Assembly (NCBI GenBank): GCA_963674745.2
Contig: CAXXDV010000001.1
Coordinates: 96,001 to 160,000 of the forward strand
Length of the DNA: 64,000 bases
Direction: 5' to 3'
From: Desulfosudaceae bacterium
GTDB taxonomy: Bacteria > Desulfobacterota > Desulfobacteria > Desulfobacterales > Desulfosudaceae
The first letter of the stretch is position 1. The number at the start of each line of letters is the position of its first letter. The position numbers were made by a program, and so were the translations under genes. Under the pieces are notes generated by a model. The model ran no database searches, had not been told where the DNA came from, and saw only the letters and a list, made by a program, of their open reading frames with translations. Below, in pieces: positions 1-64,000 of this stretch.

Positions 1-75
1 TCGGCACTGGACGCCATTAATCCGGTTGTCGATAAAGTGTGGAACTACTATGCCTCTGCTACACTTAATTTCTAA
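1..75 (+). CDS. C-terminal fragment of a probable outer-membrane beta-barrel protein (DUF3373-like), truncated by the window edge
   Basis: Frame 1 reads SALDAINPVVDKVWNYYASATLNF* (TAA 73-75). The alternating pattern and terminal Phe fit a barrel C-terminus. The family is guessed from its position upstream of the cytochrome genes. Confidence 0.45.
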   Translation, partial: SALDAINPVVDKVWNYYASATLNF

Positions 76-559
76 TCAAGTGAAAAGCGTCGTCGTACTG
101 ATAAAAGATGTTGACCAGCAGATTGAAGGGCTGCGCCTGAGCCTTCTCCAGGATGACATGGAAGTCAAAATGGAAACCGATAAATGGCAGACAAGCTTGG
201 AATTCTGGTCACAAACGACAGATACATGACATATGTGGTAAATATGACGGATGCCGCCTGTGCCAGAAAAAAGAAGGTTTCTGTTTTTTTACCGGCCGGG
301 GGGTTAAGCTGACCCAGACCCCCCTGTTCAAAAAACTGACGACTATTGCGGAGGTGTCTGTCTGCGAGGCCAGTTTTCGGGCGCTGGGTCTTTCAGAAAC
401 CGCCTGCGGTATGGCTTTTAACCAATTTACCTCTCCGGCGTCAAATGCGGAAATGATCAATGGCTGTGACAGGCTGGTGGTGTTTTAGCGCCCTGATATA
501 TGTTTTTTAATTATTTTGATGTATTATAACAAACGAACCAATTGAGGGAGGGAACAATC

Positions 560-889
560 ATGATCAAAAAAACATTTGCATCCATTATGGCCATCATGCT
601 GGTGTTAAGCTTTATCGGCATCTGCCTGGCGTTTGAAGCCGGGAACGAAAGAAAAGGAAAATACCTCTTTCGCAGCAATTGCCGGACTTGTCACAAAGAC
701 GGCGCCGGTGCCGCGGCACTGTCCCCCACCAGCAAGACACAGGCTCAGTGGGAACGGGCCTTTGAAAAATTTGAGCGCCTGGAATGTGCTAAAGAGTGGG
801 AAAAACTTTCCGAAGCCGACAGAAACGATATTCTGACCTATCTTTTCAATCATGCCTTTGATTCACCGTCACCGGCCACCTGTGATTAA
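560..889 (+). CDS. Periplasmic monoheme cytochrome c
   Basis: GGGAGG RBS before ATG 560, signal peptide, single CRTCH heme-binding motif. Confidence 0.85.
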   Translation: MIKKTFASIMAIMLVLSFIGICLAFEAGNERKGKYLFRSNCRTCHKDGAGAAALSPTSKTQAQWERAFEKFERLECAKEWEKLSEADRNDILTYLFNHAFDSPSPATCD

Positions 890-923
890 CTTTTTTAAGT
901 CCGGCAGGACCGTTAAAAATAAA

Positions 924-1065
924 GGGTATCTCTACAAATTAGAATTTTGATTCGAGGTCAAGGCGTGCGAAAATTTTAACCGGAGGAATACATTGAAGTA
1001 TTTCGAGGATTAAAATTTGAGCACAACGCCGACATCGGGCCAAAAGGCAATTTTTAGAGGTGCCC
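924..1065. mobile_element. MITE-like element with imperfect terminal inverted repeats and a 4-bp flanking duplication
   Basis: Ends are GGGTATCTCTACAAATT and AATTTTTAGAGGTGCCC (17 bp, 3 mismatches). TAAA lies at 920-923 and 1066-1069. The interior is self-complementary with no ORF. Confidence 0.65.
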
Positions 1066-1089
1066 TAAAGTGAAAGGACAGACGGTTTG

Positions 1090-2703
1090 ATGTTCTTACC
1101 AAATAAAAAGGCGGTCGTTTTCATCGCCCTGGCCGGTCTAATGTCGCTGATGGTCTTTTCCGGATCATTTGCCGATGAAAGCGAAAAAGCGCCGGGCAGA
1201 ACCATGGCCGACCAGGCGACAAAAGGGATAGAACACTGGTCAACAACGGACCACAGTAAATTTCCGGTGCTTGATCGGGAGTTTAAATCCGGTTCTGAAA
1301 TTACACAAGCGTGCCTTTCCTGCCATACGGAAGCCGAGGAGCAGTTCCATAAGACCATTCACTGGACCTGGTTGTCACCATACGATGTTGACGGCACACT
1401 GGGCAAAGCCGGTTACTCGGTCAACAACTTCTGTGTTTCCGCCAACAAGATGGAAGACAAAGAGTGCTCCCATTGCCATGTGGGTTGGGACGGCAAGGAA
1501 GACGGGATCAACTGCCTGCTGTGCCACAGCCAGAAGGAAATCAGATGGCGGGACGAGTTCGCCGATTACCATTTTTTCATGGAGATGGGGGATCGGGAAA
1601 TCGCCGACGAAATCCAGCAGAAAATCAAGTCCGGCGCCAAGGACATCGGCCTGCCGGAACGCACCCACTGCGGCAGCTGTCACTTTTACGGCGGTGGTGG
1701 TGAAGCGGTCAAACACGGCGACCTGGACGCGTCCCTGATCAATCCCAAGAAAACACTGGACGTCCATATGGGAATCGACGGACAGAATTTCCGTTGTACC
1801 CGATGCCATACGACCAGCTTTCATCGCATTGCCGGACGGGTCTATTCCACGCCCGCCGTAACCCACCGGAAAAGCCTGGTTGAATCGGACCTGGTGCCGA
1901 AAATCATGTGCGAATCCTGCCATACGGCGACGCCCCATAAAAAAGGGCATAAAGCAAATGACCACACCGACCGGGTGGCCTGCCAGAGCTGCCATATCCC
2001 GGAATTCGCCCGTGCCCATGCCACCATGATGTGGTGGGACTGGTCAACGGCCGGGAAATTAAAAGACGGCAAGCCTTACCGGGAAAAAGGGGAATGGGAC
2101 CGGCCGACTTACAAATCGATCAAGGGTACGTTCAGGTGGGACAAGAATGTGACGCCTGAATATTACTGGTATAACGGCTCCCTGTCCACCATCACCGCCA
2201 GGGATGTGATTGACCCGACCCAGCCTGTCTGGCTGAGCAAGCCGGCCGGCAGTCGGGAAGATCCCAATGCCCGTATATTTCCTTTCAAGGTGCATCGAGG
2301 CAACACCCCTTATGACAAGGTTCATAACACCATGCTGACCATGCTCGAGTCAGAAGAAGTAAACGGTTTCTGGAAAACATTCGACTGGCAGGATTCCATG
2401 GAAAAGGGCATGAAAATAATGGATCTGCCCTACTCCGGTGAGATCGGATTTGTGAAAACCAACTATGTTTATCCGACCACTCACATGGTGGCGCCCAAGG
2501 ATAACGTGGTGGACTGCATCGAATGCCACGCGGTCAAAGGCAGCAGGCTGGCATCGCTGACCGAGTTTTATATGCCCGGCCGGGATCACTTCAAATTTTT
2601 GGACATTCTCGGCTGGCTGGGTGTTCTGGCGGCAGCGGGCGGTATTTCGCTGCATGCCACCGGCCGGTATGTGGCAGGAATCACCAGGGGAAAGGAAAAA
2701 TAA
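1090..2703 (+). CDS. Octaheme c-type cytochrome, tetrathionate reductase (OTR) family
   Basis: Eight CxxCH motifs (CLSCH, CSHCH, CLLCH, CGSCH, CTRCH, CESCH, CQSCH, CIECH), family motifs HWTW, GK...NNFC, GGGEAVKHGDLD and WDWSTAG, signal peptide, C-terminal hydrophobic helix. Confidence 0.9.
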   Translation: MFLPNKKAVVFIALAGLMSLMVFSGSFADESEKAPGRTMADQATKGIEHWSTTDHSKFPVLDREFKSGSEITQACLSCHTEAEEQFHKTIHWTWLSPYDVDGTLGKAGYSVNNFCVSANKMEDKECSHCHVGWDGKEDGINCLLCHSQKEIRWRDEFADYHFFMEMGDREIADEIQQKIKSGAKDIGLPERTHCGSCHFYGGGGEAVKHGDLDASLINPKKTLDVHMGIDGQNFRCTRCHTTSFHRIAGRVYSTPAVTHRKSLVESDLVPKIMCESCHTATPHKKGHKANDHTDRVACQSCHIPEFARAHATMMWWDWSTAGKLKDGKPYREKGEWDRPTYKSIKGTFRWDKNVTPEYYWYNGSLSTITARDVIDPTQPVWLSKPAGSREDPNARIFPFKVHRGNTPYDKVHNTMLTMLESEEVNGFWKTFDWQDSMEKGMKIMDLPYSGEIGFVKTNYVYPTTHMVAPKDNVVDCIECHAVKGSRLASLTEFYMPGRDHFKFLDILGWLGVLAAAGGISLHATGRYVAGITRGKEK

Positions 2704-3348
2704 ATGTCAGCCACAATGATGAAAATATACCTTTACACCCGCTATGAACGTTCCTGGCACTGGTTTCAGATGGTATTGATTGCGATTTTGCTGGTTACCG
2801 GTTTTGAAGTTCATGGCACGTTCAGCCTGCTGGGTTATGAAACGGCGGTGCGTATCCATAATGTTGTCGGTATCACCTGGCTGGTCACCTTCGCGTTTTT
2901 TGTTTTCTGGATTTTTACGACCGGAGAATGGAAACAGTATATTCCCACCACCAAAAAAGTGCTGGCCGTTGCGCTTTATTACAGCTACGGCATTTTCCGG
3001 GGCGAACCCCATCCGGTCCCCAAGCAAAAAAACGCCAAGCACAACCCCCTTCAGCGCTTGACCTATCTGGGGCTGGCAGCGGTGCTGCTTCCGGCCCAGA
3101 TGCTCACGGGTGTTTTGTACTGGACCTACAACGCCTGGGCCGGTTGGGGGATTGACGCGCTGACGCTGGGTATGGTGGCCTTTGCTCACACGGCCCTGGC
3201 CTTTGCGGTGCTGATATTTCTAATCGTTCATATCTATATGACCACCACCGGCCACACGATTTTTGCCCATATAAAAGGCATGATAACGGGCTGGGAGGAA
3301 ATCGAAGAAGGCACCCATATAGAGGACTGGGAGCACAAAACCAAATAA
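2704..3348 (+). CDS. Cytochrome b/b6-domain membrane protein (Ni/Fe-hydrogenase or thiosulfate reductase cytochrome b type)
   Basis: Motifs ERSWHW, HN, HNPLQRLTY, FAH and IVHIY; four hydrophobic segments; abuts the octaheme gene. Confidence 0.88.
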   Translation: MSATMMKIYLYTRYERSWHWFQMVLIAILLVTGFEVHGTFSLLGYETAVRIHNVVGITWLVTFAFFVFWIFTTGEWKQYIPTTKKVLAVALYYSYGIFRGEPHPVPKQKNAKHNPLQRLTYLGLAAVLLPAQMLTGVLYWTYNAWAGWGIDALTLGMVAFAHTALAFAVLIFLIVHIYMTTTGHTIFAHIKGMITGWEEIEEGTHIEDWEHKTK

Positions 3349-3350
3349 AA

Positions 3351-4847
3351 TTAATCCGCTTTTGAAAACTGCTCCTCAAACAGCTCGGTGCGGTCAAACG
3401 CCTGCCAGTAGTTGATTGACAGGCTGCGGATGTGGGCGAAATATTCAGGCCCCAGTCCGCCGAAACGATCAATGGCGGCACGGATATCGGCCTTGATGCG
3501 GCGGACATACTCAGGCTTGAGCACCAGGGTCAGAACGACGTCCCCTTTCTGAAATCTGGCGCCGGGGATATTGTCGCCTTCCAGGACCCTGATCGTGCCC
3601 CTTCCCAGGCTGGCCCCGGTGGATACCTGAAGGCCGTCATTCATGCAGCTCAGCGGCGGTTTCAAACCGGCCATTGAGACGACTTTTAAGGTATCAAACG
3701 GGGCATCAAGTATTTCACGGGCCCGGACGCCCATTTTGGCACCGACCAGGGAATAAATCCCCAGGTGACGATGCAGCTCGTTGGTCAGCAGGCAGGCCTT
3801 CCACTCTTCCCGGCCATATCGCGCTATGATATCGTCCACCACAGGCTCGACATCCGGCCGCATCATATCTGCGACCTCGGGAAACACCTTCAATACGACA
3901 CTCCGGCGGGGATCCAGATGGAAATCAGCCGGATTGCCCAGCAACCGGACGTAAGCGCTTTTAACGGCATCCTGATCAAATCCGGTCAATTGAAAGCACC
4001 CGGGGAATTCTTTACAGGGCGCAAAATCAAATGCCGGCATCCGGTTGACGTAAACGACCGCCATCTCATCCCATACGCGCATGTGCCCGTTTGCAATCCG
4101 CTCCCGGACTTCAGGTGTATTGTGCAGTGTTTCAAGCAGTTGGGCCGCTTTCGAATCCGTGGCACAAACCTTCGGGAAAACATCACCCAAAGCAAGGTTA
4201 CGGTTATCCGGGAGGCCAAGCGCGTAAACCGGGACACCGGACCCGAAAACCGTTTTGGCGGCCGCTTTATCCCGCGCGGTGTTCCATCCGGGTGAATCCC
4301 CTTCCGGCGCGCCGCCCGCATAAATTACCCGGTGAATCTTTTTGATTATCTCAGGCTCAATCATGATGGCCTCGGCCAGGTTGGTCATGGGGCCGAGACA
4401 GACATACAGTACCTCGGCATCCGCAGTAATAACGGTTGAAACAATCCGGTCCACGGCGGAGATGTCACCCTGGGCACAATGCGGAACCTGTTGATCCCCG
4501 CAATCCGGCCAGTTCAGCGCCTTGTTTAAAGCCCTGAAGGGCGGCCCCTCCAGAGTCAACTTTTTCCCGCCGGCCACCGGAATATTCGGGTGGTCCAGGC
4601 AACGCAGCAGCCGCTGGATGGATTGTTCGGCATCTTTTGGCGCAAGCACGCCGTCGGAGGTAACGATCAGGCGGATGTCTGCTGTCCCGGCATTCAACAG
4701 CATGGCAATAGCGCGAAGATCGTCCGCCGCCCCGTCCGTGTCGATAATCACCGGCAGGTAAACATCATGAGCCGGCACTGTCACGGGCCATAAAACAACG
4801 GCCAGTATTATTACTTTAAGCAAATTCATCAGGCGATTCACTATCAT
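3351..4847 (-). CDS. Secreted nucleoside hydrolase-like domain fused to a C-terminal FmdE-like domain
   Basis: Signal peptide (VPA/HD). VIIDTDGAADD is the DxDxxxDD motif, followed by LGPMTNLA and WN..RD..AA..VF. The C-terminal ELHRHLG, VGAKMG and SCMNDGLQVSTGASLG resemble FmdE. Confidence 0.75.
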   Translation of the reverse strand: MIVNRLMNLLKVIILAVVLWPVTVPAHDVYLPVIIDTDGAADDLRAIAMLLNAGTADIRLIVTSDGVLAPKDAEQSIQRLLRCLDHPNIPVAGGKKLTLEGPPFRALNKALNWPDCGDQQVPHCAQGDISAVDRIVSTVITADAEVLYVCLGPMTNLAEAIMIEPEIIKKIHRVIYAGGAPEGDSPGWNTARDKAAAKTVFGSGVPVYALGLPDNRNLALGDVFPKVCATDSKAAQLLETLHNTPEVRERIANGHMRVWDEMAVVYVNRMPAFDFAPCKEFPGCFQLTGFDQDAVKSAYVRLLGNPADFHLDPRRSVVLKVFPEVADMMRPDVEPVVDDIIARYGREEWKACLLTNELHRHLGIYSLVGAKMGVRAREILDAPFDTLKVVSMAGLKPPLSCMNDGLQVSTGASLGRGTIRVLEGDNIPGARFQKGDVVLTLVLKPEYVRRIKADIRAAIDRFGGLGPEYFAHIRSLSINYWQAFDRTELFEEQFSKAD

Positions 4848-4862
4848 TTCCTCAACTGTATA

Positions 4863-6815
4863 TTAAAACATTAACGACACACCGGCCATACCGTTGATTC
4901 CGGGCATGGGGTATCCCGGACGATACTCATAGTCGGTGTCCGTCAGGTTCTCTCCGGCCACGAAGACCTTCCCGCTGATCCCATTCTGAGCCAGGCTGAA
5001 ATGATAACTGAGCTTGGCATTGACAACCGTATAGCTGTCCACTGTCAGCGTGTTTTCCGCCGCAGCCTTGCGTACCTGGGAGTTGACATACATTTCATCC
5101 AGGTACTGGACATCGGCGCTGAAGGTGAACTTGTTTAAAAAGCACCAGTTTAATCCCGAGCTCAACGTTGTTTCCGGTGCATAGGGAAGATCGGAAGGAT
5201 CCGAACGCAGAAAGGTGGCGCCGAAAAACAGGGCCAGGTTCTCAGCCGGGTTGATACTGACGGATGCCTCCACGCCCTTGGTCACATATTTTTCCACATT
5301 GTCATATACCGGTTTGGAGGTGATCGGTGGTGTGACAAACACATAACGGTCTTTGCCGTCATTGTAGAACCAGGTCAATTCCACGCGGGCCAGCCGGCCG
5401 AATGTCCGGGCGATGCCTGCTTCATAATGATCCATTATTTCAGGATCCAGGTCTTTCCAGCTCTCCTGGAGCATGGGGATCACCTCTTCGGAAAAAGCCA
5501 CCACATCCAGCCCGGGATAAACCACCCCGCGGGAATAACCGGCATGACAGGTCAACGCGTCAAATTGAACCAGAAGCCCTGCGTGAGGCGCGTATTTTTC
5601 ACCGAAATCCGAATTATCATAATATCGGACACCGGCCGAAGGCGTGACGGTCAGTCCGTCTTTATCGCCAATCGTATGGCTGACGGCCGCATACGGGGAA
5701 ACCATGGTAAAGTCATGACCGTCCCAGTGGTCCGTTGTTCCGTCGGAAAAATATTTCCGGTAATCTCCATCCGTGCATTCCCAGTCCAGGCCGGTAATGA
5801 TTTCCCCGCCCGCCCAGGGGGAAAAGGCTTCTCTTGACTTTACGCCGTAAAACTCAAAATCATTATACAGGTCCTCAAAAACGCCATCGGTCTCCGTCGG
5901 CTGATCCAGCCAGTCACCCTCACCGGCATTCCGATAAAACTTGATAAACCCGTCGGCACCGGCAAAGCGGTTGGTCAGCGTAAGCGTCACCAGACCGGCC
6001 GAAGTTTCATATGTCCCCTCGCGCTCTGTTGCCAGAGCCCCTTCCTGCCCCGGGTCCTCGGCGGAATTATCCGAATACAAACCCAGAAAATTGATTCCCC
6101 AGTAATCGCTCAGTTGATATCCGAACCGGCCGTATACATTACCGGTCTCTCCTTCGGAGTGGCTCCGGTGACCGTCGGAACGGTGGTAACCGCCGCTGAT
6201 AAAATAATCTGACCGCTCAAAACGTCCGCTGTTCTGCGCTTTGGCAATGGCTGTATCATAGCTGCCGGCGGCAATTTCAATGGTGGACGACACGCCTTCC
6301 GCCGTGCCGTACCGGGGAACAATATTAACGGCGGCCACGGCATTGCCGAAATTCTGGGGCTGAGGATTTTTGTACACTTCAACGGAACGGGCCATATCAA
6401 TGGCCATCAGGTCCATGAGCGGATGGTTCCAGATACTCATGTACATGGGGACACCATCGATAAAGGTTTTGATCTCGGCTCCCGGACGGCTGGACCCCAT
6501 GCCGCGAATAAACACGGCCCCGCCTTCGCCGCCGCCGAAAGAACCGACCGGGTTATAGCGAGAAATATTCACACCCGGTGTTTTCCGCAAAGCCGCCGTT
6601 ATGTCCTGGGCATTTAAATCATCAATCTGCTCTTCAGAAACCAGGGTTTTCTGGCCGGCATACCGGTCGACCAGATTGCCTTCGATAATGGGTGAGGCGA
6701 CCACATGCATATCATCCAGTTGACAGGCTTCTTCCGCCATAACCGGCCCGGCCGCCAGCAGGCAGATAAAAAACCCGGTCAGTGTTTTATTGATTATGAA
6801 ACCACGCCTTAACAT
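4863..6815 (-). CDS. TonB-dependent receptor
   Basis: Signal peptide, TonB-box-like DDMHVVAS, plug motifs LRKTPGV, FIRGMG and IDGVPM, barrel end ENLTD..Y..PGYPMPG...F, strong AGGAGG RBS. Confidence 0.92.
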   Translation of the reverse strand: MLRRGFIINKTLTGFFICLLAAGPVMAEEACQLDDMHVVASPIIEGNLVDRYAGQKTLVSEEQIDDLNAQDITAALRKTPGVNISRYNPVGSFGGGEGGAVFIRGMGSSRPGAEIKTFIDGVPMYMSIWNHPLMDLMAIDMARSVEVYKNPQPQNFGNAVAAVNIVPRYGTAEGVSSTIEIAAGSYDTAIAKAQNSGRFERSDYFISGGYHRSDGHRSHSEGETGNVYGRFGYQLSDYWGINFLGLYSDNSAEDPGQEGALATEREGTYETSAGLVTLTLTNRFAGADGFIKFYRNAGEGDWLDQPTETDGVFEDLYNDFEFYGVKSREAFSPWAGGEIITGLDWECTDGDYRKYFSDGTTDHWDGHDFTMVSPYAAVSHTIGDKDGLTVTPSAGVRYYDNSDFGEKYAPHAGLLVQFDALTCHAGYSRGVVYPGLDVVAFSEEVIPMLQESWKDLDPEIMDHYEAGIARTFGRLARVELTWFYNDGKDRYVFVTPPITSKPVYDNVEKYVTKGVEASVSINPAENLALFFGATFLRSDPSDLPYAPETTLSSGLNWCFLNKFTFSADVQYLDEMYVNSQVRKAAAENTLTVDSYTVVNAKLSYHFSLAQNGISGKVFVAGENLTDTDYEYRPGYPMPGINGMAGVSLMF

Positions 6816-6879
6816 ATTGTCCTCCTTTTAAAATGTGTCCGTTAAAGTGCGTGCCTTTTCAAGGCGGGCTTTTTAAAAC

Positions 6880-6927
6880 AAAAAAGCCACAAAGGCACCG
6901 TTTTCCGGTGTTAAACCTTCATGGCTT
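6880..6927 (-). terminator. Intrinsic terminator / attenuator hairpin in the 5' leader of the TonB receptor operon
   Basis: Minus strand reads AAGCCATGAAGG-TTTAA-CACCG-GAAAA-CGGTG-CCTTTGTGGCTT followed by a T run. It lies between a TTGACA promoter and the start codon. Confidence 0.65.
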
Positions 6928-7010
6928 ATTTAACAGTCCGATTTTTATAAAAAATATTTTAACGCATGAATAGACGCCAGCGTAATTTCGTATTGCGCAT
7001 ATGCTCATTT

Positions 7011-7040
7011 TTTTTACCAAACGGATACTTTGCCTGTCAA
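7011..7040 (-). promoter_or_regulatory. Putative sigma70 promoter of the TonB receptor operon
   Basis: TTGACA at 7040-7035, a 17-18 nt spacer, then a weak -10 (GTAAAA or TAAAAA). Confidence 0.45.
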
Positions 7041-7070
7041 TAAAAAAATCAGACTATGGACCAACGGTTT

Positions 7071-7910
7071 TTATTCTTTTCTGACAATAACCACATCCTG
7101 GTTTTCCAGCGCGTCCGGCCTTCCTGACCATGATCCATAGTATACAGGCGCCGAAAGCGTCAGCCCGGTTTCCCGCAGGAGCCGCTGTATCTGGGGTTCT
7201 GAAAAGGCAATGGCCCTTTCCGGTGTCCGCCCGTCAATCGTGTAACCATCCGCGAGTTTTATGTTAAAATTCTGAGACGATTGGCCGGCGGCCGTCAGGC
7301 GGTCGGTTGTTTCGTCGACAATAAAGAAATTCAGCCAGGCCCGGCCGTTCTGCTTAAGAGCCCTTCTAATTTCTGACAGGTAGTGCCGCACTTCGTTCTC
7401 CCTCATGTGGGTGAATACGGATGTGGCAAAAGCAAAATCAATACTTTCATCATCGCATGGGAACACATAATCAACGGCGGAAATGCTGCCCCGGGGATTG
7501 TATTCTTTATTATAAATATCCGCGTAAAAAAAACAAAACCGTTGATTCAGGGAGCCGATGCGCTTTCGGCACCATCCAACGGCTTTTTGAGAAATATCAA
7601 ATCCAATATAACCGCCGTCTGTATCCAGGTACCCAAGCAGTGGCACGGCCATTCGGCCCGTTCCGCAGCCGATATCCAATACCGTTTCACCCGGTTTGAG
7701 GCCGCAAATACGGACAAAATGATCAACAAACGTCTGACCGATGACTTTAAAATCTCCGCCACCGACATAATGCAGGGCCCTGGGAGGCGTCAGGCTGTCC
7801 GCGGTGCCTCGAACCCTGTCCCCGGCATCCAGCACCGCCAGCCGGATATTTCTCAGCCATCTGACCAGGGGCCGGGGAAAAGCGTTGATATACTTTTCGA
7901 ACGCAAGCAT
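7071..7910 (-). CDS. Class I SAM-dependent methyltransferase
   Basis: VLDIGCGTGR motif I, YIGFDIS and DFAFATSVFTH. Confidence 0.9.
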   Translation of the reverse strand: MLAFEKYINAFPRPLVRWLRNIRLAVLDAGDRVRGTADSLTPPRALHYVGGGDFKVIGQTFVDHFVRICGLKPGETVLDIGCGTGRMAVPLLGYLDTDGGYIGFDISQKAVGWCRKRIGSLNQRFCFFYADIYNKEYNPRGSISAVDYVFPCDDESIDFAFATSVFTHMRENEVRHYLSEIRRALKQNGRAWLNFFIVDETTDRLTAAGQSSQNFNIKLADGYTIDGRTPERAIAFSEPQIQRLLRETGLTLSAPVYYGSWSGRPDALENQDVVIVRKE

Positions 7911-7973
7911 ACTGTGTTATCCTTGTTGTCGCTTTTTACGGGTCCTCAAACACGTTGATATAAGGTTGACGCT

Positions 7974-8978
7974 ATGAAACGTTTACATAAATTATTGCCG
8001 AATGCAAACGTCTTTCCTGCCCTGGCGACCGTGCTGTTTTTAACAGCCCTCTGCGCATGTAACATATTACCGGAAAAAAAGTTGTATGGCGATCCCACCC
8101 CAATACCGGAAGGGCAATCCCCGGTGGATGTGGTTCGAATTATTCAAAATGAATTCATCCAGCTGAAAAAACCGATCTTAAAAAAAATCAGGCATCACAA
8201 ACAATGGAAAAAACGCAGATTTGCGGATTCGACATACACCTACGGCCCTTTTGAGGAAGTGGTGCTGACCCGTGAAGCGTATGCTTTCTATAAAAAGCAT
8301 ACCGCCAGAGAGATATTCACCGCCGTGACCCCCCTGTTGTTTGATTCCCGTATCGGCGGAGAAGTCGCCGTCCTGCTCTCCGGCATCCCCGCAAAAAACC
8401 TGGAATCCGCCTCACGCCGCCATGCCGGCGACCTCTTGCTGGAAATGGGATATGCATCTCCGGAAAATAAGGGGGCCTGGGATATTACAAGCTATAAGGG
8501 CAGCAGCTTAATCGGTTATCCCGGAGTCTATCATGATGCTTATGAAATGCCGGTTGAAGGCACCCTGGATTACGCCATTTATTCGGTGTTAAAAGAAGAA
8601 TACAGCGTCCGCAAACATCCCAAAAAGGAATACTTTGAACCGTTTGCTGCCAAGCTTGAAGGCAAAACGTTTAAAACCCTGGATGAATTCATAAAGACAG
8701 ACATGAAGCCCCGACCGTCAGAAGAATTCGCACAATTTCTTGCCATCCATTCCGATCTTTTCTCATCAACTGTTTTGCTGGCCTCGGTGCGGAACAATTC
8801 AATCGCACTGATGTGGTCATTGGGTCTTGAAAATGAATTCTGGCCTCGCTCTATCTATGACGCCGCGTTTGATCACACGCCATTCCGGATGGATAAATTC
8901 AGACGCCAGATGCGGCAAATGGAAGACACCTTTTTACAAACAGCCGGAACACGGATTTATCAGGCTTATAAAAAATAA
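7974..8978 (+). CDS. Hypothetical lipoprotein
   Basis: 334-aa ORF with a hydrophobic leader ending in lipobox-like ALCAC; no domain recognised. Confidence 0.6.
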   Translation: MKRLHKLLPNANVFPALATVLFLTALCACNILPEKKLYGDPTPIPEGQSPVDVVRIIQNEFIQLKKPILKKIRHHKQWKKRRFADSTYTYGPFEEVVLTREAYAFYKKHTAREIFTAVTPLLFDSRIGGEVAVLLSGIPAKNLESASRRHAGDLLLEMGYASPENKGAWDITSYKGSSLIGYPGVYHDAYEMPVEGTLDYAIYSVLKEEYSVRKHPKKEYFEPFAAKLEGKTFKTLDEFIKTDMKPRPSEEFAQFLAIHSDLFSSTVLLASVRNNSIALMWSLGLENEFWPRSIYDAAFDHTPFRMDKFRRQMRQMEDTFLQTAGTRIYQAYKK

Positions 8979-8981
8979 ATA

Positions 8982-9126
8982 GGGGTTCGGGGTTCAGGGT
9001 TTGCAATCCAAACCGATTTTTTCATGTAGGGGCACCCCCCTGTGGGTGCCCTTTCATCGTGCGGCCACAGGGGGCCTTCCCCCACATAATCACCTAAACA
9101 CTTAAACACTTAATCACCCAACCACG
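8982..9126. repeat. Composite repeat island: 7-mer G/T arm, GTAG-REP doublet, 8-mer C/A arm
   Basis: GGGGTTC-type repeats, GTAGGGGCACCCCCCTGTGGGTGCCC at 9026, then AATCACCT, AAACACTT and similar octamers. Confidence 0.75.
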
Positions 9127-9129
9127 CCA

Positions 9130-9909
9130 TTACCAGTGCATGCGCTGGGGCACCCCCCTGGAATCCAAAAACTGCTTAATCCCCTCAATGGTATAGGTGC
9201 CGTAATGCACCATGGAAGCGATCAGGGCGGCATCGGCCTTGCCTTCGGTCAGGGCTTCATAAAGGTGGGCCGGTTCACCGGCACCGCCTGAGGCGATAAC
9301 CGGGATGGACACGTTTTCGGAGATCAGCCGGGTCAATTCAATATCATAACCCTGGCGCACGCCGTCGGCATCAATGGAATTTAAGCATATCTCACCCGCC
9401 CCGCGTTCCTGCCCTTCTCTGGCCCAGTTGACGGCATCAATACCCATGTATTTCCGTCCGCCGTTGATGACGATTTCAAAACCCGAGGGAATGGCGGCGC
9501 TCTTTTCCACGCGTTTGACATCCATGCCCAGCACCACGCACTGGTTCCCGAATTTCACGGCCCCTTCGGTGATGATGTCCGGGTTCTGGACCGCCGAGGA
9601 ATTGACACTTATTTTTTCCGCGCCGGCCAGCAGCGTATCCCGCATATCCTGGACCGTACGGATACCGCCGCCCACCGAAAAAGGGATAAAAATCGTTTCC
9701 GCCACCGCCCGCACCACGTCGATCATGAGATTTCTTTTTTCATGGGAAGCGGTAATATCGTAAAACACGAGTTCATCGGCACCGGCCTCATAATACATCC
9801 GGGCCATCTCGACCGGATCGCCGATATCGACATTGTTCTTGAATTTTATCCCTTTGGTTGTCCGGCCTTCCCGGACATCGAGACAGGGAATGATGCGTTT
9901 GCTCAGCAT
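9130..9909 (-). CDS. hisF: Imidazole glycerol phosphate synthase cyclase subunit
   Basis: [39 protein letters not shown] and [10 protein letters not shown]. Confidence 0.97.
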
Positions 9910-10532
9910 GGCGACCACCTGCAGAAATTTTCCAGCAACCGTAACCCCTGAGGCCCGCTCTTTTCCGGGTGGAACTGTGTGGCGATGACATTGCCAAGGC
10001 CCATGACGGAGGCAAAAGAGATACCGTAATCCGTAACAGCCAGGCAGTCTTCCTCATTTTGCGGCGCCGGATAGTAGCTGTGAACAAAATAAAAACTGTC
10101 GTCCGGTTCGATCCCCTCCAGAACCGGGTGGACACCTTTTATCTGGATGGTGTTCCAGCCCATGTGGGGTATTTTCAGGGCCGTGCCATCCTGGTCTTTC
10201 ATCCCGGTGGAAAAGGGTCGGACGTCCCCTTTGACAATCCCCAGACAGGGGCAATCATTTTCATAACTGAATTCCAGAATGATCTGGGTGCCCAGGCAAA
10301 TTCCCAGCAGAGGTGTCTCACGGGAAGCGACCTGCTTGACGGCTTCTCCCAGACCGGTTTTTGTCAGTACATCCATGGCAGCACCGGCAGCGCCCACCCC
10401 GGGGAATATAACACGTTCGGCAGCCAGGATGTCGTCCGGATTTTTGGTCACCCGATTCGGTTGCCCGATATAATCCAGGGCACGGGCGACACTGGTCAGG
10501 TTGCCGGCTTCATAGTCAACAATGGCAATCAT
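9903..10532 (-). CDS. hisH: Imidazole glycerol phosphate synthase glutamine amidotransferase subunit
   Basis: [34 protein letters not shown] and QFHPEKSG. Confidence 0.97.
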
Positions 10533-11335
10533 CCGGTTGCCTCCTTGGCCTTGTCCCAGAGCGTGTCCAGGGTATTAAAATCCGTTCCCTCAACTGTTTC
10601 ACCTTTCTCTGCCAGTATGGATTCCATATATTTGAACCGCCTTACGAACTTATTGACCGCCTCGGTCAGGGCGACTTCCGGGTGAATCTTCAAAAACCGG
10701 GCCAGGTTGACAAAGGTAAAAAAAACATCACCGAACTCGTTTTGTATCCTGTCGGCATCATCCAGCGCGATGGCGGATTCAAGCTCCGCTGTTTCCTCTT
10801 TTACCTTGTCCATTACGCCGGTCACATCCGGCCAGTCAAACCCGACCCTGGCGGCCCGGGTCGTCAGCCGGTATGCCCGCAGCAGGGCCGGCATGCCCTT
10901 CGGGACCGTGTCCATTGTTGAAACCGGCTCTTTTCCTTCTTTTTCCTGCAGTTTGATCTGGTGCCATCTTCTTTTAACATCTTCGACGGTGTCCGCCGCT
11001 TTATCACCAAACACATGCGGATGTCGGCGGATCATTTTTTCAGCAGAGATATCGGCCGCATCGGACAGGGAAAACAAATGTCTGGATTCGTAAATGGCGG
11101 CGATAAAAAGCACCTGGAACAAAACATCTCCCAGTTCTTCACCTATTTTAACCGGGTCGTCTTCTTCAATGGCGTCGATCAGTTCGTAAACTTCCTCCAC
11201 CAGGTAGGTGGTCATGGATCGGGGGGTCTGCTTCCGATCCCAGGGACAGCCCTCATCGCCCCTTAATATAGCAATGATTGTTTTCAGCCTGTCAATGGCG
11301 GAAGGTGCCGCGTTTATTTGTTCTGACTTTTCCAA
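10529..11335 (-). CDS. mazG: Nucleoside triphosphate pyrophosphohydrolase
   Basis: GCPWDRKQT, EELGDVLFQ, KMIRRHPHVF and a second EFGD motif. Confidence 0.95.
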   Translation of the reverse strand: MEKSEQINAAPSAIDRLKTIIAILRGDEGCPWDRKQTPRSMTTYLVEEVYELIDAIEEDDPVKIGEELGDVLFQVLFIAAIYESRHLFSLSDAADISAEKMIRRHPHVFGDKAADTVEDVKRRWHQIKLQEKEGKEPVSTMDTVPKGMPALLRAYRLTTRAARVGFDWPDVTGVMDKVKEETAELESAIALDDADRIQNEFGDVFFTFVNLARFLKIHPEVALTEAVNKFVRRFKYMESILAEKGETVEGTDFNTLDTLWDKAKEATG

Positions 11336-11844
11336 CTCTTCCGTACCTTGTCTATCTTCGTACCGACCTTATCCGGGAACCCGGACGAAGCAACCCCGGC
11401 CATGGCCTCGGTTGCCGTGATCACGTATCCGTATAACATGGACTGCTTCATATGCGGCGTGGCCGGATGGACAAACCGCGCAACTACAAAAAAAACAACG
11501 CCCAGCAGAAGCGCGCTCTTCAATGCGCCAAAGCCCGCACCCAGCAGACGATCCACCCAGCCCAGCATGGTCACCCCAAGGGCCCACCGGATCAGAATGG
11601 CCACCAGATGAACCGCAACCAACACACCGCAAAAAACAACCGCAAAGCCGATAACATCGGCATAAGCACTGCCGGCAATCTTTGCCGGAAACAGCCGGAC
11701 GGCCCGGGAACCGAACATCAGGGCAGCGTAGAATCCGGCCACAACGCCGATAATCGACGCCAGCTCACGGGTTAACCCTCTGAAAATGCCGCGAATCACA
11801 AAAACAGCGGTCACGACGACAATAATCATATCAATAATATTCAC
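11314..11844 (-). CDS. cvpA: CvpA (colicin V production) family membrane protein
   Basis: NIIDMII...IRGIFRGLTRE and DRLLGAGFG. The start is placed at GTG 11844 by family pattern. Confidence 0.85.
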   Translation of the reverse strand: MNIIDMIIVVVTAVFVIRGIFRGLTRELASIIGVVAGFYAALMFGSRAVRLFPAKIAGSAYADVIGFAVVFCGVLVAVHLVAILIRWALGVTMLGWVDRLLGAGFGALKSALLLGVVFFVVARFVHPATPHMKQSMLYGYVITATEAMAGVASSGFPDKVGTKIDKVRKSWKSQNK

Positions 11845-11917
11845 CAGCGGCCCGCCTGCATAATGAAATATCCGGATCAACACCCGGTCAACGTTTTTTT
11901 ATCATATCGAACAAAAT

Positions 11918-11945
11918 TTGCAACACTGCTTTTTTGGTGTATAAT
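11918..11945 (+). promoter_or_regulatory. Putative sigma70 promoter of phoH
   Basis: TTGCAA-N16-TATAAT about 115 nt upstream of the ATG. Confidence 0.45.
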
Positions 11946-12058
11946 TGATCATGTTTATGTAACGATTGGTTGTATTAAGCAAATTGCGTAATTTTCAGTG
12001 CAGTCGGTGGCTTTGAAAGGGTTCAAGGATTCAAGGGGTCGAATAAACAAGGACATAA

Positions 12059-13039
12059 ATGCACGCTCAGGCAACGGTTGAAAAACCCTTACAGATAGAC
12101 TTTTCGGATATTGATCTGGCCAGACAACTTTTTGGTGAACATGGCTCCCACCTTAAGAGAATCGGTAAGGGGCTCCGTGTTAAGATCAATGCCAGGGGTG
12201 AAACCGTTTTTATAACAGGTGACACCCTGGCCGTTGAGCTGGCCGCAAATGTGCTCCGCCAACTTTACGCCCTGCTGGAAGAAAACTACCCTGTCTATGA
12301 AACGGATATTGATCATGCCGTCAAGGCCCTTCGTGAGGACAGTAAAACCAACTTAAAAGACCTCTTTCTGGAAACCGTATACGTAACCGCCAAAAAACGG
12401 CCGATCACCCCCCGAAGCGCGAATCAGAAAGCTTATATCGAGGCCATCCGGAAGTACGATATGGTCTTCGGTATCGGACCGGCCGGAACGGGTAAAACCT
12501 ATCTGGCCATGGCCATGGCCGTGGCGGCGTTCAAGGCCAATCTGGTCAGTCGCATTATTCTGACCCGGCCGGCCGTGGAAGCCGGAGAGGCCCTGGGGTT
12601 TCTGCCCGGAGACCTGGCTGAAAAAGTGGACCCTTATCTGCGACCGCTTTATGACGCGCTTTATGAAATGATGAGTTTTGAAAAAATCGCCGCCCTGATG
12701 GACAAAAAAGCCATTGAAGTGGCGCCGTTGGCCTTTATGCGGGGACGAACGCTGAACGACTCTTTTGTTATCCTCGACGAAGCCCAGAACACCACCTCAC
12801 AGCAGATGAAAATGTTTCTCACCCGGATCGGATTCAATTCCAAGGCCGTTATTACCGGTGACATTACACAGATTGATCTGCCCGGGGGAAAGCCCTCGGG
12901 ACTGATTGAAGCCAATGAAATTCTTCAAAATATCGAAGGGTTAAAGTTTGTCTACTTTTCAAAAAAAGATGTCGTCAGACACAGCCTGGTAGAAAAAATT
13001 ATTGCCGCCTACGAAGAAAACGATCTGGACCAAAAATGA
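12059..13039 (+). CDS. phoH: PhoH/YbeZ family ATPase
   Basis: GPAGTGKTYLA, LTRPAVEAGEALGFLPGDL, LAFMRGRTL and DEAQN. Confidence 0.95.
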   Translation: MHAQATVEKPLQIDFSDIDLARQLFGEHGSHLKRIGKGLRVKINARGETVFITGDTLAVELAANVLRQLYALLEENYPVYETDIDHAVKALREDSKTNLKDLFLETVYVTAKKRPITPRSANQKAYIEAIRKYDMVFGIGPAGTGKTYLAMAMAVAAFKANLVSRIILTRPAVEAGEALGFLPGDLAEKVDPYLRPLYDALYEMMSFEKIAALMDKKAIEVAPLAFMRGRTLNDSFVILDEAQNTTSQQMKMFLTRIGFNSKAVITGDITQIDLPGGKPSGLIEANEILQNIEGLKFVYFSKKDVVRHSLVEKIIAAYEENDLDQK

Positions 13040-13284
13040 GCAAACCCGCGGGCTGACAGCGGTCCGACAGGTTCGGCAGGGCCGGCGGGCCCTTCGCCCG
13101 AAAGAACAACTAATTGAAAAAACTAATAAATATAGGAAAATCGTTTTTTTCTTGCAAAACACCATCGGTATTTTATAAAACCATCCATGCAACTTATTAA
13201 AAAAAAATTGTTGATCATATACGACAAAACAGACAGCCAAATCATAAGTTAACCTGTTAAGGCTAACCTTTTCGTATTTCCACC

Positions 13285-15657
13285 ATGAAAAACAAATCCT
13301 TCAAGAACCGTTTTGCTTTACCCCAGGACAGTAAAACGTATAAGTGGATATTAATGGCGGCAACCGCCATCGTCTTTGCCGGAACTTTTTTTTCATCAAG
13401 CCTGCCGGATCATTTTTACGGCTATAAAGTCAATGATATCGCAAGGGAAGACATCAAGGCACCGACCGACTTCCTCATCAATGACACCATTGCCACGGAA
13501 GAAAAGCGCCGGGAGGTCACCCAGAAAACGTTGACGGTTTATGATTACAATGACCGGCTTTCCAACCAGATTAAACAACGGTTGGCCGTCAGTTTTGACA
13601 CCGCCAGAAAAGAACAGGAGGAAAAAACAGAGCCCGTCAGTACCCAAAGCGGTCCCGCCATCGGCGGAAAAGAGCAGTTTGAAAAACTGCTGGGGATTCC
13701 CGTCAGTGACGGTGCCTATACCCTTCTGGAAAAGGAGCATTTTTCCAGAACCATAGAAGCCCTCATCTACCAGATCACCTCGGAGGTACTGGATAACGGC
13801 GTGGTAGCCGATAAAGAGACACTGCTCCGGGAAAAGGATAAAGGGATCATTTTAAGCCGGGTAAGCACCGACGAAGAAGAGGTCATTTTCAACCTCAGAC
13901 GTTTTTACGGACCGGATCAGGCACAGACCATGGTCCGCATCATCGGGGATCCGTTGCTGAACAAAATGGATTATTCGGTTAAAAACCTGATCGTAGATTT
14001 CAGCCAGAGGCTTTTATCCCCCAACGTCACCCTGAATGCCAACAAAACCGAAAAAATCAAAAACGAAGCCCGGGAAAGCGTTAAACCGATATTATTTGAA
14101 GTTAAAAAAGGGGAAATGATCATCCGGGAAGGCCAGAGGATTGCCGGGCAGCACCTGTTAAAACTCGAAGAACTCGAAAATCAGGCTAAAAGCCAGGTGC
14201 CCATATTTACCACCATTGGCGCCGCGTTTCTGGGGGCGCTTGTCCTGCTGGTAATTTTTCTGCGAAACTCGGAAAGTAAACAGCGGGGGGTTCTGGCCGA
14301 CAGTAAAAATCTGCTTTTTTTCGCCACCATGCTCTGTCTTTCATTCATTGCCGCCCGTTCTTCTCTTTCCCTAGCAAAAGCCATCGCCTTTAACGCATCA
14401 TCCGGCATAACACCGGAGTCCATTTTTCTGGCAATCCCCCTGGCCACCAGCGCCATGATTGTCTGTCTCTTCATGGACATCGAGTTAACCGCGTCTTTCG
14501 CCCTCATTCTGGCCTTGTGCACCGGTGCCATTTTTGAGAACCGGTTTGCGGTGTTTGTATATTCCATCCTGAACATGACCATGGCGGCCTACTGGATGCA
14601 GCACTGCCGTGAAAGAAAGGTGTTTATCAAAGCCGGCACCAAGCTGGGCCTTTTCAACATGGCGCTGGCTTTAGCACTGAATCTGTATTTTCAAAACACG
14701 GCCCCGACACGCATCCTGATTGACTGTGCCCTGGCTTTTTCAGGCGGTCTTCTGTCAGGTGTTCTGACCGCCGGCCTGGCACCCATCATCGAGATTGTTT
14801 TTAATTACACGACCGACATCAAACTGCTGGAACTGTCCAACCTCGACCAGCCCTTGATGCGAAAGCTGATGCTGGAAGCACCCGGAACATACCATCATTC
14901 GCTGATCGTCGGTTCCATGGTGGAAGCCGCCGCATCAGAGGTCGGCGCCAATCCCTTGCTGGCCAGGGTCTGCGGTTATTATCATGATATCGGCAAGACC
15001 ACCAAACCATTTTATTTTATTGAAAACCAGAAAGACGCGAAAAACAAGCATGAAAAACTGGCACCTTCCATGTCCAGCCTGGTGCTTATTTCCCATGTCA
15101 AGGAAGGCGTTGAGATTGCCAGGGAGCACAAGCTGGGAACGCCCGTCATCGATGCCATTCAGCAACACCACGGTACCAGCCTGATCACTTACTTTTATGA
15201 AAAAGCAAAACGCTTGAAAAAAGAAGAAAACGAAAAAAACCCGGGCAAGGAAAAAGAAATCAACGTGGATGATTTCAGATACCCGGGGCCCAAACCCCAA
15301 ACCAGGGAAGCCGGGCTGGTCATGCTGGCCGACATTGTTGAAGCGGCCGCCAGAACCCTTGAATCACCTACCTCTTCCCGGCTTCAGGGGTTGATACAGG
15401 ACTTAATCAACAAGACCTTTTCAGACGGTCAGCTGAACGAATGTGAATTAACGTTGAAAGACCTTAACAGCATCGCCAGAAGCTTTAATACCATTCTCTC
15501 CGGGATATACCATCACCGAATCGAATACCCCGGCACAGCCAACGGGAAAAAGAAAAATGGCAGTACTGATAAACAACAATCAAAAAAATCATCGTCTCCC
15601 CGTGCAGAAGATACAGAAGACAGCTCAGGCCGCCTTAAACGCCTTGGGCAATCCTGA
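13285..15657 (+). CDS. 7TM-HD (HDIG) membrane phosphohydrolase, PgpH-like
   Basis: Extracytoplasmic domain, multiple TM helices, APGTYHHS, YYHDIGK, HHGT, FRYPGPKP and MLAD; sits between phoH and ybeY. Confidence 0.92.
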   Translation: MKNKSFKNRFALPQDSKTYKWILMAATAIVFAGTFFSSSLPDHFYGYKVNDIAREDIKAPTDFLINDTIATEEKRREVTQKTLTVYDYNDRLSNQIKQRLAVSFDTARKEQEEKTEPVSTQSGPAIGGKEQFEKLLGIPVSDGAYTLLEKEHFSRTIEALIYQITSEVLDNGVVADKETLLREKDKGIILSRVSTDEEEVIFNLRRFYGPDQAQTMVRIIGDPLLNKMDYSVKNLIVDFSQRLLSPNVTLNANKTEKIKNEARESVKPILFEVKKGEMIIREGQRIAGQHLLKLEELENQAKSQVPIFTTIGAAFLGALVLLVIFLRNSESKQRGVLADSKNLLFFATMLCLSFIAARSSLSLAKAIAFNASSGITPESIFLAIPLATSAMIVCLFMDIELTASFALILALCTGAIFENRFAVFVYSILNMTMAAYWMQHCRERKVFIKAGTKLGLFNMALALALNLYFQNTAPTRILIDCALAFSGGLLSGVLTAGLAPIIEIVFNYTTDIKLLELSNLDQPLMRKLMLEAPGTYHHSLIVGSMVEAAASEVGANPLLARVCGYYHDIGKTTKPFYFIENQKDAKNKHEKLAPSMSSLVLISHVKEGVEIAREHKLGTPVIDAIQQHHGTSLITYFYEKAKRLKKEENEKNPGKEKEINVDDFRYPGPKPQTREAGLVMLADIVEAAARTLESPTSSRLQGLIQDLINKTFSDGQLNECELTLKDLNSIARSFNTILSGIYHHRIEYPGTANGKKKNGSTDKQQSKKSSSPRAEDTEDSSGRLKRLGQS

Positions 15658-15997
15658 TGCCGAGCTTTCCCTTTTGATCACCGATGATACCGAAATCGCC
15701 CGATACAACAAAACATACTTGAACCGAAACGGCCCGACCAACGTCATTGCTTTTCCCATGACCGAAGGCGAATATCCTGACATCACCCCGGGCCTTCTGG
15801 GAGACGTGGTTGTCTCGGCTGACACCGCCGCCAGAGAAGCCGAAGAAATGGACATCAGCACCGAAGAACGTTTTACACAACTGTTGATTCATGGTATTTT
15901 GCATCTTCTGGGCTACGATCACGAAACTTCCGAAATTGATGCGGCGAAAATGGAACGCAAATCGGAAGAGCTGCTCGATACTATTGGCCCCCTCTAA
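15557..15997 (+). CDS. ybeY: rRNA maturation RNase YbeY
   Basis: PTNVIAF, LLGDVVVS and IHGILHLLGYDH. Confidence 0.95.
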   Translation: MAVLINNNQKNHRLPVQKIQKTAQAALNALGNPDAELSLLITDDTEIARYNKTYLNRNGPTNVIAFPMTEGEYPDITPGLLGDVVVSADTAAREAEEMDISTEERFTQLLIHGILHLLGYDHETSEIDAAKMERKSEELLDTIGPL

Positions 15998-16026
15998 AAT
16001 CGAATAAACTTAGGAGGATATTTGTT

Positions 16027-16746
16027 ATGGCAGGACTGGCTGTCAATGTCGATCATATTGCTACTATCAGGCAGGCCAGAGGCGTGAGCTATCCTGACCC
16101 GGCCGCCGCGGCGGTTCTGGTTGAACTGGCCGGTGCCGACGGTGTAGTGGTTCATTTACGTGGCGACCGCCGGCATATCAATGACGACGATGTCAGAAAA
16201 GTGAAGCAGGTCATCAAGACCCGGTTGATTCTGGAAATGGCCGCTACTGATGAAATGGTTGAAATGGCGCTGGAAGTAACACCCGACCTGGTGACCCTGG
16301 TGCCTGAGACCCGGGAAGAGATAACCACTGAAGGCGGACTTAACCTGTCGGCAAATATAAAGAACACCACCCGCATAGTCGATAAACTGCAGTCAAACGA
16401 CATCCGGATCAGCATTTTTATCGACCCGGACACCGAACAGATCCGTCGCGTCCGGGATACCGGCGCCTCGATAATTGAAATTCACACCGGGGCCTTTTGC
16501 GATGCCGTGAGCAAAAAAGAAAAAACCGCCCAATTTGAAAAAATCAGGGCCGCGGTAAAAGTGGCCTATGACCTTGGCCTGGGCATCAACGCCGGGCACG
16601 GTATCTGTTACAACACCATCAAATGGTTTGCCGGCATGTCGGAAATCGATGAATTCAGCATCGGCCACAGTATTGTCTCCAGAGCCGCCATGGTCGGTAT
16701 GGACAGGGCGGTCAGGGATATGCTGGCGTTAATCAAGGGGCTTTAA
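16027..16746 (+). CDS. pdxJ: Pyridoxine 5'-phosphate synthase
   Basis: LAVNVDHIATIRQAR, HLRGDRRHI, TTEGGL, NAGHG and IGHSI. Confidence 0.97.
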   Translation: MAGLAVNVDHIATIRQARGVSYPDPAAAAVLVELAGADGVVVHLRGDRRHINDDDVRKVKQVIKTRLILEMAATDEMVEMALEVTPDLVTLVPETREEITTEGGLNLSANIKNTTRIVDKLQSNDIRISIFIDPDTEQIRRVRDTGASIIEIHTGAFCDAVSKKEKTAQFEKIRAAVKVAYDLGLGINAGHGICYNTIKWFAGMSEIDEFSIGHSIVSRAAMVGMDRAVRDMLALIKGL

Positions 16747-16747
16747 C

Positions 16748-18316
16748 ATGTATCTTGTATCAGCCGACGAAATGCGGGAGATGGACCGGCAGACCATCGA
16801 AGATTTCGGTCTTCCCGGTCGGGTGTTAATGGAAATCGCGGGCCGGGGCGCCACCCGCTGGCTGCTGGAATGTTTTCCGGATGTGCTGGAAATGAAAACC
16901 GGCATTCTGGCGGGACGCGGCAACAACGGCGGCGACGGTTTTGTTATCGCCAGATATTTGCATCAGAAAGGCGCCCGGGTAACGATTTTTCTTTTAACCG
17001 ACGAAAAACGGGTAACGGGTGATGCTGCCGCCAACCTGGCCCTGGCCCACGCCTCAGGCATTCCGGTCATCGACCTGGCCGACGAAACCGCTTTTGCGGC
17101 CAACAGAACCGGACTGGTTCATCAGCACCTTTTTGTCGATGCCATTCTCGGTACCGGGTTAAAGTCAGATGTCAGCGGTTATTACAAAACCGTTATTGAT
17201 TTTATCAACCATTCGGACAAACCCGTCTTTTCCGTGGACATCCCCTCCGGACTTCATGCCGATACCGGTCAACCCTGCGGCGCATGCCTTCGGGCCGAGG
17301 CCACCGCGACCTTTGGTTACGCCAAAACCGGGCTGATTCTTTTTCCGGGAGCGGACCTTGCCGGTGATTTAACCGTGATTGATATCGGTATCCCTCCGTT
17401 TATCGCCGACCGGGTCGCACCCGGTAAATGGCTGTTGACCGGAGCCATGGTCTCCGGATACCTGGTCCCCCGCCGACCGGATGCCCATAAGGGGAAAACC
17501 GGTCATTTGCTGGTCGTTGCCGGCGCCCGCGGCAAAACCGGTGCCGCCGTAATGACGGCCGAATCGGCCATGAGAGCCGGTGCCGGACTGGTTACGCTGG
17601 CCCTCCCGGACGGTACACAGCCTACGGCCGCAGCCGGCTTGACGGAAGTGATGACACTGCCGGTCGGTGTTTCCGGCCAGACGATACTTGACCGAAGCTG
17701 CCTTGATCAAATTTTAACGGCTCTGGCCGGCAAAACCTGCCTGGCGCTGGGTCCCGGGATCGGCACCGACGAAGCCACCACCGAACTGGTCTATGAATTG
17801 ATTCAATCTTCACAGATCCCCCTGGTTATTGACGCTGACGGTCTGAACTGTCTGGTCGGTCACCTGGACATTCTGAAAAACAATCCCGGCCCGGTCATCC
17901 TGACGCCGCATCCGGGCGAAATGGCCAGGCTGGCCGGAATTTCAACCGCCGAAGTCCAACAGGACAGGATCGCCTGCGCCCGCAATCTGGCTGAAAGACA
18001 CGGCGTTCATGTCGTCTTAAAGGGCGCCGGAACGGTTATCGCCCACCCGGACGGAAAAATCTTCGTCAACCCTACCGGAAATCCCGGCATGGCTTCGGGC
18101 GGCATGGGTGATGTACTGACCGGTCTGATCGCCGGTTTTATCTGCCAGGGTTATGATTACGGACCGTCCGCGCATCTGGGGGTGTTCCTCCATGGCGCAG
18201 CCGCCGACCGGTTGGCTGAAAATTCCGGCATCGGTTACCTGGCATCGGAAGTCATGGCCGAAATCCCGGAGACCATGGCCGCCCTGATGACAATGGACGA
18301 TATGAATCTTGCTTAA
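16748..18316 (+). CDS. nnr: Bifunctional NAD(P)H-hydrate epimerase/dehydratase
   Basis: GRGNNGGDG and VDIPSG (YjeF_N); HKG, IDADGLN, LTPHPGEM and GGMGDVLTG (YjeF_C). Confidence 0.95.
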   Translation: MYLVSADEMREMDRQTIEDFGLPGRVLMEIAGRGATRWLLECFPDVLEMKTGILAGRGNNGGDGFVIARYLHQKGARVTIFLLTDEKRVTGDAAANLALAHASGIPVIDLADETAFAANRTGLVHQHLFVDAILGTGLKSDVSGYYKTVIDFINHSDKPVFSVDIPSGLHADTGQPCGACLRAEATATFGYAKTGLILFPGADLAGDLTVIDIGIPPFIADRVAPGKWLLTGAMVSGYLVPRRPDAHKGKTGHLLVVAGARGKTGAAVMTAESAMRAGAGLVTLALPDGTQPTAAAGLTEVMTLPVGVSGQTILDRSCLDQILTALAGKTCLALGPGIGTDEATTELVYELIQSSQIPLVIDADGLNCLVGHLDILKNNPGPVILTPHPGEMARLAGISTAEVQQDRIACARNLAERHGVHVVLKGAGTVIAHPDGKIFVNPTGNPGMASGGMGDVLTGLIAGFICQGYDYGPSAHLGVFLHGAAADRLAENSGIGYLASEVMAEIPETMAALMTMDDMNLA

Positions 18317-18366
18317 AGCCGATACGATTATTAATTATGGATCTTCTCCAATTTAGTGCCTGCGCA

Positions 18367-18451
18367 GGGCTCAAGGATTCAAGGAGCCGAGGGTTCAAGG
18401 GATTATTATTGTCGTTTACTTGACCCCTTGAGTCCTTGAATCCTTGGCCCC
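18367..18451. repeat. Inverted pair of degenerate 8-mer (TTCAAGGA) tandem arms
   Basis: Left arm GGGCTCAAGGATTCAAGGAGCCGAGGGTTCAAG, right arm CTTGACCCCTTGAGTCCTTGAATCCTTGGCCC. Left-arm-only copies occur near 12019-12043 and 55226-55260. Confidence 0.75.
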
Positions 18452-18513
18452 TTTCAAGGCTTTTGACTAAATTAATATAAGAGGGAAACTTCTACCTGAA
18501 GTTCTATATTGTT

Positions 18514-18996
18514 ATGCATGTCTGCCTGACCACCCACACACCTGAAGAAACGCAACATTTGGGCAACATGCTTGGCAGGCATGCCGCTGAAGGTACGGTA
18601 ATCGGTTTGACAGGCGACCTGGGAAGCGGCAAAACCGCTTTCACCCAGGGCCTGGCCCGGGGAATCGGCATTATCAATGATTACGTAACCAGCCCCAGCT
18701 ACACCTTGATCAACCATTATTCAGGCCACGGGCCGGACCTTTTCCATATTGATCTATACCGGCTCACCGACAGTGCCGAAACCCGGGACCTGGGGCTGGA
18801 CGAAATCATTCACCGGAAGGGGGTAGTCGTCATCGAATGGGCTGAAAAGTTCGGCCGGCACTTCTGGCAGGAAGACCTTGAAATTCAGTTGAAAATAATC
18901 GGTGACACCGACCGGGAGATTTCCCTGACATCTTACGGGCCGAATGGTGACAACATCATGACGGCCTTACGTGCCGATTCGGATCAGCAATCATAA
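18514..18996 (+). CDS. tsaE: tRNA threonylcarbamoyladenosine biosynthesis ATPase
   Basis: GDLGSGKT, VTSPSYTL, HIDLYRL and VIEWAE. Confidence 0.95.
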   Translation: MHVCLTTHTPEETQHLGNMLGRHAAEGTVIGLTGDLGSGKTAFTQGLARGIGIINDYVTSPSYTLINHYSGHGPDLFHIDLYRLTDSAETRDLGLDEIIHRKGVVVIEWAEKFGRHFWQEDLEIQLKIIGDTDREISLTSYGPNGDNIMTALRADSDQQS

Positions 18997-19128
18997 AAGA
19001 GTCCTTCAGCATAATAATAAATGGGCATTACTAAAAAATTCCCTTGATTTATGAAGCCATAATGCATAACAACATGTTGATATATTAATACAAGCCATTT
19101 AAAGAACAATTCGTTCTAGAGAGGGAAT

Positions 19129-20352
19129 ATGAGTTTAATCGTTCAAAAATACGGCGGCACATCGGTTGGGGATATCGACCGCATCCGAAACGTGGCCAAC
19201 CGGGTGATTAAGACGTTCAAGGCCGGCAATGACGTCGTGGTTGTACTGTCGGCCATGGCGGGCGTTACCGACAATCTGATCAATCTCGCCAACCAGGCCT
19301 CCAGTGATCCCGATCCGCGGGAGCTGGACGCGCTGATGTCCACCGGAGAGCAGACGACTGTTACCCTGATGGCCATGATGCTGTCGGACATGGGCTATAA
19401 GGCCCGCTCCCTTCTCGGCCACCAGGCCGACATTCTGACCGATTCGGCCGCCACCAAAGCACGGATCATCAGCATCGGGGCCGACAGGATCAAGCAGTTA
19501 CTGTCCGAAAAACACATCGTCCTGGTGGCCGGGTTCCAGGGCTATGACAAGGATGGCAATATCACCACTTTGGGACGGGGCGGGTCGGACACCTCCGCGG
19601 TGGCCATTGCCTCCGGCATCAACGCCGATGTCTGTGAAATCTATACGGACGTCGACGGGGTCTACACCGCCGATCCATCTGTCTGTAAAAGAGCCCGCAA
19701 GCTTTCCGCCATCTGTTACGATGAAATGCTGGAGATGGCCAGCCTGGGCGCCAAAGTCCTGCAGATCCGGTCTGTGGAATTTGCCAAAAAATACAACGTA
19801 CCCGTACACGTGAGATCATCTTTTAACGAGGAGGAAGGAACCATGGTTGTGAATGAAGAATCCGTCGGCATGGAGCGGGTGATTATCTCCGGGGTAACCT
19901 GCACCAAGGACGCCGCCCGCATCACGCTTACAAAAGTCAAAGACCAGCCGGGTATTTCTTCTAAAATATTCTCCCCCCTGGCCGAGGCCAACATCCTGGT
20001 GGATATGATTATTCAGAACACCCGGGCCAGTGGATATACCGACCTGACGTTTACGGTGCCCAGGGGCGATTTCAAACAGGCCCTGGCCCTGTCCGAAAAG
20101 ATCGCCAAAGAGATCGAAGCGGAAAAAGTGTTGAGCGCGGAAAATATTGCCAAGGTTTCCGTGATCGGCGTGGGCATGAAAAGTCATTCCGGTGTGGCTG
20201 CCACCATGTTCGCGACGCTGGCCGCGGAGAACATCAACATTCTCATGATCAGCACCTCGGAAATCCGCATTTCCTGCGTTATTGAAGAAAAATATGCCGA
20301 ACTGGCCGTGCAAGTACTGCATACCGCCTTTGGGCTGGACAGTGAAAAATGA
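19129..20352 (+). CDS. lysC: Aspartate kinase
   Basis: [28 protein letters not shown] and two ACT domains (ISTSEIRIS). Confidence 0.96.
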
Positions 20353-20481
20353 AACAGTTTTCTTCCCGGCAACTGATGTTTGTCCTGGTTGCCGGGCTTC
20401 TTATCCTTTCTCTTTCCCGTTGGGTTCATTAAAAACGGCTTTATTTCACCACGCCATTTTACTGGCCATAAAGGAGTTGAA

Positions 20482-21180
20482 ATGGGAACAGATGTACACA
20501 AATTAAAATGGTCCATGGCCCTTCTGGCCCGGCTGGTGACCTGGATCGTCAGGCTCTGGTTCGGCACCGTCCGGGTTGAGGTGGTGGATAAGGACGTTTA
20601 TGAGCAATACTTTACCAACAACCGCACCACCGGAAACGTGGTCGCCGGTGCCTGGCACCGTAACGCCATTTTTTTCTTTTACCACTTTCGAAAGCTGAAA
20701 AACTCATGTGTTCTGGTCAGCCGCAGCAAGGACGGTGACTTTACCGCCAAAATCGCTGAGATATTCGGCTATGACGTTATCCGGGGATCTTCTTCCAAAG
20801 GCGGCCGGGAAGCGCTGACGGAAATGGTGGACTATATGAGACAGGAACCGGCCAAAATTTGCGGGACCCCCATGGACGGCCCCCGTGGTCCGGCACGGAT
20901 TATGAAAAAGGGCATGCTGGTACTGGCCATGCAGACCGGCTCCTGGTTCATCCCCATGGCCTGTTCCGGTTCGCGGGTGATTACCTTTCACAAGGCCTGG
21001 GACAAAACCATCATCCCCAAACCGTTCAGCAAAATGGTTCTGACCTTCGGCACGCCCATCAGAATTCCGGAAGGGATTTCCACAGAAGAACTGGAAACCA
21101 TAAGAGCAGAAAAAGAGGCCGAATTAAACCGGATCACGGACAGGGCCGATCAGATCACCGGGTACAACCCGAAAGTTTGA
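20482..21180 (+). CDS. Lysophospholipid acyltransferase family (DUF374) protein
   Basis: AWH, LVSRSKDG, IRGSSSKGG, DGPRGP and WDKTIIPKPFS; AAGGAG RBS before ATG 20482. Confidence 0.85.
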   Translation: MGTDVHKLKWSMALLARLVTWIVRLWFGTVRVEVVDKDVYEQYFTNNRTTGNVVAGAWHRNAIFFFYHFRKLKNSCVLVSRSKDGDFTAKIAEIFGYDVIRGSSSKGGREALTEMVDYMRQEPAKICGTPMDGPRGPARIMKKGMLVLAMQTGSWFIPMACSGSRVITFHKAWDKTIIPKPFSKMVLTFGTPIRIPEGISTEELETIRAEKEAELNRITDRADQITGYNPKV

Positions 21181-21196
21181 TTGAAAAGCAATAAAC

Positions 21197-21232
21197 ATAA
21201 GGCCCCGGTCCTTTATCAGACCGGGGCCTTAT
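21197..21232. terminator. Probable bidirectional terminator hairpin
   Basis: Perfect 14-bp stem ATAAGGCCCCGGTC/GACCGGGGCCTTAT with an 8-nt loop between convergent genes. Confidence 0.75.
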
Positions 21233-21239
21233 ATCATGT

Positions 21240-24200
21240 TTATTGACCACCCCGCACCATGCGCACGTAAAAGCCCACCTCATAATCCTTATCCTGCTGA
21301 TACTGGTTGCCGCGATCAAACAATACCCGCAAGGTCATGTGCGGCCTCCAGGAAGTCCCGGTCCAATAGGCATCCAGAACGGTATCCGGGAAAAAATCAG
21401 TGTCGATGCAGGGATTATAGCTTTCATAATCGATGATGGAGATCAGTTCCTTAATCGTAGGCAGCCGCCAGTCATTATACCCTGCCAGAACAGCGTTTTC
21501 ACAGTAGTTGATGGCCCCTTCCCAGAACATGGTGTCATTGACGTCCAGAACGCCGTCATTATTAAGATCGACGGTATCGCGGGACCACATCAGCCCGGTT
21601 GTCCGGTCGCTGACCGTACCGTCACCGTTGTTTACAAAGGACGGCGATGTTTTGGGGCCGCGCACTGCCCGGACATGCCGGGTATTGTACTTGGTTTGAC
21701 AACTGGCGGGATCATGGGGGCGGCCCAGGCCGGTATAAAAATAAACCGTCCAGGCGTCGGCCGTATAACTGGCTTCGGTGGTGCCCGTCCAGTAGGTAGA
21801 GCTGAACCCTTCAGTGTAGGGGAAATAGGCAGTGTCAATAGCCGGTTGGCTTCTCCCCATGTCGGCCAGCCAGCACAGCTCTTTGACCGTGGGCATGCGC
21901 CAGTCATTGTAACCGCCGAAATTATCCGCATTCAATTGGGCCAGGAATACGTCCTCAAAGTCATACCAGCTGTACAGGTCGTCCAGGTCATGGAGGCCGC
22001 CGTCATCGGTTTTCACCTCCCAGATCAGGCCGGTAACATTGTCCCGTACCATCACCCAAACCGCAGCCGAATCCGGCAGATCGTTGCCGTTTTCATCCAG
22101 TTTGGTGAACGAAGGGGGATTGATGGTATAGCAGGGATCCTGACCGAAAAACCGTTCGCCCTCGACCGGGCAGGGATCAAGCGTATTGCCGACATCATCA
22201 TAACAGATGACATGACCGGTGTCAGGCACATTGGATGTGGCAACGCCGATGCATCCGGCAAAATCTCCGCCGGCAGCCGATTGGACTTCCCAGGCGCCGG
22301 AAAGACAGCCATCCGAAGAGAACACGGCGGAAAAAGAAAATGCAACTTCGGCTATTTCAAAGGTAAAATTGCCGTCGCAGTCTATCCGGCCGGCCCCCTG
22401 AAGGTTACCGACAACTGGAACATTAATGATCATGGAGACTAAACCCGAGCTGTCAACGGTTCCTGTTCCATTGGCTTCCCCGATAACTGATATTCCGGTA
22501 CCGGTGAAGGCCATACTGCCGTCTGCCCCGAGATCAACCATCCAGTCGCCCTGGATAGGCGTAGAGCCCCAGGCAATTCCGGAAACCGTGCCTTGATACA
22601 ACCCGGCGATATTGCCGGGAGCATCGGCCATATCGCCGTCACAGTCGTTGTCGATCCCATCCCCGCAGATTTCATCAGCGCCGGGGTTGACCGCAGCATC
22701 GTGATCGTCGCAGTCGGTATTGTCTTCCACGTAACCGGCCGGACATGTGGCGGCAACGGTGGCATCAGCCGCGTCACCATAGCCGTCGCCATCGGCGTCC
22801 CGGTACCAGGTTCCGGGCTGGCATGCCAGATCACTGCCGTCGCAGTCCTGGTCGATGCCGTCTCCACAAATCTCTGCAGCGCCGGGATGGACATCGTCGT
22901 CACTGTCATCGCAATCGGTGTTGTCTGCCACATATCCCGGAGGCCGGATGGAGAACGTGATGGAAACATCCGGGTTACCGTACCCGTCGCCGTCGGCATC
23001 ACGATACCAGGTCGGTGTTGTAACCGGGCACCGCTCATCCTCACCGTCGCAATCCTGATCAATACCGTCCCCGCAGAGATCATCGGCACCGGGATTAACA
23101 CCGGCATCCGTGTCATCGCAGTCGGTGGCGTCGCTGACATAGCCTTCGGGGCAGACAATGGCCTGCACCGAATCAGCGGCATCACCGTATCCGTCATTGT
23201 CCGCGTCCCGATAATAGGTCATGAGGAGGTCCGGTTCGGAGCAGGGAGCCATGGAGTAAAATATTTCGCCAGGCCCGGGGGTACCCCCGGGATAACCGAC
23301 CCAGGCAATCCGGCCGTTGTGCACCTGAGGGCCGTCATCCATGAAGTTATTGTGGGTCAATTGCCTGACTTCACTACCGTCCCAATAATAGATTTCCATA
23401 TCTCCGTCTACGGGGTCATCCCCCCACCAGACAATCATGCCATCATCAACAACCGGTTCTCCGTCATACCAGTCATTGTCCGTAACCCAGGTCAGCACGG
23501 GTTTACCGGCCGCGTCGAACTCGCCCTCCCAGCATACAATTTCGTAATCATTACCATCCGATTGATTCCAGGCAACAATACCGTTCCAAACGGTAGGATT
23601 GATTGAAAAACCGTGTTCATCTTCTGAACTGTCCTTCAGTTTAAAAACCGTGTTACCGTCCCAGAAATATATCCTTCTTATTGTATCTCCACCGGGAACG
23701 GTCTCCAGGCTCCCCCAGGTGATGGTTCCGTTGTACTGAGAAAGGTTATATTCGTTTTGTTCTTCCGAATTAGAAACGTTAATAATCACCGGGTCACCGT
23801 TAACATCAAAACTACCGTCCCAGTACAACACTTCAAGATTGGCCAGCCAGGCGACAGTGCCATTATATACTGAAGGTCTCCATTTCGTACCGGGTTCGTC
23901 CCACAGTGTAATAATATCGGCAGGGCTGCCGTCCGGATTGGTACTGCCACCCCAGTATTTTACAGAAATGCGACTGTTTTGATATTCCAGCCAGGCTGCG
24001 GCATCGCCATAAATTGACAGGTCTAAACCGTTGCCATAACCGTAGTTGGAAAGGACCTGTGTGCGGCCGTCACGCAAATACATCACCTGTTTCGGATACG
24101 TCCCACGAAGCCAGGCAATGGTATCGTTATAAATGGAAGGCCGCCTGGCATCAGACACCATGTCATTTGTTAGCCTGCAAACCGTCAAATGACCGGGATT

Positions 24201-25766
24201 AACATAGGAGTCGGTGTCATCACAATCCGTATTGTCGGCCACGTAACCGTCGGGGCAGTCAACAGCCTCTTTGGTGACATCGGGATTTCCGTAACCGTCC
24301 CCATCTGCATCCCGGTACCAGGTAACCATCGGGCAGGCCGGATCACTGCCGTCACAATCCTGGTCGATGCCGTCACCACAAACCTCAACGGCCCCGGGAT
24401 GGATACCGGCGTCGTTATCGTTGCAATCCCGGTTTGAACAGTAACCGTCCTGATCTGCATCGATACAGACCACGGGGCATCCTTCATCCACCGCCCCGTC
24501 ACAATCATTATCAATACCGTCGTTACAGACTTCCGTAGCGCCGGGGTTGACGGCAGCATCCGCATCATCACAGTCTACATCTGAGCAATAACCATCCTGG
24601 TCCGCATCGATGCAGACGGTACATCCCTCGTCCACCGCTCCGTCACAGTCATTGTCGATGCCGTCATCACACACTTCCTGCGAACCGGGATTAACAGCGG
24701 CATCCGTATCATCACAGTCCGTATTGTTGCCCACATATCCGGTCGGGCAGGTATCCGCCTCAACGGCATCATCGGGATAACCATACCCGTCCCCATCGGC
24801 ATCCCGGTACCAGGTGGCCAGGTTGCCATTCACCGGGCAAAGCGGCCCGCCGTTGCGGCTGGAACCGGCAATCACCTCAAAGTCACCGATAACCAGCCCG
24901 GGCCCGATCGGCACCGAGCAACTGGTATGGACCCGGGCATATTCGGCATCATTTACAAAGATATCAATCCACGGGCTTAAGGTCCCTTTCATGTCCCGAC
25001 CGATAATGGTGATCTGCCCGCCGGACGCAACCTGACCGTCAAACACCACTTCTCCTTCTTTTTGTTCGATCTTTACCAGTACCGACCCGACGCCATTGTA
25101 CTGCAGGGTCAGTTCGGAGACCTTTCCTTCGCATGGTGCGCAAATATCCAGGCCAAGGGTTGTTCGTAAATGGGTCAGTGCCTGGGTACCTGTTCGCAGC
25201 CATCGCAGCTCACAATCAGGGAATACACAATTCTCGTTGAATTCATCAAAAAGGGTTTTTAAATCTTCATAACTGGCAAAATTAAAACCGGACAGGTCAA
25301 AGGTGACCTGTCGCGTTAGCAGTTCCGATCGCACCTTTTCGCTGATCTGAATGCCGTTTTCCAAATTGCCGTCTTCATCCAGTGATTGAAGCAATCGGCA
25401 CAGGTTGATCACAGCCGGGTCGGTATCGTACAGCGCACCATCAACAAGGTCTAAGGGACTCATGAGTGATTTGGCTGTTGCCTGCCCCAGAAACAAATCG
25501 CCCAGGAAAAATTTTATGGTTTCGCCAGGTTTAAACAGGAACCCACCGTTTTCATCTGTGAGCCCGGATTGAGTCGTGGTCTGAAAGAATAACCCCTGAA
25601 CCGGACTGTCAATAAAAACGCCTTCCTGAACTGCCGCAACATTATTATCCGAAGAGCCTCCCCCATTACTGCATCCTGAAAAACAGATACAAGAAAGCAT
25701 CAATAAGAGAACCATTAACCCCGGAAAACTGAACGGCTTACTTATGATTCGAGAAAATCGTTTCAT
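21240..25766 (-). CDS. Large surface lipoprotein with MopE-like putative metal-binding repeats and two C-terminal DUF1566 (Lcl-type) domains
   Basis: Lipobox FSGC; seven Cys/Asp-rich units (WYRDADGDGYG or CIDADQDGYC...DCDD...PG..E.C.DGID.DCDG); propeller-like WDG repeats; two domains of the form D..TGL.W...GYNDWR.PT.KEL...YWTGT...VR.VR. Confidence 0.88.
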   Translation of the reverse strand: MKRFSRIISKPFSFPGLMVLLLMLSCICFSGCSNGGGSSDNNVAAVQEGVFIDSPVQGLFFQTTTQSGLTDENGGFLFKPGETIKFFLGDLFLGQATAKSLMSPLDLVDGALYDTDPAVINLCRLLQSLDEDGNLENGIQISEKVRSELLTRQVTFDLSGFNFASYEDLKTLFDEFNENCVFPDCELRWLRTGTQALTHLRTTLGLDICAPCEGKVSELTLQYNGVGSVLVKIEQKEGEVVFDGQVASGGQITIIGRDMKGTLSPWIDIFVNDAEYARVHTSCSVPIGPGLVIGDFEVIAGSSRNGGPLCPVNGNLATWYRDADGDGYGYPDDAVEADTCPTGYVGNNTDCDDTDAAVNPGSQEVCDDGIDNDCDGAVDEGCTVCIDADQDGYCSDVDCDDADAAVNPGATEVCNDGIDNDCDGAVDEGCPVVCIDADQDGYCSNRDCNDNDAGIHPGAVEVCGDGIDQDCDGSDPACPMVTWYRDADGDGYGNPDVTKEAVDCPDGYVADNTDCDDTDSYVNPGHLTVCRLTNDMVSDARRPSIYNDTIAWLRGTYPKQVMYLRDGRTQVLSNYGYGNGLDLSIYGDAAAWLEYQNSRISVKYWGGSTNPDGSPADIITLWDEPGTKWRPSVYNGTVAWLANLEVLYWDGSFDVNGDPVIINVSNSEEQNEYNLSQYNGTITWGSLETVPGGDTIRRIYFWDGNTVFKLKDSSEDEHGFSINPTVWNGIVAWNQSDGNDYEIVCWEGEFDAAGKPVLTWVTDNDWYDGEPVVDDGMIVWWGDDPVDGDMEIYYWDGSEVRQLTHNNFMDDGPQVHNGRIAWVGYPGGTPGPGEIFYSMAPCSEPDLLMTYYRDADNDGYGDAADSVQAIVCPEGYVSDATDCDDTDAGVNPGADDLCGDGIDQDCDGEDERCPVTTPTWYRDADGDGYGNPDVSITFSIRPPGYVADNTDCDDSDDDVHPGAAEICGDGIDQDCDGSDLACQPGTWYRDADGDGYGDAADATVAATCPAGYVEDNTDCDDHDAAVNPGADEICGDGIDNDCDGDMADAPGNIAGLYQGTVSGIAWGSTPIQGDWMVDLGADGSMAFTGTGISVIGEANGTGTVDSSGLVSMIINVPVVGNLQGAGRIDCDGNFTFEIAEVAFSFSAVFSSDGCLSGAWEVQSAAGGDFAGCIGVATSNVPDTGHVICYDDVGNTLDPCPVEGERFFGQDPCYTINPPSFTKLDENGNDLPDSAAVWVMVRDNVTGLIWEVKTDDGGLHDLDDLYSWYDFEDVFLAQLNADNFGGYNDWRMPTVKELCWLADMGRSQPAIDTAYFPYTEGFSSTYWTGTTEASYTADAWTVYFYTGLGRPHDPASCQTKYNTRHVRAVRGPKTSPSFVNNGDGTVSDRTTGLMWSRDTVDLNNDGVLDVNDTMFWEGAINYCENAVLAGYNDWRLPTIKELISIIDYESYNPCIDTDFFPDTVLDAYWTGTSWRPHMTLRVLFDRGNQYQQDKDYEVGFYVRMVRGGQ

Positions 25767-25914
25767 GGCTGCCTCCTTTTTTTGACTGTTGAGACAACTC
25801 TGCTGAGATTGAGGTATTGACTTTTGTTATCTAGAAAAAAGATATGAAAGAGTTGACAATAAAACTTTTCACTGCCAACATTAATCGCAATGAGAAGACA
25901 TCAATATTTTAAAC

Positions 25915-25930
25915 AGCAAAAACCATGCCC
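25915..25930 (-). promoter_or_regulatory. Putative sigma54 (-24/-12) promoter of the large lipoprotein gene
   Basis: Minus strand GGGCATGGTTTTTGCT has GG-N10-GC spacing, about 150 nt upstream of ATG 25766. Confidence 0.6.
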
Positions 25931-26037
25931 GCCATCTCATCCGCCCCCCCCAAATCAAAAAAAATTATAATATCAAAATAATACAACGCGACCAATCGCC
26001 CCATCCGGGGCTTTTCATGATTATAAACATTGTATTT

Positions 26038-26075
26038 TTGACGCGATTCAGTCAACTCGCTGACAAAATTTGTCG
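26038..26075. promoter_or_regulatory. Tandem palindromes, candidate enhancer (UAS) for a sigma54 activator
   Basis: TTGAC-N8-GTCAA and GACAAAATTTGTC, 110-145 bp upstream of the -24 element, separated from it by an AT-rich tract. Confidence 0.45.
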
Positions 26076-26199
26076 CTCATTAATGGGTTAAGCAGGCGGC
26101 CTGACAGCTGCGATCCGATGCATCCGTTCCGACAAATAATAATTGTTTCATAGCAAACGATAAGTTATTATAATTCAAATTTTTAGGAGATGAATACCC

Positions 26200-27456
26200 A
26201 TGCCCATGTCAGACGCGTTTAAAGAACGGCTTTTCCCGAACGTGGAAAAAATTGCCGATCACTTCGGCACGCCTTTTCATATTTATGATGAAGCCGGTAT
26301 CCGTGAAACCGGTCAGGCGGTTGTGTCCGCGTTCTCAAAGATAGAAGGGTTCCGGGAATTTTTCGCGGTCAAAGCACTGCCCAATCCGACCATAATGGAA
26401 ATCATGCGGTCCATGGGGTTCGGTTTTGATTGCAGCTCCACCCCCGAACTGGTGCTTTCCCGGAAGATCGGAGCCGGCCCGGATGACATCATATTTACTT
26501 CAAACAATACCTCAACAGAAGAGTTTGAAGCCGCCCGGGCTGACGGCGGCTGCATCCTCAATCTGGATGACATATCTCTGATCGAGAAGGTGCCTGAGTT
26601 GCCGGAATTGATCTGCTTCCGATACAATCCCGGCCAACGGCGTACGGGCAACGATATCATCGGCAACCCGGTGGAAGCCAAGTACGGTCTTACCCACGAC
26701 CAGATGATCACCGCTTATCAGAACGTGTATGACAGGGGTGTCAGACGGTTCGGCCTGCACGCCATGATCGCCTCCAATGAGCTGAACTACACCTATATGG
26801 TCACTACCGCCAGAATGCTGCTGGAACTGGCCGAAGACATTTCACGGGATTTACCCATCCGGTTTGAGTTCATCAACATCGGGGGCGGGTTCGGCATTCC
26901 CTATCGGCCCGAGGACGAACCCCTCGATATCATGACCATGGGCGCGGATATCTGTGCCGCTTTTTACCGTTTTTCCCAGGACAACGGTTACGCGCCCAAA
27001 CTGTTTATCGAAAGCGGCCGTTACATGACCGGGCCGCACGGCGCGCTGGTCACAAGAGTGATCAACCACAAGCAGATTTACCGGAAATATGTCGGTGTTG
27101 ATGCCAGCATGTCCGCCCTGATGCGTCCCGGCATTTACGGTGCTCACCATGAGATAAGCGTGCCCGGGAAAACCGGGGGCAACCTGGAGCGGGTGGATGT
27201 GGTCGGCGCCCTGTGTGAAAACATCGACAAGTTCGCCATCCAGCGCCTGTTACCGGAAACCGCGGAAGGGGACCTGATGGTGATCCATGACACCGGCGCC
27301 CACGGCATTGCTATGGGGTTTAACTATAACGGCCGGCTGAGGCCCAAAGAGCTGCTTTTGCGCCAGGACGGCCGTGTCGAATTAATCCGCCGGGCGGAAA
27401 CCATGGACGACTATTTCTCAACGCTCCATTTTGAAGAGGATGTTTTAGGGTTTTAA
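26200..27456 (+). CDS. lysA: Diaminopimelate decarboxylase
   Basis: TPFHIYDE, FFAVKALPN, AKYG, INIGGG, ESGRY, GALCEN and GFNYNG. Confidence 0.95.
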   Translation: MPMSDAFKERLFPNVEKIADHFGTPFHIYDEAGIRETGQAVVSAFSKIEGFREFFAVKALPNPTIMEIMRSMGFGFDCSSTPELVLSRKIGAGPDDIIFTSNNTSTEEFEAARADGGCILNLDDISLIEKVPELPELICFRYNPGQRRTGNDIIGNPVEAKYGLTHDQMITAYQNVYDRGVRRFGLHAMIASNELNYTYMVTTARMLLELAEDISRDLPIRFEFINIGGGFGIPYRPEDEPLDIMTMGADICAAFYRFSQDNGYAPKLFIESGRYMTGPHGALVTRVINHKQIYRKYVGVDASMSALMRPGIYGAHHEISVPGKTGGNLERVDVVGALCENIDKFAIQRLLPETAEGDLMVIHDTGAHGIAMGFNYNGRLRPKELLLRQDGRVELIRRAETMDDYFSTLHFEEDVLGF

Positions 27457-27815
27457 GGTTTTAAAGTTTTAGGTTTTAAAGTATTTGAGTGTTACGCTTT
27501 AGGTTTTAAGCATAAGGTGGTTAAGTGGTTATGTGATTAAGTGATTAAGTGTTTAGGTGGTCGAGGTTTGAGAAAGGGAGATGGCCCGCTTTGCGGGTGC
27601 AAGGTTCATGGTTTGAGGGGTGCTAGGTGGTTAAGTGATTCGATGAAAATGGTGAAGATAGAACTTAAGCCCTTAACCACATAAACACTTAAACACCTAA
27701 ACACAAAAAACTTAATGTCTGGGAACTTCCCGGAAGGCCGAAGCCTTCCGCTACATAAAACGTAGAGCCTAACACCTCAAACCTTAACCACATAAACACT
27801 TAAACACATAACCAC
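27443..27815. repeat. Composite repeat island between lysA and der
   Basis: (TTTTAAGG)n then (AAGTGRTT)n left arms, a CCCGCTTTGCGGG hairpin, C/A-rich inverted octamer arms, and the REP GGAAGGCCGAAGCCTTCCGCTAC at 27732-27754. Confidence 0.85.
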
Positions 27816-27887
27816 AAATTTTTTAACGACGATCAGGCCATATTAAGAACGACTATATTTTAACGTCATTTTTATCGCAAGCGCCCT

Positions 27888-29261
27888 ATGAAACCCGTTG
27901 TTGTCATCACCGGCCGGCCCAATGTGGGCAAATCCACCATCTTTAACCGTCTGACCCGGTCAAGGGACGCTATTGTCGATGACATGCCGGGGGTAACCCG
28001 GGACCGCCATTACGGCGACGCGGAATGGAACGGCCTGGCCTTTACCATCGTCGACACGGGCGGCTTCATGACCGGCGACCCGGATGATATCGTAACGCAA
28101 GTGAACTTTCAGATCCGCCAGGCCCTTGACCACGCTGACGCCATCCTGCTGGTGATGGACGGGAAAAACGGTGTTTCGCCTTATGACCGTGAGATATTGA
28201 CCGTTCTCCAGGATTCGCCCTGCCCGGTTTTCTACCTGATCAACAAAATCGACGGCGAAGAAAAAGAGACCGAATGTTTTGAATTTTACAGCCTGGGCAT
28301 AGACCAATTATATCCCGTATCCGCCGCCCATGGTTACGGCATCAATACCTTTATGGATGATTTAACGGCTGTTTTGCCCGAACCGGAGCCGGAGGATGAG
28401 GAAGAAAGGATTAAAGTCGCGGTAGTCGGCAAACCCAATGTCGGCAAGTCGACCCTGATCAACAAAATCCTCGGCGAAGAGCGCCTGATTGTCAGTGATA
28501 TTCCCGGAACCACCCGTGACAGCCTGGACACGGTCTGCGAAAGAAACGGACGGTCATATCTATTAATAGACACGGCCGGCTTACGGAAAAAAAGCCGGGT
28601 CGAGGAAAAAATTGAAAAATTTTCCGCTTTAAAAACATTACGAAGCCTGGACCGGTGCGATGTGGCCCTCATTCTCGTTGATGCCGCCGATGAAGTATCC
28701 CAGCAGGACATCACCATCGCCGGATATGCCTTCGAACATCGTTGCGGCTGTATTTTTGTGGTCAACAAATGGGATCTTGCCAAACAGGAAGGGAAAAAGG
28801 CAAAGGACTATGTGGATGAGATCCGGGACCAGGCCAAATTTTTAGGTTTTGCGCCGGTCATGAATGTTTCCGCAAAAACCGGCTGGCATGTAAACAAACT
28901 TTTTGACCATATTGACGAAGTATATAATCAATATTCCGTTCAAATCAAAACCGGGAAGTTGAATTCCATTATCAGAAAAGCGGTGGAGCGAAACCTGCCG
29001 CCCTATCATAAGAACAACCGGCTGAAATTCAATTACGCCACCCAGATATCAACCAAACCGCCGACATTCATATGTTTTGTTAATTTCCCCAAGGGCATCC
29101 ATTTTTCCTATGAACGATACCTGGTCAACGAAATCAGAAAAGAGACCGGCCTTGACAAAACCCCGTTGCGACTCTTTTTCCGGGAAAAAACCGGCCGGAT
29201 TGATTATTCCAGCCGGAAAAAACGCCCGGCAAAACGGAGGAAACGGGGGCACGACAAGTGA
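27888..29261 (+). CDS. der: Ribosome biogenesis GTPase Der (EngA)
   Basis: Two G domains (GRPNVGKS/DTGG/NKID and GKPNVGKS/DTAG/NKWD) plus a KH-like C-terminus. Confidence 0.98.
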   Translation: MKPVVVITGRPNVGKSTIFNRLTRSRDAIVDDMPGVTRDRHYGDAEWNGLAFTIVDTGGFMTGDPDDIVTQVNFQIRQALDHADAILLVMDGKNGVSPYDREILTVLQDSPCPVFYLINKIDGEEKETECFEFYSLGIDQLYPVSAAHGYGINTFMDDLTAVLPEPEPEDEEERIKVAVVGKPNVGKSTLINKILGEERLIVSDIPGTTRDSLDTVCERNGRSYLLIDTAGLRKKSRVEEKIEKFSALKTLRSLDRCDVALILVDAADEVSQQDITIAGYAFEHRCGCIFVVNKWDLAKQEGKKAKDYVDEIRDQAKFLGFAPVMNVSAKTGWHVNKLFDHIDEVYNQYSVQIKTGKLNSIIRKAVERNLPPYHKNNRLKFNYATQISTKPPTFICFVNFPKGIHFSYERYLVNEIRKETGLDKTPLRLFFREKTGRIDYSSRKKRPAKRRKRGHDK

Positions 29262-29701
29262 TTAAGTGATTAAGTGATTAAGTGATTAAGTGATTATGTG
29301 ATTATGTGTTTAAGTGTTTAAGTGATTAAGTGGTTAAGTGGTTAAGTGGTTAAGTGGTCGGGGTTTGAGGAAAGGAGGTGCCTTTTACTTCGTCATCCGG
29401 ACGAGCAAACTGTGTCGTAATTCGTTATCCAGCCAAGTGGATATTTCTTTAACGGGTGCCACGGGCCAACCGAAGGTTGCCCGTGTTTAAGGGCGACCAG
29501 CCGGTCGCCCCTACAGGGTGAGCTGGGATGACGGGTTGTGGGACAGGCCGAAGCCTTCCGCTACATAAACAATAGACGTTAAAGCCCATAACCACATAAA
29601 CCCATAAACACATAACCACATAATCACATAATCACATAATCACATAACCACTTAATCACTTAATCACTTAAACACTTAAACACTTAATCACTTAATCACA
29701 T
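29256..29701. repeat. Inverted octamer minisatellite arms enclosing REP-like hairpins
   Basis: 13 copies of AWGTGDTT (29256-29359) and 14 copies of the reverse complement, e.g. AATCACTT and AACCACAT (29590-29701). The interior holds three short palindromes. Confidence 0.92.
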
Positions 29702-29742
29702 CTAACTTTAAACCCTATACAGACCGCAGCACTGGAATATCC

Positions 29743-31131
29743 ATGACCGAATTGTTCGATCATATACATCCCGATTCAACCGGCCGGCCACTGGCCGACA
29801 GGATGAGGCCCAATACACTTGAAGCCCTGGCCGGGCAGGCCCATATCACCAACCCGGGCTCCCTTTTCAGAGCGGCCCTGGAAACAGACGCGCTTTTTTC
29901 CATGATCCTCTGGGGTCCGCCGGGATGCGGTAAGACCACCCTGGCCAACATCATCGCCAACATGACCGGTGCGGTATTCGTCCAGTTATCCGCGGTGCTT
30001 TCAGGGGTCAAAGATATTCGAACCGTTATTGAGGCGGCCAGGGAAAGGCGCGACCGGTTCGGCAAAAAAACCATCCTTTTTGTGGACGAAGTGCATCGTT
30101 TCAACAAGGCCCAGCAGGACGCCTTCCTGCCGCACGTTGAAAGCGGCCTGGTCACGCTGATAGGCGCTACCACCGAGAACCCCTCTTTTGAGGTCATTCC
30201 GGCCCTGATGTCCAGATGCCGGTTGGTCACCATGAACCCGGTGGGTGATGAAGCGATGGAAGCCGTGCTGCAAAGGGCGCTGACGGACACTGACAACGGG
30301 CTGGGTGAAATGGGGCTGTCCCTGTCGGATGAGGCCATGACGCATATCATCCGCATGGCTGACGGTGATGTCCGCACGGCCTTGAACAGCCTGGAAGCGG
30401 CGGCCTTATTGCGCGGCTCAGGAGAGGCCCCCGAAGACATCTCCCTTGAACAGGTGGAGGCGGCACTGGACAAAAAAGCCATGCTGTATGACAAGTCCGG
30501 CGAAGAACATTTCAACCTTATTTCGGCCGTGCATAAAAGCCTGCGGGGAAGTGATCCCGACGCGGCGGCATACTGGGTGGAGCGGATGCTCGGCGCGGGT
30601 GAGGATCCATTTTATATTCTCCGCCGGATGGTAAGGTTCGCTTCCGAAGATATCGGCAATGCCGATCCGGCGGCACTCGGTGTCACCCTGGATGCCATGG
30701 AGGCCTACCGCTTTCTCGGTTCCCCCGAAGGGGAGCTGGCCATTATTCAGGCCGCGGTCTATCTGGCCACCGCCCCTAAAAGCAACAGTCTTTACGTGAC
30801 CAGCAACACCGTCAAAGGCATCATTAAAAAAACGGGTTACCTGCCGGTACCCAAGCATATCCGGAACGCACCCACCCGGCTGATGAAAGAGATCGGCTAT
30901 GGCAAAGATTATAAATACGCCCATAACTATAAAGGCGCTTTTGCCCCCCAGGACCATTTACCGGAAAAACTGTGGGACAGGATTTTTTATCACCCCACGG
31001 ACCGGGGCTATGAAAAAACGATCAAGTCCAGGCTTGACAGGTGGCGGGTTCTCAAGAGAGAATACCGGGAGAAAAATCGGACACGCCAACGTGAGGGCTC
31101 CGATAAAGACCATTCGGAGAACGACTTTTGA
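29743..31131 (+). CDS. rarA: Replication-associated recombination protein A (MgsA)
   Basis: PLADRMRP, LWGPPGCGKTT, DEVHRFNKAQQD, GATTENPSF and SAVHKSLRGSDPDA. Confidence 0.96.
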   Translation: MTELFDHIHPDSTGRPLADRMRPNTLEALAGQAHITNPGSLFRAALETDALFSMILWGPPGCGKTTLANIIANMTGAVFVQLSAVLSGVKDIRTVIEAARERRDRFGKKTILFVDEVHRFNKAQQDAFLPHVESGLVTLIGATTENPSFEVIPALMSRCRLVTMNPVGDEAMEAVLQRALTDTDNGLGEMGLSLSDEAMTHIIRMADGDVRTALNSLEAAALLRGSGEAPEDISLEQVEAALDKKAMLYDKSGEEHFNLISAVHKSLRGSDPDAAAYWVERMLGAGEDPFYILRRMVRFASEDIGNADPAALGVTLDAMEAYRFLGSPEGELAIIQAAVYLATAPKSNSLYVTSNTVKGIIKKTGYLPVPKHIRNAPTRLMKEIGYGKDYKYAHNYKGAFAPQDHLPEKLWDRIFYHPTDRGYEKTIKSRLDRWRVLKREYREKNRTRQREGSDKDHSENDF

Positions 31132-31874
31132 TTGAAACCATCAATTTAAAAAAACAATACGGTACGTTCGAGGCGGTCAAGGATATTTCACTGACCGTTT
31201 CGCCGGGAGAAATATACGGTTTTATCGGGCCCAATGGTGCCGGGAAAACCACCACCATCAGCATCATGGGCGGCATCCTGGCACCCGGTTCCGGTACTGT
31301 ACGCATTTGCGGCATCGATATGACGGATGAACCGGAAGCGGCCAAGCGCAAAATCGGATTTATCCCCGATCGGCCCTATCTCTATGAAAAGCTGACAGCC
31401 ATTGAGTTTTTAAAATTTACCGCTGACTTATATCACATGAAGACACCCTTTGCGGATAAAGCCGAAGGCCTGCTGGACCTTTTTTCCCTTAAACCCTGGG
31501 GGCATCATTTGATTGAGTCTTTCTCTCACGGTATGAAACAACGCCTTATCATGGTCGGCGCGCTGCTGCACGATCCTGAGGTGCTGATAATTGACGAGCC
31601 CATGGTGGGGCTTGACCCCAGCGGACAGAAGATGGTCAAAGGGTTGTTCCGTGACCTGGCCGACAAAGGCGCGACAATTTTCATGTCGACCCATACCCTT
31701 TCTGTGGCCCAGGAAGTGTGTGACCGGGTAGGGGTTATTCATGAAGGCAAATTAATCGCAACAGGTACCACCGAAGACTTACAACTCCAGACCGGCGCCG
31801 CCCAATCTGACTTGGAGGAAGTATTTTTCAGGCTGACCCGGGAAGCTGAAGCGCCGGCTGCGCAACACCTGTAA
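31128..31874 (+). CDS. ABC transporter ATP-binding protein (ABC-2 type)
   Basis: GPNGAGKTT, FSHGMKQR, IIDEP and STH; TTG start overlaps the rarA stop. Confidence 0.93.
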   Translation: MIETINLKKQYGTFEAVKDISLTVSPGEIYGFIGPNGAGKTTTISIMGGILAPGSGTVRICGIDMTDEPEAAKRKIGFIPDRPYLYEKLTAIEFLKFTADLYHMKTPFADKAEGLLDLFSLKPWGHHLIESFSHGMKQRLIMVGALLHDPEVLIIDEPMVGLDPSGQKMVKGLFRDLADKGATIFMSTHTLSVAQEVCDRVGVIHEGKLIATGTTEDLQLQTGAAQSDLEEVFFRLTREAEAPAAQHL

Positions 31875-31887
31875 GGAGGCATCCAAC

Positions 31888-32517
31888 ATGGAAAAAATTT
31901 TAAATAAAATCAATTGGCTGGGGCACGACACGTTCCGCATCGACGGATCGAAAACCGTCTATTTTGATCCCTATCAGATTAAAACAGACAAGCCCGCGGA
32001 CCTGATTTTGATTTCCCACGACCATTTCGATCACTGCAGCCCGGAAGACGTTGCCCGGGTGCAGAAAGACAATACGGTTATTGTCACCGATAAAGACTCC
32101 GCCAAAAAATTGTCCGGGGATATCAGAATCGTCGCTCCGGGGGACCATGTTTCCGTGGACGCGGTTTCTGTTGATGTTGTGCCGGCGTACAATACAGACA
32201 AGGATTTTCATCCCCGGGAAAATGGCTGGCTGGGATTTATTGTGGGTATAGACGGTGTCCGGATTTACCATGCCGGGGACACGGATGTCATACCTGAAAT
32301 GAACAAAATTGAAACCGATATCGCCCTGCTGCCGGTCTCCGGTACATATGTCATGACCGCGGAGCAGGCCGCGGAAGCGGCCATGATAATAAAGCCACGG
32401 CTGGTCATCCCCATGCATTACGGGGCCATTGTGGGCTCGGAGGAAGATGCGCGAAAGCTGCAAACCGCGCTTGAAGGGAAAATCGATGTTCAGATTCTGC
32501 CGCAACAGGATGGATAA
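31888..32517 (+). CDS. MBL-fold metallo-hydrolase
   Basis: WLGH, SHDHFDH, YHAGDT and IPMHYG. Confidence 0.92.
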   Translation: MEKILNKINWLGHDTFRIDGSKTVYFDPYQIKTDKPADLILISHDHFDHCSPEDVARVQKDNTVIVTDKDSAKKLSGDIRIVAPGDHVSVDAVSVDVVPAYNTDKDFHPRENGWLGFIVGIDGVRIYHAGDTDVIPEMNKIETDIALLPVSGTYVMTAEQAAEAAMIIKPRLVIPMHYGAIVGSEEDARKLQTALEGKIDVQILPQQDG

Positions 32518-32538
32518 AATAATAAGGAATAATGTTTG

Positions 32539-33159
32539 ATGGGACTGCTCACTTCGACGACATCTATCACCTGTTACCGGGTTGAGGGTAAAATAACCAA
32601 ACCGTTAACCGAATACGTTTCCAACGCACTGAAAAAGAATACCATTGCCAATATTGACGGCCAACCCGCTGAAAAAGCCGTGGGCTGGACATCATTTGAA
32701 CACCCTTTTTCGCCCAAATTCACAGCTGATTCCTTTTACTTCGGATCAGCCATGATTTTTTCATTACGGGTAGACAAAAAGGCCATACCTGCCAGTGTCA
32801 TCAAAAAATACTGCCAGCAGGAATGGGAAAAACAGACCACGGCCAGCGGCCGAAAAGTACTTTCCAAGAACGAAAAAAAAATCATCAAGGAAAAAGTCGT
32901 TCAGGAACTGGCCCTGCGTGTTCCCGCCACGCCCAGGGTTTTTGATCTGGTCTGGCAATATGAACAGGAACGGCTCTGGTTTTTCACCAACCAGAAAAAT
33001 GCCAATGAAGAACTGGAGACACTGTTTTTAAAAACGTTTTCCCTGCGCCTGATCAGGCTCTTCCCTTACACTATTGCGACCCTGGAATCCGGATTATCAG
33101 ACGGGGAAAAAGACCTGTTTACAAAACTGACACCGGCCAACTTTATGACATCGGAGTAA
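32539..33159 (+). CDS. RdgC-like recombination-associated protein (N-terminal-half type)
   Basis: MGLL...ITCYRV, GWTS, FSLRVDKKAIPA and ELETLFLKTF match the short deltaproteobacterial RdgC-like pattern as recalled. Confidence 0.65.
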   Translation: MGLLTSTTSITCYRVEGKITKPLTEYVSNALKKNTIANIDGQPAEKAVGWTSFEHPFSPKFTADSFYFGSAMIFSLRVDKKAIPASVIKKYCQQEWEKQTTASGRKVLSKNEKKIIKEKVVQELALRVPATPRVFDLVWQYEQERLWFFTNQKNANEELETLFLKTFSLRLIRLFPYTIATLESGLSDGEKDLFTKLTPANFMTSE

Positions 33160-33166
33160 ACAAGAT

Positions 33167-33694
33167 ATGCTGGACATCTCAATCGCGTACAATCGCTACA
33201 AATTTATCGGGCATGAATTTTTGACCTGGCTCTGGTTCATCATTGAAAATGACCCGGACAAAATCAAAGACGAAAACAACACGCCGGTATCACTTGATAT
33301 GGGCAGCCGGATCGTACTGGAGAACAGCCGCCGGGAAGCGGTTGAGACCATCACCATCAAAGGCAGTGAATCCGAACTGGAAGAAGGTCGACTGGCACTG
33401 AGCAACGGCGCCGTCGTCACGGAGATGAGCCTTTTCTGCAAAATCAACGACCGCCTGTGGATATTCAATCTCAAAGGCGAGAGCCTGGATCTGTCAGGTT
33501 TGAAGCTTCCGGAAATCGAAGAAGGGGAAACCTCAGATGACCTGGAAGGGACCATTTTACTGAAAATGGATGGTTATGAAACCATCACCGCCTTTATCCA
33601 GCAGATGTACAAACAGTTCCTCAAGACTCGCCTCACCGACCAGTGGAAGAAAAAAACGGTGCCGGCTATTCGCAAATGGGCATCCGCGGTTTAG
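33167..33694 (+). CDS. Hypothetical protein, probable partner of the RdgC-like gene
   Basis: FIGHEFLTWLWF, EGRLAL..G and F.LKG..L; 7 nt downstream of the previous gene. Confidence 0.7.
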   Translation: MLDISIAYNRYKFIGHEFLTWLWFIIENDPDKIKDENNTPVSLDMGSRIVLENSRREAVETITIKGSESELEEGRLALSNGAVVTEMSLFCKINDRLWIFNLKGESLDLSGLKLPEIEEGETSDDLEGTILLKMDGYETITAFIQQMYKQFLKTRLTDQWKKKTVPAIRKWASAV

Positions 33695-33745
33695 GCGCCT
33701 TAGGTGCGATCCTTAGCGGCTGGTATTCAGCATTTCAGGCGGGAA

Positions 33746-34036
33746 GGGTTTTAGGGTGTTAGAGTTTTAAAGTTTTAGGGCTTTAAGGTTTGGGGCTTGA
33801 GCAGATATGTAGGGGCACGGCGTGCCGTGCCCCAGGATAACAAAAGGAACGTCCAAAAAATAACAAGAGAAGCGGCTCGACGAATAAAAATGAAAGGACT
33901 TATAATACGAGATTAACGCCTAAAACCCATAACCACATAATCACCTAAACACTTAATCACTTAACCACTTAAGCACCCTGAAAGGCTGAAGCCTTTCGCC
34001 ACCTAAAACCATAAAACATTAAAACCCTAAAACCCC
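33746..34036. repeat. Composite repeat island
   Basis: (TTTTAGGG/TTTTAAAG)n left arm, REP GTAGGGGCACGGCGTGCCGTGCCC at 33809, C/A octamer right arms, and GAAAGGCTGAAGCCTTTC at 33980. Confidence 0.8.
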
Positions 34037-34083
34037 TGCGAAGCAGGCAGCCACGCAGAGGAGGGAGCAATCCTTCCTTGGGA

Positions 34084-34207
34084 CCCGGCTTTGTAAAACG
34101 TTCAAGGTCAAGGCGCGCGAATCCCGACGATTGAAGCTGTACAGGTAGTACGCTGATTGAGGAGGGATGAAGCGCAACGCAGAGATTGAGCGTTTTACAA
34201 AGCCGGG
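34084..34207. mobile_element. MITE-like / structured palindromic element related to the one at 924-1065
   Basis: Perfect 17-bp terminal inverted repeats CCCGGCTTTGTAAAACG/CGTTTTACAAAGCCGGG. The core GGTCAAGGCGYGCGA...GCRCAACGC is shared with 924-1065. No target duplication is seen. Confidence 0.6.
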
Positions 34208-34208
34208 C

Positions 34209-34817
34209 TTACCACTGCGAGGCGCGCTTGAGCGACACCAGCGTCATCGCCAGACACTTCTGAAGCGTCTTGGTCACACCGATCCCTTTGACCGCACTGG
34301 CGGTAAAGGTCGGTACCTTGAGTTGCCGGTTCAGATCTTTTTCCATCTGCTCGACCGACATGATGGGCACCCCCTCTTTTTCCAGATCACGTTTATTGAA
34401 CTGGAGCACCATGGGTATCTTAAAAATATTCTGGCCGTAATCCTTCAGGTTCTGCTGAAGATCTTTCAACGACTCCATGTTTTTGGCCCGCCGGATTTCC
34501 ATCGAATCGGCAACGAAAACAATACCGTCCACGCCTTTTAACACGATCTTTCGGGTCTTGGCGTATTTAACCTGGCCCGGAACGGTAAACATCTGCACCC
34601 GGACATTGCAGCCCTTGATCTGCCCCAGATCCATGGGTAAAAAATCGAAAAACAGGGTCCGGTCCCCCTCGGTATCAATGGACGTCATCTCTCCCGTGAC
34701 ATGCTTTTTCTGGGTGGCATAGATCTGTTCCAGGTTGGTGGTTTTACCGCCACGGCCGGGACCGTAGAAGACGATCTTGCATTCGATTTCTTTGGTCTGA
34801 AGATTATAGTTTGCCAT
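34209..34817 (-). CDS. mglA: MglA-family small Ras-like GTPase
   Basis: KEIECKIVFYGPGRGGKTTNL, DRTLFFDFLP, FTVPGQV, LKGVDGIVFVADS and QFNKRDL. Confidence 0.9.
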   Translation of the reverse strand: MANYNLQTKEIECKIVFYGPGRGGKTTNLEQIYATQKKHVTGEMTSIDTEGDRTLFFDFLPMDLGQIKGCNVRVQMFTVPGQVKYAKTRKIVLKGVDGIVFVADSMEIRRAKNMESLKDLQQNLKDYGQNIFKIPMVLQFNKRDLEKEGVPIMSVEQMEKDLNRQLKVPTFTASAVKGIGVTKTLQKCLAMTLVSLKRASQW

Positions 34818-34879
34818 AGCCCCCCTCTTTACTTACACAACGTCACTTTTGCTAACCGGCAGATGCCACAGCACGTTGA

Positions 34880-35785
34880 TCAGTGGCCGGACACGGCGGC
34901 GGCTTCCGGTTCATCACCGCCGGCGAAAAAGGCAACCAGATCCGTCAATGCTTCATCAATGGTCTGAATTTTTTTCTGTGCCAGATCGACGGCTGCTTTT
35001 TCACCACTGACCTGGAGTATCCGGGCTTCCGCAATCGTTTTCCTGATCAGGCTGATGGTACTATCCACTTCCTCGACCGGGTCTTCGGCATAAAGCTTCT
35101 GTACCAGATCCAGATAATAATTAATATGGTCAAAGTCCTCGGACACGGGCGCCTCTGTCAGCATTCTGGCCTTTTCAAGATAATACGCTGCCACGAAGGG
35201 GAACACGTCTTCTTTTGAATAGCTGGTCCTGGCCGGTTGTTTCCAGTGGGCTCCGGGCAGAACGACAATACGATCTTTGCCACCGGGCGTAAAATCACCT
35301 TTCCAGATTTCAACCGCGCCCCTGGATTGTTTTACATAATAATTGTCGGCGTTCATCATGCTGCCTAGGAATATCAGCAAAATAATACCACAGACAACAA
35401 CGGCAATGGTCTTGAGCGACTTTGCATCGATCAGCGGGTCGCTCTCAAAAGGCGCCGGATCCTTCAGATCGGGCGGTTCAAACGTATTTATGCAGGGCGG
35501 TGTTTCCCGGGCAGGAGACGGATCTGCCACTTCAGGAAGAGGTGTTGCCTGTGGGGGAGGCGTTGCGTGCTCCGCAGAAGGCGGAACAGCCTTCTCAGGA
35601 GCGGGTTCATCAGACGCTGCCGAAGCGGTTTCAGCCACCGGCGTCTCTACGGGTGCGGATTTCGGCTCCGGAGCCGGTGTTTCGGTCGCTTTTATCTTTT
35701 CAGCATCACTGACCTTTTCAGGTTCCGGCGCTTTTTTTTCTTCTTCCGGAGCGGTCGTTGGTTGAAACAGACTTTTTTTTCCCAT
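34880..35785 (-). CDS. Hypothetical single-pass membrane protein with a Pro/Ala/Glu-rich N-terminus
   Basis: AGGAG RBS, about 120 aa of low complexity, one TM helix (IAVVVCGIILLIFLG) and a helical C-terminus. Confidence 0.75.
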   Translation of the reverse strand: MGKKSLFQPTTAPEEEKKAPEPEKVSDAEKIKATETPAPEPKSAPVETPVAETASAASDEPAPEKAVPPSAEHATPPPQATPLPEVADPSPARETPPCINTFEPPDLKDPAPFESDPLIDAKSLKTIAVVVCGIILLIFLGSMMNADNYYVKQSRGAVEIWKGDFTPGGKDRIVVLPGAHWKQPARTSYSKEDVFPFVAAYYLEKARMLTEAPVSEDFDHINYYLDLVQKLYAEDPVEEVDSTISLIRKTIAEARILQVSGEKAAVDLAQKKIQTIDEALTDLVAFFAGGDEPEAAAVSGH

Positions 35786-35904
35786 ACCTGTTAAACTCCT
35801 TTGAAAACAATCTGTTTTTCCTGTAGCATACTTAAAAGATTAACTTATTATAAACTGATTTTCATGTAAAGGATTTTCGCCATAGATCGGTAAAAAACGG
35901 TCGG

Positions 35905-36744
35905 TTGGCAAAATACGGTATTCGTTTGGTACGGTTCAGGCAGAAAAAAGAAAAACTGATAACGGTTTTAAAAAAAACCAACCGCCTGGCCGTAGCGTTC
36001 TCCGGTGGTGTTGACAGCAGTTTTCTAATGTTCACCGCGCGTGATGTTCTGGGTGACGAAGCCATGGCTTTTATGTCGACCGGGCTGCCGCACTCGCAAA
36101 GAGAAACCCGGCAGGCCGTCAGCTTGATGGAAAGTATGGGCGTCCCTTTCCAGGAGGTGCCCACCATCCGTATGCGTCGGGAACCGTTTACGGACAACAC
36201 CAAAGACCGCTGCTACCAATGCAAAAAAATCATGTGGACGGAAATCGCGGCAGCTGCGGCTAAAATGAATATTTTCCGGCTGGCCGACGGCGTCAGTGCG
36301 GATGACCTGGACGAATTCAGGCCCGGCCTGGTTGCAGGCAGAGAAATGGGCGTTACCTCCCCCCTGGCCGAAGCCGGTCTGACCAAAGCGGAAATCCGGG
36401 TGCTGGCCAGAGAAGCCGGTCTTTCAAACTGGGACAAGCCATCAACGCCCTGCCTGGCCACCCGTATTCCCTACGGGACCCGGTTGACCACCGGACGGCT
36501 GGCCATGATTGAAACGGCTGAAAATTTCCTGATCGAACTGGGTTTTCCCCAGTGCCGGGTCAGGTATCATGACGATATGGCCCGGATAGAAATCCCGGAA
36601 GAGGAACTTGACATCATGGCCTCCGGCACCTTTCGGGAAAAAATCAAAAACGAACTTAAACGCATCGGGTTCACTCATGTCACCATGGACCTGGGCGGTT
36701 ATATCAGCGGCAGTATGGATATTCTGCCAAGGAGCAACCAATGA
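35905..36744 (+). CDS. larE: LarE-like ATP-dependent sulfur transferase (PP-loop)
   Basis: [18 protein letters not shown]...[23 protein letters not shown] and RVRYH. The exact start is uncertain. Confidence 0.85.
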
Positions 36745-38423
36745 ACAACCAGTCAACAGACTTTATCAGAAGAATCATCAATGACGACCTTGCTACCGGT
36801 AAATACAGCCGGGGGTTGGTCACCCGCTTCCCGCCGGAACCCAACGGTTACCTTCATATGGGACACGCCAAATCGATATGCCTGAATTTCGGTATTGCCG
36901 GAGAATATGAAAACAGTGTCTGCAACCTGCGGTTTGACGACACCAACCCCGGCAAGGAAGAAGTGGAATACGTGGAGTCCATTAAAGAAGATGTCCGCTG
37001 GCTGGGATTTGATCCCGGCCGGCGGATTTATTTCGCTTCAGACTATTTTGAACAGCTTTATCAGCTTGCCGAACGCCTGATCAGCGACGGTAAAGCATAC
37101 GTCTGCGCCCTTTCCCCGGATGAAATCCGCGAAACCCGGGGAACGTTGACTGAACCGGGTAAAGAAAGTCCTTATCGCGACCGGCCGGTTGAAGAAAGCC
37201 TGGACCTGTTTAAACGCATGCGCGCCGGTGAATTCCCTGAGGGCAAGTACGTCCTGCGTGCCAGAATCGACATGGCCTCGCCCAATCTCTGCCTGCGTGA
37301 CCCGGCCATCTATCGAATCCGAAAGATGCCCCACCACCGCACCGGCGACCAGTGGTGTATCTATCCCATGTATGACTTCGCCCATCCCCTGTCGGACGCG
37401 CTGGAGCATATCACGCACTCCCTGTGCACACTGGAATTCGCCAACAACCGGCCCCTGTACGACTGGTTTGTCAACCAGCTCACGGAAGAGCCCCGGCCGA
37501 AACAGATTGAGTTCGCCCGGCTGAACCTGAGTTATACGGTCCTGAGCAAACGGAAACTCAACCTGCTGGTGTCAGAAAACATTGTTAACGGCTGGGATGA
37601 TCCGCGCATGCCCACCATCGCCGGCATAAGACGTCGAGGCGTACCACCGCGGGCCTTGCGCGATTTCTGCGATAAAATCGGCATCGCCAAAAAAGACAGC
37701 CTGGTGGATGTGGCCCTTCTGGAATACACCATCCGTGATATCCTTAACAAAAAAGCCGTACGGCGAATGGCGGTCCTGCGTCCGCTCAAGGTCGTCATCG
37801 ACAACTATCCGGATGGCCAAAGCGAAGAAATGGAAGCCATCAACAATCCCGAGGATGCGGCTGCCGGTACCCGCCGGGTTCCCTTTTCAAAAACACTTTA
37901 TATCGAGCGGGACGATTTCATGGAAGACCCGCCCAAAAAGTTCTTCAGGCTTGCACCGGGCAGAGAAGTACGCCTGCGTTACGCCTATTTCATTAAATGC
38001 GAATCCGTGGTCAAAGATCCGGCCACCGGTGAAATAACCGAACTGCACTGTACCTATGACCCGGCCACAAAAGGGGGTGACGCGCCGGACGGCAGAAAGG
38101 TGAAGGCCACCCTGCACTGGGTTTCGGCCGATCATGCCGTACCGGCCGAGGTCCGGCTTTATGACCGGCTGTTTAACCGGGAAAACCCCTCCGATGCGTC
38201 GGACGGAAAAAATTTTACCGATCATATCAACCCGGACAGCCTGGAAACGCTTTTCCCCTGCTTTCTTGAACCGGCGTTAAAAAACGCCGCGCCTCTGGAG
38301 AACTGCCAGTTTGAACGCATGGGATACTTCTGCCTGGACAATAAAGACAGCACTGACCAACGGCCGGTTTTCAACCGTACGGTTACCTTGAGAGACACCT
38401 GGGCAAAAATAAAAGGCAAATAA
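36741..38423 (+). CDS. glnS: Glutamine--tRNA ligase
   Basis: [41 protein letters not shown] and FNRTVTL. Confidence 0.97.
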
Positions 38424-38435
38424 AACCAACCGCAC

Positions 38436-38906
38436 ATGAACGAAAACCCATTTATGCAACGGGCCATTGAACTGGCCAGGCAGGGGATGGCCGCCGGTGA
38501 CGGCGGGCCTTTCGGCGCCGTTATCGTGCGCGACGGCAACATCGTCGGCGAGGGCTGGAACCGGGTACTGGCCGACGGCGATCCCACGGCCCACGGCGAA
38601 ATCACGGCCATCCGCGACGCCTCCCGAAGACTGGGCACTTACTGCCTGGAAGGCTGCGAGCTGTATACCACCGGCGAACCCTGTCCCATGTGCCTTGGCG
38701 CCGTTTACTGGGCCCGCATCGACCGGGTTTATTTCGGGTTTTCCGTGACCGAAGCCGCCGCCATCGATTTTGACGACGTCGTTATTTACCGGGAAGTTTG
38801 TCTGCCGCCCGAACAGCGTAAGGTCCCATGTGAGGCCCTACCCTCGGATGAGGTAAAAACGCTGATGGAAGAATTTTCGCAGATGCCGGATCGGGCACGG
38901 TACTAA
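38436..38906 (+). CDS. Nucleoside/guanine deaminase (cytidine deaminase-like fold)
   Basis: GGPFGAVIV, DPTAHGE, EPCPMC and GAVYWARI; resembles Bacillus-type GuaD. Confidence 0.88.
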   Translation: MNENPFMQRAIELARQGMAAGDGGPFGAVIVRDGNIVGEGWNRVLADGDPTAHGEITAIRDASRRLGTYCLEGCELYTTGEPCPMCLGAVYWARIDRVYFGFSVTEAAAIDFDDVVIYREVCLPPEQRKVPCEALPSDEVKTLMEEFSQMPDRARY

Positions 38907-38908
38907 AA

Positions 38909-39208
38909 GGTTTTAAGGTTTTAGGGTCGGAGGGTCGAGGGTTCGGGGTTTGAGGTTCGGGGTTCGCGATGACGATGTAGGGGCACGGCGTGCCGTGCCC
39001 GATTGGGGGTTCAAGGCTCGGGGCCCAGGAAGGCGTTCGCTCTTTACGGCCTGTAGGGGCACGGCGTGCCGTGCCCGATTCGGGGGTTCAAGGTTCGGAG
39101 TTCGAGATGACGATGTAGGGGCACGGCGGGCCGCCTTATTTCTCAAACCACATAACCACTTAATCACTTAACCACCTGAACCATAAAACTTTAAAACTCT
39201 AAAACCTT
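38909..39208. repeat. Composite repeat island between convergent genes
   Basis: 8-mer and 7-mer (GGTTCGG) left arms, three GTAGGGGCACGGCG REPs and C/A octamer right arms. Confidence 0.85.
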
Positions 39209-39218
39209 ACGCCCGATT

Positions 39219-40442
39219 TCAAATCAAATCTAAAATCCGACTCAAAATAACATGGGCCAGCTTTTCCTTGTCCTGGCGGGGCAGCCGTTCCTGGCGGCCG
39301 TCCTTGTAGAGCAGGCAGACTTCATTGGTTTCCGAGCCGAAAGCAGAGTCTTTGCCGGCGACCATGTTGGCCACGATCATATCGGCGTTTTTTTCCGCCA
39401 GCTTCTTTTTGGCATTTTTGACCAGGGCCTGGGTTTCAGCGGCAAAGCCGACCAGGACCTGCTTTTTCTTTTTTTTGCCGACTTCTTTTAAAATGTCCTG
39501 GTTTTCTTTCAAGTTCAGCACCAGTCCGGGTTTGCCGCCTTTCTTGATCTTTTGTGATGCGACTTTTTCCGCCCGGTAGTCCCCGACAGCCGCCACCTTG
39601 ATGATAATATGGCTGTCACCCATCCGGGCCAGTGTTTCTTCAGCCATCTCTTCGGCGGTCTGCACCGGAACGACATCAACAGCCACCGGCGGTGCCAGGT
39701 TGACCGGACCGGTAACCAGGGTTACCTCCGCGCCCCGGTATTCGGCGGCCCTGGCCATGGCGTAGCCCATTCGTCCGGATGAATGATTGCTGATATACCG
39801 GACCGGATCAATCGATTCCCGGGTGGGACCGGCCGTCACCAGTACCTTTTTGCCGGTCATATCTTTTTCCACCAGCAGGCGGCATACCCGATCGGCAATA
39901 ATATCCGGTTCCGGCATACGCCCGGGACCGGTAGTGCCGCAGGCCAGTTCGCCGGTGCCGGGCTCAAGCACCACATAACCGTCCTTTCTCAACAGGGCCA
40001 GATTTCGTTGTACCGCACGGTTCTTATACATATGGGTATTCATGGCGGGGCAGACCATCACCGGCGCGGTAACCGCCAGCAGAAAAGTGGTCAGTGCGTC
40101 ATCGGCCATCCCGGCCGCCATCTTGCCGATAATATTGGCGGTGGCCGGGGCAATCACCACGGCTTCGGCCTGACCGGCCCATTCGATATGCCTGATGGCC
40201 GCATCCTCGGCCCCATCGAAAAGATCGAAGCAGACCGGGTGGCCGGACAGGGCCTCAAACGTCAGCGGCCCGACAAAGTGACAGGCGTTTTCCGTCATCA
40301 TCACCCGCACGTCAGCCCCTTTTTTGACCAGGGCCCTGACCAGCTCCGCGCTCTTGTAAGCAGCGATGCCGCCGGACACACCCACTACTATATTGCGACC
40401 TTCAATCGTCTTTACTTGATCCTGTTTCATTTTTTTCGGCAT
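39219..40442 (-). CDS. coaBC: Phosphopantothenoylcysteine decarboxylase/synthetase
   Basis: GGIAAYK, IAPATAN, PAMN, LACG, TAGPTRESIDPVRYISNHSSG and LVGFAAET. Confidence 0.97.
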   Translation of the reverse strand: MPKKMKQDQVKTIEGRNIVVGVSGGIAAYKSAELVRALVKKGADVRVMMTENACHFVGPLTFEALSGHPVCFDLFDGAEDAAIRHIEWAGQAEAVVIAPATANIIGKMAAGMADDALTTFLLAVTAPVMVCPAMNTHMYKNRAVQRNLALLRKDGYVVLEPGTGELACGTTGPGRMPEPDIIADRVCRLLVEKDMTGKKVLVTAGPTRESIDPVRYISNHSSGRMGYAMARAAEYRGAEVTLVTGPVNLAPPVAVDVVPVQTAEEMAEETLARMGDSHIIIKVAAVGDYRAEKVASQKIKKGGKPGLVLNLKENQDILKEVGKKKKKQVLVGFAAETQALVKNAKKKLAEKNADMIVANMVAGKDSAFGSETNEVCLLYKDGRQERLPRQDKEKLAHVILSRILDLI

Positions 40443-40538
40443 TATTATCCCCCCGAGGGTTTATCCATTCATATAGCATGTGTTTGATATCATATATCAT
40501 TCTCAATTATTAGCCAATTAAAAAACAAGATGGTACAG

Positions 40539-40823
40539 GGGCAGGCACGGGGGCCTGTCCCTACAACATTCACGAACGCCCACCACGGACCCGTAGGGGC
40601 AACCCCCTGTGGTTGCCCTTCACCGGGCAGGCACGGGGGCCTGTCCCTACAACATTCACGAACGCCCACCACGGACCCGTAGGGGCAACCCCCTGTGGTT
40701 GCCCTTCACCGGGCAGGCACGGGGGCCTGCCCCTACAACATTCACGAACGCCCACCACGGACCCGTAGGGGCAACCCCCTGTGGTTGCCCTTCATCAGGG
40801 CAGGCACGGGGGCCTGCCCCTAC
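40539..40823. repeat. Tandem array of GTAG-type REP doublets, 86-bp period
   Basis: Units start at 40539, 40625, 40711 and 40798: GGGCAGGCACGGGGGCCTGYCCCTAC, an identical linker, then GTAGGGGCAACCCCCTGTGGTTGCCC. Confidence 0.92.
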
Positions 40824-40957
40824 AATGCCCGGGCCAGGAGCCCGAACCTCGGACCCCGAACCCTGAACCTCTTTCCCTTTCAGAGTTGATTCCGACCCGA
40901 AATAATTGGTATATATATTAAATGAATGTTAATAAATAACGATCTAACGGGGAAATC

Positions 40958-41686
40958 ATGAAACGGATCAAAGAAATCGCCTATGCCCTCTACCGCCCGA
41001 TCTTCTTTCTGATCGTTATTCTTGACACCACGGTACTGGGTATTCTAACCATCGTCTCCTCAAATTTTGACCCTACCGGCAATCATGTCCACTATATCGG
41101 CAAATTCTGGGCCAGGTTCAACATATTCATATCGGGCGTGCGTGTCCGCATGATCAACCCCCATGCCATTGACACCAAACAGCCTTATATTGTCATGAGC
41201 AACCATCAGAGCCACTACGATGTCTGGGCCCTGATCGGCTATATGCCGTTGCAGCTTCGCTGGGTTATCAAAATAGAATTGCGAAGAATCCCGATTTTCG
41301 GCCTGGGGTGTGAACGGATGGGGCAGATCTTCATTGACCGGGCAAACCCCGAACGGGCCTACAAAAGCCTGGAAGTTGCAGGCCGGAAAATCCGCAACGG
41401 TGCTTCGGTTGTTTTTTTTCCGGAAGGTACCCGCAGCCCGGACGGGAAACTACTGCCCTTTAAAAAAGGCGGCTTCAAAATCGCTTTTGCGGCCGGTGTT
41501 CCCATCCTGCCCGTTACGGTCCGGGGAAGCCGCGCCATTCTCCCCAAAGGAACCGCCCGGGTAAAACCGGGTACCATTGAACTGGTGATACACGACCCCG
41601 TTCCGCTGGATGGATATTCCGATGAAAACCGGGAAGAACTCATGGCCCGCATCAAGGCCACCATCGCCTCCGGGCAAAAGGGTTGA
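40958..41686 (+). CDS. plsC: 1-acyl-sn-glycerol-3-phosphate acyltransferase
   Basis: NHQSHYD, FIDR, FFPEGTRS and PFKKGGF. Confidence 0.9.
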   Translation: MKRIKEIAYALYRPIFFLIVILDTTVLGILTIVSSNFDPTGNHVHYIGKFWARFNIFISGVRVRMINPHAIDTKQPYIVMSNHQSHYDVWALIGYMPLQLRWVIKIELRRIPIFGLGCERMGQIFIDRANPERAYKSLEVAGRKIRNGASVVFFPEGTRSPDGKLLPFKKGGFKIAFAAGVPILPVTVRGSRAILPKGTARVKPGTIELVIHDPVPLDGYSDENREELMARIKATIASGQKG

Positions 41687-41696
41687 GGTTCAGGGT

Positions 41697-42689
41697 TCAA
41701 GATGGGCTCAAAAACCCGTTATCGCAATACCAGTCGTAAGCGTCATCCAGCATCTTTTGCAGCGGTGGCACCACATAATCCAGTTCCCGAACAGCTTTGG
41801 CAGAATCAAAAAAGGCGTTGACCGACATGTACCTGGCCATGCCCGGATCAATCTCCGGCGGCCTGTTGGTTAAATACGAAACCGTCTGCATGAGGTAGCC
41901 GTAAGCAACCAGGGCCTTGCGGGGTATAGTCAGGCGGGGGGCTTTTTTCCCGAAGTATGCGGCAATGGCGCCAAAAAGCGCCCGGTATGTCAGGTTCAAG
42001 CCGGCGCACACGTACCCCTCACCGGCCCGCCCTTTTACTGCCGCTGCCATCTGGGCCCGGGCCACCTCGGTTACATGCCCGAAGCTGACGCCGCCGGCCG
42101 GACAGCCCGGCACTTTACCGTCCCTGAGGTCAAAGAAAAGCCTTCCGTACTGGAGGGTAAAATCATACGGGCCGATCATGCTTCCGGGATAGATAATGAC
42201 GGCTTCCAGCCCCCGATCCATGTACTCGCGAAGCCGTAACTCACCTTCCCGCTTGGTGTCGGCATAATTATATCCGGTGCCGCCGTAGTTATAAGGCCGC
42301 CAGGTTTCATCCGCCAGGCCATCGGGGTTATATCCCAGAATGTCAATGGTGCTGGTATGAACCAGCCGTTTGACGTCATGTCGTAAACAGGCCTCGGCCA
42401 CGTTTACCGTTCCGTCCACGTTAACGGCACGCTGTCCGGCAAATCGTTTTTTCCACCAGGACGTATCTCCGGCCACATGGAACACCACCTCACAACCCTC
42501 AACAGCGGCACTGATGTCATCGGCAACGGTGATATCACCGGATACGATATCAATGGATAAATCTTTGATATAGTCAATGTTGGAGCCCGGCAGGCCGAAG
42601 GCCCGGACATGCCAGCCGGCCCCGGCCAGTTCATGGACCAGGTTGGCGCCGAGAAACCCTGTCGCGCCGGTGACCAGGCAGTTTTTCAT
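41697..42689 (-). CDS. NAD-dependent epimerase/dehydratase (extended SDR, dihydroflavonol reductase/HpnA-like)
   Basis: LVTGATGFLG, VFHVA, VNVDGT, HTST and YADTK. Confidence 0.9.
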   Translation of the reverse strand: MKNCLVTGATGFLGANLVHELAGAGWHVRAFGLPGSNIDYIKDLSIDIVSGDITVADDISAAVEGCEVVFHVAGDTSWWKKRFAGQRAVNVDGTVNVAEACLRHDVKRLVHTSTIDILGYNPDGLADETWRPYNYGGTGYNYADTKREGELRLREYMDRGLEAVIIYPGSMIGPYDFTLQYGRLFFDLRDGKVPGCPAGGVSFGHVTEVARAQMAAAVKGRAGEGYVCAGLNLTYRALFGAIAAYFGKKAPRLTIPRKALVAYGYLMQTVSYLTNRPPEIDPGMARYMSVNAFFDSAKAVRELDYVVPPLQKMLDDAYDWYCDNGFLSPS

Positions 42690-43390
42690 GGGGCCACCCC
42701 GTTATCCGCCAGGCCGGCAATGGCAGCTGCCAGGGCCAGATCATCCGGGGTCGTAATCTTGATGTTTCCGGGTGAACCGGGAATGACCCGCACGACCCGG
42801 CCCAATCGTTCCAGCAGAGCGGCATCATCCGTCACTTCCCAGCCCTGTTCGATCGCTGTTTGATGGGCTTTGAGCAGCATGTCACAGCGGAAAGCCTGGG
42901 GCGTCTGGGCCAGCCAGGCAAAAGCGCGGTCAATCGTACCGGTAATCCGTGCCTGCGGGTCAACCGTTTTGAGGGTGTCGTTGACCGGCACAGCCGCGAT
43001 ACAACCGTCCGCATCTTCGACACCGCTGAGACAGTCCCGAATCATTCCGGGGGTAACAAAAGGGCGGACCCCGTCATGAATGACAACGATTGAACCCTGA
43101 CACTGGTTTATCGCCCGCAGCCCGTTGAATACCGAATCCTGGCGCCTCTCTCCGCCGGCCGCCAGGCAGACGGCCTTTTCGCTTGCCACTTGCGGCAGAA
43201 TCGTTTTCCGGCAATAATCGAAATCGCTTTCCGGGATGACCAGGACAAGTTCATCAATTGCGTCGCAGGCGGCAAAAACATTCAGGGTGCGGCATAATAC
43301 CGGTTGACCGGCCAGGGGAAGATATTGTTTGGCCAGCTTGCCGGGCAGGCGTTCGCCTTTGCCGGCGGCCACGATCAAACCTGCTGCCAT
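42686..43390 (-). CDS. ispD: 2-C-methyl-D-erythritol 4-phosphate cytidylyltransferase
   Basis: AAGKGER, KQY, GGERRQDSV, IHDGVRP, AQTPQAF, TDDA and NIKITTPDD. Confidence 0.96.
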   Translation of the reverse strand: MAAGLIVAAGKGERLPGKLAKQYLPLAGQPVLCRTLNVFAACDAIDELVLVIPESDFDYCRKTILPQVASEKAVCLAAGGERRQDSVFNGLRAINQCQGSIVVIHDGVRPFVTPGMIRDCLSGVEDADGCIAAVPVNDTLKTVDPQARITGTIDRAFAWLAQTPQAFRCDMLLKAHQTAIEQGWEVTDDAALLERLGRVVRVIPGSPGNIKITTPDDLALAAAIAGLADNGVAP

Positions 43391-43411
43391 ATGATACCTC
43401 GTGTCAGTTGG

Positions 43412-44728
43412 CTATTTGAGGTAATCCAGCTCTTTGGGCAGGGGAATACCTTTACCCATGGTATCCTCTCCATAATTGACACCGGCCAGGACTTCAATAT
43501 CCTTGAGCGCGCGGGCATCACCTTCAAACACAACCGTTCTGGCTTTTTCCCGGCTGATCTTGCCGCCGGCCCATTGGATATCCAGAACACTGCTGGCGTC
43601 AAAAACATCGTCCCCCACATGGAGATTGACTTCCCCCCCGTAATACTGGACGATCTTGGCGACCAGCAGGCTGGGACGGCTGTGAAATCCCAGTTCAACC
43701 GGGATACCGACTTCAATCCGGTCACGTTCGATGTTTTCATTGAGGATGATCAGCGCCAGACGCTTACCGTCGGAGAGAAACTGGAACGCATAATAAAGGC
43801 CGTAATTAACAATTATGTCCAGCAGCGCTGAAACGTCAATCAGGGAAAAAAGCATATTCTGAACGTTTTTATAAACACTTTTTTCACCTTCACGCGGCAC
43901 AAAAAAATGGCGCTCATAAAAATGAAGCAACTTACCGATCAGATCGAACAGATGATAAACCACCGAAAAATAGCTCCGCAGTTCCTTGAGCCGCCGGTCA
44001 CCATATCTCAAGCCGCCGTAAATAATATACGTATCAAAAGAAGACTGCAGATTATGAACCAGCATTTCAAAACGCCGGGTGACCACCTCGTTGATCTTCT
44101 CCGGCACCATGGCCTGCATCTCGTCAAGATCGCACTTTTCATAAATGCCGTACTCTTCAAACCCCTTGGCAATATTCAAAAAGTCGCTGGTCACCTTGAC
44201 GATATTTTTCTGTTGCTGCTGGCGCCGGGGGCGTTCATCATCGACATCAAACTCCAGCATCTCGGTTGTTACCGCACTGGGAAAATCCTCGGATGAAAAA
44301 AAGGCTTTCGGCATGGAGATGCCCAGTCGCTCCGCTTCGGACAGGATGGCCGGAGCCAGCGATATCAATGTCCGGCTCAGAAAATGACGGGTCTCCTCAC
44401 CCTCTTTTTCAAAAGTCACTTTTTTCGAAAGCTCATAGAACACCAGGCGATTGGAAATATGCTCCTGGATATAACCGGCCATACTCAAATGCCTGACAGC
44501 GGCCGACAACTCCCGGAACAGATACCAGTTTTTATTGTTCTTAGCGCCGTGGAAATCAAGAAAATCCTCAACCAGATGGGACGAGGCAACCAGCTTGGAA
44601 TACAATTTCTTGGTAAACAACAGCTCCGGTGAGTCGCAAGCCGCGAGAAACCGGCAACACTGTAAATAATCATCCGAATATAGTCTCAACTTTTCAAAAA
44701 AGCTGATATCGCAATACTGAGCCGTCAC
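43412..44728 (-). CDS. Protein with an unknown ~340-aa N-terminal domain and a C-terminal HPr (phosphocarrier) domain
   Basis: C-terminal LGFHSRPS and FDASSVLDI match the HPr His15 and Ser46 regions; GTG start. Confidence 0.8.
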   Translation of the reverse strand: MTAQYCDISFFEKLRLYSDDYLQCCRFLAACDSPELLFTKKLYSKLVASSHLVEDFLDFHGAKNNKNWYLFRELSAAVRHLSMAGYIQEHISNRLVFYELSKKVTFEKEGEETRHFLSRTLISLAPAILSEAERLGISMPKAFFSSEDFPSAVTTEMLEFDVDDERPRRQQQQKNIVKVTSDFLNIAKGFEEYGIYEKCDLDEMQAMVPEKINEVVTRRFEMLVHNLQSSFDTYIIYGGLRYGDRRLKELRSYFSVVYHLFDLIGKLLHFYERHFFVPREGEKSVYKNVQNMLFSLIDVSALLDIIVNYGLYYAFQFLSDGKRLALIILNENIERDRIEVGIPVELGFHSRPSLLVAKIVQYYGGEVNLHVGDDVFDASSVLDIQWAGGKISREKARTVVFEGDARALKDIEVLAGVNYGEDTMGKGIPLPKELDYLK

Positions 44729-44745
44729 CGGAAATCCCTATTTCT

Positions 44746-45023
44746 GGAAGGCTAAAGCCTTCGTTATTTGATGGAAGGCTGAAGCCTTCCGCTGCAGATA
44801 TCACAACCTGTGGCTTGCCCGGGTCTGCCCCCCGCAAAGCGGGCCGCCCCATTCCTCAAACCCCGGCCACCTAACCACTTAACCACTTAATCACATAACC
44901 ACTTAATCACTTAAACACCTGAACGCTGAATGGACGTGATTCACAATCGGGCACGGCACGCCGCATCGGGCACGGCACGCCGTGCCCCTACAGTCATCCC
45001 AAGCCCCGAACCTAAAACCTTAA
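44746..45023. repeat. Composite repeat island downstream of rnpB
   Basis: Two GGAAGGCTRAAGCCTTC palindromes, CCCGCAAAGCGGG, C/A octamer arms and GGGCACGGCACGCCGTGCCCCTAC. Confidence 0.8.
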
Positions 45024-45032
45024 AATAAAAAA

Positions 45033-45432
45033 CGGTCGGAGTGACCCGTAAGCCGAATTCTGTTCTCCGTTCGGGTTGCCCCGGACAGAGCGGCGATCAT
45101 TCATCTGGGGCCGCCGGTCACCCGGCGCCTCATGCGACCTACCCGGAAGCTCGGGCGGGGCCACCCTCAAACGCCTCCCTATTTGGCCTTGCACCGGATG
45201 GGGTTTACCAAGCATTCCCGGTCACCCGGGAATCTGGTGCGCTCTTACCGCACCTTTTCACCCTTACCCGGAACCTGCAGCCCTAAAGGCCGCCGGGACC
45301 GGGCGGTATATTTTCTGTGGCACTTTCCTTCACGTCACCGTGACTTCACGTTATGAAGCATCCCGCCCTGTGGTGTTCGGACTTTCCTCCACAGCCAATA
45401 TGCTGCAGCGATCGCCTGGATCGCTCCGACCG
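45033..45432 (-). ncRNA. rnpB: RNase P RNA (type A)
   Basis: Minus strand has GAGGAAAGTCCGAAC, GAAAGTGCCACAGAAA, GGTAAACCCC..GTGCAAG and CAGAATTCGGCTTA. The ends CGGTCGGAG/CTCCGACCG pair as P1. Confidence 0.97.
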
Positions 45433-46167
45433 TTATTGTTCCTTATGATTACCGTTTACAAAAACAATCCTGTTACAAAACGGACAAAATCTCAATATAT
45501 TTGTCGTATGCAGTTCATTATACATCTGGGCGGGAATATTCATAAAACATCCCTGGCAGACGTAATCCCTGACCTCGGCAACCGCCTTGCCGCCGGCGAT
45601 GTTGCCCCGCACCTCCATAAACTGATCCAGCACCGCTTTTGGGGCCTCTTCGGCAATCTTGCGCCATTCGTCGTCCAGTGCCGTCAGCCGTTCTTCCTCC
45701 TGTTGGCGCTGTTCTTCCAGGTCCTGTTTTTCCTCCTCAAGCCTGGATTTTTCTTCTTCCCACTCACGCCTGTCATCGGCCAGGTGTTTTTCCGCCTCGT
45801 CCAGATCATCCAGGAGCTTGATCATATTATCTTCCAGCTTGCCGATCTGACGTTTTAAGTCCTCTATCTCCGTTAAAACCGCCTGGTATTCTTTGTTGCT
45901 TTTAATCGACATCAGCTTCAGGTCGCTCTTTTTGATACTCTCCTGCCGCTGCTTGATTTCAGCTTCACAATCCCGGTATTGCTTCTTCTGATTTTCCGAC
46001 AAAGTCTCCCGGTCGCGCATTTTCTGCTCTTCTTCAGCCAGCTGCTTGTCAAGCACTGCCATCTGTTCCGGTATCTTATTCAATGAAGATTTGATTTTAT
46101 TCCTGGCATCTTCATTGGCCTGCAAACGAATCAACACGTCCATTTCATCTTTGGTTACTTCCAGCAT
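45433..46167 (-). CDS. Coiled-coil protein with a C4 zinc ribbon (DUF164/CT398-like)
   Basis: Long coiled coil, SNKEYQA and CQGC...CPFCNRI. Confidence 0.9.
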   Translation of the reverse strand: MLEVTKDEMDVLIRLQANEDARNKIKSSLNKIPEQMAVLDKQLAEEEQKMRDRETLSENQKKQYRDCEAEIKQRQESIKKSDLKLMSIKSNKEYQAVLTEIEDLKRQIGKLEDNMIKLLDDLDEAEKHLADDRREWEEEKSRLEEEKQDLEEQRQQEEERLTALDDEWRKIAEEAPKAVLDQFMEVRGNIAGGKAVAEVRDYVCQGCFMNIPAQMYNELHTTNILRFCPFCNRIVFVNGNHKEQ

Positions 46168-46192
46168 AAATCAATCTCCAAATTTTTTTATT

Positions 46193-47314
46193 TTATACCA
46201 GTCTAAAAGGGTTTTCTTCTCCCTGGCATCCTTTAATATCCGCCGCCAGGCCCGCTTCGGCGGCAAGGGCCCGAAGCCGTTCCACCAGCAGGTCCACCAC
46301 CAGATGTTCAGTTTCAAAATGCCCGGCGTCAATCAATCCCCGGCCCGATTCCACAGCGGCCAGGCCGTTGTGATGTTTCAACTCACCGCTTACAAAAACA
46401 TCGGCCGAAGACGCAAAAAAGCGATCCATCAGGCCGGCACCGCTGCCGGAGCATACGGCCACACTGGAAACAGACAGTTCGGGATCACCGGCAACCTTGA
46501 CATGATCGATTCCGAACCGCTGTTTGACCAGCCCGGCCAGATCGGCCAGGCGCATGGGTTTTTCCAGTCCGCCGACCCGCCCCAGTCCCTGCGCGGTTCC
46601 GACCGATCCGGCCAGAGGGAAAACATCATAGGCCATTGTTTCATATGGATGAACGGATTTTATCCGTTCAATCACACCACGCAAATCACAAGCAGCCACG
46701 ATCGTTTCGATCCGTACTTCATCGGCTTCGGCGATTTCTCCGGCTTTACCGATAAACGGTGAGGCCTCGGCCGAGGGTTTAAAACGGCCTTTTCCGTTAA
46801 CCGCAAAAGAGCAGCTTGAATACGCTCCGTAGTTCCCGGCCGGGCTGTCCTCCAGCACCCGTAAAACGTCCCCCTCGTGTGTCAGGGGGACAAACACCGC
46901 CAGTTTGCGGTACTCCGGCATGCGGGGTGAGTCCAGCACCCGGATGTCTTTCAGCCCCAGCTTATCGGCACAGACATCATTCAACCCGCCGGCGGCACTG
47001 TCCAGGTTTGTATGGGCGCTGAATATGGACAACCGGTTTTCAACCGCCATTTTCAGGGCATTCCCGGGCATGCGCTCAAAATCAACGGTTTTTAACCCGG
47101 AAAACAGCAGTGGATGATGCGTGATCAGCAGATCCGCCCCATCTTCACAGACGTCGGCGATCACCCGGTATGAAGGGTCCAGCGCAACCCGGATACGATC
47201 GGCCGGCCAACGCGGGCTGCCCGCCTGAAGACCGCAATTGTCCCAGGGTTCCGCCAGATCAGGCGGGGCCAGCCGATTCATAAGCCCGGCAATATCAGCC
47301 ACGGTCACCGTCAT
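46193..47314 (-). CDS. Nif3-like dinuclear metal center hexameric protein
   Basis: WDNCGL, ITHHPL, HTNLD, HPYE, CSGSG and DAGHFETE. Confidence 0.93.
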   Translation of the reverse strand: MTVTVADIAGLMNRLAPPDLAEPWDNCGLQAGSPRWPADRIRVALDPSYRVIADVCEDGADLLITHHPLLFSGLKTVDFERMPGNALKMAVENRLSIFSAHTNLDSAAGGLNDVCADKLGLKDIRVLDSPRMPEYRKLAVFVPLTHEGDVLRVLEDSPAGNYGAYSSCSFAVNGKGRFKPSAEASPFIGKAGEIAEADEVRIETIVAACDLRGVIERIKSVHPYETMAYDVFPLAGSVGTAQGLGRVGGLEKPMRLADLAGLVKQRFGIDHVKVAGDPELSVSSVAVCSGSGAGLMDRFFASSADVFVSGELKHHNGLAAVESGRGLIDAGHFETEHLVVDLLVERLRALAAEAGLAADIKGCQGEENPFRLV

Positions 47315-47417
47315 ATCGCTCTCCCTTGCACCAAAATTTTCACGAGTCGGCCTGAGCGCCGACCCCTGATTCCTTCTTCAAGGCACAACACACCAACTCA
47401 CGTAGGGGCCACGGCCT

Positions 47418-47751
47418 GTAGGGGCAACCCCCTGTGGTTGCCCTTACCGGGCAGGCACGGGGGCCTGCCCCTACAATATTCATAAACAACCGCCACGGCC
47501 TGTAGGGGCAACCCCCTGTGGTTGCCCTTCACCGGGCAGGCACGGGGGCCTGCCCCTACATTATTCATGAACGCCCACCACGGAATCATGAACATTCTCC
47601 GCGGCCTGTAGGGGCAACCCCCTGTGGTTGCCCTTCACCGGGCAGGCACGGGGGCCTGCCCCTACAATATTCATAAACAACCGCCACGGCCTGTAGGGGC
47701 AACCCCCTGTGGTTGCCCTTTTACCGGGCAGGCACGGGGGCCTGCCCCTAC
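47418..47751. repeat. Array of four REP doublets
   Basis: GTAGGGGCAACCCCCTGTGGTTGCCC...GGGCAGGCACGGGGGCCTGCCCCTAC at 47418, 47502, 47608 and 47693, with linkers in A-B-A order. Confidence 0.92.
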
Positions 47752-47846
47752 AACGTTAGCGAGCGGCCTGCATCACAGCAGAAATACCCGAATTGACCCG
47801 CCTGAGGGGTGAATTCTTTAACATAAAAATTCATGGGAAAAAATAA

Positions 47847-47879
47847 AAAGGGCATGGTGTCAAAGACACCACGCCCTTT
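47847..47879 (-). terminator. Probable intrinsic terminator downstream of the tRNA
   Basis: Minus strand AAAGGGCGTGGTGTC-TTT-GACACCATGCCCTTT followed by a T-rich tract. Confidence 0.6.
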
Positions 47880-48008
47880 AAAATCAGCCTTCCATCCGAA
47901 TGGCCGGATGGGTTTATTGCTCCTTTGCCTCATCGCTTCTCAAATCGGTTATTACCGTCATATGCCGTTCTCTATGTTCCGGCCCGAACATTTTTCGGGC
48001 TTAAAAAG

Positions 48009-48082
48009 TGGGCCCACCTGGGATCGAACCAGGGACCTACCGGTTATGAGCCGGTGGCTCTGCCTAGCTGAGCTATGGGCCC
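48009..48082 (-). tRNA. tRNA with CAT anticodon, most likely tRNA-Ile2 (lysidine type); CCA not encoded
   Basis: GGGCCCATAGCTCAG...CCGG-CTCATAA-CCGG...GGTTCGATCC...TGGGCCCA. The sequence and position after rpoD resemble ileX-type genes. Confidence 0.92.
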
Positions 48083-48106
48083 TTAACGTATTGCCAGTTG
48101 TAAAGG

Positions 48107-48135
48107 ATTCTGGTTTATTACGTCCTGTTTGTCAA
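48107..48135 (-). promoter_or_regulatory. Putative sigma70 promoter of the tRNA
   Basis: TTGACA-N17-CAGAAT ending about 25 nt upstream of the tRNA. Confidence 0.55.
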
Positions 48136-48173
48136 TCTTATAGACCAGAATCCTGAAAAAATCTCTTTTTTAG

Positions 48174-48330
48174 GGGCAGGCACGGGGGCCTGCCCCTACA
48201 TTATTCATGAACGCCCACCACGGAATCATGAACATTCTCCGCGGCCTGTAGGGGCAACCCCCTGTGGTTGCCCTTCACCGGGCAGGCACGGGGGCCTGCC
48301 CCTACATTATTCATGAACGCCTGCCCCTAC
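48174..48330. repeat. REP array between rpoD and the tRNA
   Basis: 48174-48305 is identical to 47534-47665. Confidence 0.9.
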
Positions 48331-48340
48331 AGCATTCAGG

Positions 48341-50473
48341 TTAGCTTTCCTCCATAAAGTGTTTCAGCTTCTTGCTCCGGGTCGGATGCCGCAACTTCCG
48401 CAAGGCCTTGGCCTCTATCTGCCGGATGCGTTCCCGGGTAACCGCGAAGTCCCGGCCGACCTCCTCCAGGGTATGGTCCGCTTTTTCACCGATACCGAAA
48501 CGCATGCGAAGCACTTTCTCTTCACGCGGTGTCAACGTGGCCAGCACTTTTCTGGTCTGTTGCGACAAGTTCAGATTCACCGCGGCATCCGAAGGGATCA
48601 TAAACTTTTTATCCTCGATAAAATCACCCAGATGACTGTCTTCTTCCTCACCAATAGGCGTTTCCAGGGAAATCGGTTCCCTGGCGATCTTGAGCACCCG
48701 CCGGACTTTGTCCAGAGACACTTCCATTTTTTCCGCGATTTCTTCGGGTGAGGGTTCGTATCCCCGTTCCTGAACAAGGTAACGGGAGGTCCGGATAAGC
48801 TTGTTGATGGTTTCAATCATGTGAACCGGGATCCTGATGGTCCGGGCCTGGTCCGCGATGGCCCGGGTGATGGCCTGCCGGATCCACCAGGTGGCGTACG
48901 TGCTGAACTTGTATCCCCGCCTATACTCGAACTTATCCACGGCTTTCATCAGGCCGATATTGCCCTCCTGGATCAGATCCAGGAACTGAAGTCCACGATT
49001 GGTGTATTTCTTGGCAATACTGACTACCAGGCGCAGGTTTGCCTGCACCAGTTCGCCCTTGGCGTCTCTGGCCCGGGCATAGCCATCTGCCACTTTTGAC
49101 ATCACCCGTTTTAAGGCACGGCTGTCGGCCATCAATGATGTTTCACGAAGAGAAATCTGTTCGTCAAGCTCTTTAAGCCTGTTGAACACTTCCCCCAGTT
49201 CTTTTTTGGTCGACTTGGAACGCCCGTCGGCCCAGGACATGAATCCGGTTCTGGTTTTCAGATTGGCCCGCAAGGTAGTGGCGGAGATATTGATGCCGAC
49301 GGTACCGGCGCACGCTTCCATGAGATTGAACTGCTGGTCGAACCAGTATAGCTGCTCGCGAATGCGGCCTTCGATATTCACCATCACCTCATTTTCAATC
49401 CGCCAGTTCATCAGGTGTTCAAATATTTTATTGTTGCGGCGTGTCAGGGCATCCCTGGTGCGTTTTCGTTCCGCTTCGGATACCTGAGAAGACATGAGCT
49501 GCTCGCGTTGACTGATGTTCTCCGCATCCAACTGTTTGATAACGCGGATCGTCTCCAGGAATCCCTCCACCCGTTTTTCCTCGTCTTCGCTGACATCTCC
49601 TTCATCCACGTCTTTTAAAACAAACTTCGGCCGCAAGTTGCCGGACTCAATATTATCGCCCAGGGCAATGATACTCTCGACCCCGATGGCCGTCTCCAGC
49701 ATACTTTTCAATGCCTCCTGCTCGCCGGCTTCAATTTTTTTGGCAATTACGACCTCGCCTTCCCGGCTTAACAGGGTCACCAGTCCCATTTCACGGAGAT
49801 ACATCTTGACCGTATCGCCGACACCGCCAAAAGCAGAAGCGGGTTTTTTTTCAGGGCTTTTTTTGGCGGCAGCCTTTTTCTTTTTTTTCTGGTCCGCTTC
49901 TTTAACGACAAGAACCTTTGCCTTCTCCAGACAGACCATGGCCTCGTCCATCTGCTCAGCGGCAATATTCAACTCTGTCATCGATTGTTCAAGCTCCTCA
50001 TAAGTTAGTGTTCCCTGCTTTTTGCCCTTGGCAATCACGTCTTTTAATATTTTCTTGAGCGGCGACTTCTTTTTGGGCGCGGTTTTCTTGCGGGAAGCTT
50101 TCCCGGCCGCCGTTTTAGTCTTAACAACTTTGTTCACAACTTTTCCTTTCCTGGCAGCCGTTTTTTGAGGTGCCGTTTTCTTGGCAACCTTTTTCTTGAC
50201 CGCCGTTTTTTGAGGTGCCGTTTTCTTGGCAACCTTTTTCTTGGCCGCCGTTTTTTGAGGTGCCGTTTTCCTGGCAGCCGTCTTTTTCGTTACGGTCTTG
50301 CCCTTGGGAGCGGCTTTCCCGGTGGCCTTGCTGCCGGCATTGGTTGCTTTTCCGGCGGCTTTGGCCGGCGCGGTTTTCCGCCTGGTTGCGGTTTTTTCGG
50401 CAGTTGCAGCTTTCGCGGCAACTTTCTTCTTTTTTGCAGATGAATTCTTTTTACCAGAAGATGTACGCGCCAT
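48341..50473 (-). CDS. rpoD: Primary sigma factor sigma70 with a Lys/Ala-rich N-terminal extension
   Basis: [71 protein letters not shown] and [10 protein letters not shown]; downstream of dnaG. Confidence 0.98.
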
Positions 50474-50487
50474 TGAGCTTCCCCCCT

Positions 50488-52323
50488 TTATCTTTCCGTA
50501 GTATGGGCCTCGTTTTTGATCCGTCTTAACCTGTCTCTTTTGGTTTCCAGCAGTTGCTCCAGCAAGTTATCGTCATGGCTGTTTTCAGCCGCTTTTATCC
50601 GAGCACTTAAGTCATCTTCCCCGGCATGGCAACTGGCCACAAACTGCTGCACCAGTTTGTGGCAGTCGGACGCGTTCCATTCTTTGGGACTCAGCTCATC
50701 GCCTACCAGCAGGGAAGTCATCATCCGTTTCTGCTCATCATTATCAACCAGTTCAACCAATGCCATCATATCGGCTTTCGGCTCCGTGATTATCCGGCGA
50801 TGGTTTAATATAATTCTACCGATGGCCGCCAGATCATTATTATCGAAATTCTTTAGTATACCTGTCCGGTCTATTTCCGGCAACATAAAAGGTGCGTGCA
50901 GCATCATTTCAACCAGCTGTCTTTCTATCCGATATTTTCCGGAGCCAAAATCCGCGGGCTGCTTTCCGGGCAGCGGGATGTCACCGGCATTGCCGTGCCG
51001 GGCGGTAGCCCCGGATTTGATTTCAGCAACCGCTTTGTTTACCCGGTCCAGGACCGCGCGTTCTTCAATTTTGAGGCGTTCCGCCAGCTCCTTGACATAA
51101 AGCAACCGGGCCAGTTCATCATCAACAGCAGCCACCACGGTTTCCATTTCTGAAATCACCCTGAGTTTACCATCTACAGAAAGACCGTGTTTCTTGACCG
51201 CCTCATCTATCAAGAACAGCATGGCTTCCCGGGCATTGGCGGCCAGGTGTTGAAACTTCCCGGCGCCGTATTGCATCAGATAGGAATCCGGGTCATATCC
51301 TTCCGGCAGCGAAAGAATAAACGGTTTAATGCCTTTCTCCCCGGAAAACAGCTCTATCCCCCGCCGGGCGGCCTTGATGCCGGCTTCGTCCGAATCAAAC
51401 ACCATCACGGCCCGGGTGACATATCCTTTTAACAAATGGACGTGCTCAACCGTCATCGATGTGCCCAGGGTGGCCACGACATTCTGGATGCCATGCCGGT
51501 ATACCGCCAGAAAATCCATATATCCTTCAGTAATATATACGGTCTCCGTTTCCCGGCACTTCTGTTTGGCCGATTCCAGCCCGTAAAGCGTTCGCCGCTT
51601 GTTATAAAGCGGGGTTTCGGGGGAATTCAGGTACTTGGGCAAAGAATCATCAAAAACCCGGCCACCGAAAGCAATAATCCGGCCGGCCACATCGGTTATG
51701 GGGAACATGAGCCGGTTCCGGAATCGATCGTAGTATCCGCCGGATTGTTTTTTGACAACCAGACCGGCCTGTTCCAGAACCCGCGGCGGGAAACCCTTGT
51801 TGCTCAAATAACTCAACAGGTTGTCCCAACCTGCCGGTGCAACGCCCAGCTTGAAGTGATCGACGATATCCTTTGTCAGCCCACGTTTGGCGACATAGGA
51901 CCGGGCCGGTGCGCTCTGAGGGTCGTCTATTAATTTTTGATGAAAATAGTCGGCCGCCATGGCATTTGCTTTAAGCAGCCGCTGTCTTTCGGATTCGGCC
52001 TTCTTCTGTTCCGGTGTTCTTTGCTCCTGGGGCAGGGAAATTCCGTATCGCCGGGCAAGCATCCGGACGGCTTCCGGGAACGAAATCCCCTGATGTTTCA
52101 TCAGAAAACTAAACACATTGCCGCCTTCATGACAGCCGAAGCAATGAAATATCTGTTTATCGGGACTAACCGTGAAGGAAGGGGTTTTTTCCTGGTGAAA
52201 GGGACAAAGTCCAAGAAAATTTTTTCCGGACTTTTTCAGAATAACGGCTTCTGACACGATATCCACAATATTCGCGGTATTTCGAATTTCCGAGATTTTG
52301 TCTTCAGGAATATAGCCGGACAA
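50488..52323 (-). CDS. dnaG: DNA primase
   Basis: [11 protein letters not shown]...[37 protein letters not shown] and DPD. Confidence 0.98.
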
Positions 52324-52340
52324 CGCCCTCTCCCTTGACG

Positions 52341-53075
52341 CTACACCATTTTCCCGGCAGCGGCGGCAATCGCCTCGGGGAGATTCACATCTCCCTCATA
52401 CAGGGCCCTTCCGATAATCACGCCGATCACGCCCGGGTCTTTCATGTTTGCCAGCGCGCGGATATCGTCCACGACTGAGACACCTCCGGAAGCGACCACG
52501 GCGATATCAACTTCCGCCGCGAACTTTTCTGTAGCGGATATGTTCGGTCCGGTCCGCATGCCGTCCCGTGATATATCCGTAAAATTGATCGCCGACAGCC
52601 CGATCCCTTCAAATTGTCTGGCCAGGTCCACCGCGGAAACATCCGTCATTTCAACCCAGCCTTCGATGGCAACCCGACCGTCTCTGGCATCAATGCCCAG
52701 CACGATCTGATCCGGAAACGCCCGGCAGGCCGCGGTCACCATTTCCGGGTTGTTGACCGCCCCGGAACCGATAACGACTTTGGCCACACCCAGGTCAAGA
52801 TACATCTTCACGGTATCCACATCACGGATACCGCCGCCGACCTGTATCGGCACCGAAACACCTTTGATAATCCGCTCGATAGCCGCCAGGTTCTGAGGCC
52901 GCTTGTTGACGGCACCGTCCAGGTCGACCACATGAATCAACTCAGCCCCCAGATCCGCCCATTTTCTGGCCATCTCCGAAGGATCGTCTGAAAAAACGGT
53001 CTCGGCATCCATTCTGCCCTGAAGCAGACGGACACACCTGCCGTCTTTTATATCAACCGCCGGTATAATGATCAT
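52341..53075 (-). CDS. hisA: ProFAR isomerase
   Basis: IIPAVDIKDGRCVRL, HVVDLDGA, QVGGGIR, TDISRDG and ASGGV. Confidence 0.97.
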   Translation of the reverse strand: MIIIPAVDIKDGRCVRLLQGRMDAETVFSDDPSEMARKWADLGAELIHVVDLDGAVNKRPQNLAAIERIIKGVSVPIQVGGGIRDVDTVKMYLDLGVAKVVIGSGAVNNPEMVTAACRAFPDQIVLGIDARDGRVAIEGWVEMTDVSAVDLARQFEGIGLSAINFTDISRDGMRTGPNISATEKFAAEVDIAVVASGGVSVVDDIRALANMKDPGVIGVIIGRALYEGDVNLPEAIAAAAGKMV

Positions 53076-53095
53076 GAAACGTCAGTGCGCCTTTC

Positions 53096-53683
53096 TCAGA
53101 TACAGCCTTTGGTAGACATCGGCCCCGATATCCGTTCATCCCGGCGGGTGGCCTCGTCCAGCGCCCGGCCCGTCGCCTTGAACATGGATTCAATGACATG
53201 ATGTTCGTTGTCACCGTAAAGCATATTAATATGAAGCGTCATGCCGGCGTTTGTCGAAAAGGCCCTGAAGAACTCTTTTGCCAGGGAAAGGCCGAAACCG
53301 GTTTCCGAAAAAGCGGGTACAGGCGCGTTGAACACCAGAAAAGGCCGGTTGGAAAGATCGATGGCGACCGACGCCAGACACTCGTCCATGGGCGTAACAG
53401 CATAGCCGTATCGCTTGATGCCGTTTCTGTCACCCAGCGCTTTTTTGACGGCTTCACCCAACATCAGGCCGACATCCTCGACCGTGTGGTGAAAGTCAAC
53501 CTCGATATCGCCTTTGGCTTTCAGGGTGAGATCAAAAAATCCGTGGGCGGAAAAAAGGGTCAGCATGTGGTCAAAAAAAGGAATGCCGGTAGAGATATCC
53601 CGCTTGCCGGTGCCGTCCAGAACAATACTGATGTCAACCTGCGTTTCTTCTGTTTTTCGTGACGCAGTTCCAGATCGTTCCAT
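53096..53683 (-). CDS. hisB: Imidazoleglycerol-phosphate dehydratase
   Basis: RKTEET, TGIPFFDHML, HHTVED, PMDE, NEHH..E and STKG. Alternative starts lie up to 53692. Confidence 0.97.
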   Translation of the reverse strand: MERSGTASRKTEETQVDISIVLDGTGKRDISTGIPFFDHMLTLFSAHGFFDLTLKAKGDIEVDFHHTVEDVGLMLGEAVKKALGDRNGIKRYGYAVTPMDECLASVAIDLSNRPFLVFNAPVPAFSETGFGLSLAKEFFRAFSTNAGMTLHINMLYGDNEHHVIESMFKATGRALDEATRRDERISGPMSTKGCI

Positions 53684-53779
53684 CACCATCACCTGTAAAA
53701 AATATCTGTTCGATCAATGCAGGCAGACAGCCGGAAATCGTTACTTAAAAACATGATCCACCGGTCATGCCTGTTATTA

Positions 53780-53855
53780 TGGTGGAGATGAGGGGGCTCG
53801 AACCCCTGACCTCGGCATTGCGAACGCCGCGCTCTCCCAGCTGAGCTACATCCCC
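53780..53855 (-). tRNA. tRNA-Ala (anticodon CGC)
   Basis: GGGGATGTAGCTCAGCTGGGAGAGCG-CGGCG-TTCGCAA-TGCCG...GGTTCGAGCC...CATCTCCACCA, with the G3:U70 identity pair and encoded CCA. Confidence 0.95.
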
Positions 53856-54040
53856 AGTGTAAAACTTGATTTAATTATCAGCAGTAAATCAATATGTCAA
53901 GAAGCAATCAGCCACCGGTAAAAATAAAAAAGCTTTTAAACTCAGACCATTATAGTTGAAACAAATCCCCCCGGGCTATCCTGATAAAAATATAAAGAAA
54001 TTACGGATAGTTAGCCATAAAAAACCGCCCCAGAAAAAAC

Positions 54041-54069
54041 TTGCCAGAACGATACATTCTATATATAAT
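54041..54069 (+). promoter_or_regulatory. Putative sigma70 promoter of the GGDEF gene
   Basis: TTGCCA-N17-TATAAT. Confidence 0.55.
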
Positions 54070-54127
54070 TCTTTAAAATTGTATGTCAAGAAAAATCAGG
54101 CACTATATATAGATATAAAAATAAGCC

Positions 54128-55225
54128 ATGTTTAAACTGGTTCCAACCGAAGACTACCGTCAAGCCGTAAGAATCCGCCGTTTTTTTCTGGCTGTTTACG
54201 GTTATATGGTATGGATGCTGACAATCCTGGCCGGCCAGATGGTGGGGTTATCCCACTGGTCATATCCGACTATTGCCGCCTGCTGGGCGATGATGTTTTT
54301 GGGCATGGGCGTTGTCTACCTCCTGCTGCGGACCGGATTCAATAAACGCTTTAAAGACCCCAGCCTGACCGTTCTGCAAATGGTGCTGGCCTGCGTCTGG
54401 GCGGGCGTAGCCACCTACTACACGCTCAGCCCCATCCGGGGCAGCATCATCGCCCTTTATGTGATTATTTTTGTCTTCGGCATCTTCCGCCTGTCCTTAA
54501 AAGATTTTTTCGCCATGGTGGCGGTGGCTATCATTACCTATGCCGGTGCGGTTGCCCTGCTTTACCACCATCATCCGGAAATGGTCGACCGTTCTCTGGA
54601 AACCGTCCGGACCACCCTGCTGGTGGTGGCGCTGTTGTGGTCTTCTTTGATCGGATCGTATATCAAGAAGCTGAGAGAAAAAATGGTCAGGACCAACACG
54701 GAATTGCAGAGCGCCCTGAAACGAATCGAGCAACTGGCCATTCACGATGAATTGACCGGTGTTTACAACCGGCGGCACCTGATCGACATCCTGGAGCGGG
54801 AAAAAGCCCTGGCCGACCGTACCGGCGTTAATTTTGCGGTGTGCCTGCTCGACCTTGACGATTTCAAGCAGATCAATGACACCTATGGTCACCTGGCCGG
54901 AGATACGGTGCTCAGGAATTTTTCCCAGGCCATCAAAGAGGATATTCGCCGGGAAGATTATGTTGCCCGGTATGGCGGCGAAGAATTCATTATCCTTTTT
55001 ACCGGTGCCCGGTGCGTGGACAACGGTACCGACTGTGCTATGAGACTTCAGGCCGTCACCCGGCGGCTGACATTTGAAGATGTCCACCCGTCAATCCGCG
55101 TGACGGTCTCCATCGGCATGACGATTTACCGTTTTGATGAATCCATAGATGATCTTCTGTCCAGAGCGGACACGGCCATGTACCGGGCCAAAAACGCTGG
55201 CAAGGACAGGGTGGAATATCTCTGA
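54128..55225 (+). CDS. Membrane-bound diguanylate cyclase
   Basis: Multiple TM helices, DELTGVYNRR, DLDDFKQINDTYGHLAGD, an RxxD I-site (RRED), RYGGEEF and ADTAMYRAK. Confidence 0.95.
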   Translation: MFKLVPTEDYRQAVRIRRFFLAVYGYMVWMLTILAGQMVGLSHWSYPTIAACWAMMFLGMGVVYLLLRTGFNKRFKDPSLTVLQMVLACVWAGVATYYTLSPIRGSIIALYVIIFVFGIFRLSLKDFFAMVAVAIITYAGAVALLYHHHPEMVDRSLETVRTTLLVVALLWSSLIGSYIKKLREKMVRTNTELQSALKRIEQLAIHDELTGVYNRRHLIDILEREKALADRTGVNFAVCLLDLDDFKQINDTYGHLAGDTVLRNFSQAIKEDIRREDYVARYGGEEFIILFTGARCVDNGTDCAMRLQAVTRRLTFEDVHPSIRVTVSIGMTIYRFDESIDDLLSRADTAMYRAKNAGKDRVEYL

Positions 55226-55943
55226 GGGTTCAAGGATTCGAGGGTTCAAGGGGTCAAGGGGTTTAAAGAGGCAGGGGCCTGCGGATACCGGGGGTTCCAG
55301 CTTAAAGTTTTAGGGTTTTAAGGTTTTAAGGTTTTAGAGTTTTAGAGTTTTAGGTTTCAAGGGATTTTCTGGGCTTCGAGTTTAAGTGGTTAAGTGTTTA
55401 TGTGATTAAGTGGTTAGGTGGTCGGGGTGTGAGAAGTGGGGACGGCCCGCTTTGCGGGAGTAAAGTCGGGGTTGGAGGTTGTAGGGGCACGGCGTGCCGT
55501 GCCCTTTTATCGGGCGGCACGGGGGCCTGGCCCTACATCGTTCATGAACATTTCCCACGACCTGTAGGGGCAACCCCCTGTGGTTGCCCTTCACCGGGCA
55601 GGCACGGGGGCCTGCCCCTACAATTGTTCATGAACATTTCCCACGGAATCATGAACATTTTCCGCGGCCTGTAGGGGCACGGCGTGCCGTGCCCTTTTAT
55701 CGGGCGGCCACGGGGGCCTGGCCCTACATCGTTCATGAACATTTCCCACGACCTGTAGGGGCAACCCCCTGTGGTTGCCCTTCACCGGGCAGGCACGGGG
55801 GCCTGCCCCTACAATTGTTCATGAACATTTCCCACGGAATCATGAACATTTTCCGCGGCCTGTAGGGGCACGGCGTGCCGTGCCCTTTTATCGGGCAGGC
55901 ACGGGGGCCTGCCCCTACATTTTTCATGAACAACCGCCCCTAC
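55226..55943. repeat. Composite repeat island with three octamer arm types and a higher-order REP array
   Basis: TTCAAGGA, TTTTAAGG and AAGTGRTT arms, CCCGCTTTGCGGG, then 190/191-bp units starting at 55481, 55671 and 55862. Confidence 0.92.
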
Positions 55944-55992
55944 GGTGACATACCCGGGCTATGACAACGATTTTAAAATACGCTGCAGCTTT

Positions 55993-58173
55993 TTATCTTC
56001 CGGAAAATATTCCAGGGCCTGCATGATGACGTCCCGGGCTTTGGCCTCTTCTTTCTGACTTTTGTAAAACCGGTAAACCCGCACAAAAAAAATCTTTTTG
56101 GACCACTTCTTCCCGGTCGACATAGGCCAGGGCTTGCTGGTAGGCCGTCCCGGCGGCCTGATAACGGCCTAAAGAGGCCAGGTAATCGCCAAAGGCCATG
56201 TATGACCCCACCCGCTCCGGCAACGCCTGTTTCATCTCGTTGTCCGTCACTCCGACCCAGGCCATCAATGCCAGGCAGGCGTCCGTATTTCCCGGATCAT
56301 CCATCATGGCCTCTGTTAAGGTCGTCATGGCCTCTTCCGGCCGGTTGTTTTCAAACAACGCGGCAGCGTAATTCAGATAGGCGCTGATGTGATTATGGCT
56401 GACCTCCATGGCCGCTTGCAGCAAGGGCCCGGCCACATCCATATTCCCCTGCCGGGCAAAAAACCGGCCCGCGTCCTGGAGCGCCTGAACGTTCAGGGGA
56501 TCAAGCCGAACGGCCCGCTGAAAATGATTACGGGCGCTTTCGCTATCATCTTGCATGACAGAAGCGTTGGCGGCTGCCAGATGATATGTCGCGTTCAGGG
56601 GATCCGCGGCAGCGGCCCGTTCATAGGCCCGCCGGACCGTATTCACTTCCTGTTCAGGCATATCCGTCAGGGAGGCGTCCGAAAAATCATAAACATGATG
56701 ATTGGCCTTCAACACCCCGCCGTGAACCATAAACATGGCCATAAAAAAAACGGCGGCGATCAACCGGACCAGCCCCGGCTTGACGGTTGTTTCGGGTAAA
56801 TAGGTGACCCGGGAGCTTCCGCCGAACCGGGTATGGGCACCCGAAACCATGACCGCCAGCACCAGAAAGAAATAAAGTCCGTTGGCGCCGACCTGGAGGT
56901 TAAAATCCACAAACGAATGCAGCAGGATAGACATAACAGCCGCCATTGACCCGGCAAACAGGTAAATGGCCATTCGGCGTCGGCGTTTTTGATAATGACG
57001 GAAACAATAGAGAATGATTTGAAACAGGGCCAGCGCCATCAGGCCGGCCAGAACGATACCCCCGGTGGCTAGAAATTCGATGTAATCGCTGTGGGCGTGC
57101 TCCAGCCGGGCATCACCGGGAAAAGTCCGGAAGCGGGGATAAACCGCCTGCCACGTGCCCACGCCGCTTCCTGTAACCGGAAAATGCCGGATGATGGTCA
57201 GCCCGTCCTGCCAGTAGTGCGGGCGCCCGGTGTTCAATTCCCCGGCTTCATTATATACATCGCCGAACCGCTCAAAAATCCGGTCCCAGCCATTGGAGCC
57301 GGTCAATATCATGATGCACACAAAAAGCACAATGGTAACCAGACCGGCTTTTTTGTTTTTCGTTCTTTTCATCAGCCAAAGGGCCAGGGCGCCCATGGAC
57401 AGGGTCAATGACATGATGCCGCCCCGGGAAAGCGACACAAAAACAGAGGTGCCGATCAGAAGCGCGCTGAGGCCATATAAGAAATGGTAATTGACACGGG
57501 GGTGTAGCAGAAAATCTCTCAGCCGTTGTTTCCATGCTCTGCCCTTTGGTCCTGAACCCGGGCGGTAAACCAGAAACAGGCAGACTATCAGGGGAAAAAT
57601 CATCTCCATCAGGCCGGCATAATGGTTGCGGTTCACATACGGCCCGATGGATCCATCGGCATGGACGGACGGCCTGAGCCAGAAGATCTTGTCCAGAGGC
57701 AGGTCGGGATTCAACTGCCGGGTAATAAACTGAATGATGACCAGAAAAGACAGCACACCCGCAAAAACCGCAATGACGGCCAGGGTTTGTTTCAACCGTT
57801 TGTAATCGGAGAACAACTGGACGGCAATGAAATAAAAAACCAGGTAGGATAAAAACCGGGTGAACTCGAAAAACGTGGCCCGGGGATAAACAGAAAGCGG
57901 CATCCATGCCGAATCGTCCAGGGCACCGGCAGACTGGTGATAGATGGCGTATGATTCCGGGGAAAGCAGCCGCACCAGAAAGGGCGGCAGGGGGATCACC
58001 TGCAGCAGCAGGTAAGCGGCGATGAGCAGCAGGGGAACCAGGCCGGGCAGGTGATAGATTTTTTTATGCCGGGCGGAAAGGCAGAACAACAGGGCGGAAA
58101 ACCCGATCAGGATTTCCATGACGGCATAGGACCATGCCTCCACCGTGCCGAAAGCCAGTGGCGAAAAGATCAA
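55993..58173 (-). CDS. O-antigen ligase/Wzy-like membrane protein with C-terminal TPRs; apparent +1 frameshift near the 3' end
   Basis: PLAFG, GPYVNRNHYAG, SLSRGG, GSGVGT, HAHSDY, HSFVDFNLQ and TPR-like helices. The A8 tract at 56085-56092 shifts the last ~41 codons. Confidence 0.88.
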   Translation of the reverse strand: MIFSPLAFGTVEAWSYAVMEILIGFSALLFCLSARHKKIYHLPGLVPLLLIAAYLLLQVIPLPPFLVRLLSPESYAIYHQSAGALDDSAWMPLSVYPRATFFEFTRFLSYLVFYFIAVQLFSDYKRLKQTLAVIAVFAGVLSFLVIIQFITRQLNPDLPLDKIFWLRPSVHADGSIGPYVNRNHYAGLMEMIFPLIVCLFLVYRPGSGPKGRAWKQRLRDFLLHPRVNYHFLYGLSALLIGTSVFVSLSRGGIMSLTLSMGALALWLMKRTKNKKAGLVTIVLFVCIMILTGSNGWDRIFERFGDVYNEAGELNTGRPHYWQDGLTIIRHFPVTGSGVGTWQAVYPRFRTFPGDARLEHAHSDYIEFLATGGIVLAGLMALALFQIILYCFRHYQKRRRRMAIYLFAGSMAAVMSILLHSFVDFNLQVGANGLYFFLVLAVMVSGAHTRFGGSSRVTYLPETTVKPGLVRLIAAVFFMAMFMVHGGVLKANHHVYDFSDASLTDMPEQEVNTVRRAYERAAAADPLNATYHLAAANASVMQDDSESARNHFQRAVRLDPLNVQALQDAGRFFARQGNMDVAGPLLQAAMEVSHNHISAYLNYAAALFENNRPEEAMTTLTEAMMDDPGNTDACLALMAWVGVTDNEMKQALPERVGSYMAFGDYLASLGRYQAAGTAYQQALAYVDREEVVQKDFFCAGLPVLQKSERRGQSPGRHHAGPGIFSGR

Positions 58174-58239
58174 TACCGCCAGAAAGCAGAGATATGATAA
58201 TGTCCCGGCCAGTTATTCCCCCCCCTATTATGGATTTCT

Positions 58240-58383
58240 GTAGGGGCAACCCCCTGTGGTTGCCCTTCACCGGGCAGGCACGGGGGCCTGCCCCTACATT
58301 ATTCATGGACGCCCACCACGGCCCGTAGGGGCAACCCCCTGTGGTTGCCCTTCACCTGGGCAGGCACGGGGGCCTGCCCCTAC
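58240..58383. repeat. Two REP doublets
   Basis: Same REP pair as 40539-40823, with a related linker. Confidence 0.9.
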
Positions 58384-58469
58384 ATTATTACCCGAACCTA
58401 AAACATTTAACTTCATTCCGGGGCACAACACTCTACTAATTAAAAGACCGGACCCGGAGGCGGTCCATA

Positions 58470-60701
58470 TCAAACCTTTTCCTTTTCCTCGTCCGTATAA
58501 TACCGCCCGTAATACCGCCCGTAGGTCCGGTAATAATAATCATAACGGGCACGTTCCTGGTCCAGGGCATTGACGACATAACCCAATCCCTTGGCATTGA
58601 CACCGGACAGGATCTTTTCCCCCCGCAGCATGGAGTCATAGGTGGACACACCGGAACGGATGATCAGCAGGGTCTGGTCCACCGCCTTGCTGATCAGGAT
58701 GGCATCGGTGACCGTCAGCATGGGCGGCGAATCAATAATCACACAATCATAGCTTTCTCGCAGCCTGTTGAGGACCGTTTCCAGCCGGTGCGAACTGAGC
58801 AGCTCCGAAGGATTGGGTGGTATGGGCCCGGCCGGTACAAAACGCAAGAAGGGCAGATCCTCTTTTTTCCGGATGGGGATATCGGATTGACCGGCCAGGC
58901 AGGTACTCAGCCCGGTCTCGTTATCCAGGTCAAATACCCTGTGAATCCGGGGGCGCCGCATGTCCGCGTCAATCAGGATCACTTTAAGCTCGGACTGGGC
59001 AAAGGCCAGGGCCAGATTGGTTGCGGTAACGGTTTTACCTGTCTTGGGGTTCATGCTGGAGATCAGCACACTTTTGGGCGCGCCGTCCGAAGAGGACAAC
59101 AAGACAGCCGTTCGAATGGCCTTGTAATGTTCGGAAACAACCGACAGGGGCGCATCCTGGACAATTGTTTCGATTTTTCCGGTATGATCTTTTAAAAGCG
59201 GTACCGCCCCCATCAGCGGCAGGTTCAGCCGGGACTCAGCATCATCCACGGTTTTAACGGTGTTGTCCAGGTATTCCAGAAAAAAGGCCAGCCCCACGCC
59301 GAGCATCAGGCTCACCACAATGCCCGTCATCACCGAGCGTTTCATTTGTTTATTAAACGGGAATACAGGCACAGCAGCATCTTCCACCACCCAGACGTTA
59401 ATCGACGAACTGGTGTCGGTGGCGTCATATTCCTTGATCCGCTGCAGCATACGGTCGTATAGAAGGTTGTTGACGTTGACATCGCGCTTTAAAATTTCAT
59501 ACTGAATCAGTTTGTCATTCATCAAGGCGGCGCTCTGCTTGGTCTCATTGAGCAGGGTTTCCAGGTTGGCGGCCTGCTCCTGGGCCAGTTCATACTTGTT
59601 TTTAATCGACTGGATGACCCCCCGGATCTCCTGGTTCAGTTTTTCCTGTATGGACTGCAGGTCCTCCCTGGATCGAACCATGCGTGGGTGTTTTTCACCG
59701 ATGGATTTGGACAGGGTAACGATCTCCTGCTCCTGGTCGATCATGGTTTTGCGCAGGCTGGAAACAGTCGGGCTTTGCAATACCTCTGGCAGGTTCAGGG
59801 CTTCGGCCAGGGACATGCGGCTGATTTCCCGGTAAAGAGAAGACATTTCTTCCATTTCCGCCTGGACCTGGGTCAACCGGTCGCTCAGGGTGGAAATTTT
59901 CTGGGGAAAGGTTACCTCCCGATCGCCCACCGTGTAGATGTTCTGTTCTTTTTTATAAACCTGCAAGCGATATTCACTGGCTTCGAGCTTCTGCCGTTGC
60001 TGGGCGGCTTTTTCTTCCAGCCATTGCAGGGTTTCGGAAGTGGCCTGGGTGCGCATTTCCAGCAGAAACGCCTTGTACGCCGCCGACACGGTGTTTACGA
60101 TATCGGCCGCCAGCATGGGGTTGGTGGATACAAAAGAGACATCAACTACACTTCCGCCCTGTTCCTCATTGCGCATTACCATAATGCCGCCGCTGATCAT
60201 CCGGGCCAGGGACTGCTTCAATGTTTCTTCTTTTTCCGCCTCGGTCAGGGACGGCTTTTGCCCGTCCATTTTCTTTTGACGGCCCATGCTGGTCAGCCTG
60301 ATGCCGACATGAATCAAATTTTTAAACCATCGGCTGACTTTGTATAAAATCGACCCCCCGGAATTCATATTGGAAAAATACCGGCTGTAGGTTTCATCCA
60401 GCTTTAATTGTTCCACCACCTGGCGACCGACCTTATTGCTTTTGATAATCTGGGTCTGGGTGGCTAAGAAACCCGGGTCATAGCCGAACCGGTTGTTGCT
60501 CAACAGCATGGGGGCATTGTCTTTTTCGATCAGCAGTTTGGCAGACGCCCTGTACAGCGGGGTTTCGGAAAAGGCATTGATCAGGATCAGGGGCAGGCTG
60601 ACCGCGAAAACCAACAGGATAATATATTTTCGCCGTATCAGGATCCAGAGGTATTTCCTTAGATTGATTTCCTCTTCTTTAAAATCCAGCTCATCGGTCA
60701 T
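58470..60701 (-). CDS. wzc: Polysaccharide co-polymerase / tyrosine autokinase (Wzc/GumC family)
   Basis: EEINLRKY, two TM segments, coiled coils, Walker A-like PKTGKT, IDADMRRP, PPNPSELL, IIDSPP and a Tyr-rich tail. The start is placed at MTDELDF. Confidence 0.92.
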   Translation of the reverse strand: MTDELDFKEEEINLRKYLWILIRRKYIILLVFAVSLPLILINAFSETPLYRASAKLLIEKDNAPMLLSNNRFGYDPGFLATQTQIIKSNKVGRQVVEQLKLDETYSRYFSNMNSGGSILYKVSRWFKNLIHVGIRLTSMGRQKKMDGQKPSLTEAEKEETLKQSLARMISGGIMVMRNEEQGGSVVDVSFVSTNPMLAADIVNTVSAAYKAFLLEMRTQATSETLQWLEEKAAQQRQKLEASEYRLQVYKKEQNIYTVGDREVTFPQKISTLSDRLTQVQAEMEEMSSLYREISRMSLAEALNLPEVLQSPTVSSLRKTMIDQEQEIVTLSKSIGEKHPRMVRSREDLQSIQEKLNQEIRGVIQSIKNKYELAQEQAANLETLLNETKQSAALMNDKLIQYEILKRDVNVNNLLYDRMLQRIKEYDATDTSSSINVWVVEDAAVPVFPFNKQMKRSVMTGIVVSLMLGVGLAFFLEYLDNTVKTVDDAESRLNLPLMGAVPLLKDHTGKIETIVQDAPLSVVSEHYKAIRTAVLLSSSDGAPKSVLISSMNPKTGKTVTATNLALAFAQSELKVILIDADMRRPRIHRVFDLDNETGLSTCLAGQSDIPIRKKEDLPFLRFVPAGPIPPNPSELLSSHRLETVLNRLRESYDCVIIDSPPMLTVTDAILISKAVDQTLLIIRSGVSTYDSMLRGEKILSGVNAKGLGYVVNALDQERARYDYYYRTYGRYYGRYYTDEEKEKV

Positions 60702-60775
60702 TTTATCTTTTTCCTGGTTATTTTTATTCCTGGTGCTGATTTTTCTGAGAATTAACCCCTTAACCCGCGAATGTC

Positions 60776-61056
60776 GTAGGGGCGGCCCCCTGTGGCCGCC
60801 CAATGACAGGGCACCCACAGGGGGGTGCCCCTACAAGGGCAGAAACACCTCAGGCCGATAACCACCTGAAACCCTAACGCCCTGAAACGTTAAAACCCCT
60901 TGCGAAGCAGGCACCTGAAACCTTAAAACCCCGACCCCATAATCACATAATCACATAATCACTTAATCACTTAATCACCCGAAACCCAATCGGGCACGGC
61001 ACGCCGTGCCCCTACATAGTCACCCTAAAACTTTAACACCTTAAAACTTTAAAACT
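60776..61056. repeat. Composite repeat island within the polysaccharide locus
   Basis: REP doublet at 60776-60834, C/A octamer arms, a GCGAAGC mini-hairpin and GGGCACGGCACGCCGTGCCCCTAC. Confidence 0.8.
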
Positions 61057-61099
61057 GTTACTTACGCGTTTGGTTCCGGGTCGAGCATGGTCCGCACCC

Positions 61100-61927
61100 T
61101 TAGAAATAACTTTCCGGCACCATAATCACATCATCCGGCAAAATCCGCATATCCATGCGCACCCCTTTGATCAGGTGCTCAACCCCTTCTTTGGTACGGA
61201 TAATCCGGGTCCGGTCGGTAGAGGCCTTGTCGGTAGGGCCGCCGGCCATGGTCAGGGCCTTGATCACCGTCAAATCCTTTTCAAAATTATATACACCGGG
61301 TTTTTTCACCTGGCCGCTGATATAAAACACCTCTTTTTTCGGGATAAAAACATGGTCCCCGTCGATTATATTAATGTTCTCCGATGACTGCCCTTCCTTC
61401 ATCAGGCGGCCCAGGTCGACCACGGTAACCGGGGCCGCCGGTTTATCATCCCCCCTGTGCTGGATAATGGCCTGGTAGGCCGCGTTTTCGGTCAAACCGT
61501 TGGCTTTTGAAACCAGCTCCAGGATCGATGTCTCACCCTGGATTTCATAAACACCCGGGGATTCCACCTCGCCCAGGATAGTCACCTTCCGGCCCCGGAA
61601 CTCTTCCACAAAGACATGGACCTGGGGATCGACAATAAAGCCGTCGGCCAGAAGGCGCTTGATTTTGTCCTCCAGTTGTTTGACACTGAGGTTTTCCGCG
61701 GAAATCTGGCCCAGTAAAGGCAGCGAAATCATGCCGTCACCGCTGATCCGGACCGTGGTCTGCATGTCCGGCTGCTCATAAACGGAGATTTTGACCACAT
61801 CCCCTGCGCCCAGAAGGTAATCCTGGGCCGGCGCAGGATGAGAAAATTGCAGGGTAATAATGATAAAAAAAATTAAACCAACAACCCGGTTCACAGAAAT
61901 ATGTCTGAACGATCTTCTACACGTCAT
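61100..61927 (-). CDS. Polysaccharide export (OPX/Wza-like) protein with SLBB domains, short form
   Basis: YLLGAGDVVKISVY, DGMISLPLLG, VDPQV, GEVESPG and GQVKKPG; ends in VPESYF. Confidence 0.9.
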   Translation of the reverse strand: MTCRRSFRHISVNRVVGLIFFIIITLQFSHPAPAQDYLLGAGDVVKISVYEQPDMQTTVRISGDGMISLPLLGQISAENLSVKQLEDKIKRLLADGFIVDPQVHVFVEEFRGRKVTILGEVESPGVYEIQGETSILELVSKANGLTENAAYQAIIQHRGDDKPAAPVTVVDLGRLMKEGQSSENINIIDGDHVFIPKKEVFYISGQVKKPGVYNFEKDLTVIKALTMAGGPTDKASTDRTRIIRTKEGVEHLIKGVRMDMRILPDDVIMVPESYF

Positions 61928-62023
61928 GCTTTAAAATATCACCTTTTTGATCTAAGCCGTCAGCTCCAGGGCCCTGACGCCGGGCAGACGATTGAATCCC
62001 GCATAAGAAAATAACTTTGAAAA

Positions 62024-64000
62024 CTACCGGTAAATGCTGCCACGCAAAAAGACCGTATGATCATCGTAATCAGCGTCATTGTAATTGGAATCCAAATGGG
62101 TATAGGTGTAGGCCAGATCAAACGTCAGCCATCTTAAAAAATCAAATTTAATGGTCGGCGACAGGGCATACTCCCGGTCCCGCCGTCTTTTATCTTCCCA
62201 TAGGTCATCTTCATATTCATAGGCATATTCGTCATAGAACAATGTACCGTGTAAATTCAACCGCAGCTTGCTGGTTAACTTATAGGTCACCGACAGCCCG
62301 ACCATGTGCGTCAGCATATTGGTCGACACCTGGCCGAAATAGTCATCCCAGTGAAGGCCGATACTCATGGCTTCCTCGTACCGGCGATAGGCATTGGCCA
62401 CGATCCGGGTCCGTTCGGTCATGTCATAATCCACAATAAGTTCCGCCATAACCGTACCGGTATCGGACAATTCATCGGCATCAAAGGCCCGTTTTCCATA
62501 ACCGCCCTTGAGGTGTCCGCTCGTTTTCTCGGTAATTTCCCAGCGCACCCCGCCAAAAACCCGCTTTTCAACACAATCCCGGGGTGAACGCTTATAATCC
62601 AGGTCCGCATATTCATATTCGGCAAACAGCCAGGTCTTGTCCGTCAAATGAAAATAACCGTAAAAGGCCCAGGAATTATCGACCCGGTCATTGATATTGT
62701 TTTCCCTGTCGTCATAGCTTAACCAGTAATTGGAAAAATCCAGCCGAAACTCGAATTTTTCCGTCAGGTTGACCGTAGACACCGCGCTGAACAGGTTCGT
62801 CTTGTACTTATCTTCAATGGTATAGGCCCGGGAAGAGATGGAATCATGGGCCCGTTTGAACTGGTCGATCAGCTGCAGGGTGAATTTGTTCCGGCTGTTG
62901 TAGTGAAAATAGCTGTCCAGCCGGTGGGTGACCATGTTGTTATCACTTTCATTATGATAAAACTCCCACTGCGGGCTGTAGAGCAGATAGGCCTGGTAAC
63001 GCCGGTCGTTTTTGGGATAAAAGGGGCTGACCGTCAGGCCCCCGGGGGTGGCACTGGTGGTGGAAATCTCGACCAGCCGTTCATGACTGGCCGGCAATGC
63101 CATCCACAGGCCGGGCGTAATATAAGTGGCCCAGACACCCTTGGGGTTTTTATAAGCTTCGTACAGGTTGGATTTATAAATGAGGTTCACCCCGAGAAAA
63201 CCGTGAATTTTCTCCGGCTTCTCATACACGTCTGCGATACAGTCGTCCGGAAGGATAAAACCAGGGGCCGTTTCTTCCTGTTCATGGCAGGCTTCCCCGG
63301 CACAACCGGAAAATACGCGGATCCTGTTGGCCGTGCTCACCAGCAGCTCGGCAATATCCTTATCCGAATCCGGCCGGAGCATGGCAACGACCGTCACTTT
63401 GCGGGTTTGTGATGGCGGCAGATCACCCACTTTCCACAGCAGGGTGGTCTCCCCGGTCACCGGTTTATCTTTTTTTATTTCCAGCGCGGCTGTCTTATCA
63501 TCGTCCTTACCCTCAAAAACCAGGTTGTCCTGGAGAATATCTTCGATGATCACGTCAAAAGCCGTTGTATTGCCGCGGTTGGTGACGTAAATCTGCCATG
63601 GCATGGACTGGCCCGGCTCCAGCCGGCAGGATTCCGGTGTCACCCGTATGGCCAGGTCCGCGGATTGGCTTAATAACGGATTGGTATAAGCGGATACTTC
63701 CCGTTTGCGCACACCCGGTTTTTCACAGCCGGCGGTTGTGCTCCGGGGCGTAACCATATCCAGGGGATGAACAAAATAGGCCGTTACTTTTAATCCGGAA
63801 GGGCGCAGGCATTTTTTCATCACTTTAAACCGCAGACTGCCGCCCTTTGTCAATGACCGGGGACGGCCCGAAGCATTGTCAAACGAAAAAACAACGACAC
63901 CGGGCCGGCTGGTATGCACCCGGGGCATCCGGCCGTCAAATCCGATCGCCTTCAGCTCATCCAGATAAGCATAATTTTCAGTATCAAGAACGATCTCCAG
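62024..64000 (-). CDS. Polysaccharide-locus outer-membrane beta-barrel protein with N-terminal DUF11/Ig-like domains (5' end outside the window)
   Basis: The frame is open to base 64000. WQIYVTNRGNTTAFDVIIEDIL and LLWKVGDL are DUF11-like. The last ~390 aa are amphipathic beta strands. Confidence 0.75.
   Translation of the reverse strand: MEIVLDTENYAYLDELKAIGFDGRMPRVHTSRPGVVVFSFDNASGRPRSLTKGGSLRFKVMKKCLRPSGLKVTAYFVHPLDMVTPRSTTAGCEKPGVRKREVSAYTNPLLSQSADLAIRVTPESCRLEPGQSMPWQIYVTNRGNTTAFDVIIEDILQDNLVFEGKDDDKTAALEIKKDKPVTGETTLLWKVGDLPPSQTRKVTVVAMLRPDSDKDIAELLVSTANRIRVFSGCAGEACHEQEETAPGFILPDDCIADVYEKPEKIHGFLGVNLIYKSNLYEAYKNPKGVWATYITPGLWMALPASHERLVEISTTSATPGGLTVSPFYPKNDRRYQAYLLYSPQWEFYHNESDNNMVTHRLDSYFHYNSRNKFTLQLIDQFKRAHDSISSRAYTIEDKYKTNLFSAVSTVNLTEKFEFRLDFSNYWLSYDDRENNINDRVDNSWAFYGYFHLTDKTWLFAEYEYADLDYKRSPRDCVEKRVFGGVRWEITEKTSGHLKGGYGKRAFDADELSDTGTVMAELIVDYDMTERTRIVANAYRRYEEAMSIGLHWDDYFGQVSTNMLTHMVGLSVTYKLTSKLRLNLHGTLFYDEYAYEYEDDLWEDKRRRDREYALSPTIKFDFLRWLTFDLAYTYTHLDSNYNDADYDDHTVFLRGSIYR

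Follow-up and report, generated by a model that had tools for sequence, protein, structure and literature searches.

The spacer between der and rarA lies in a 64,000-nucleotide stretch of Desulfosudaceae DNA (the window) and holds two facing arrays of the octamer AWGTGDTT, a unit with two fixed degenerate positions. The left arm (29256..29356, plus strand) is an 8-nt array of 12.6 copies with 94% matches as judged by TRF: 12 exact units at 29256-29351, then a partial AAGTGGTC. The right arm (29587..29701), whose G/T-rich strand is the minus strand, has 14.4 copies with 89% matches and features 13 exact units at 29590-29701 together with a near match at 29598; the 13 and 14 units of the original prediction include such near matches. 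The stop codon TGA of der (29259-29261) lies inside the first unit of the left arm, and the right arm ends 42 nt before the ATG of rarA (29743). A "core" sequence, GTGGTCGGGGTTTGAGGAA (29354..29372, plus strand), follows the left arm as it follows A-type arrays at 27557, 55418, and, on the minus strand, 44852. The three palindromes predicted for the interior of 230 bp (29357..29586) are present as short inverted repeats: 29393-29404; 29460-29485; and 29488-29513. The last of these is a GTAG-tagged REP on the minus strand, and a second GTAG REP lies on the same strand at 29542-29564.

In the whole window, AWGTGDTT is matched 71 times compared with 13.0 expected from dinucleotide shuffles (sd 3.5, largest 23), and a pattern of three units is matched 31 times compared with 0 expected. 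The repeat system as a whole is real, non-random, and polar. Rfam 15 gives no match between 27400 and 29760 at E up to 1, and its only matches in the whole window are RNase P RNA and two tRNAs. No orthologue of the der–rarA spacer is present among the fetched loci, which match the window only in a phoH fragment of 70% identity (L006) and in a separate 150-bp element (L081).

Array sites across the window

All other sites named beforehand are confirmed by TRF and by the sequence itself, and the analysis adds a paired site with a weaker G/C skew (18366/18426) and a short single arm (40841-40869), giving at least 10 array sites in the 64 kb. The arrays are not all built from one unit: at least three are present, namely AAGTGRTT, GTTTTARG, and GGGTTCRA or GGGTTCG.

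The paired sites differ in length and content. The site in the convergent spacer at 8982..9126 (arms 8982/9083) consists of a GGGGTTC array, a REP dimer, and a CACTTAAA array that runs up to the hisF stop. The short site in the nnr/tsaE spacer (18366..18446) has AGGGTTCA facing CCTTGAAT. Between lysA and der (27442..27826, arms 27442/27663), a GTTTTAAG array, which supplies the final four lysA codons and the stop, is followed by a GTGGTTAA array, the core, a hairpin, two C/A-rich arrays flanking a GTAG REP, and a T6 run. The site at 33745..34035 (arms 33745/33930) features a AGGGTTTT array, REP1, and then TAACCACT and CCTAAAAC arrays, and the site between the convergent genes tadA and coaBC (38907..39209, arms 38907/39146) has AAGGTTTT and GGGTTCG arrays, two copies of REP1, and AACCACTT and TAAAACTT arrays.

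Among the single arms, the short CCCGAAC array at 40841..40869 (minus strand) follows a REP dimer cluster (40539-40825) in the divergent spacer upstream of plsC. The module at 44831..45030, read on the minus strand, contains short GTTTTARG and GGTTCGGGG units, REP1, an A-type array, the core, and a hairpin; its arrays lie at 44867-44918 and 45005-45030, and it sits directly downstream of the 3' end of RNase P RNA (45034). After the stop of a diguanylate cyclase gene, the plus-strand module at 55225..55480 carries AGGGTTCA, GTTTTAGG, and TTAAGTGG arrays (55225-55422), the core, and a hairpin, with REP dimers continuing to 55932. The module at 60840..61056, read on the minus strand, lies downstream of the stop of a polysaccharide export gene (61100) and comprises a TAAAACTT-type array, REP1, a CATAATCA array, and degenerate units.

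Except for a few codons at gene ends, all array sites are outside long ORFs. The arrays sit mostly at the 3' ends of genes and extend through the spacers as far as the stop codons. Counting only window spacers of 100 nt or more, arrays are found in 4/4 convergent, 5/12 co-directional, and 2/5 divergent ones, and both of the latter hold short single arms.

Parts of these sites recur within the window: the A-array, core, and hairpin as a module with 87-91% identity over 67-77 nt, in both orientations, and the GGGTTCG array with REP1 with 89% identity over 57 nt. Half-modules of this kind could point to terminal inverted repeats of a non-autonomous mobile element (MITE- or REPIN-like) that moves whole or in halves, perhaps using a REP-associated transposase encoded elsewhere. 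GTAG REPs are substrates of such transposases according to the available part of Di Nocera et al. (2013, PMC3733652), and the accessible text of Aklujkar et al. (2009, PMC2700814) places IS elements of Geobacter at a fixed distance from paired octamer sites. In addition, the 150-bp palindromic element of the window (923-1066) has a 96% identical copy in a different gene context in a Desulfobacterales MAG, so small elements do move in this lineage. However, no two whole sites have common ends or a common length, the arms of a pair are unequal, no window site encloses a gene between its arms, and the flanks of 29256 and 29701, compared by reading, share no direct repeat of the kind left by target-site duplication. 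The 55 window proteins that were scanned belong to housekeeping families only, with no transposase and no REP-associated tyrosine transposase among them, and the arrays occur without these REPs in many phyla. A mobile origin is thus quite doubtful, and the suggestion that the arms are the ends of mobile cassettes finds little support; the absent target-site duplication and the varying length and content of the sites also speak against classing them as MITEs.

Array growth and arm polarity

Arms grow by local duplication. Adjacent identical variant units number 6 in the left focal arm compared with 3.1 expected when shuffled (p 0.021), the right arm has 5 adjacent identical variant pairs compared with 1.9 expected (p 0.011), and the same adjacency reaches p<0.05 in 14/41 long arrays. 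The arm lengths are unequal, the order of variants is not mirrored between arms, and many pairs have abutting arms, 0-10 nt apart. Over 41 pairs, the complementarity of the arms has a mean score of 0.51 compared with 0.35 for shuffled partners. Since only eight pairs exceed the 95th percentile of shuffled partners and 11, about a quarter, score at most 0.25, a hairpin cannot account for every pair. In a Desulfonema magnum locus (L074), four facing arrays lie within 5 kb, each with its own unit; three score 0.95, 0.77, and 0.76, and the fourth (1192/1265) falls below the skew cut-off and is unscored. One fixed repeat template is unlikely because the unit differs at each of these four.

Arrays of the same octamer are present in at least 109 loci spread over many phyla; the genome scan was seeded with one unit family, and its counts are lower bounds that carry no information on the relative commonness of units. 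Dozens of different units across genomes share the same architecture. Among 120 arrays, units of 7 and 8 nt make up 97 and units of 6 and 9 nt 18. Several fetched loci end within an array.

As predicted, the G/T-rich arm is on the left and the C/A-rich arm on the right in 6/6 window pairs, so only one of the two possible configurations is used. That this holds for the paired arms regardless of gene direction is in part automatic, since the two strands of an inverted repeat read alike and only two configurations are possible. The single arms do depend on gene direction: the three at 44831-45030, 55225, and 60840 each lie just downstream of the 3' end of a gene or RNA with the G/T-rich strand in sense. 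Among the loci fetched, one polarity rule is obeyed from Bacteroidota to Desulfobacterota and Chloroflexota. For arrays at most 150 bp apart in other genomes, the matches listed comprise 34 G-then-C and three C-then-G pairs; only one of the three is a true reverse pair, which leaves 34 to 1 without artefacts. When the array used as search seed is excluded, 12 G-then-C pairs and none of the reverse order are found among the matches listed. The gene context of the listed pairs is ++ in 7, −− in 7, +− in 7, and −+ in 1; these longest-ORF counts are rough only, the heuristic having mis-called three window sites. Single arms in co-directional spacers of other genomes have both orientations (13 vs 20 among the matches listed, by crude ORF call). 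Perfect hairpins outside arrays (n=173) have a G-rich 5' arm in 36 cases, a C-rich one in 15, and neither in 122.

A polarity as strong as 34 to 1 calls for a mechanism. Insulation by stop codons is rejected, as the two strands carry stops in all three frames equally (138 vs 140 of 188 arrays). Start codons differ widely, with 0.132 per nt on the G strand and 0.001 on the C strand, which makes a filter on orientation near starts plausible. Such a filter belongs to the explanation of the sites as a neutral or selfish by-product: slippage-prone repeats and REPs would pile up where they are harmless, in spacers at gene 3' ends, the hairpin would have no role, and purifying selection would merely remove unfavourable orientations near starts and stops. 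The block structure of the variant units indicates slippage; arrays reach and supply stop codons, as in der and lysA; arm lengths are unequal and variant orders unmirrored; and the arms of 11/41 pairs are non-complementary. Reporter and transcriptome work on comparable Xanthomonas repeats found no function, as far as the available part of Rehm et al. (2015, PMC4692102) extends; the same source describes these sites as more conserved in position than control spacers, which speaks against this explanation. The filter at starts also fails for convergent spacers, where the same polarity is seen in 4/4 window cases and in seven pairs by crude call. Two further points against a neutral origin are that units peculiar to a site face their own complements there and that units of 7 and 8 nt far outnumber those of 6 and 9 nt. 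A neutral origin accounts for most of the same facts, and we regard it as improbable though well short of negligible.

Eukaryotic telomeres and interstitial fusions have 7–8-nt units whose G/T-rich strand runs 5' to 3' towards the junction, with degenerate variants. The arrays share the unit length, the strand direction, and the degenerate variants, but they are internal to a housekeeping region, come in many unit families, and have neither an end nor telomerase. The label "telomere-like" applies to unit length and strand bias only, and not to function: a telomere needs a linear-replicon end and a templated enzyme, and all sites here are internal to housekeeping gene clusters. A more active version of the likeness would take the sites as scars of a DNA-end process in which the two 3' ends at a processed hairpin or break gain C-poor repeats, by synthesis or by folding back, and are then sealed into a head-to-head "fused telomere"—if true, chromosome healing in a bacterial form. 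Two 3'-ended G/T-rich strands that met would give exactly this polarity, the units are 7–8 nt long and degenerate with 3% C on the G/T-rich strand, and many arms abut. Self-folding of the G/T-rich strand is also better than that of its complement in 122 arrays, with the reverse in 4, of 188 (DNA parameters), so that this strand could prime on itself; the better folding is, though, a trivial consequence of G-T wobble. Site-specific units with matching complements argue against one fixed template, block-wise variants are consistent with slippage, and the window has no reverse transcriptase, primase-polymerase, or end-joining gene beyond an ordinary dnaG. DNA-end scars are thus very unlikely, and that the near-universal G/T-then-C/A order is the footprint of such a reaction, and not of a selection filter, is a long shot.

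Known repeat systems and the interior REPs

To our knowledge, 7–8-nt intergenic repeats are over-represented in many bacteria for no accepted reason. The closest likeness comes from Xanthomonas and Nostoc. As described in the available part of Rehm et al. (2015, PMC4692102), two Xanthomonas strains have 70 and 75 convergent pairs of intergenic heptamers with the unit GGGAATC, the Nostoc unit being GGGGAYT. The G-rich strand is coding after a stop and non-coding before a start; the Xanthomonas repeats are transcribed and rare in divergent spacers, and in both genera the length of the repeats varies among close relatives. With these, the window sites share tandem units of 7–9 nt in at least 3–4 copies, a nearly exclusive intergenic location, close opposite-strand sites with converging G-rich strands, and scarcity in divergent spacers. 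The strand rule is shared as well: the paired sites follow it, as do the single arms 40841, 45005-45030, and 55225. It is broken by a sense G-type array directly upstream of phoH (12006-12036) and by 60840-61056, where C/A-rich units at the left end reach the start side of the spacer. The window differs from the published pairs, as far as the available text goes, in that its units are octamers, their families number three or more in one genome, the arrays exceed the preferred length of four units, and REPs fill the centre. It differs also in the G-tract: AWGTGDTT has no G-run, and GGG is present only in the GGGTTCR and GGGTTTTA arrays, the only ones that could form a G-quadruplex. G-quadruplexes cannot therefore be the common principle, and the focal unit suggests that the phenomenon is independent of them. 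No mechanistic follow-up on the GGGAATC repeats was found in the literature.

Two further systems resemble the arrays in part. Geobacter metallireducens has paired tandem octanucleotides and heptanucleotides (GTTGCTYN and MTYCTGA), which, according to the accessible text of Aklujkar et al. (2009, PMC2700814), likewise occur mostly as opposite-strand pairs at variable distance and in many places; the units are different ones, have only 4-5 copies, and are interpreted as regulator binding sites. The TAACTGA direct repeats of Beggiatoaceae, cyanobacteria, and Bacteroidetes are an abundant tandem intergenic heptamer that abuts start codons, is common to distant phyla, and is limited by stop codons in its overlap with genes (MacGregor 2015, PMC4679880). 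These repeats differ in being nearly always in one orientation (169 direct sets and one indirect repeat), in having 2-6 copies per set, and in a unit with C and G on the same strand (PMC4679880).

The protein-binding role suggested for the arrays would make the arms DNA-level sites for a nucleoid-associated, regulatory, or partition-type protein: the 8-nt unit would be one register, and protein filaments of opposite orientation would sit on the two arms about the centre. IHF and gyrase are known to bind E. coli BIMEs. The regularity of the arrays with their two fixed degenerate positions and the density of sites would also suit such a role, and the Geobacter octanucleotides are annotated as predicted "global regulator binding sites" in the available part of PMC2700814. 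But no single protein can read all the units, which form at least three unrelated families in this one genome and number dozens across genomes with the same architecture. Copy number is free to vary, successive sites at a period of 8 bp do not lie on the same face of the helix, and no candidate gene stands nearby among the housekeeping proteins of the window. We consider protein binding unlikely.

The interior of the sites belongs to a different class. The window contains 41 GTAG REP copies of four types, all GC-rich palindromes of 23-26 nt with a GTAG end. REP2 (plus strand) and REP3 (minus strand) alternate at a spacing of about 32 nt in the stretches 40539-40825, 47409-47753, and 55480-55932 with GTAG outside. 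The features of GTAG REPs, REPINs, and BIMEs (a GC-rich palindrome of 20-40 nt, a GTAG tag, high copy number, and inverted dimers) are found in the interior and not in the arms, which are not palindromes. In the available part of Di Nocera et al. (2013, PMC3733652), most REPs are located between ORFs that are unidirectional or convergent, the commonest form being head-to-head dimers with GTAG outside; the window interior shares this location, these dimers, and the tandem reiterated clusters. Octamer arms, in contrast, also occur in other phyla without the window's REPs. No GTAG REP is matched in 108 loci of other genomes with the same arrays, so that arrays and REPs are two separate systems. 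The feature is a combination of two known things: convergent pairs of 7–8-nt intergenic repeats and head-to-head dimers of GTAG REPs. To call it an undescribed repeat system is too strong, as both parts are known from what is available of PMC4692102 and PMC3733652. Literature on tandem, inverted, and octamer repeats, STRR, and Desulfonema yielded nothing specific to these arrays, four array 16-mers had no literature match, and the REP literature, as represented by the available part of PMC3733652, yielded no account of REPs with SSR arms on either side.

Folding and a possible role in the transcript

The predicted slip-register hairpin of about 100 bp forms in folds of either strand, the two arms pairing with each other in both: the plus strand as RNA folds with −203.9 kcal/mol (z −12.8) and the minus strand as DNA with −111.3 kcal/mol (z −13.6). 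The gap between arms is more GC-rich than the arms (0.49 vs 0.37), and only 7/26 gaps are more stably folded than their shuffles (z below −2). An intrinsic terminator has a GC-rich stem and an immediate U-tract, which the focal structure lacks: no U-tract follows the right arm, the plus strand at 29262-29742 is without a hairpin-plus-U, and a terminator scan of 27300-29900 gives no classical terminator in the focal spacer. T/A runs of at least four are not enriched beside the arms in 44 complexes (9/85 vs 14/84 at 40 nt away). This rules out classical termination as the general role. U-tracts were seen as exceptions after 27816 (T6) and at one D. magnum site.

Among the three roles originally suggested, a device at the RNA level fits best. 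We give about an even chance to a BIME-like intergenic mosaic whose long hairpin would act on the transcript as mRNA punctuation, a role shown for REP/BIME elements in enterobacteria. Such a mosaic would unite two separate repeat systems in common permissive spacers. The first would be SSR-armed hairpins: facing 7–8-nt arrays, with a 5' arm on either strand that is G/T-rich and nearly C-free, which expand and shrink through local duplication by slippage and whose architecture is widespread in bacteria. The second would be the lineage-specific GTAG REPs, single or as head-to-head dimers, in the centre; in this genome, each half is a recurring inward-pointing module of a G/T-rich array followed by a GTAG REP. 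The spacer would be transcribed together with its flanking genes, and the RNA would fold into an imperfect slip-register stem of about 100 bp capped by REP hairpins. This stem could be a barrier to 3' exonucleases and possibly an RNase III or pause site between cistrons; it would not be a classical hairpin-plus-U terminator. As the right arm ends shortly before the rarA ATG, the whole structure may lie within the transcript of an operon, and a strong barrier there could do harm.

The punctuation reading would also give the polarity a place, as an exaggerated form of the bias seen in ordinary hairpins of the same DNA. An arm without G beside a start codon would create no false start codons and no Shine-Dalgarno-like runs, and the first-made arm, not being C-rich and G-less, would not present the stretch expected for Rho loading. 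The window thus shows paired repeats and REPs living together in BIME-like mosaics. On the practical side, the arrays provide stop codons, interrupt assemblies made from short reads, and offer ready-made VNTR markers. At 3/3 co-directional sites, the sense RNA is slightly more stable than the antisense RNA and has more G-U pairs—a small difference at n=3 and a weak hint.

Facing arrays in the window

The spacer between der (27888–29261, +) and rarA (29743–31131, +) opens with a left arm, a tandem array of 8-nt units at 29256–29356 (+), and closes with a right arm, the reverse-complement array at 29587–29701 (−). The left arm features 12 exact AWGTGDTT matches on the + strand and then a partial unit, the right arm 13 exact matches on the − strand and one near match. 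Across the window, this unit occurs 71 times versus 13.0 expected from shuffles, and the three-unit pattern 31 times versus 0. The der stop codon lies inside the first unit of the left arm, and rarA starts 42 nt past the last unit of the right arm. The interior of 230 bp contains three short inverted repeats, in line with the three palindromes originally predicted; two palindromes of the interior have a GTAG end on the − strand, and a core sequence is present that also follows three other arrays. The arms pair over approximately 100 nt, with about one mismatch per unit, in the fold of the + strand RNA (−203.9 kcal/mol, z −12.8) and in that of the − strand DNA (−111.3 kcal/mol, z −13.6). The original prediction of facing arrays is confirmed. 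Each arm also carries a sigma-70-like match (TAAACA, 16 nt, CATAAT; 9/12), at 29605–29632 (+) and 29320–29293 (−), pointing outward toward rarA and antisense into der; these matches are to the consensus only, and the region total of 8 is not far above the 3.3 in shuffles. The G/T-rich strand of A-type units (29256–29356 and loci L002, L014, and L079 of other genomes) is presumably complementary to part of the conserved 16S rRNA 3′ tail, and AGGTGA variants in other genomes presumably more strongly so than the A-type units of the window. In ATGTGA units, a start codon is immediately followed by a stop codon.

The arrays of the window belong to at least three unit families: AAGTGRTT, GTTTTARG, and GGGTTCRA or GGGTTCG. 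Both arms are present in six spacers and one arm only in four; the predicted order, G/T-rich on the left and C/A-rich on the right, holds at all six paired spacers. The arrays reach up to or into stop codons: one array includes the final four codons and the TAA of lysA, and the stops of tadA and of a diguanylate cyclase gene touch an array. Of the spacers that are 100 nt or longer, 4/4 convergent, 5/12 co-directional, and 2/5 divergent ones contain arrays, those in the two divergent spacers being short single arms. Three single arms are half-modules in sense orientation that immediately follow a gene or the RNase P RNA. Short GTTTTARG and GGTTCGGGG units at 45005–45034 run up to the 3′ end of the gene for this RNA (45034–45427, −). 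An exception to the strand rule is a short GGGTTCAA-type array (12006–12036, sense) directly upstream of the phoH start. Tandem repeats also occur inside genes: a 144-bp repeat (24435–24719) in the gene of a 1508-aa MopE/Lcl-domain protein and a 15/45-nt repeat (50157–50281) in the 5′ part of an rpoD-like sigma-70 gene.

Polarity and pairing in other genomes

A scan of species-representative genomes with the three-unit pattern, seeded with one unit family, yielded at least 109 loci, of which 108 were analyzed further (L054 being a duplicate of L053); gene calls in these genomes are crude. The matches listed include Bacteroidota (many of them Saprospiraceae), Desulfobacterales including Desulfonema magnum, Lentisphaerae, Kiritimatiellae, Planctomycetota, Verrucomicrobiota, beta- and gammaproteobacteria, Chloroflexota, Acidobacteriota, Elusimicrobia, and others. 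In several short-read MAGs, the array sits at the extreme contig end (L014, L015, L019, L031, L034, L060, L066, and L098), and octamer arrays appear to break short-read assemblies. An assembly artefact is nevertheless ruled out, since arrays lie within the complete genome of D. magnum (L074). The longest array among the listed loci, on a Metamycoplasmataceae contig (L072, 857–2109), consists of 156 copies of TGTGTGCG adjoined by 23 copies of TGTGGTTA in the same orientation.

TRF was applied to the window and the 108 loci, and arrays with a period of 6–10, 2.5 copies or more, and a G/C skew of 0.5 or higher were kept. Among the listed loci, neighboring arrays at most 150 bp apart occur as G-then-C in 34 pairs and as C-then-G in 3; the counts are 22 and 3 for pairs including the seeded array, and 12 and 0 for pairs without it (p = 5e-4). 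At most 60 bp apart, the ratio is 31 versus 2. The three exceptions are a coding 9-mer, the border of two successive complexes, and L089, the sole true reverse palindrome among them. The G-rich strand of the arrays has a C content of 3%. The unit length of the 120 arrays not searched for is mostly 7 nt (n = 49) or 8 nt (n = 48), the others being 6 (n = 9), 9 (n = 9), and 10 nt (n = 5). Ordinary hairpins in the same DNA share the bias in weaker form: Of 173 perfect hairpins outside arrays, the 5′ arm is G-rich in 36, C-rich in 15, and neither in 122. Stop-codon insulation is rejected as the cause of the polarity because stops in all frames occur as often on one strand as on the other. Start codons are restricted to the G strand (0.132 versus 0.001 per nt on the C strand), and hence an arm reading into the downstream gene is unable to start translation.

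The complementarity of arms averages 0.51 for true and 0.35 for shuffled partners; only 8/41 pairs exceed the shuffled 95th percentile, and 11/41 remain at or below 0.25. Facing arms thus form a hairpin often, but not always. The clearest case is L074, where, as read from the sequence, four facing arrays within 5 kb each feature their own unit and their own complement. Three scored pairs reach 0.95, 0.77, and 0.76; the fourth (1192/1265) fell under the skew cut-off and was left out of scoring. The arms at one site are thus made or kept together, and one fixed repeat template is unlikely, the unit and its matching complement differing at the four facing arrays. Adjacent pairs of identical variant units number 6 in the left arm of the der–rarA spacer versus 3.1 expected from shuffled order (p 0.021) and 5 versus 1.9 in the right arm (p 0.011), and 14/41 long arrays have such neighbors at p<0.05. 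The order of variants is unmirrored between the two der–rarA arms. Local duplication within each arm fits both the clustered variants and the unmirrored order.

Known relatives and possible role

The repeat system had been predicted to be undescribed; the kind is already known from Xanthomonas, Nostoc, and Geobacter, though unexplained. Rehm et al. 2015 describe GGGAATC arrays in Xanthomonas, two strains of which have 70 and 75 convergent pairs, and GGGGAYT arrays in Nostoc; the repeats are reported as transcribed and as under-represented in divergent spacers, and no function could be assigned to them (PMC4692102). They share the strand rule of the window arrays relative to ORFs (PMC4692102). 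Geobacter metallireducens has tandem octanucleotides paired on opposite strands (Aklujkar et al. 2009, PMC2700814), and one-directional TAACTGA arrays are common to Beggiatoaceae, cyanobacteria, and Bacteroidetes (MacGregor 2015, PMC4679880). A literature search with four 16-mers of the der–rarA array gave no match. New are an octamer without G-runs, which is therefore not a quadruplex former, the combination of arrays with GTAG-tagged palindromes (REPs) into a mosaic, and the evidence for a single polarity across phyla and units among the listed loci.

The array sites are the usual places of REPs and terminators. They are not terminators of the classical type: the der–rarA spacer lacks a hairpin-plus-U site, and T/A runs are not enriched beside the arms (9/85 versus 14/84 at 40 nt away). 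At three co-directional sites of the window, the sense RNA folds slightly more stably than its antisense counterpart, with a larger number of G–U pairs—only a hint at n = 3. In enterobacteria, REP/BIME elements act at the RNA level, and we favor such a role for the long stem, in line with this precedent. REP/BIME action is summarized in the REP literature (PMC3733652). The stem would be a barrier to 3′-exonucleases or, between cistrons, serve as a site of processing or pausing; a first arm rich in C and devoid of G would presumably attract Rho.

REPs, modules, and palindromic elements

The GTAG-tagged REPs at the site centers comprise four types and number 41 copies over the 64 kb, and many are dimers with GTAG outside, reiterated in tandem. 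D. alkenivorans is presumably a species of the Desulfobacterales. GTAG REPs and their head-to-head dimers were defined by Di Nocera et al. 2013 in a set including a D. alkenivorans family (PMC3733652). Tandem head-to-head dimers with periods of 85–191 bp are located at 40539–40825, 47409–47753, 48170–48330, 55480–55932, and 58236–58390; with its dimers and singles, the window is an unusually REP-dense region. The half-site is a recurring, inward-pointing module of a G/T-rich array followed by a GTAG REP. Its copies are 87–91% identical over 57–77 nt, which indicates that parts of the mosaic are copied around the genome. The window REPs and the core are absent from all 108 loci examined in other genomes; arrays and REPs are therefore separate systems.

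A palindromic element of approximately 150 bp at 923–1066, with inverted ends and 68% identity to its own reverse complement, is 96% identical over 922–1070 to positions 101–249 of L081, a Desulfobacterales MAG locus, a match that makes a related Desulfobacterales chromosome the probable source of the window. In L081, the element has a different neighboring gene and immediately follows an A-type array. It looks like a MITE common to related genomes. A further palindromic element of approximately 125 bp (34036–34208), with ends that pair (CCCGGCTTTGTAAAACG and the complement), adjoins C/A-rich arrays and contains a 21-nt piece similar to the element at 923–1066.
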